DNA from: Patescibacteria group bacterium
GTDB taxonomy: Bacteria > Patescibacteriota > Patescibacteriia > Magasanikbacterales > GWA2-37-8
Direction: 5' to 3'
Length of the DNA stretch: 8,607 bases
NCBI GenBank assembly: GCA_004321885.1
Contig: SCQK01000024.1
Location: 1 to 8,607 of the forward strand
In this document: positions 1 through 8,607 of the stretch, in pieces
Position numbering within the stretch: position 1 is the stretch's first letter
How the letters are laid out: each line of letters begins with the position of its first letter
Translations under genes and position numbers: made by a program
Notes under the pieces: model-generated
What the model saw: only the letters and a program-made list of their open reading frames with translations
The model's database searches: none
What the model was told of the DNA's origin: nothing

Positions 1-346
1 CCCCCAGATTGGTAGAGAGTTCATAGTCGAGACTATACGGCGAAAAGAAGTGCGATGGCGTGATGCAATGGTACCTGACGATTTTTACGCCGCCGGCATG
101 CCGTAATATGTCCCATCCTGACTGCCAATGGGTCGCATGGTGATAGATAGTGAGGCATTCGTCTGTTGCCGCCCAATCGGGGTAGTCCGACAACGGGGAG
201 GACAGCCAACTGAGGTTATCGGACCATTGATGCGCAAATACTCTGGCAGGGATGCCGACGTTTCTTAGCGCTCCACACATGCCCAGGATATCGTTTCCTA
301 CCGCATCCCCATCCTGGAACATTGGAGCGAGAAGGGCTACCCGCAT
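1..346 (-). CDS. Partial CDS (N-terminal ~115 aa; continues past the window edge), possible glycosyltransferase-like protein
   Basis: Absent from the ORF track because it runs off the window. Minus-strand ATG at 346..344 is preceded by GGGAG with a 5-nt spacer (gcGGGAGaagtcATG). The frame stays open for all 115 codons down to position 1 (MRVALLAPMFQDGDAVGNDILGMCGALRNVGIPARVFAHQWSDN...). The N-terminus loosely resembles the start of GT-B (GT4-like) glycosyltransferases; this functional call is weak. It is on the same strand as the coiled-coil gene and 114 bp downstream of it, which fits the same operon. Confidence 0.45.
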   Translation of the reverse strand, partial: MRVALLAPMFQDGDAVGNDILGMCGALRNVGIPARVFAHQWSDNLSWLSSPLSDYPDWAATDECLTIYHHATHWQSGWDILRHAGGVKIVRYHCITPSHFFSPYSLDYELSTNLG

Positions 347-460
347 GACTTCTCCCGCCTGCCAACCTAATCTGTGTGGAATATGTCGAAAATTTACTGA
401 AGGGTAGTATGGCGAACGCAGAGAAGCCAACGGGAACCCTGCACGACCGACCTGCTGTCG

Positions 461-1159
461 CTACTCAACCTCTGTTTTTCGTTTCGTCTGCTCGGCGCCG
501 GCCAATACCTGATCCTCAAGCTGGCTGTAGATCTGCGCAATGGCGTGGTCATACTCGACCCTCAGGCTCTCGATCCGGTCCCAGGCCTCGGTGAGCCGAT
601 CCCGGAGGTAAAGGAGATTTGCCAGTTGATTGTCGAGATCGGTATTTCGCTTCGCAAGCTCATCGAGCCGGAGCTTCAGGAGGCCCGCCGCGTAATTGTG
701 CCGAGCCTCATGCTCTTCGAGCGCTTGGCGGTGCCGATTCATGTGCTCCTCGAGCGCTTGGCGGTGCCGACTCGCATGCTCCTCGAGCGCGGGTAACAGG
801 CGATTCAACAGCTCGACAAGGCTTGTGTTGAACGCCTCCTGTCGAACGAAGATCGCCCGGTGATACGGAGCCAATATCCGCCTCAACCATCGCTTCACTC
901 GTTCCTTCAGAGCGCTTCCGCCGGCGGCAATGACCCCCTGGGGTTTCGGATCGCGGAGCCGGTTCAGCATGGTCAGATAGTGGCCCAGCGACTCGATAAG
1001 CGCCTGGCCAGGAGGGGACTCAGGGGGTTCGATAGGGCGTACTTCGTGGCCCTCCGCCTCCGATGGGCGCTGCGCCCGTTGCCTCTCGAGATGCTCCCTT
1101 ACTGTGGCCATGATCTTTTCGACGTCGATCTCGCGATCGTTACCATCAATGATTTCCAT
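461..1159 (-). CDS. Hypothetical coiled-coil protein (232 aa) encoded directly downstream of wzt; candidate chain-length/scaffold protein
   Basis: Complete ORF with ATG at 1159..1157 and GGGGA 6 nt upstream (caacaGGGGAcactcaATG), 27 nt after the wzt stop. The C-terminal two thirds are rich in E/R/L/Q/H with heptad/hendecad-like periodicity (ALEEHASRHRQALEEHMNRHRQALEEHEARH..., LDELAKRNTDLDNQLANLLYLRDRLTEAWDRIESLRVEY) and show no TM segment. It contains an in-frame 33-bp tandem repeat. I recognise no enzymatic motif. Confidence 0.6.
   Translation of the reverse strand: MEIIDGNDREIDVEKIMATVREHLERQRAQRPSEAEGHEVRPIEPPESPPGQALIESLGHYLTMLNRLRDPKPQGVIAAGGSALKERVKRWLRRILAPYHRAIFVRQEAFNTSLVELLNRLLPALEEHASRHRQALEEHMNRHRQALEEHEARHNYAAGLLKLRLDELAKRNTDLDNQLANLLYLRDRLTEAWDRIESLRVEYDHAIAQIYSQLEDQVLAGAEQTKRKTEVE
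711..790. repeat. In-frame 33-bp tandem repeat (~2.4 copies) inside the coiled-coil gene
   Basis: Units are 711-743 ctcttcgagcgcttggcggtgccgattcatgtg, 744-776 ctcctcgagcgcttggcggtgccgactcgcatg, then a partial third copy ctcctcgagcgc from 777. Identity between full units is about 28/33. They encode the 11-residue repeats LEEHASRHRQA / LEEHMNRHRQA / LEEHEARH. Confidence 0.65.
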
Positions 1160-1186
1160 TGAGTGTCCCCTGTTGACGACGACCGA

Positions 1187-2872
1187 TCATTCCGCAAGGA
1201 TTTCCCGGATGGCAAGTCCCAACTCCCGCGTATCGCGGCTTCCTGGGATCGTGTCGCAGGGCCTCCAGAAGGAATCGAGGGAAATGCCGATCGGGATGAT
1301 CTGATTCACATACGCGTCCGGAATCCGCACAGACAGGACCTGCGGCCCAGAATTCTTCAGGCTAAACCGGCCGATGACTTTCTCCAGGATCTGCACCGCG
1401 CCATCGAGTGGTCTATCGCCGGCGTCGAGTCTCGTCATGACGACCTCCACTCGAAGGTCATTCGTCTTCGGCCGGAGCGCAAAGGCACAGTTCTGTCGGG
1501 ACCATCGGAACGCCCCCGCCTCGTTCCGCTCCCCCTCGTACCACCCCTGGAGCAGGAACTTCTCGGACCGTTCATCCATCGACAGGCGGGCGGGAGCATC
1601 CTCAAACATCTCTCCGAACGAACTCTCTTCCAGCTCGCCGGGCCGCTTGCTCCACCGCACGACCGGGTAGAGTTTCGCGACGCCGACGAACTGAAAATCG
1701 CCGGAGGGTATGACCTTGAACGAGAGCACCCGATCGACCCAATCAAAACACTCGTGAACGTGAACATCGAGCGTGTGAATCGCCACCGTGATAGTATAGT
1801 CGCCCGGACCCACGTCCAGCACCATGGTGAACTCGATCTCTAGAACCTCTCCAGATACGAAGGCACCAAGGCGGTGGCCGAAGTGAAACGTGTTCGTCCC
1901 AAAGACATCCAGACCAAGGCGGTCCCGAATCAACATGCCTACCGTCGGGTCCTCGATCGCCTCGAAGAACATCGCGCGGATTGCAACGGTGACCTTCTGG
2001 CCGGCGACGAGTATGCCGCGACTCTCGCCGCGTTCATCCAGAAGCTCGACCCGCGAGATGATGGCGCCGAAGTTGCCGGATCGGCGGCCGGCGCCCCCCC
2101 CCTCCTGCTCAACGCCACGAGTGATCATGTGGGGCTTGCTTCCGCTGCTCTGTTTGGCGATTAAGGCGTTATAGAGGTCCAGGACGTCATCAGGTTTGCC
2201 CACCTCGATCACTCTTCCTTCGTGGAAAAGTGCCACCGCGTCGCAGAGCGACTTGACGGCCACGAGGTCATGCGATGCGATCAGTGCCGTGACCCCTCGC
2301 TCTTTAAATGCCTTCATCCGCTTGGCGCACTTTTGCTGGAAGTACGCGTCGCCCACGGATAGGATCTCGTCGATCAAGAGCACCTGCGGGTCAATGCTTG
2401 CCGCCAGCGCAAATCCCAGGCGAAGCTGCATCCCGGCGGAATAGGTTCGCATGGGCAAATCGATGAATTCCCCCAACTCGGCAAAGGCGACGATTTCATC
2501 TAACCGTTCCACAATCTCTTCGCGAGAAAGCCCGAGCAGTCTTCCATTCATCAGAATGTTTTGCCGTCCTGTAAACTCGCCGTGAAATCCGGTCCCTAGC
2601 TCCAACAGGCTGACGACCCGATCTCCCATTTTAAAGGAACCTTCGGTCGGCTTCGTGACCCCCGTCAAGATTCTCAACAGTGTGCTTTTCCCGGCGCCGT
2701 TTTGGCCGATAACCCCCAGCGCGACGCCGGGAGGGATCGATAGGTTGATATTTCTGAGCGCCCAGAATTCGCGATGACAGATCTTTCGCCCGCCGGAAAG
2801 CCATTCCTTTATACGGTCGGCCGGCCTGAGGTAGACCTTATATCGCTTGGACAGGTTGGTGATGTCAATCAC
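1187..2872 (-). CDS. wzt: O-antigen/glycan ABC transporter ATP-binding protein Wzt (KpsT/TagH family), unusually long at 561 aa with an extended C-terminal region
   Basis: GTG start at 2872..2870 with GGAGG 7 nt upstream. The N-terminus matches the Wzt/KpsT/TagH pattern (NLSKRYKVY...DRIKE...EFWALRNINLSIPPGVALGVIGQNGAGKSTLLRIL). Walker A is GQNGAGKST, the family-specific signature is YSAGMQLRLGFALA, and Walker B is LLIDEILSVGDAYFQQKC. About 300 residues follow the nucleotide-binding domain, consistent with a Wzt-type C-terminal glycan-binding beta-sandwich plus a further ~140 aa. It sits 27 nt downstream of wzm. Confidence 0.9.
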   Translation of the reverse strand: MIDITNLSKRYKVYLRPADRIKEWLSGGRKICHREFWALRNINLSIPPGVALGVIGQNGAGKSTLLRILTGVTKPTEGSFKMGDRVVSLLELGTGFHGEFTGRQNILMNGRLLGLSREEIVERLDEIVAFAELGEFIDLPMRTYSAGMQLRLGFALAASIDPQVLLIDEILSVGDAYFQQKCAKRMKAFKERGVTALIASHDLVAVKSLCDAVALFHEGRVIEVGKPDDVLDLYNALIAKQSSGSKPHMITRGVEQEGGGAGRRSGNFGAIISRVELLDERGESRGILVAGQKVTVAIRAMFFEAIEDPTVGMLIRDRLGLDVFGTNTFHFGHRLGAFVSGEVLEIEFTMVLDVGPGDYTITVAIHTLDVHVHECFDWVDRVLSFKVIPSGDFQFVGVAKLYPVVRWSKRPGELEESSFGEMFEDAPARLSMDERSEKFLLQGWYEGERNEAGAFRWSRQNCAFALRPKTNDLRVEVVMTRLDAGDRPLDGAVQILEKVIGRFSLKNSGPQVLSVRIPDAYVNQIIPIGISLDSFWRPCDTIPGSRDTRELGLAIREILAE

Positions 2873-2899
2873 CGGTGCGCCTCCCTTGTCGGGCCTGCC

Positions 2900-3811
2900 T
2901 CATACCTCATCAACGATTTCATCTTTCAGGCGGAAGAAGATTGCGGACCCTATGGTCAGGCTTATCAGGGACAGCATGGCTGCTATCCCAAGGGTTGACC
3001 ACGATGGGAAGGCGCCGTCGAGGATCACCGAGTGATATCCCCGGATGAAATGATACATGGGATTGAGTTGAAAGAAGCCCCTCGCGCCCTCGGGCAATAT
3101 GCTCTCCAGATACACGACAGGAGTCAGCCAGAACCACACCTGTAGCCCGATCCCGACCAACTGCGAGATGTCCCTGAGAAAAACATTCAATGCGGACAGA
3201 ATCAGTCCCAGTCCGAAGGCGAAGGTGAACTGAAGGATGAGCAGGACCGGGAGCGCAAGATAGGCAACTCTGAGCCTATGTCCGGTCAGGACGAGAAAGA
3301 CAAGGAAAATAGAGAACCCGATCAGGAAGTTGACGAAGCTCGAAAAGGCAATTGAGCCGCCCAGCAGCTTCTTGGGAAAGCTCATTTTTTTGAGGAGCCA
3401 CGCCTGATCCAGAAAGACCGTGGTCGAACGACTGATCACCTCGACGAAAGCGTTCCAGGGCAGAAGGCCGGCGCACAAATATATGCTGTAGCCATACACG
3501 TCGCTCATCCCCGGGAGCTTCGCCCCCATGACACGCGAAAAAACCATGGTATAGATGATAATCATCGCCAAAGGATGAATGACGTTCCAGACGATTCCCA
3601 TGAGGGAGCCGGCATATCGACTTTTGAGGTCCCTGACCAAAAAATTCAGAAGCAGGTCTCGGTGACCGACCATATCGTCGATCGTAGTCTTTAGATACGA
3701 GGGAGAAAACCGATTCGGGCGAGACGGCGTCCCAGATGCGGGCAGAGACGTGTGACGGTGATGGCCTGTTTCGAATCGCGGTCCATGAAAAGAAAAAACC
3801 GGTTTGCTCAC
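2900..3811 (-). CDS. wzm: ABC-2 type polysaccharide exporter permease Wzm (KpsM/TagG family)
   Basis: The motif LLLNFLVRDLKSRYAGSLMGIVWNVIHPL is the characteristic N-proximal motif of ABC-2 permeases (compare RELIWNLVRRDLKVRYKGS). It is followed by about six hydrophobic TM segments. The GTG start at 3811..3809 has AAGGA 6 nt upstream. An alternative internal ATG at 3673 has no SD, so I prefer 3811. The gene is directly upstream of wzt, the classic wzm-wzt arrangement. Confidence 0.88.
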   Translation of the reverse strand: MSKPVFSFHGPRFETGHHRHTSLPASGTPSRPNRFSPSYLKTTIDDMVGHRDLLLNFLVRDLKSRYAGSLMGIVWNVIHPLAMIIIYTMVFSRVMGAKLPGMSDVYGYSIYLCAGLLPWNAFVEVISRSTTVFLDQAWLLKKMSFPKKLLGGSIAFSSFVNFLIGFSIFLVFLVLTGHRLRVAYLALPVLLILQFTFAFGLGLILSALNVFLRDISQLVGIGLQVWFWLTPVVYLESILPEGARGFFQLNPMYHFIRGYHSVILDGAFPSWSTLGIAAMLSLISLTIGSAIFFRLKDEIVDEV

Positions 3812-4039
3812 TTCACATCCTTGGCCTTCGATGACTGCGCTCTATAAGAAACTCTCCGGCGTGACCTCTTCGATCTTGACAGTCTGATCCCCGGTTGCAC
3901 CCTTTGCCGGGAGAATCATATCCTGAACGCCTTGGAGGAGGCGAACGAAACGCTGAGCTCGCAGATCCAGAAGGTTATCCCGTTATGACCCTCGAATCGG
4001 CGGCGTGAGGACCCCAGGCACGGAAGATTTTCTGAGCAA

Positions 4040-4090
4040 CTCTTTTATTGACGTTTGAATTTATCACATTAAATCGACTGCGGGCAAGGT
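4040..4090 (-). promoter_or_regulatory. AT-rich core of the 324-bp wzm-upstream intergenic region; putative promoter of the wzm-wzt operon
   Basis: Non-coding gap 3812-4135 between the GT2 stop and the wzm start. The only AT-rich patch is plus 4041-4080 (tcttttattgacgtttgaatttatcacattaaatcg). On the minus strand it reads TTGCCC-17 nt-ATAAAT (-35 at 4087..4082, -10 at 4064..4059), a weak sigma70-like match. The exact elements are not resolvable by eye. Confidence 0.25.
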
Positions 4091-4135
4091 TCTTTTGCGC
4101 CTATAGGTAACACATTCGCCCTCCGTAACAGGTTG

Positions 4136-5116
4136 TCAGGAGCGTTCTTTTGGTGGAGGGGCTTCGTCGGACGAGGGCGGCAATCCGTAGACGGTCCTCA
4201 CTAAATACAGCGGCCTGGCTTTCACCTCTTCCAACATGCGACCGATATATTCTCCGATTACTCCCAAGCAAATGAGTTGAACGCCCGCCATGAAAAGCAC
4301 GATGGTGACCAGGGAGGCCCAGCCGCTCGGGTGTATGGTGATCCCCAGGAATACTTTTAAAACAAAGATGAGTATCATGGCTAAGAAACCGATCAGAGCT
4401 GAAACGAGCCCCGCTATGCTCACCAATTGCAGGGGAACGACGGAAAAACCCACGAAACTATCGAAGGCGAGTCGGATAAGCGCCATAGTGCCGACTCTTG
4501 ATTCGGCGTCATAACGCGGGTTTCTGCCAAGCACTATGCCTGTCTGGCGGAAACCCACCCAACTGCGCAGGCCGGGAATGTAACGATTTCGTTCGGGCAG
4601 TTGATTGATAATTCGGACTATGCGGCGGTCCATGAGGGCGAAACTCCCGGCCTCTTCAACGTCGATCCCGGAAAATTTCTTATTGATCTTATGGAACAGC
4701 CGGAACGCGAGGCCTTTCATCCGGGAAACATTACGTTTGCCCCGCACCGCATAGACTACCTCCCAACCCTCTTGCCATTTTTCAAGAAAGCGAAGGATAT
4801 GTTCAGGATCGTCTTCTAAATCCGCGTCCATGACGATGGCGCAGTCTCCCTGGGCGTAGGAAAGACCGGCAGAAATGGCTCTGTGGTGGCCGAAATTTCT
4901 GGACAAGTCCACCACGGCAATCCGGGAGTCGCGGCCTTGCAAGGATAGCAGGACAGGCAGGGAGGAATCCGTGCTACCGTCGTTGACAAAAATAAAGCGA
5001 AAGTCGTAGGTCCTTTCTTGATTCGCTGCGGCGCACAACTTTTGGTAGAGCAGAGGAAGGCCCTGCGCCTCGTTGAAGAGGGGCACAATGACATCTATTT
5101 TTTTGTTGGTCGTCAA
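4136..5116 (-). CDS. Glycosyltransferase family 2, polyprenyl-phosphate sugar synthase type (DPM1/ArnC/GtrB-like) with C-terminal TM helices
   Basis: The N-terminal GT-A domain is KKIDVIVPLFNEAQGLP...FIFVNDGSTDSS...VVDLSRNFGHHRAISAGLSYAQGDCAIVMDADLEDDPE. The DxD motif is DAD, and SRNFG...AGL is typical of the Dol-P-Man synthase/ArnC/GtrB family. The C-terminus has two hydrophobic helices (LQLVSIAGLVSALIGFLAMILIFVL...LVTIVLFMAGVQLICLGVIGEYI), as in GtrB/ArnC. I call the start at the TTG 5116..5114 (MTTNKKIDVIVP...). It has GGAGG just upstream (4-nt spacer, a little short) and forms a TTGA overlap with the upstream stop. The ORF-track start at 5158 (also TTG) has no SD and would overlap the upstream gene by 46 nt. 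Confidence 0.85.
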   Translation of the reverse strand: MTTNKKIDVIVPLFNEAQGLPLLYQKLCAAANQERTYDFRFIFVNDGSTDSSLPVLLSLQGRDSRIAVVDLSRNFGHHRAISAGLSYAQGDCAIVMDADLEDDPEHILRFLEKWQEGWEVVYAVRGKRNVSRMKGLAFRLFHKINKKFSGIDVEEAGSFALMDRRIVRIINQLPERNRYIPGLRSWVGFRQTGIVLGRNPRYDAESRVGTMALIRLAFDSFVGFSVVPLQLVSIAGLVSALIGFLAMILIFVLKVFLGITIHPSGWASLVTIVLFMAGVQLICLGVIGEYIGRMLEEVKARPLYLVRTVYGLPPSSDEAPPPKERS

Positions 5117-6126
5117 ACAGCCTCCGGAATGTGAGCCGTTGAACTTTCCGTGAACCAATCGGCCAAGCGTTTTAAACCGTCCCGGTAGAAAATGTGTGGC
5201 TCGTAACGTAATTTGCGCCGGGCCTTTTCAATGTCATAGACATGATCCATTGTAAAATAACGAATAGTCTTTGGGTGAATCAGTCTTAGCGCGGGTGGCT
5301 TCAGCGCCTGGGGCACGAGGCGTAAGGCTCGAGCGGTCAAAGCCCCGAAGAGGTATGGAAGCCGTCGTGGAGGAGGGCTTTGCAGTAATTGAGCCAGATA
5401 GTCAAAAATGTTTTCTATTGTGGGCGCGCACGGCCCGGCCAGGTGATACATTTGACATCGCGCGTGGGAGCCGGCCTCCAAAGCCAGCAAGACGCCTTCG
5501 ACCACGTCCGAGACATGCGTGACATGCAGCCGCGCCTTGCCGTTTCCCAGAATCCAGAAATTTCCCGATTGGATTTTTCGCAGGGTTTCAGGCCAACCGT
5601 ACAGCATGCCTTCGCCATACAGTTGCGCAGGACGAAGGATGATCCAGTTGATATTGTTCAGCGAGCGGATCAGGCGTTCCGCTTCTTGCTTAGAGCGGCT
5701 GTATTTGGAAGGGGAGGTTTCGTAAGGCGTTTCCTCATCCGCTGGGCCTGATCGCGTCGGTCCTAGAACGCTTACCGTGCTGATATGGATAAAAAGAGCC
5801 TGTGGATTTTTTGCGCATGCCGCCTCTACAACATGTTTTGTTCCTTCCACATTCACAGAGCGGAATTTGCTGTAGGGCAGATGTTCATAGTTGCTCATCA
5901 GCGCCGCGCTATGAATGACGGTGTCTGGGGGGTCAATGGAGTGTTTCCAGATGTGCGGGCGCTCCAAATCACCTTCAACGACTCGGATACCTTGGCGTCT
6001 CCAGTGGTCGATCCCCTTTTGATTGGCAGGCCGGATTAACGCTTGGACATCATGGTCGAGTTGAAGGAGAGCGTTCGCTACACGGCCGCCCAAAAAACCT
6101 GTTATGCCGGTTAAAAAAATTTTCAA
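5113..6126 (-). CDS. NAD(P)-dependent epimerase/dehydratase-family SDR oxidoreductase (~337 aa)
   Basis: The Rossmann start MKIFLTGITGFLGGRVANALL (GxxGxxG) falls exactly where the proposed TTG start lies (6126..6124), overlapping the rSAM TGA stop as TTGA. The catalytic YxxxK is YSRSK, with the upstream S-containing strand HISTVSVLG. The ORF-track ATG at 6264 would add 46 non-Rossmann residues and overlap the rSAM gene by 141 nt, so I disfavour it. This start has no good SD (AGAGGA is about 15 nt upstream), consistent with coupling/reinitiation. Confidence 0.85.
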   Translation of the reverse strand: MKIFLTGITGFLGGRVANALLQLDHDVQALIRPANQKGIDHWRRQGIRVVEGDLERPHIWKHSIDPPDTVIHSAALMSNYEHLPYSKFRSVNVEGTKHVVEAACAKNPQALFIHISTVSVLGPTRSGPADEETPYETSPSKYSRSKQEAERLIRSLNNINWIILRPAQLYGEGMLYGWPETLRKIQSGNFWILGNGKARLHVTHVSDVVEGVLLALEAGSHARCQMYHLAGPCAPTIENIFDYLAQLLQSPPPRRLPYLFGALTARALRLVPQALKPPALRLIHPKTIRYFTMDHVYDIEKARRKLRYEPHIFYRDGLKRLADWFTESSTAHIPEAV

Positions 6127-7496
6127 GAGCTGATGATCAGTTCCTCTGGCGGGCGAGGAATTTCTATTCGTATGTTGCGTTGCGTTGGAAAATAATCCTT
6201 CCAAATCCGGCGAAGGAGGGAAAAAAACCAGCGCGGTCTGTAGTAGTAGCTGACATAGGCCCATTCCTTCAGCGCTTCCAGTTGCGCGGGGCTAAGCTGC
6301 GGGTGCATCACGACGGGGGTAAAGCAATCCATCTTTTCATAGTCGTCCGTCAAGAGACCGTCTCCGACCATCTTATAATAAGCCGTTCCCGGGAATGGGG
6401 TGGCAAGATAAAACATCGCGGCATGGGTATTGAGTTGTTTGGCGTATTCCACCGTAGATCGGATTTTTTCCGGACTGTCTTCAGGCAGGCCCAGGACATA
6501 AAACGCGCATACCCTTAGTCCGATACCGTCGCAGAATTTGACGATGCGTTCTTGATGCTCGACGGGGACGGGAGCCCGGCCTATTTTTCTCAAGATAGCC
6601 TCATCCGCGGACTCGATGCCCACATTGATGACGCGCAGGCCGGATTCATAAAAAATATCAATCAGCTCTTCGTTCAAGAGGTCTAGCCGGGTTTCGCAGG
6701 CCCATTTAATTTTAATGCCTCGTTGAATAATACCCTCAGCGATTTGGCGGGCTCTTTTGCGATTGACCGAGAACAAGGGATCGCGAAACAACAGCGCCTT
6801 CGCGCCGAATGTATTCGCCGCGACTTCGATTTCATCCAATACCTTTTCCACGTTCCGCTCCCGCCATTGGTAGTTGACCGGGTAAGGGCAGTAATCGCAG
6901 GAGTAGACGCAGCCCCGAGAGGATAACGCCACCAGGAAGGGGGTTTCACGCAGAGATGGAAAATACGAGTATTCTTTAACGGGAAAATATTCCCACGCGG
7001 GAAAAGGCAAGGTATCCAAATCGTCGATAGGCCGACTGATCACGACGCCCTGGAGATTGTTCCCGCGCGCCAGTTTCAAGCCCGCTTCTTCCACTTCGCC
7101 GGCGATTAGGAAATCGGCGTAGGGAAGAAAAAGATTGGGTCGGAAGGTGGCGAAGGGCCCCAGGAAGCCGATTTTGATGTTCGGCCTTTTCTCTTTTATG
7201 CGCTGAGCCCAGCGGATTTCGTTTTTATAGTCAATCATACTGGCATGCATTAAGACGAGATCAGCATCCGGGATTTCATTGGTCAGCAGTTGAACTTCGT
7301 GGCCGTGATCGCGGAAAATGGCCGCCAGATAGGCGAAATAAAGGATCGGCACTTTTTCGCCTTTTTTTTTGACGAGTTCAATCATTCGTGCCGGCAGCGA
7401 GCGGCCGATATGGAAAGCCCAGCCGTAACCGCCCATAAAGTCTTTATTCACGCACTCCGGACGTTGAGCGGTTATTTCTAACAATGCGACCCTCAT
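6123..7496 (-). CDS. B12-binding-domain radical SAM enzyme (class B radical SAM), 457 aa
   Basis: ATG at 7496..7494. The N-terminal roughly 150 aa form a Rossmann-like cobalamin-binding domain (VKKKGEKVPILYFAYLAAIFRDHGHEVQLL...NIKIGFLGPFATF). It is followed by the canonical radical SAM cluster motif CxxxCxxC (ALSSRGCVYSCDYCPYP) and a TIM-barrel region (GAKALLFRDPLF..., INVGIESADEAILRKIGR). The fold class is confident. The reaction is unknown; the family includes methyltransferases, ring-contraction enzymes such as HpnJ/OxsB, and others. Confidence 0.9.
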   Translation of the reverse strand: MRVALLEITAQRPECVNKDFMGGYGWAFHIGRSLPARMIELVKKKGEKVPILYFAYLAAIFRDHGHEVQLLTNEIPDADLVLMHASMIDYKNEIRWAQRIKEKRPNIKIGFLGPFATFRPNLFLPYADFLIAGEVEEAGLKLARGNNLQGVVISRPIDDLDTLPFPAWEYFPVKEYSYFPSLRETPFLVALSSRGCVYSCDYCPYPVNYQWRERNVEKVLDEIEVAANTFGAKALLFRDPLFSVNRKRARQIAEGIIQRGIKIKWACETRLDLLNEELIDIFYESGLRVINVGIESADEAILRKIGRAPVPVEHQERIVKFCDGIGLRVCAFYVLGLPEDSPEKIRSTVEYAKQLNTHAAMFYLATPFPGTAYYKMVGDGLLTDDYEKMDCFTPVVMHPQLSPAQLEALKEWAYVSYYYRPRWFFSLLRRIWKDYFPTQRNIRIEIPRPPEELIISS

Positions 7497-7565
7497 TGTT
7501 TCATCTCATCAATAAGATGGTTGCGATCACAAACAGTAACAGTTGGAAGAAGAGTCTATTTTTCA

Positions 7566-7713
7566 GCACTTAGGAGCCTGTCCTGTAAACCCCTTGTTGT
7601 GGTTCGACAGGCTCACCACGAACGGAAAAACGTCATTCTTTTGATTGCCTATACCGTTCGCCCTGAGCGTGTCGAAAGGTGAACGGCGGTTTACAGGACA
7701 GGCTCTTAGCATT
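7566..7713. repeat. About 148-bp imperfect palindromic element (MITE/ERIC-like, or a highly structured leader RNA) with 18-bp perfect terminal inverted repeats and nested inner inverted repeats
   Basis: The left arm 7574-7591 gagcctgtcctgtaaacc is the exact reverse complement of the right arm 7688-7705 ggtttacaggacaggctc. The arms extend imperfectly to 7566 and 7713, for about 23 bp with 2-3 mismatches. Inner inverted repeats are cgaacgg (7620-7626)/ccgttcg (7654-7660), gtggt (7600-7604)/accac (7614-7618) and ttcgaca (7604-7610)/tgtcgaa (7670-7676). The element lies between the aldolase stop and the rSAM start. Confidence 0.55.
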
Positions 7714-7719
7714 GTTTTA

Positions 7720-7750
7720 AAAAAATATAGCTCCTGTCAGGCAATGTCAA
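7720..7750 (-). promoter_or_regulatory. Candidate sigma70-type promoter for the rSAM-SDR-GT2 operon
   Basis: The minus strand reads ggaGTTGACAttgcctgacaggagcTATATTttttt. It has a perfect -35 TTGACA (plus 7750..7745) and -10 candidates TATATT (15-nt spacer), ATATTT (16) or TATTTT (17). The predicted TSS is near 7712, giving a roughly 215-nt leader that contains the palindromic element before the ATG at 7496. Spacer length and the -10 hexamer are ambiguous. Confidence 0.3.
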
Positions 7751-7838
7751 CTCCTTTCACTGCCGCGGTCTCTGTAGAATCAGGTTGTACATGAGAGACG
7801 CGAACGTGAGGTTCGCCCGGAAGCTGTAGTCGACGACG

Positions 7839-8552
7839 TCACCCACGTGCACCCGCTTGATCGACGAGGGGGGGCAGGTCTGTCGCTACCTCCCCGTCTG
7901 GCGTCCCGGCCCGGTACGTCTCGAAGAACGCCCTATTTCGACTCACGTCCGCATCCTCGAGCGGATGCGCGCCGCCCAGTATCTCGGCTCCGATATAGAT
8001 CTTGGCCAGCCGCTCGACCTCGAGCGCCCGACGCATCGCCTCGGCCAGGTGGCGGCCAACTACAACCACGCCGTGATTGGCGAGCAGGACAGCGTTGCCG
8101 CACGACCCAAGTTCGCGCAGCACAACCTCGGCCAGCTCAGGGCTTGCGGATGGTGCATAGGTCGCTGTCGGGATTGGGCCGATATCCGCCGCCTCGTCGA
8201 GGAGGACGGGGATCGTCTTGCGGGCCACCGCTACGGCTGACGCCCACGTCGAATGGTGATGGATGACCGCATTGATGTCCGGGCGAGCCTGGTAGATGGC
8301 GACGTGCAGCCGCCACTCGCTCGTCGGCTTCCACCGACCTGTCGCGCGACCGGACTCGATCTCTACCTGCACGAGGTCTCGCTCGGTGAGCGTCCGATAG
8401 TCCTGACCCGTCGGGGTCATGAGGACGCTGGTTCCATCCCCGCATCGCGCACTGATATTCCCCGACGTCCCGTCTGTCAGCTCAGACTTAACCAGCCGCC
8501 AGCCCACCTCGATGATCTGTTGTGAGAGTTTCACGCGGGCCTCTCCCTCCAC
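7839..8552 (-). CDS. Class II aldolase/adducin-family protein (FucA/AraD/MtnB-like metal-dependent aldolase/epimerase/dehydratase)
   Basis: GTG start at 8552..8550 with GAGG 4 nt upstream. The conserved phosphate-binding motif GTSGNISAR is near the N-terminus, the metal-binding histidines are in AVIHHHSTWASAVAV, and the glycine-rich helix GNAVLLANHGVVVVGRHLAEA matches the class II aldolase fold. Length is 237 aa. The sequence is GC-rich, about 67% locally. Confidence 0.85.
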   Translation of the reverse strand: MEGEARVKLSQQIIEVGWRLVKSELTDGTSGNISARCGDGTSVLMTPTGQDYRTLTERDLVQVEIESGRATGRWKPTSEWRLHVAIYQARPDINAVIHHHSTWASAVAVARKTIPVLLDEAADIGPIPTATYAPSASPELAEVVLRELGSCGNAVLLANHGVVVVGRHLAEAMRRALEVERLAKIYIGAEILGGAHPLEDADVSRNRAFFETYRAGTPDGEVATDLPPLVDQAGARG

Positions 8553-8607
8553 CGAACCTCATTGCCTCGACAGGCAATCCCCAAGTGCCGCTCTACACTG
8601 AATTCTG

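What the first reader, a model, noticed from the sequence alone, without database searches (positions are those of the whole stretch)
1187..1615. Wzt carries about 140 extra C-terminal residues beyond the usual substrate-binding domain
Typical Wzt proteins are about 430-470 aa: a nucleotide-binding domain plus one C-terminal beta-sandwich that binds the capped glycan terminus. This one is 561 aa. After the expected beta-sandwich region (about aa 260-420, FGAIISRVELLDERGES...FQFVGVAKLYP) comes a further segment (about aa 420-561) containing GWYEGERNEAGAFRWSRQNCAFALRP...VEVVM...LSVRI...VNQIIPIGISLDSFWRP. That GW-x-E-x(n)-FRW-x(n)-A-x-L pattern recurs in accessory beta-rich domains of polysaccharide-associated proteins. 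A tandem double recognition module would imply dual-epitope recognition or recognition of an unusual terminator, possibly the product of the neighbouring rSAM/SDR/GT2 module.
Basis: partly seen in the sequence, partly recalled or inferred. Interest (0 to 1): 0.5.

Follow-up and report, generated by a model that had tools for sequence, protein, structure and literature searches.

The report
Extra sugar-binding-like domain on Wzt
The O-antigen export ATPase in this window carries, after its normal sugar-cap-binding domain, a second well-folded beta-sandwich domain of an unannotated family that recurs on hundreds of polysaccharide-assembly proteins. It is real and probably an auxiliary glycan-binding module, but it is a variant of a known system rather than a new kind of system.

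Summary

The domain, called "X" here, has a signature motif: GW[YH]xxE...RW[TS]...WxP...DxRxLG. It defines a wide family:
- 107 of the 118 best Wzt homologues carry it, across several uncultured phyla.
- It also sits on SAM methyltransferases, radical-SAM/SPASM enzymes and Wzy_C membrane proteins.
- It occurs on exported proteins with Tat or lipoprotein signals.

The Wzt_C cap pocket is intact and matches the Aquifex methyl-sugar pocket. Related loci have a coiled-coil methyltransferase terminator next door.

Best reading (about 0.5): X is an auxiliary glycan-binding module that adds avidity or a second specificity check. This makes it a new variant of a known kind, of moderate interest.

The parts
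1187..2872 (-). wzt ORF, 561 aa: NBD, then Wzt_C, then domain X
   Evidence: ORF list. There is an RBS (GGGAGG) upstream of the GTG start. The identical protein P0105 is in NCBI as 'ABC transporter ATP-binding protein'.
2138..2872 (-). ABC nucleotide-binding domain (aa 1-245)
   Evidence: Pfam ABC_tran E 1.1e-18. Aligns to A. aeolicus Wzt and TagH NBDs.
1646..2086 (-). Canonical Wzt_C carbohydrate-binding domain (aa 263-409) with an intact cap pocket
1562..1645 (-). Linker / N-terminal prelude of X (aa 410-437) with two short helices and a conserved L/F419, F423, P427 motif (F-x-D-A-P-S-x-l-x-M)
   Evidence: Alignment A4. Helices at fragment residues 167-173 and 185-190 in the AF2 model. Conservation 0.77-0.89 among 105 Wzt-X proteins. 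Many non-Wzt members also match from profile positions 6-13.
1190..1561 (-). Domain X core (aa 438-561): a ~10-strand beta jelly roll, CBM-like, from an unannotated family
2900..3811 (-). wzm, the ABC-2 permease partner
   Evidence: Pfam ABC2_membrane E 1e-18. Conserved immediately upstream of wzt in related loci.
461..1159 (-). 232-aa coiled-coil protein: the N-terminal part of a WbdD-like coiled-coil methyltransferase terminator, with the MTase part missing here
   Evidence: Homologues lie directly downstream of Wzt-X in L001, L002, L083, L084 and L020. The L084 (511 aa) and L020 (392 aa) versions end in a class I SAM methyltransferase. Homology between the window and L001 stops at nt 488.

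Best explanation
The gene encodes a complete, canonical cap-dependent O-polysaccharide export ATPase (Wzt: NBD plus Wzt_C cap-binding domain). An extra, independently folding beta-jelly-roll domain ('X', aa ~414-561) is fused to its C-terminus. X belongs to a large, so far unannotated domain family whose fold is that of CBM6/35/36-type carbohydrate-binding modules.

Proposed mechanism:
- Wzt_C still recognises the chain-terminating cap. Here the cap is probably an O-methylated sugar added by the coiled-coil methyltransferase terminator encoded next door in relatives.
- X acts as an auxiliary cytoplasmic glycan-binding module. It would hold another part of the undecaprenyl-linked polymer (internal repeat units or a second epitope).
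- This would raise the local substrate concentration at the transporter and/or add a second specificity check before export.

Shown: the domain exists, folds separately, has a CBM-type fold, is conserved, is fused to many Wzt proteins, and is shared with other glycan-assembly proteins on both sides of the membrane. Inferred: that its ligand is carbohydrate, and what that binding does for export.
For: Discrete folded domain:
- AF2 gives pLDDT 96.2 for X alone.
- The aa 250-561 model shows two beta-sandwiches joined by short helices (pLDDT 87.5, pTM 0.74).

CBM-type fold:
- Foldseek gives the same kinds of hit.
- There are weak sequence echoes to CBM60 (8 of 82 copies), CBM_6 and PL4 CBM-like domains, and to CBM35 2w3j.

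Modular family tied to glycan assembly:
- Among 96 representative proteins, the partner domains are Wzt_C (19), radical SAM (12), SAM methyltransferases (~11), Wzy_C (10), sulfatase, GT2 and PMT_2. X is often in 2-3 tandem copies, as CBMs typically are.
- X-bearing proteins are encoded next to wzm/wzt even where Wzt itself lacks X.

Found on both sides of the membrane:
- X occurs on cytoplasmic enzymes, and also behind a Tat signal (P0047), behind a lipobox (P0087), and after the last TM helix of polytopic Wzy_C proteins.
- The polysaccharide or its lipid carrier is the obvious ligand common to both compartments.

Under selection:
- In close homologues X is as conserved as the NBD and Wzt_C (89/85/88% in P0106). 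At larger distances it diverges faster (about 40% versus 70/60%), as expected for a substrate-specific module.
- P0083 has X directly after the NBD with no Wzt_C, so X occupies the CBD position there.

Context:
- The Wzt_C cap pocket is intact.
- Relatives show the wzm - wzt-X - coiled-coil methyltransferase - multi-GT4 organisation of capped-glycan systems.
Against: - The family-wide invariant residues (G443, W444, E448, R456, W457, P538, D547, R549, L551, G552) look like a structural core.
- Canonical Wzt proteins work without X, and a clade of close relatives has apparently lost it, so it is dispensable in some backgrounds.
- The inter-domain arrangement comes from a monomer model with a 14-sequence alignment. 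It ignores the strand-swapped CBD dimer known for Wzt.
Confidence: 0.5

Rival explanations
1. X is a docking or assembly module, not a sugar binder. [quoted passage not shown]
For: - The same domain sits on methyltransferases and radical-SAM enzymes of the same kind of loci, which could reflect homotypic or common-partner contacts.
- The linker carries a conserved motif, and the two-domain model has pTM 0.74, suggesting X packs against Wzt_C rather than floating freely.
- The only conserved residues are core-like.
- CBD repositioning controls ATPase activity in Aquifex Wzt (PMC9445017).
Against: - X also occurs on exported proteins and as 2-3 tandem copies. That pattern fits a CBM better than a specific cytoplasmic protein partner.
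- The terminator N-terminal family shows no clear correlation with X-bearing Wzt: weak matches also follow X-less Wzt in L076, L057 and L021.
- The nearest folds are mostly carbohydrate binders.
Confidence: 0.25
2. X is a second, diverged copy of the Wzt_C cap-binding domain, i.e. a tandem double recognition module for two caps.
For: Both are beta-sandwiches at the C-terminus of the same protein. Wzt_C itself is a jelly roll.
Against: - hhalign of the X profile (82 sequences) against the Wzt_C profile gives probability 1.5% locally and 0.05% globally.
- Pfam Wzt_C matches only aa 263-400.
- X occurs mostly in proteins without any ABC or Wzt_C domain.
Confidence: 0.05
3. X is an evolutionary passenger: a folded but functionally neutral or vestigial appendage.
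For: X was lost in a nested clade of close relatives. Canonical Wzt proteins function without it. X diverges fast at larger distances.
Against: - X is retained in 107 of 118 top homologues across several phyla, essentially without indels.
- In close homologues it is as conserved as the catalytic domain.
- The signature residues are more than 95% conserved within Wzt-X.
Confidence: 0.1
4. The extension is an artefact: two genes fused by a frameshift or assembly error, or a disordered / low-complexity tail.
For: One short metagenome contig (L002) has the X part preceded by unrelated AT-rich DNA and an in-frame stop. Gene callers reported 148-aa 'proteins' for L001 and L002.
Against: - L001 is simply cut at the contig edge, with the frame open.
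- More than 100 independent assemblies encode continuous ORFs of 554-618 aa with the same architecture.
- The X model has pLDDT 96.
Confidence: 0.02

Closest known systems
Aquifex aeolicus WzmWzt O-antigen ABC transporter (PDB 7K2T, 8DKU; CBD 6O14, 8DKY)
   Same: - The residues lining the 3-O-methyl-sugar cap pocket (L300, N313, T346, A348, H350, W362, V380) are identical in the window protein.
- A wzm gene is adjacent.
   Different: The Aquifex protein ends about 10 residues after the last CBD strand. The window protein continues for about 150 residues into a second domain that no solved Wzt structure contains.
E. coli O9a and Raoultella terrigena / K. pneumoniae O12 Wzt CBDs (2R5O, 5HNO)
   Different: Those proteins have a single CBD only. 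The caps differ (methyl-phosphate, Kdo).
CAZy CBM35 / CBM6 / CBM36 / CBM60 beta-jelly-roll carbohydrate-binding modules (e.g. 2VZP, 2W46, 1UX7)
   Different: - Identity is 3-13%.
- The window's X matches none of their sequence models.
- The classic modules are secreted and belong to degradative enzymes, whereas X sits largely on cytoplasmic biosynthetic or export proteins.
- Ca2+ and ligand residues were not assessed.
BcsB carbohydrate-binding domains of bacterial cellulose synthase (6YG8, 5EIY)
   Different: These domains are periplasmic and belong to a synthase-dependent pathway. There is no sequence relationship.
Predicted CBM in the K. pneumoniae O7 terminator ORF6 (Kelly et al. 2024, PMC11231755)
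   Same: It is a precedent for a non-Wzt_C CBM-like domain on a cytoplasmic enzyme of an ABC-transporter-dependent O-PS pathway. That paper states CBMs had not been identified in other terminators. X-bearing SAM methyltransferases would be further cases.
   Different: The domain is described as Ig-like and its function was not pursued.

Membership tests
Wzt (CBD-containing NBD subunit of O-polysaccharide ABC exporters) | ABC-type nucleotide-binding domain of the Wzt/TagH type | tested here: met
   Pfam ABC_tran E 1.1e-18; NCBIfam TagH/Wzt-type top hits; E 3e-97 to A. aeolicus Wzt.
Wzt (CBD-containing NBD subunit of O-polysaccharide ABC exporters) | C-terminal Wzt_C jelly-roll carbohydrate-binding domain | tested here: met
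   [not shown]
Wzt (CBD-containing NBD subunit of O-polysaccharide ABC exporters) | Adjacent Wzm ABC-2 permease gene | tested here: met
   Window 2900..3811 (-) matches PF01061 at E 1e-18, and its stop lies 27 nt upstream of the wzt start.
Wzt (CBD-containing NBD subunit of O-polysaccharide ABC exporters) | Cap-binding pocket residues, and cap-dependent export with a chain terminator | tested here: inconclusive
   The pocket residues are identical to the Aquifex methyl-cap pocket by alignment. A coiled-coil methyltransferase terminator is adjacent in relatives, but only its N-terminal part is present in the window. Export dependence cannot be tested in silico.
Wzt (CBD-containing NBD subunit of O-polysaccharide ABC exporters) | CBD dimer with exchanged C-terminal strands | not testable with these tools
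   Only monomer prediction was available. The last CBD strand (aa ~404-411) folds back on its own domain in the model.
Second copy of Wzt_C (PF14524) | Detectable sequence or profile homology of aa 410-561 to Wzt_C | tested here: not met
   No Pfam hit at E<=10. hhalign probability 1.5%.
CAZy/Pfam CBM6-CBM35-CBM36-CBM60 group | Beta-jelly-roll fold | tested here: met
   [not shown]
CAZy/Pfam CBM6-CBM35-CBM36-CBM60 group | Match to the family sequence models | tested here: not met
   The window's X has no Pfam hit. Only 8 of 82 family copies touch CBM60, weakly (best E 0.0027). The profile against PDB gives only 2w3j at E 0.98.
CAZy/Pfam CBM6-CBM35-CBM36-CBM60 group | Demonstrated carbohydrate binding / Ca2+ and aromatic ligand site | not testable with these tools
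   This needs coordinates and experiments.
Domain X family (defined here) | Signature G-W-[YH]-x-x-E ... R-W-[TS] ... W-x-P ... D-x-R-x-L-G within a ~120-aa all-beta module | tested here: met
   The window has G443, W444, Y445, E448, R456, W457, S458, W536, P538, D547, R549, L551 and G552. HMM score 125 bits, E 7e-37.

The most novel reading that the evidence does not exclude
X founds a new carbohydrate-binding-module family that works mainly inside the cell. It would be a shared 'glycan handle' used by the export ATPase, by chain-modifying or terminating methyltransferases and radical-SAM enzymes, and by Wzy_C-type membrane proteins to hold the same lipid-linked polymer. On Wzt it would create a two-key checkpoint, with the cap read by Wzt_C and the backbone or a second epitope read by X. 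In proteins such as P0083 it could even replace Wzt_C.
Probability: 0.35. Interest if true: 0.6.

Novelty: new variant of a known kind. Interest (0 to 1): 0.45.

Why it matters
Cap recognition by the single Wzt CBD is the current paradigm for quality control in ABC-transporter-dependent O-antigen export. That paradigm rests on three or four model proteins from cultured bacteria.

Here, more than 100 clusters of Wzt proteins from uncultured phyla carry a second, unannotated CBM-like domain. The phyla include Sumerlaeota, Methylomirabilota, Nitrospinota, Verrucomicrobiota and Thermodesulfobacteriota. The same domain is spread over methyltransferases, radical-SAM enzymes and Wzy_C proteins.

If X binds glycan, it would be a new intracellular CBM family and a second substrate-selection element on the transporter. 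It would be useful for predicting which enzymes act on the polymer and for glycoengineering of exporter specificity. At the least, the family deserves a database entry so that about 150 residues of these proteins stop being blank.

Tried and rejected
- **Word-index searches with X.** The homologue search with the extension alone, and again with the 82-sequence profile, returned only two fragments, P0001 and P0002. The second search was run at too strict an E-value and was wasted. The exhaustive representative search found the family.
- **Close relatives in GTDB genomes.** The single-protein scan found none. The alignment-based scan worked.
- **AFDB50 fold search.** The library was unavailable, so no UniProt-annotated structural neighbours were obtained.
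- **Sequence models.** The PDB profile search gave only a chance-level CBM35 hit. NCBIfam gave nothing meaningful.
- **X as a Wzt_C duplicate.** Rejected by hhalign.
- **X-specific partnership with the downstream coiled-coil/terminator family.** An HMM of the terminator N-terminus also weakly matches genes next to X-less Wzt, so no specific link was found.
- **Stand-alone X gene.** The idea, suggested by the 148-aa gene calls, was rejected. L001 is cut at the contig edge, and L002 has a breakpoint at the last CBD strand.
- **Link to the neighbouring rSAM/SDR/GT2 genes.** Only the Nitrospinales locus L020 shares rSAM and SDR homologues. Closer relatives (L083, L084, L085) have other gene sets.
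- **Literature.** No description of a second domain on Wzt was found in the held library. The most relevant census (Mann, Kimber and Whitfield 2019, Glycobiology 29:822) is not held, so prior mention there cannot be excluded.
- **Mapping conserved residues on the model.** Not possible, because coordinates are not exposed.

Full report
**Observation**

The window contains a 561-aa ORF on the minus strand (1187..2872). It starts at a GTG that follows a GGGAGG ribosome-binding site, 27 nt after the stop codon of an ABC-2 permease gene (wzm, 2900..3811). Pfam places an ABC nucleotide-binding domain (NBD) at aa 39-170 and a Wzt_C carbohydrate-binding domain (CBD) at aa 263-400 (E 1.1e-35). It places nothing on aa 402-561, even at E<=10, and NCBIfam is equally silent.

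The best solved relative is the full-length Aquifex aeolicus Wzt (8dku, 404 aa). It aligns to query aa 5-409 and then ends. So the protein is a complete canonical Wzt followed by about 150 extra residues (aa 410-561, nt 1190-1645).

**What the extension is**

An exhaustive profile search of 1.84 billion representative proteins with the extension found 103 clusters at E<=1e-3. After domain extraction, 82 copies aligned with a mean identity of about 27% and a sharp signature:
- W457, D547, R549 and L551 are invariant.
- G443, E448, R456, P538 and G552 are at least 90% conserved.
- This gives G-W-[YH]-x-x-E ... R-W-[TS] ... W-x-P ... D-x-R-x-L-G.

AlphaFold2 on this alignment gives a very confident model of aa 436-561 (pLDDT 96.2, pTM 0.88) with about ten beta-strands. 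A second model of aa 250-561, built from 14 Wzt-type sequences, has pLDDT 87.5 and pTM 0.74. It shows two separate beta-sandwiches joined by a short segment with two small helices. That segment carries a conserved F-x-D-A-P-S-x-l-x-M motif.

**Fold and family of the extension (domain X)**

- Many CBM6/22/29/36 modules.
- A minority of non-carbohydrate jelly rolls also appear (Reelin repeats, Cry toxins, pro-TGF-beta).

Identities are 3-13%. Foldseek agrees but only weakly (best E 5e-4, TM 0.4-0.55). There is therefore no close solved relative, only superfamily-level similarity to CBM-type jelly rolls.

At sequence level, a profile search of the PDB gives only a chance-level CBM35 hit (E 0.98). 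Per-member Pfam scans give weak echoes of CBM60 (8 of 82 copies), CBM_6, PL4 CBM-like and DUF7024, and none for the window's own copy.

Profile-profile comparison of X with Wzt_C is negative (probability 1.5%). X is therefore not a duplicated Wzt recognition module.

**Distribution**

The window protein itself is in NCBI as an 'ABC transporter ATP-binding protein' (P0105). Of its 118 best homologues, 107 have the same NBD-Wzt_C-X architecture (554-618 aa) with essentially no indels in X. Eleven lack X (409-429 aa). Source annotations and precomputed Pfam list only ABC_tran and Wzt_C.

A scan of GTDB species genomes found Wzt_C+X matches in MAGs assigned to Sumerlaeota/BRC1, Syntrophaceae, other 'delta' lineages, Nitrospinales and Verrucomicrobiota. 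The best identity was 41%, so the window's own lineage is not represented there.

In an NJ tree of aa 1-405, ten of the X-less proteins form a single clade. That clade is sister to the window's X-bearing clade and nested among X-bearing sequences, which is most simply a secondary loss. The tree has no bootstrap support, and the sample is biased towards the query.

X is as conserved as the NBD and Wzt_C in close homologues (89/85/88% in P0106). It diverges faster at larger distances (about 40% against 70/60%).

**Other proteins that carry X**

Among 96 representative family members, the partner domains are:
- Wzt_C: 19
- ABC_tran: 14
- Radical_SAM: 12, of which 7 also have SPASM
- class I SAM methyltransferases: about 11
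- Wzy_C: 10
- sulfatase, GT2 and PMT_2: single cases

Further points:
- X is often present in two or three tandem copies.
- P0083 is an NBD followed directly by X, without Wzt_C.
- In loci where Wzt lacks X, large neighbouring proteins often carry two X copies. In some Verrucomicrobiota loci a small X-only ORF follows Wzt-X.
- X also occurs outside the cytoplasm: behind a Tat signal (P0047, SRRGFL), behind a lipoprotein signal (P0087, LACG), behind N-terminal anchors, and after the last TM helix of polytopic Wzy_C proteins.

**Context of the canonical part**

By the alignment, the residues that form the 3-O-methyl-sugar cap pocket of the Aquifex CBD are identical in the window protein. The Aquifex residues are L300, N313, T346, A348, H350, W362 and V380 (PMC9445017). 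The window residues are L314, N327, T362, A364, H366, W378 and V396.

The gene just downstream (461..1159, 232 aa, coiled coil) is conserved after Wzt-X in L001, L002 and L083. It is homologous to the N-terminal part of longer proteins in L084 (511 aa) and L020 (392 aa). Those longer proteins end in a class I SAM methyltransferase. L084 has the classic wzm - wzt - terminator - multi-GT4 order.

This is the hallmark organisation of capped-glycan systems, in which a coiled-coil terminator is paired with a CBD-bearing transporter. In the window, homology to L001 stops at nt 488, so the methyltransferase part is absent. This may be a rearrangement or a contig-end artefact.

**Mechanism**

Shown:
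- X is a discrete, conserved, CBM-fold domain fused to an otherwise complete cap-reading Wzt.
- It is shared with enzymes and membrane proteins of glycan assembly on both sides of the membrane.

Inferred, with confidence of about 0.5:
- X is an auxiliary glycan-binding module.
- Wzt_C reads the cap, probably a methyl cap.
- X holds another part of the lipid-linked polymer, adding avidity or a second specificity check.

Points in favour:
- The tandem-copy pattern is typical of CBMs.
- X occurs in both compartments, where the glycan or its carrier is the common ligand.
- X diverges faster than the rest of the protein.

Rival readings:
- X is a docking or regulatory module with a protein or lipid ligand (0.25). 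This is compatible with the core-like nature of the conserved residues and with the apparent packing against Wzt_C. No specific link to the terminator family was found.
- X is a neutral passenger (0.1). Its retention and conservation argue against this.
- X is a Wzt_C duplicate (0.05). rejects this.
- X is an assembly or fusion artefact (0.02). reject this.

**Comparison with known systems and novelty**

The protein is a bona fide Wzt: the NBD, the Wzt_C domain, the adjacent Wzm gene and the intact cap pocket all test positive. X works like, and folds like, a CBM6/35/36-type module, but it fails their sequence-model membership tests. It is best treated as its own unannotated family.

None of the solved Wzt structures contains such a domain. 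The accessible literature does not mention one. The 2019 census by Mann, Kimber and Whitfield could not be read, so prior mention there cannot be excluded. Kelly et al. 2024 noted a predicted CBM in one terminator and stated that none had been seen in other terminators. X-bearing methyltransferases may be further examples.

Verdict: this is a new variant of a known kind, namely Wzt with an added domain from an uncharacterised CBM-like family. It is common in uncultured phyla, with moderate interest (0.45). It is not a new type of system, and the specific 'dual cap recognition / product of the neighbouring rSAM-SDR-GT2 genes' idea is untested and not favoured.

Noticed in passing
window 461-1159 (-) and window 1-488: The 232-aa coiled-coil protein downstream of wzt is the N-terminal plus coiled-coil part of a WbdD-like terminator. 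In relatives (L084, 511 aa; L020, 392 aa) this protein ends in a class I SAM methyltransferase. DNA homology between the window and L001 stops at window nt 488, and the last 460 nt of the window have no sizeable ORF. The methyltransferase part is therefore missing here, through either a truncation/rearrangement or a contig-end chimera.
   Followed up: partly
L002 1-400: In this short metagenome contig, homology to the window's wzt begins only at the last CBD strand ('VGVAKLYP', about nt 400). Upstream is AT-rich unrelated DNA with an in-frame stop and small ORFs on the other strand. This is either a chimeric assembly or a real breakpoint exactly at the Wzt_C/X boundary.
   Followed up: partly
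whole window (P0105 record): NCBI labels the identical protein and contig 'Patescibacteria group bacterium'. The nearest named relatives are Ca. Methylomirabilis (57%), Sumerlaeota and Binatota. The contig has 51-65% GC and an LPS-type wzm/wzt locus. The bin assignment of this 8.6-kb contig looks doubtful.
   Followed up: no
window 1-8607: GC content is mosaic: about 0.60 over wzt and the coiled-coil gene (500-2500), 0.51-0.54 over wzm-GT2-SDR-rSAM (2500-7500), and 0.65 over the class II aldolase gene (7750-8500).
   Followed up: no
window 4136-7496 (-): The module comprises a GT2 with C-terminal hydrophobic helices (GtrB/ArnC-like by appearance), an SDR/epimerase and a B12-binding radical-SAM enzyme. 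The listed ORFs overlap (5113-5158 and 6123-6264), so the SDR and GT2 starts are probably downstream of the longest-ORF starts. Only the Nitrospinales locus L020 shares rSAM and SDR homologues. Closer relatives (L083-L085) have different gene sets, including heptose-pathway genes in L083.
   Followed up: partly
P0083 (424 aa) versus P0023 (571 aa): These are two related Wzt-like proteins with nearly identical X domains. P0023 has NBD-Wzt_C-X, whereas P0083 has NBD-X with no Wzt_C. In P0083, X therefore occupies the place of the cap-binding domain.
   Followed up: partly
L030 10245-10814, L037 10914-11528, L066 10785-11501, L046 8760-9320: In Verrucomicrobiota loci, small ORFs (187-239 aa) consisting essentially of one X domain lie immediately downstream of wzt; in L030, L037 and L066 the Wzt itself also carries X. 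This suggests X can also be supplied as a separate polypeptide.
   Followed up: no
P0006, P0011, P0017, P0025 (~293 aa): This recurrent class of ~290-aa proteins has X at the C-terminus and an unannotated ~150-aa N-terminal half. By eye, the N-terminal sequence pattern resembles a beta-sandwich and may be a stand-alone CBD-like domain. Pfam finds nothing in P0006 and P0011; P0017 and P0025 were not looked at individually.
   Followed up: no
window 3812-4135 and 7497-7838: Two intergenic gaps of about 330 nt (between wzm and the GT2 gene, and between the rSAM and aldolase genes) have no ORF of 80 aa or more. They were not examined for promoters, RNAs or small genes.
   Followed up: no

Follow-up and report, generated by a model that had tools for sequence, protein, structure and literature searches.

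Gene organisation of the locus

The window analysed here is a stretch of 8,607 nucleotides from a Patescibacteria group bacterium. Both the list of open reading frames and the sequence itself place three consecutive minus-strand genes in it, which exactly fill positions 4136-7496 and run, in their order on that strand, from a radical SAM enzyme through an SDR to a GT2 glycosyltransferase. The features of this region are as follows.

7497-7838, minus strand: non-coding leader 5' of the radical SAM gene, 47% GC
6123-7496, minus strand: radical SAM enzyme, 457 aa; a Rossmann-like ('B12-binding-like') domain at the N terminus is joined to the radical SAM core
5113-6126, minus strand: extended SDR, probably a ketoreductase, 337 aa; its TTG start overlaps the radical SAM stop (TTGA)
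4136-5116, minus strand: GT2 of 326 aa, a polyprenyl-phosphate glycosyltransferase of GtrB/ArnC type that has a DAD motif and a pair of C-terminal transmembrane helices; it begins at a TTG overlapping the stop of the SDR (TTGA)
3812-4135, no strand assigned: gap of 324 nt from the GT2 stop to the longest Wzm open reading frame, parting the trio from Wzm/Wzt
2900-3811, minus strand: Wzm-type ABC-2 permease (Pfam ABC2_membrane, 68 bits), downstream neighbour of the trio
1187-2872, minus strand: Wzt-type ABC ATPase with a Wzt_C carbohydrate-binding domain, downstream neighbour of the trio

An earlier note on this DNA described the trio as translationally coupled through TTGA start/stop overlaps, and this description is borne out by the reading frames, the sequence and the related loci. 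The radical SAM gene runs from ATG 7496 to the stop TGA 6125-6123, which is overlapped by the SDR start TTG 6126-6124 (TTGA at 6126-6123), and the SDR stop TGA 5115-5113 is overlapped in the same way by the GT2 start TTG 5116-5114 (TTGA at 5116-5113). The SDR start lies four codons ahead of the Rossmann motif (M-KIFLTGITGFLGG) and has GAGGAA 13 nt upstream; a longer SDR frame from ATG 6264 would add 46 residues that match nothing, and the Pfam Epimerase match begins only at residue 49 of that frame. The GT2 start lies five residues ahead of the conserved IDVIVPLFNE strand with GGAGG 4 nt upstream, and the alignment of the resulting protein with a solved GtrB begins at residue 6; a longer frame could begin at TTG 5158, but no ribosome-binding site precedes it. 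For an identical public contig (L006) the gene caller agrees on the SDR start and puts that of the GT2 30 nt further on, truncating the conserved strand. Relatives from other lineages have a 4-nt ATGA overlap at the radical SAM/SDR junction (L089, L001, L009 and L010), and L089 has one at the SDR/GT2 junction as well; the two overlaps, recurring in this form, are more than chance.

A promoter scan found a sigma-70-like site, TTGACA-17-TATTTT, at 7750-7722 in the leader, which is only suggestive because the count of such sites is not above shuffled expectation. Within the 324-nt gap there is no complete open reading frame of at least 40 aa, nothing that matches Rfam and nothing resembling a terminator. 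Beyond it, the permease scores below the NCBIfam cutoffs (Wzm/RfbD 57, KpsM 48), and the ATPase matches Pfam ABC_tran (68.5 bits) and Wzt_C (123 bits, residues 263-400) and is extended at its C terminus by about 160 aa, with no Pfam match in the last 167 aa. The tie between the trio and Wzm/Wzt is one of adjacency only. The exporter genes do adjoin the trio, as the earlier note had pointed out, but across this gap, and of about 85 other loci just two, L013 and L048, repeat the arrangement.

Family assignment of the three proteins

Assignments were made through Pfam, NCBIfam and PDB searches, and in the profile comparison that had been proposed none of the three trio proteins reaches any curated-family cutoff. 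The radical SAM protein retains an intact C196xxxC200xxC203 motif, invariant along with C15 and C267, and matches Pfam Radical_SAM at 60 bits. Its best NCBIfam matches are HpnJ (182 bits against a cutoff of 577.6, spanning residues 76-441), BchE (124) and AprD4 (121 against 500). The AF2 model (pLDDT 90.6) finds its best solved fold in AprD4 (6fd2; TM 0.81 both ways), to which the protein is 19% identical with a sequence E-value of 6e-27, followed by the cobalamin methylases TsrM, TokK, CysS and MgmA at TM values of at most 0.67. On these similarities the protein is a member of a large family without a curated name, related to HpnJ, BchE and AprD4, and since the family models are missed by wide margins, the chemistry of neither AprD4 nor HpnJ can be transferred to it. 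Its earlier description as a class B, or cobalamin, enzyme holds for the domain layout only: the Pfam B12-binding match is marginal (33.8 against a threshold of 32.1) and missing in most homologues, and the closest fold, AprD4, is cobalamin-free.

The SDR matches Pfam Epimerase (118 bits), 3Beta_HSD (84) and NAD_binding_4 (82), and falls below the NCBIfam cutoffs for OleD (113 against 580) and HpnA (102 against 367.7). Both TGxxGxxG and the Ser-Tyr-Lys set are intact, and T6-G7-G10-G13, S116, Y142 and K146 are at least 93% conserved among 29 SDRs that follow radical SAM orthologues, every such residue being invariant except T6 (93%). The claim of an NAD-dependent SDR is thereby upheld for what its conserved residues predict, a catalytically intact enzyme. 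Its nearest relatives are SDRs adjoining radical SAM orthologues (47-39% identity); beyond these, identity is 34% or less, and the closest proteins outside the module are labelled dihydroflavonol reductase, 3-beta-HSD or farnesol dehydrogenase, with OleD and HpnA also among them. The SDR is probably of ketoreductase type.

For the GT2, the earlier assignment to the DPM1/ArnC/GtrB type agrees well with the matches obtained, which predict a clear polyprenyl-phosphate transferase: Pfam Glycos_transf_2 at 97 bits, the solved GtrB sll0501 (5ekp) at E 1.2e-73 over residues 6-312 with the transmembrane helices included, and ArnC at E 4.5e-49 over the full length. The NCBIfam equivalog cutoffs are not reached (PgfS 211 against 500, ArnC 194 against 529). 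At least 7996 homologues are found at E<=1e-20, typically 43-54% identical, and the protein is as close to thousands of these as to the GT2s of related modules, making it a generic member of the GtrB family.

Conservation across related loci

We surveyed the context of 86 related loci carrying relatives of the radical SAM protein. An SDR directly follows the radical SAM gene in 35 of them, spanning Elusimicrobia, Omnitrophota, Planctomycetota, deltaproteobacterial MAGs, Patescibacteria and DPANN archaea, and a DegT aminotransferase does so in 22, from Acidobacteriota, so that one or the other follows in 57/86. Neither partner is directly downstream in 19/86, and the close relatives L003 and L087 have no SDR. 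Of the 35 SDR-type loci, 25 carry a GT2 no more than 5 kb away (GtrB-type in 14) and 13 have a GT-C gene. What is conserved as a unit is the radical SAM/SDR core and not the full trio of the earlier note. Many loci have short GT2s (about 240 aa) whose assignment to the polyprenyl-phosphate transferases is weak.

The 8.6-kb window contains neither a GT-C nor a GtrA-type flippase. A search for GT-C genes, which the earlier note had recommended, found them beside the module in relatives, recurrently of YfhO or PMT_2 type. The closest long relatives carry YfhO-like/radical SAM/SDR/GT2 operons; L089 has this order, with ATGA overlaps, amid housekeeping genes, L001 reads radical SAM/SDR/GT2/YfhO-like, and L034, L035 and L039 carry both YfhO and PMT_2. 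In 15 of the 22 DegT-type Acidobacteriota loci there is a VTT/DedA gene, from a family of C55-P flippases (PMC12893004).

Discussion

SDR and DegT partners both act on carbonyl groups, and where a methylated, epimerised or rearranged sugar had been envisaged, the genomic context narrows this and points to keto-sugar chemistry, by reduction or transamination. Our preferred reading, in which we would place about half of our confidence, is that the trio forms the cytoplasmic half, the one that makes the donor, of a three-component system (GtrB plus GT-C) for glycosylation outside the cytoplasm, whose lipid-linked sugar is tailored by the conserved radical SAM/ketoreductase pair. By homology to its family, the GT2 would take a hexose or N-acetylhexosamine off its nucleotide and place it on undecaprenyl phosphate. 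The radical SAM enzyme may then abstract a ring hydrogen to give a keto, most likely keto-deoxy, intermediate, a step suggested by its AprD4-like fold and by HpnJ being closest in sequence, both of which act on glycosidically bound hexosamines. Following the deoxygenation logic of AprD4/AprD3, the SDR would use NAD(P)H to reduce the ketone, giving a deoxy or epimerised sugar, which could be flipped on its polyprenyl phosphate and transferred by a GT-C of YfhO or PMT_2 type onto a surface polymer, possibly, in the source genome, the glycan exported by the adjacent Wzm/Wzt. The Wzt_C domain works on the cytoplasmic side, prior to export. The earlier idea that it reads the trio's modification is therefore a misfit, because polyprenyl-phosphate-sugar decorations come from GT-C enzymes after export (PMC11127046). 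For the donor-making reading as a whole, it may be noted that no methylase is among the best curated similarities of the radical SAM protein; counting against it are the window without a GT-C or GtrA-type flippase, the low similarity of the radical SAM protein to AprD4 and to the HpnJ model, the loci without a partner, the short GT2s of many loci and the generic GT2.

It is also conceivable, if rather unlikely, that the radical SAM enzyme and SDR tailor a soluble nucleotide sugar which the GT2 then loads onto undecaprenyl phosphate, much as ArnA/ArnB precede ArnC. The transferase does come last in the gene order, ArnC, its best-known relative, takes an already modified UDP-sugar, and the alternative partner in Acidobacteriota, DegT, belongs to a family whose usual substrates are nucleotide-linked keto sugars. 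Set against this, though not decisively, HpnJ and AprD4, the nearest characterised relatives of the radical SAM protein, use sugars on non-nucleotide aglycones, and the proteins nearest to the SDR outside the module belong with DFR, 3-beta-HSD, OleD and HpnA, not with nucleotide-sugar epimerases or dehydratases. Cobalamin-dependent C-methylation of the sugar as done by GenK or Fom3, which the earlier note named first and in which the SDR would serve as a normal epimerase or reductase at another point of the pathway, appears improbable to us: an N-terminal domain just over the Pfam B12-binding threshold and methylases as next-best folds would suit it, but none of the three highest curated similarities is to a methylase, the cobalamin-free AprD4 leads the fold matches by a wide margin, most homologues have no B12-binding match, and the alternation of SDR and aminotransferase is left unexplained.

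HpnJ, as the top-scoring curated family, brings two further possibilities into consideration. Since ring contraction of lipid-bound hexoses has been proposed for HpnJ and calditol synthase (PMC13459092), the product might be a five-membered carbocycle (cyclitol), one hydroxyl of which the SDR adjusts, serving as a stable lipid head group and not as a glycosyl donor. This seems very improbable, as the score does not reach one third of what the HpnJ model requires, a GT-C cannot use a phosphate-ester carbocycle as its donor, yet GT-C genes recur beside the module, and the proposed mechanism needs no reductase or aminotransferase, yet one follows in most loci. A hopanoid side-chain module, the alternative raised in the earlier note from an HpnJ-like radical SAM enzyme and an HpnA-like SDR, deserves almost no credence and was rejected. 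Both families are among the top NCBIfam matches, but far under their cutoffs; no squalene-hopene cyclase or other hpn gene occurs in the window or the annotated relatives, and the adjacent GT2 is GtrB-type and not HpnI or HpnB. The radical SAM family is, besides, common in DPANN archaea, Patescibacteria and Omnitrophota, which are not known as hopanoid makers.

Known systems resemble the module in part. In apramycin biosynthesis, paromamine loses its C3' hydroxyl through AprD4, a radical SAM 1,2-diol dehydratase, and the NADPH reductase AprD3 (PMC5461906). They share with the trio the two-enzyme logic of a radical SAM enzyme and a nicotinamide-dependent reductase, and AprD4, whose substrate is a sugar ring on a non-nucleotide aglycone, is of equal length and domain layout; however, the low identity and family-model score leave dehydratase chemistry putative for the trio's enzyme, and the trio lies among surface-glycan genes (GtrB, GT-C) rather than in an aminoglycoside cluster. 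HpnJ, the hopanoid cyclitol-ether radical SAM enzyme, and the calditol synthase Cds have as proposed substrate a hexose already put on a membrane lipid by a GT2 (HpnI for HpnJ), but the trio has no hopanoid or archaeal tetraether context, and their pathways have no SDR, aminotransferase or GT-C partners like those seen here. DprE1/DprE2 epimerise decaprenyl-phosphoribose through a keto intermediate, an oxidant forming the keto sugar on its polyprenyl-phosphate carrier and an SDR-type reductase finishing the reaction; there the oxidant is a flavoenzyme in place of a radical SAM enzyme, and PRPP supplies the sugar by way of another transferase family.

Three-component periplasmic systems (GtrA/GtrB/GtrC, CsbB/GtcA/YfhO, ArnC/ArnT, the Citrobacter undP-pentofuranose system with the SDR epimerase ORF13, and PgfS/PgfE/PgfM of S. 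mutans) share the GtrB-type transferase and, in relatives of the trio, the GT-C partner beside the module. In one, a cytoplasmic SDR epimerises undP-ribofuranose for decoration of an O antigen made through an ABC transporter (PMC11127046). None that we found in the literature is described with a radical SAM enzyme, and we likewise found no paper on such a module, in keeping with the earlier remark that no characterised pathway combines these three activities. The trio belongs to a gene module shared by many uncultivated bacteria and archaea, and our analyses, considered together, suggest that its product is probably an unusual lipid-linked sugar used in the decoration of cell-surface polymers.

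Results

Gene layout and coupling

The window contains seven complete genes, all on the minus strand, and the start of an eighth:

7839-8552, minus strand: class II aldolase, complete gene
7496-4136, minus strand: the trio of radical SAM protein (rSAM), extended SDR and GT2 glycosyltransferase, complete genes
3811-2900, minus strand: Wzm (Pfam ABC2_membrane, 68 bits)
2872-1187, minus strand: Wzt with a Wzt_C domain (Pfam ABC_tran, 68.5 bits; Wzt_C, 123 bits)
1159-461, minus strand: 232-aa coiled-coil protein, no Pfam family
2-346, minus strand: incomplete ORF from an ATG at 346, running off the window edge, no significant Pfam match

The location of the trio and its start/stop overlaps, as claimed in the earlier note, are borne out by reading both TTG/TGA junctions in the sequence. 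The rSAM gene ends AGC TCT TGA, with its stop at 6125-6123, and the SDR frame is opened by a TTG at 6126-6124, four codons ahead of KIFLTGITGFLGG. The SDR gene ends GCT GTT TGA (stop at 5115-5113) and the GT2 frame is opened by a TTG at 5116-5114, five codons ahead of IDVIVPLFNE. Shine-Dalgarno-like sequences lie 5' of these start codons (GAGGAA for the SDR, GGAGG for the GT2), the residues added by alternative longer ORFs (from ATG 6264 and TTG 5158) have no match in Pfam or in solved homologues, and a separate gene annotation of an identical contig uses the same SDR start. Since ATGA overlaps occur at the equivalent junctions in relatives from other lineages, we regard the coupling of the trio as conserved rather than fortuitous.

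Exact-sequence look-ups found only one identical contig (L006, 3974 nt), which corresponds to part of the window; for the rSAM as read with its stop codon and for the Wzt ORF they returned no record. The public annotation of L006 has the GT2 begin 30 nt further downstream, at a GTG (L006:2535, window position 5086) and not at the TTG; this is probably a mis-call, since the conserved first beta-strand (IDVIV) is lost. The trio with its leader (4136-7838) has a GC content of 0.47-0.53 and a GC3 of 0.56-0.62, compared with 0.65 and 0.75 for the aldolase gene (7839-8552) and 0.585-0.60 and 0.71-0.72 for the Wzt and coiled-coil genes (461-2872); given this lower GC, the trio may have been acquired horizontally. 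An Rfam search of the window gave no RNA family match, and scans of 3500-8000, both gaps included, found no terminator and one good promoter-like site that was not above chance.

The radical SAM protein

The core motif of the rSAM, C196xxxC200xxC203, is canonical and invariant, and the family also has a strongly conserved N-terminal motif, C-[IV]-N-[KR]-D-F-M-G-G-Y-G-W. No curated NCBIfam family claims the protein, its scores all being under cutoff: 182.1 bits against 577.6 for HpnJ (TIGR03471), 124 against 481 for BchE and 121.1 against 500 for AprD4 (NF033070). Six relatives are likewise claimed by none, with HpnJ scores of 121-182. The confident AlphaFold model (pLDDT 90.6) aligns over its full length with the diol dehydratase AprD4 in Foldseek (TM 0.81/0.81, E 3.3e-27, 466 aligned columns), compared with TM values of only 0.57-0.67 for the cobalamin methylases TsrM, TokK, CysS and MgmA, and the predicted overall fold and domain layout are thus AprD4-like.

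This bears on the earlier description of the enzyme as a class B (cobalamin) radical SAM protein, which fits the domain layout, cobalamin being a putative cofactor. The Pfam match to the B12-binding domain is marginal (33.8 vs 32.1) and is missing in most homologues, and AprD4, the closest fold, has the same Rossmann-like domain yet binds no cobalamin (PMC12931638). The class B label should therefore be read as describing domain layout and not a demonstrated cofactor.

Across 32 rSAM homologues, two cysteines outside CxxxCxxC are invariant (C15 and C267) and two more almost so (C322 and C391); from this conservation, the four could bind a second iron-sulfur cluster.

The family is large: of 8000 candidates scored, 782 matched at E<=1e-10, and 256 relatives were confirmed in genomes. 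An Elusimicrobia MAG is the nearest of these (69% identity), and further carriers belong to the Omnitrophota, Planctomycetota, Acidobacteriota, Nitrospiria, Rokubacteria, Patescibacteria and several DPANN archaeal groups. A cultured acidobacterium, Pyrinomonas methylaliphatogenes K22, is among them.

The glycosyltransferase and the SDR

The GT2 has a GT-A catalytic domain (Pfam Glycos_transf_2, 97 bits), and its translation contains the DXD motif as VMDADLEDD. It aligns with the solved GtrB of Synechocystis (5ekp; E 1.2e-73, residues 6-312 of 326) and with ArnC (9bhc; E 4.5e-49, residues 5-310); two hydrophobic stretches lie near residues 235-310, and the GtrB alignment takes in the juxtamembrane region and the two C-terminal membrane helices. 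These full-length matches uphold the DPM1/ArnC/GtrB-type identity first proposed for the protein, and by sequence its place in the polyisoprenyl-phosphate glycosyltransferase family is certain. As it falls below both equivalog cutoffs in NCBIfam (211 against 500 for PgfS, 194 against 529 for ArnC), it is a member of the family but an orthologue of neither. Homologues are abundant (at least 7996 at E<=1e-20), and a GT2 specific to the module was ruled out, because its identity to the GT2s of related modules (48-50%) is no closer than to other homologues. The short GT2s (~240 aa) found in relatives give weak and mixed NCBIfam matches to PgfS, ArnC, PpgS and dolichyl-phosphate hexose transferase, and also to PgaC; polyprenyl-phosphate transferase is a tentative label for them.

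The two best GT2 matches on long contigs (50% identity) also adjoin rSAM genes. One locus, L090:4245-9152, has a B12-rSAM gene, an rSAM orthologue (48% identity), a GT2 and a PMT_2 gene, without an SDR; the other, L091:7001-12557, has a GT2, a methyltransferase, a SPASM rSAM, a B12-rSAM and a second methyltransferase.

The SDR matches Pfam Epimerase (118 bits) and scores below every named NCBIfam model (OleD 113 against 580, HpnA 102 against 367.65). Among 29 SDRs that follow rSAM orthologues, G7, G10 and G13 of the TGxxGxxG motif and the catalytic S116, Y142 and K146 are invariant, with T6 at 93%. Across 5.8 billion proteins, close relatives (47, 44, 42 and 39% identity) are confined to SDRs encoded beside rSAM orthologues, and for three of the four we could locate that neighbour (47% in L088, 42% in L089, 39% in L007). 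The remaining matches, at 34% identity or less, are labelled dihydroflavonol reductase, farnesol dehydrogenase and 3-beta-HSD. By these comparisons the SDR is apparently a ketoreductase evolving together with the rSAM, and it resembles ketoreductases of lipid or other hydrophobic substrates. In SDRs generally, an Arg at the end of strand 2 is informative about the cofactor; here that residue (ALIRP) suggests NADP(H).

Neighbourhoods of related modules

Neighbour-cluster HMMs were searched against all stop-to-stop ORFs of 86 distinct rSAM loci. An SDR directly follows the rSAM on the same strand in 35 of these, and a DegT/DnrJ aminotransferase takes its place in 22, all from Acidobacteriota or unclassified-bacterium MAGs (rSAM identity 34-42%); neither partner follows in 19, one locus each has a short GT2 or a YfhO-like gene directly downstream, and the contig ends in 8. 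Where an SDR follows, a GT2 lies within 5 kb in 25/35 loci (GtrB-type in 14) and a GT-C gene (YfhO or PMT_2) is found in 13/35. The trio had been expected to be a conserved unit; what is conserved is the rSAM/SDR pair, often with a GT2 nearby, rather than the full trio.

The clearest view comes from the nearest relatives with long contigs. In L089 (66% identity) the order is YfhO-like gene (1068 aa), rSAM, SDR and GT2, with an ATGA overlap at each junction and housekeeping genes around the operon, and L001 (66%) has rSAM, SDR, GT2 and a YfhO-like gene (1043 aa). The Omnitrophota loci L004/L005 (54%) have rSAM, SDR, GT2 and a gene for a 586-aa membrane protein, and in L034, L035, L039 and L042 the genes are YfhO, PMT_2, rSAM, SDR and an AsnB-like one; L035 and L039 also have a GtrB-type GT2 upstream. 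What follows the rSAM varies: L003 (68%) has rSAM, GT2 and a YfhO-like gene without an SDR, the YfhO-like gene being directly downstream of the rSAM by best HMM score, a short GT2 is directly downstream in L008, and in L087 (75%; L087:1721-4294) a GtrB-type GT2 lies upstream and a SPASM-type rSAM replaces the SDR, so the SDR is not obligatory even among close relatives.

The GT-C transferase that the earlier note had proposed to look for near the module adjoins it in relatives (L089, L001, L003, L004, L034, L035, L039, L042 and L090). For L089 the assignment is based on a Pfam YfhO match (30.2 vs 28.5) and local similarity to a clear YfhO. The large L089 and L001 proteins share homology over their full length (E 3e-77) and have N- and C-terminal segments in common with a clear YfhO; a PDB sequence search with the L089 protein gave nothing significant.

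The loci with an aminotransferase are L049, L056, L062, L064-L067, L071 and L073-L086, of which L062:10001-13318 is from P. methylaliphatogenes K22. A gene with a VTT/DedA domain is present in 15 of the 22, and these loci look like an amino-sugar counterpart of the module.

In Omnitrophota, Planctomycetia and DPANN loci (L004/L005, L008, L009, L016 and L032) the surroundings of the orthologue hold three to six paralogous B12-domain rSAM genes, mixed with genes for GT2, GT4 and methyltransferase enzymes, a pattern pointing to glycans being extensively tailored by radical chemistry in these groups.

Discussion

The trio lies beside a Wzm/Wzt export pair, an ABC-2 permease and an ATPase with a Wzt_C domain, and the earlier note had linked the two functionally. 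That link comes down to adjacency: a 324-nt gap, with neither an ORF nor an RNA match, divides them, and with tblastn a Wzt or Wzm was found near the rSAM in only two other loci (L013 and L048), so the exporter was rejected as part of the conserved module. Wzt_C reads chain-end marks at the cytoplasmic face before export, and decoration by GT-C enzymes comes after export. Recognition by Wzt_C of a modification made by the trio is thus mechanistically unlikely, given this topology (PMC11127046).

Other features of this end of the window may be recorded here. About 160 residues of Wzt beyond Wzt_C (1187-1690, minus strand) match no Pfam family. Directly downstream of Wzt, the 232-aa ORF (461-1159, minus strand) has a coiled-coil-like tandem repeat, LEEHxxRHRQALEEH, and might have a chain-length or terminator role alongside Wzm/Wzt. 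The ORF from ATG 346 begins MRVALLAPMFQDGDAVGNDILG, which by eye is like the start of GT4-type glycosyltransferases.

Among known systems, a hopanoid side-chain module (an HpnJ-like rSAM with an HpnA-like SDR) had been raised as the alternative. It is rejected on the HMM comparison, in which both proteins are far under the respective cutoffs, and on gene context, with none of shc, hpnH, hpnI or hpnK in the window or in the Pfam-annotated neighbourhoods of relatives. AprD4 works with a dedicated NAD(P)H reductase, and the SDR coupled to the rSAM here may play a comparable part; the rSAM is well short of the AprD4 family cutoff. With three-component systems (GtrB, flippase and GT-C) the window shares the GtrB-type GT2 but, unlike them, has no GT-C in its 8.6 kb by ORF and Pfam analysis and no ORF for a small GtrA/GtcA-type flippase, the gaps having no ORF of useful size.

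The window encodes a GtrB-type transferase, its coupled rSAM/SDR pair is kept across phyla, and association with GT-C genes is recurrent. The rSAM has two alternative partners, a ketoreductase-type SDR and a PLP aminotransferase; as each of these works on a carbonyl group, the rSAM product is suggested to be a keto sugar. Aminoglycoside biosynthesis offers two precedents. There the radical SAM dehydrogenase BtrN is followed by a DegT-family aminotransferase. In the same field, the radical SAM dehydratase AprD4 and the NADPH reductase AprD3 remove a C3' hydroxyl (PMC5461906). We propose that the rSAM/SDR pair would tailor, before or after loading, a sugar carried by polyprenyl phosphate, and that flipping of the lipid-linked product and its transfer by a GT-C enzyme would follow.

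Taken over either order of substrates, we consider this model to be evenly balanced between right and wrong. The main rival to tailoring on the carrier is that a nucleotide sugar is modified by the rSAM and SDR before being loaded by the GT2, for which the order of ArnA, ArnB and ArnC is a precedent. AprD4 and HpnJ, the two sugar-active relatives of the rSAM, act on hexosamines attached to a non-nucleotide aglycone (PMC5461906, PMC13459092), the SDR appears similar to enzymes of hydrophobic substrates, and the aminotransferase version carries DedA proteins, which have been identified as C55-P flippases (PMC12893004); together these favour tailoring at the level of the carrier. A cytoplasmic SDR is also known to epimerise undP-ribofuranose in a system decorating an O antigen made by an ABC transporter (PMC11127046), a direct precedent for tailoring at this level. 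Direct action of the rSAM on a polyprenyl-phosphate-linked sugar is thus the order we lean towards, if tentatively, and taken singly it is still somewhat unlikely; prior tailoring of the nucleotide sugar we regard as doubtful.

The earlier statement that no characterised pathway combines these three activities agrees with our search of the full-text literature, which found no paper describing a radical SAM enzyme in a GtrB/GT-C/polyprenyl-phosphate glycosylation system; the only two co-mentions of radical SAM with YfhO were in unrelated genome and transcriptome reports, and recent reviews of cobalamin-type and lipid-modifying radical SAM enzymes name no such enzyme. All of the parts come from known superfamilies and the overall logic of the pathway is known; the novelty lies in the tailoring pair of the rSAM with an SDR (or an aminotransferase) and in how widely it is distributed. 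The module is compact, at three or four genes, and so directly testable by heterologous expression.

Three-component glycosylation in the periplasm is among the main sources of diversity in surface antigens and, to our knowledge, its lipid-linked donors have been regarded as simple sugars, altered at most through epimerisation by flavoenzyme or SDR systems. Radical SAM tailoring on, or just before, the lipid carrier would bring a new class of chemistry to these systems and would assign a function to a large unnamed rSAM family, found mainly in uncultivated phyla about whose cell envelopes almost nothing is known. If the rSAM does act on the carrier-linked sugar, no radical SAM enzyme before it would be known to edit a lipid-linked glycosyl donor, and with an SDR (or, in Acidobacteriota, a DegT enzyme) it would give deoxy or amino sugars while they are on the carrier, by a route separate from nucleotide-sugar pathways. 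Surface glycans in Omnitrophota, Elusimicrobia, Acidobacteriota, Patescibacteria and DPANN archaea would then owe part of their diversity to a widespread route that has so far gone unrecognised.
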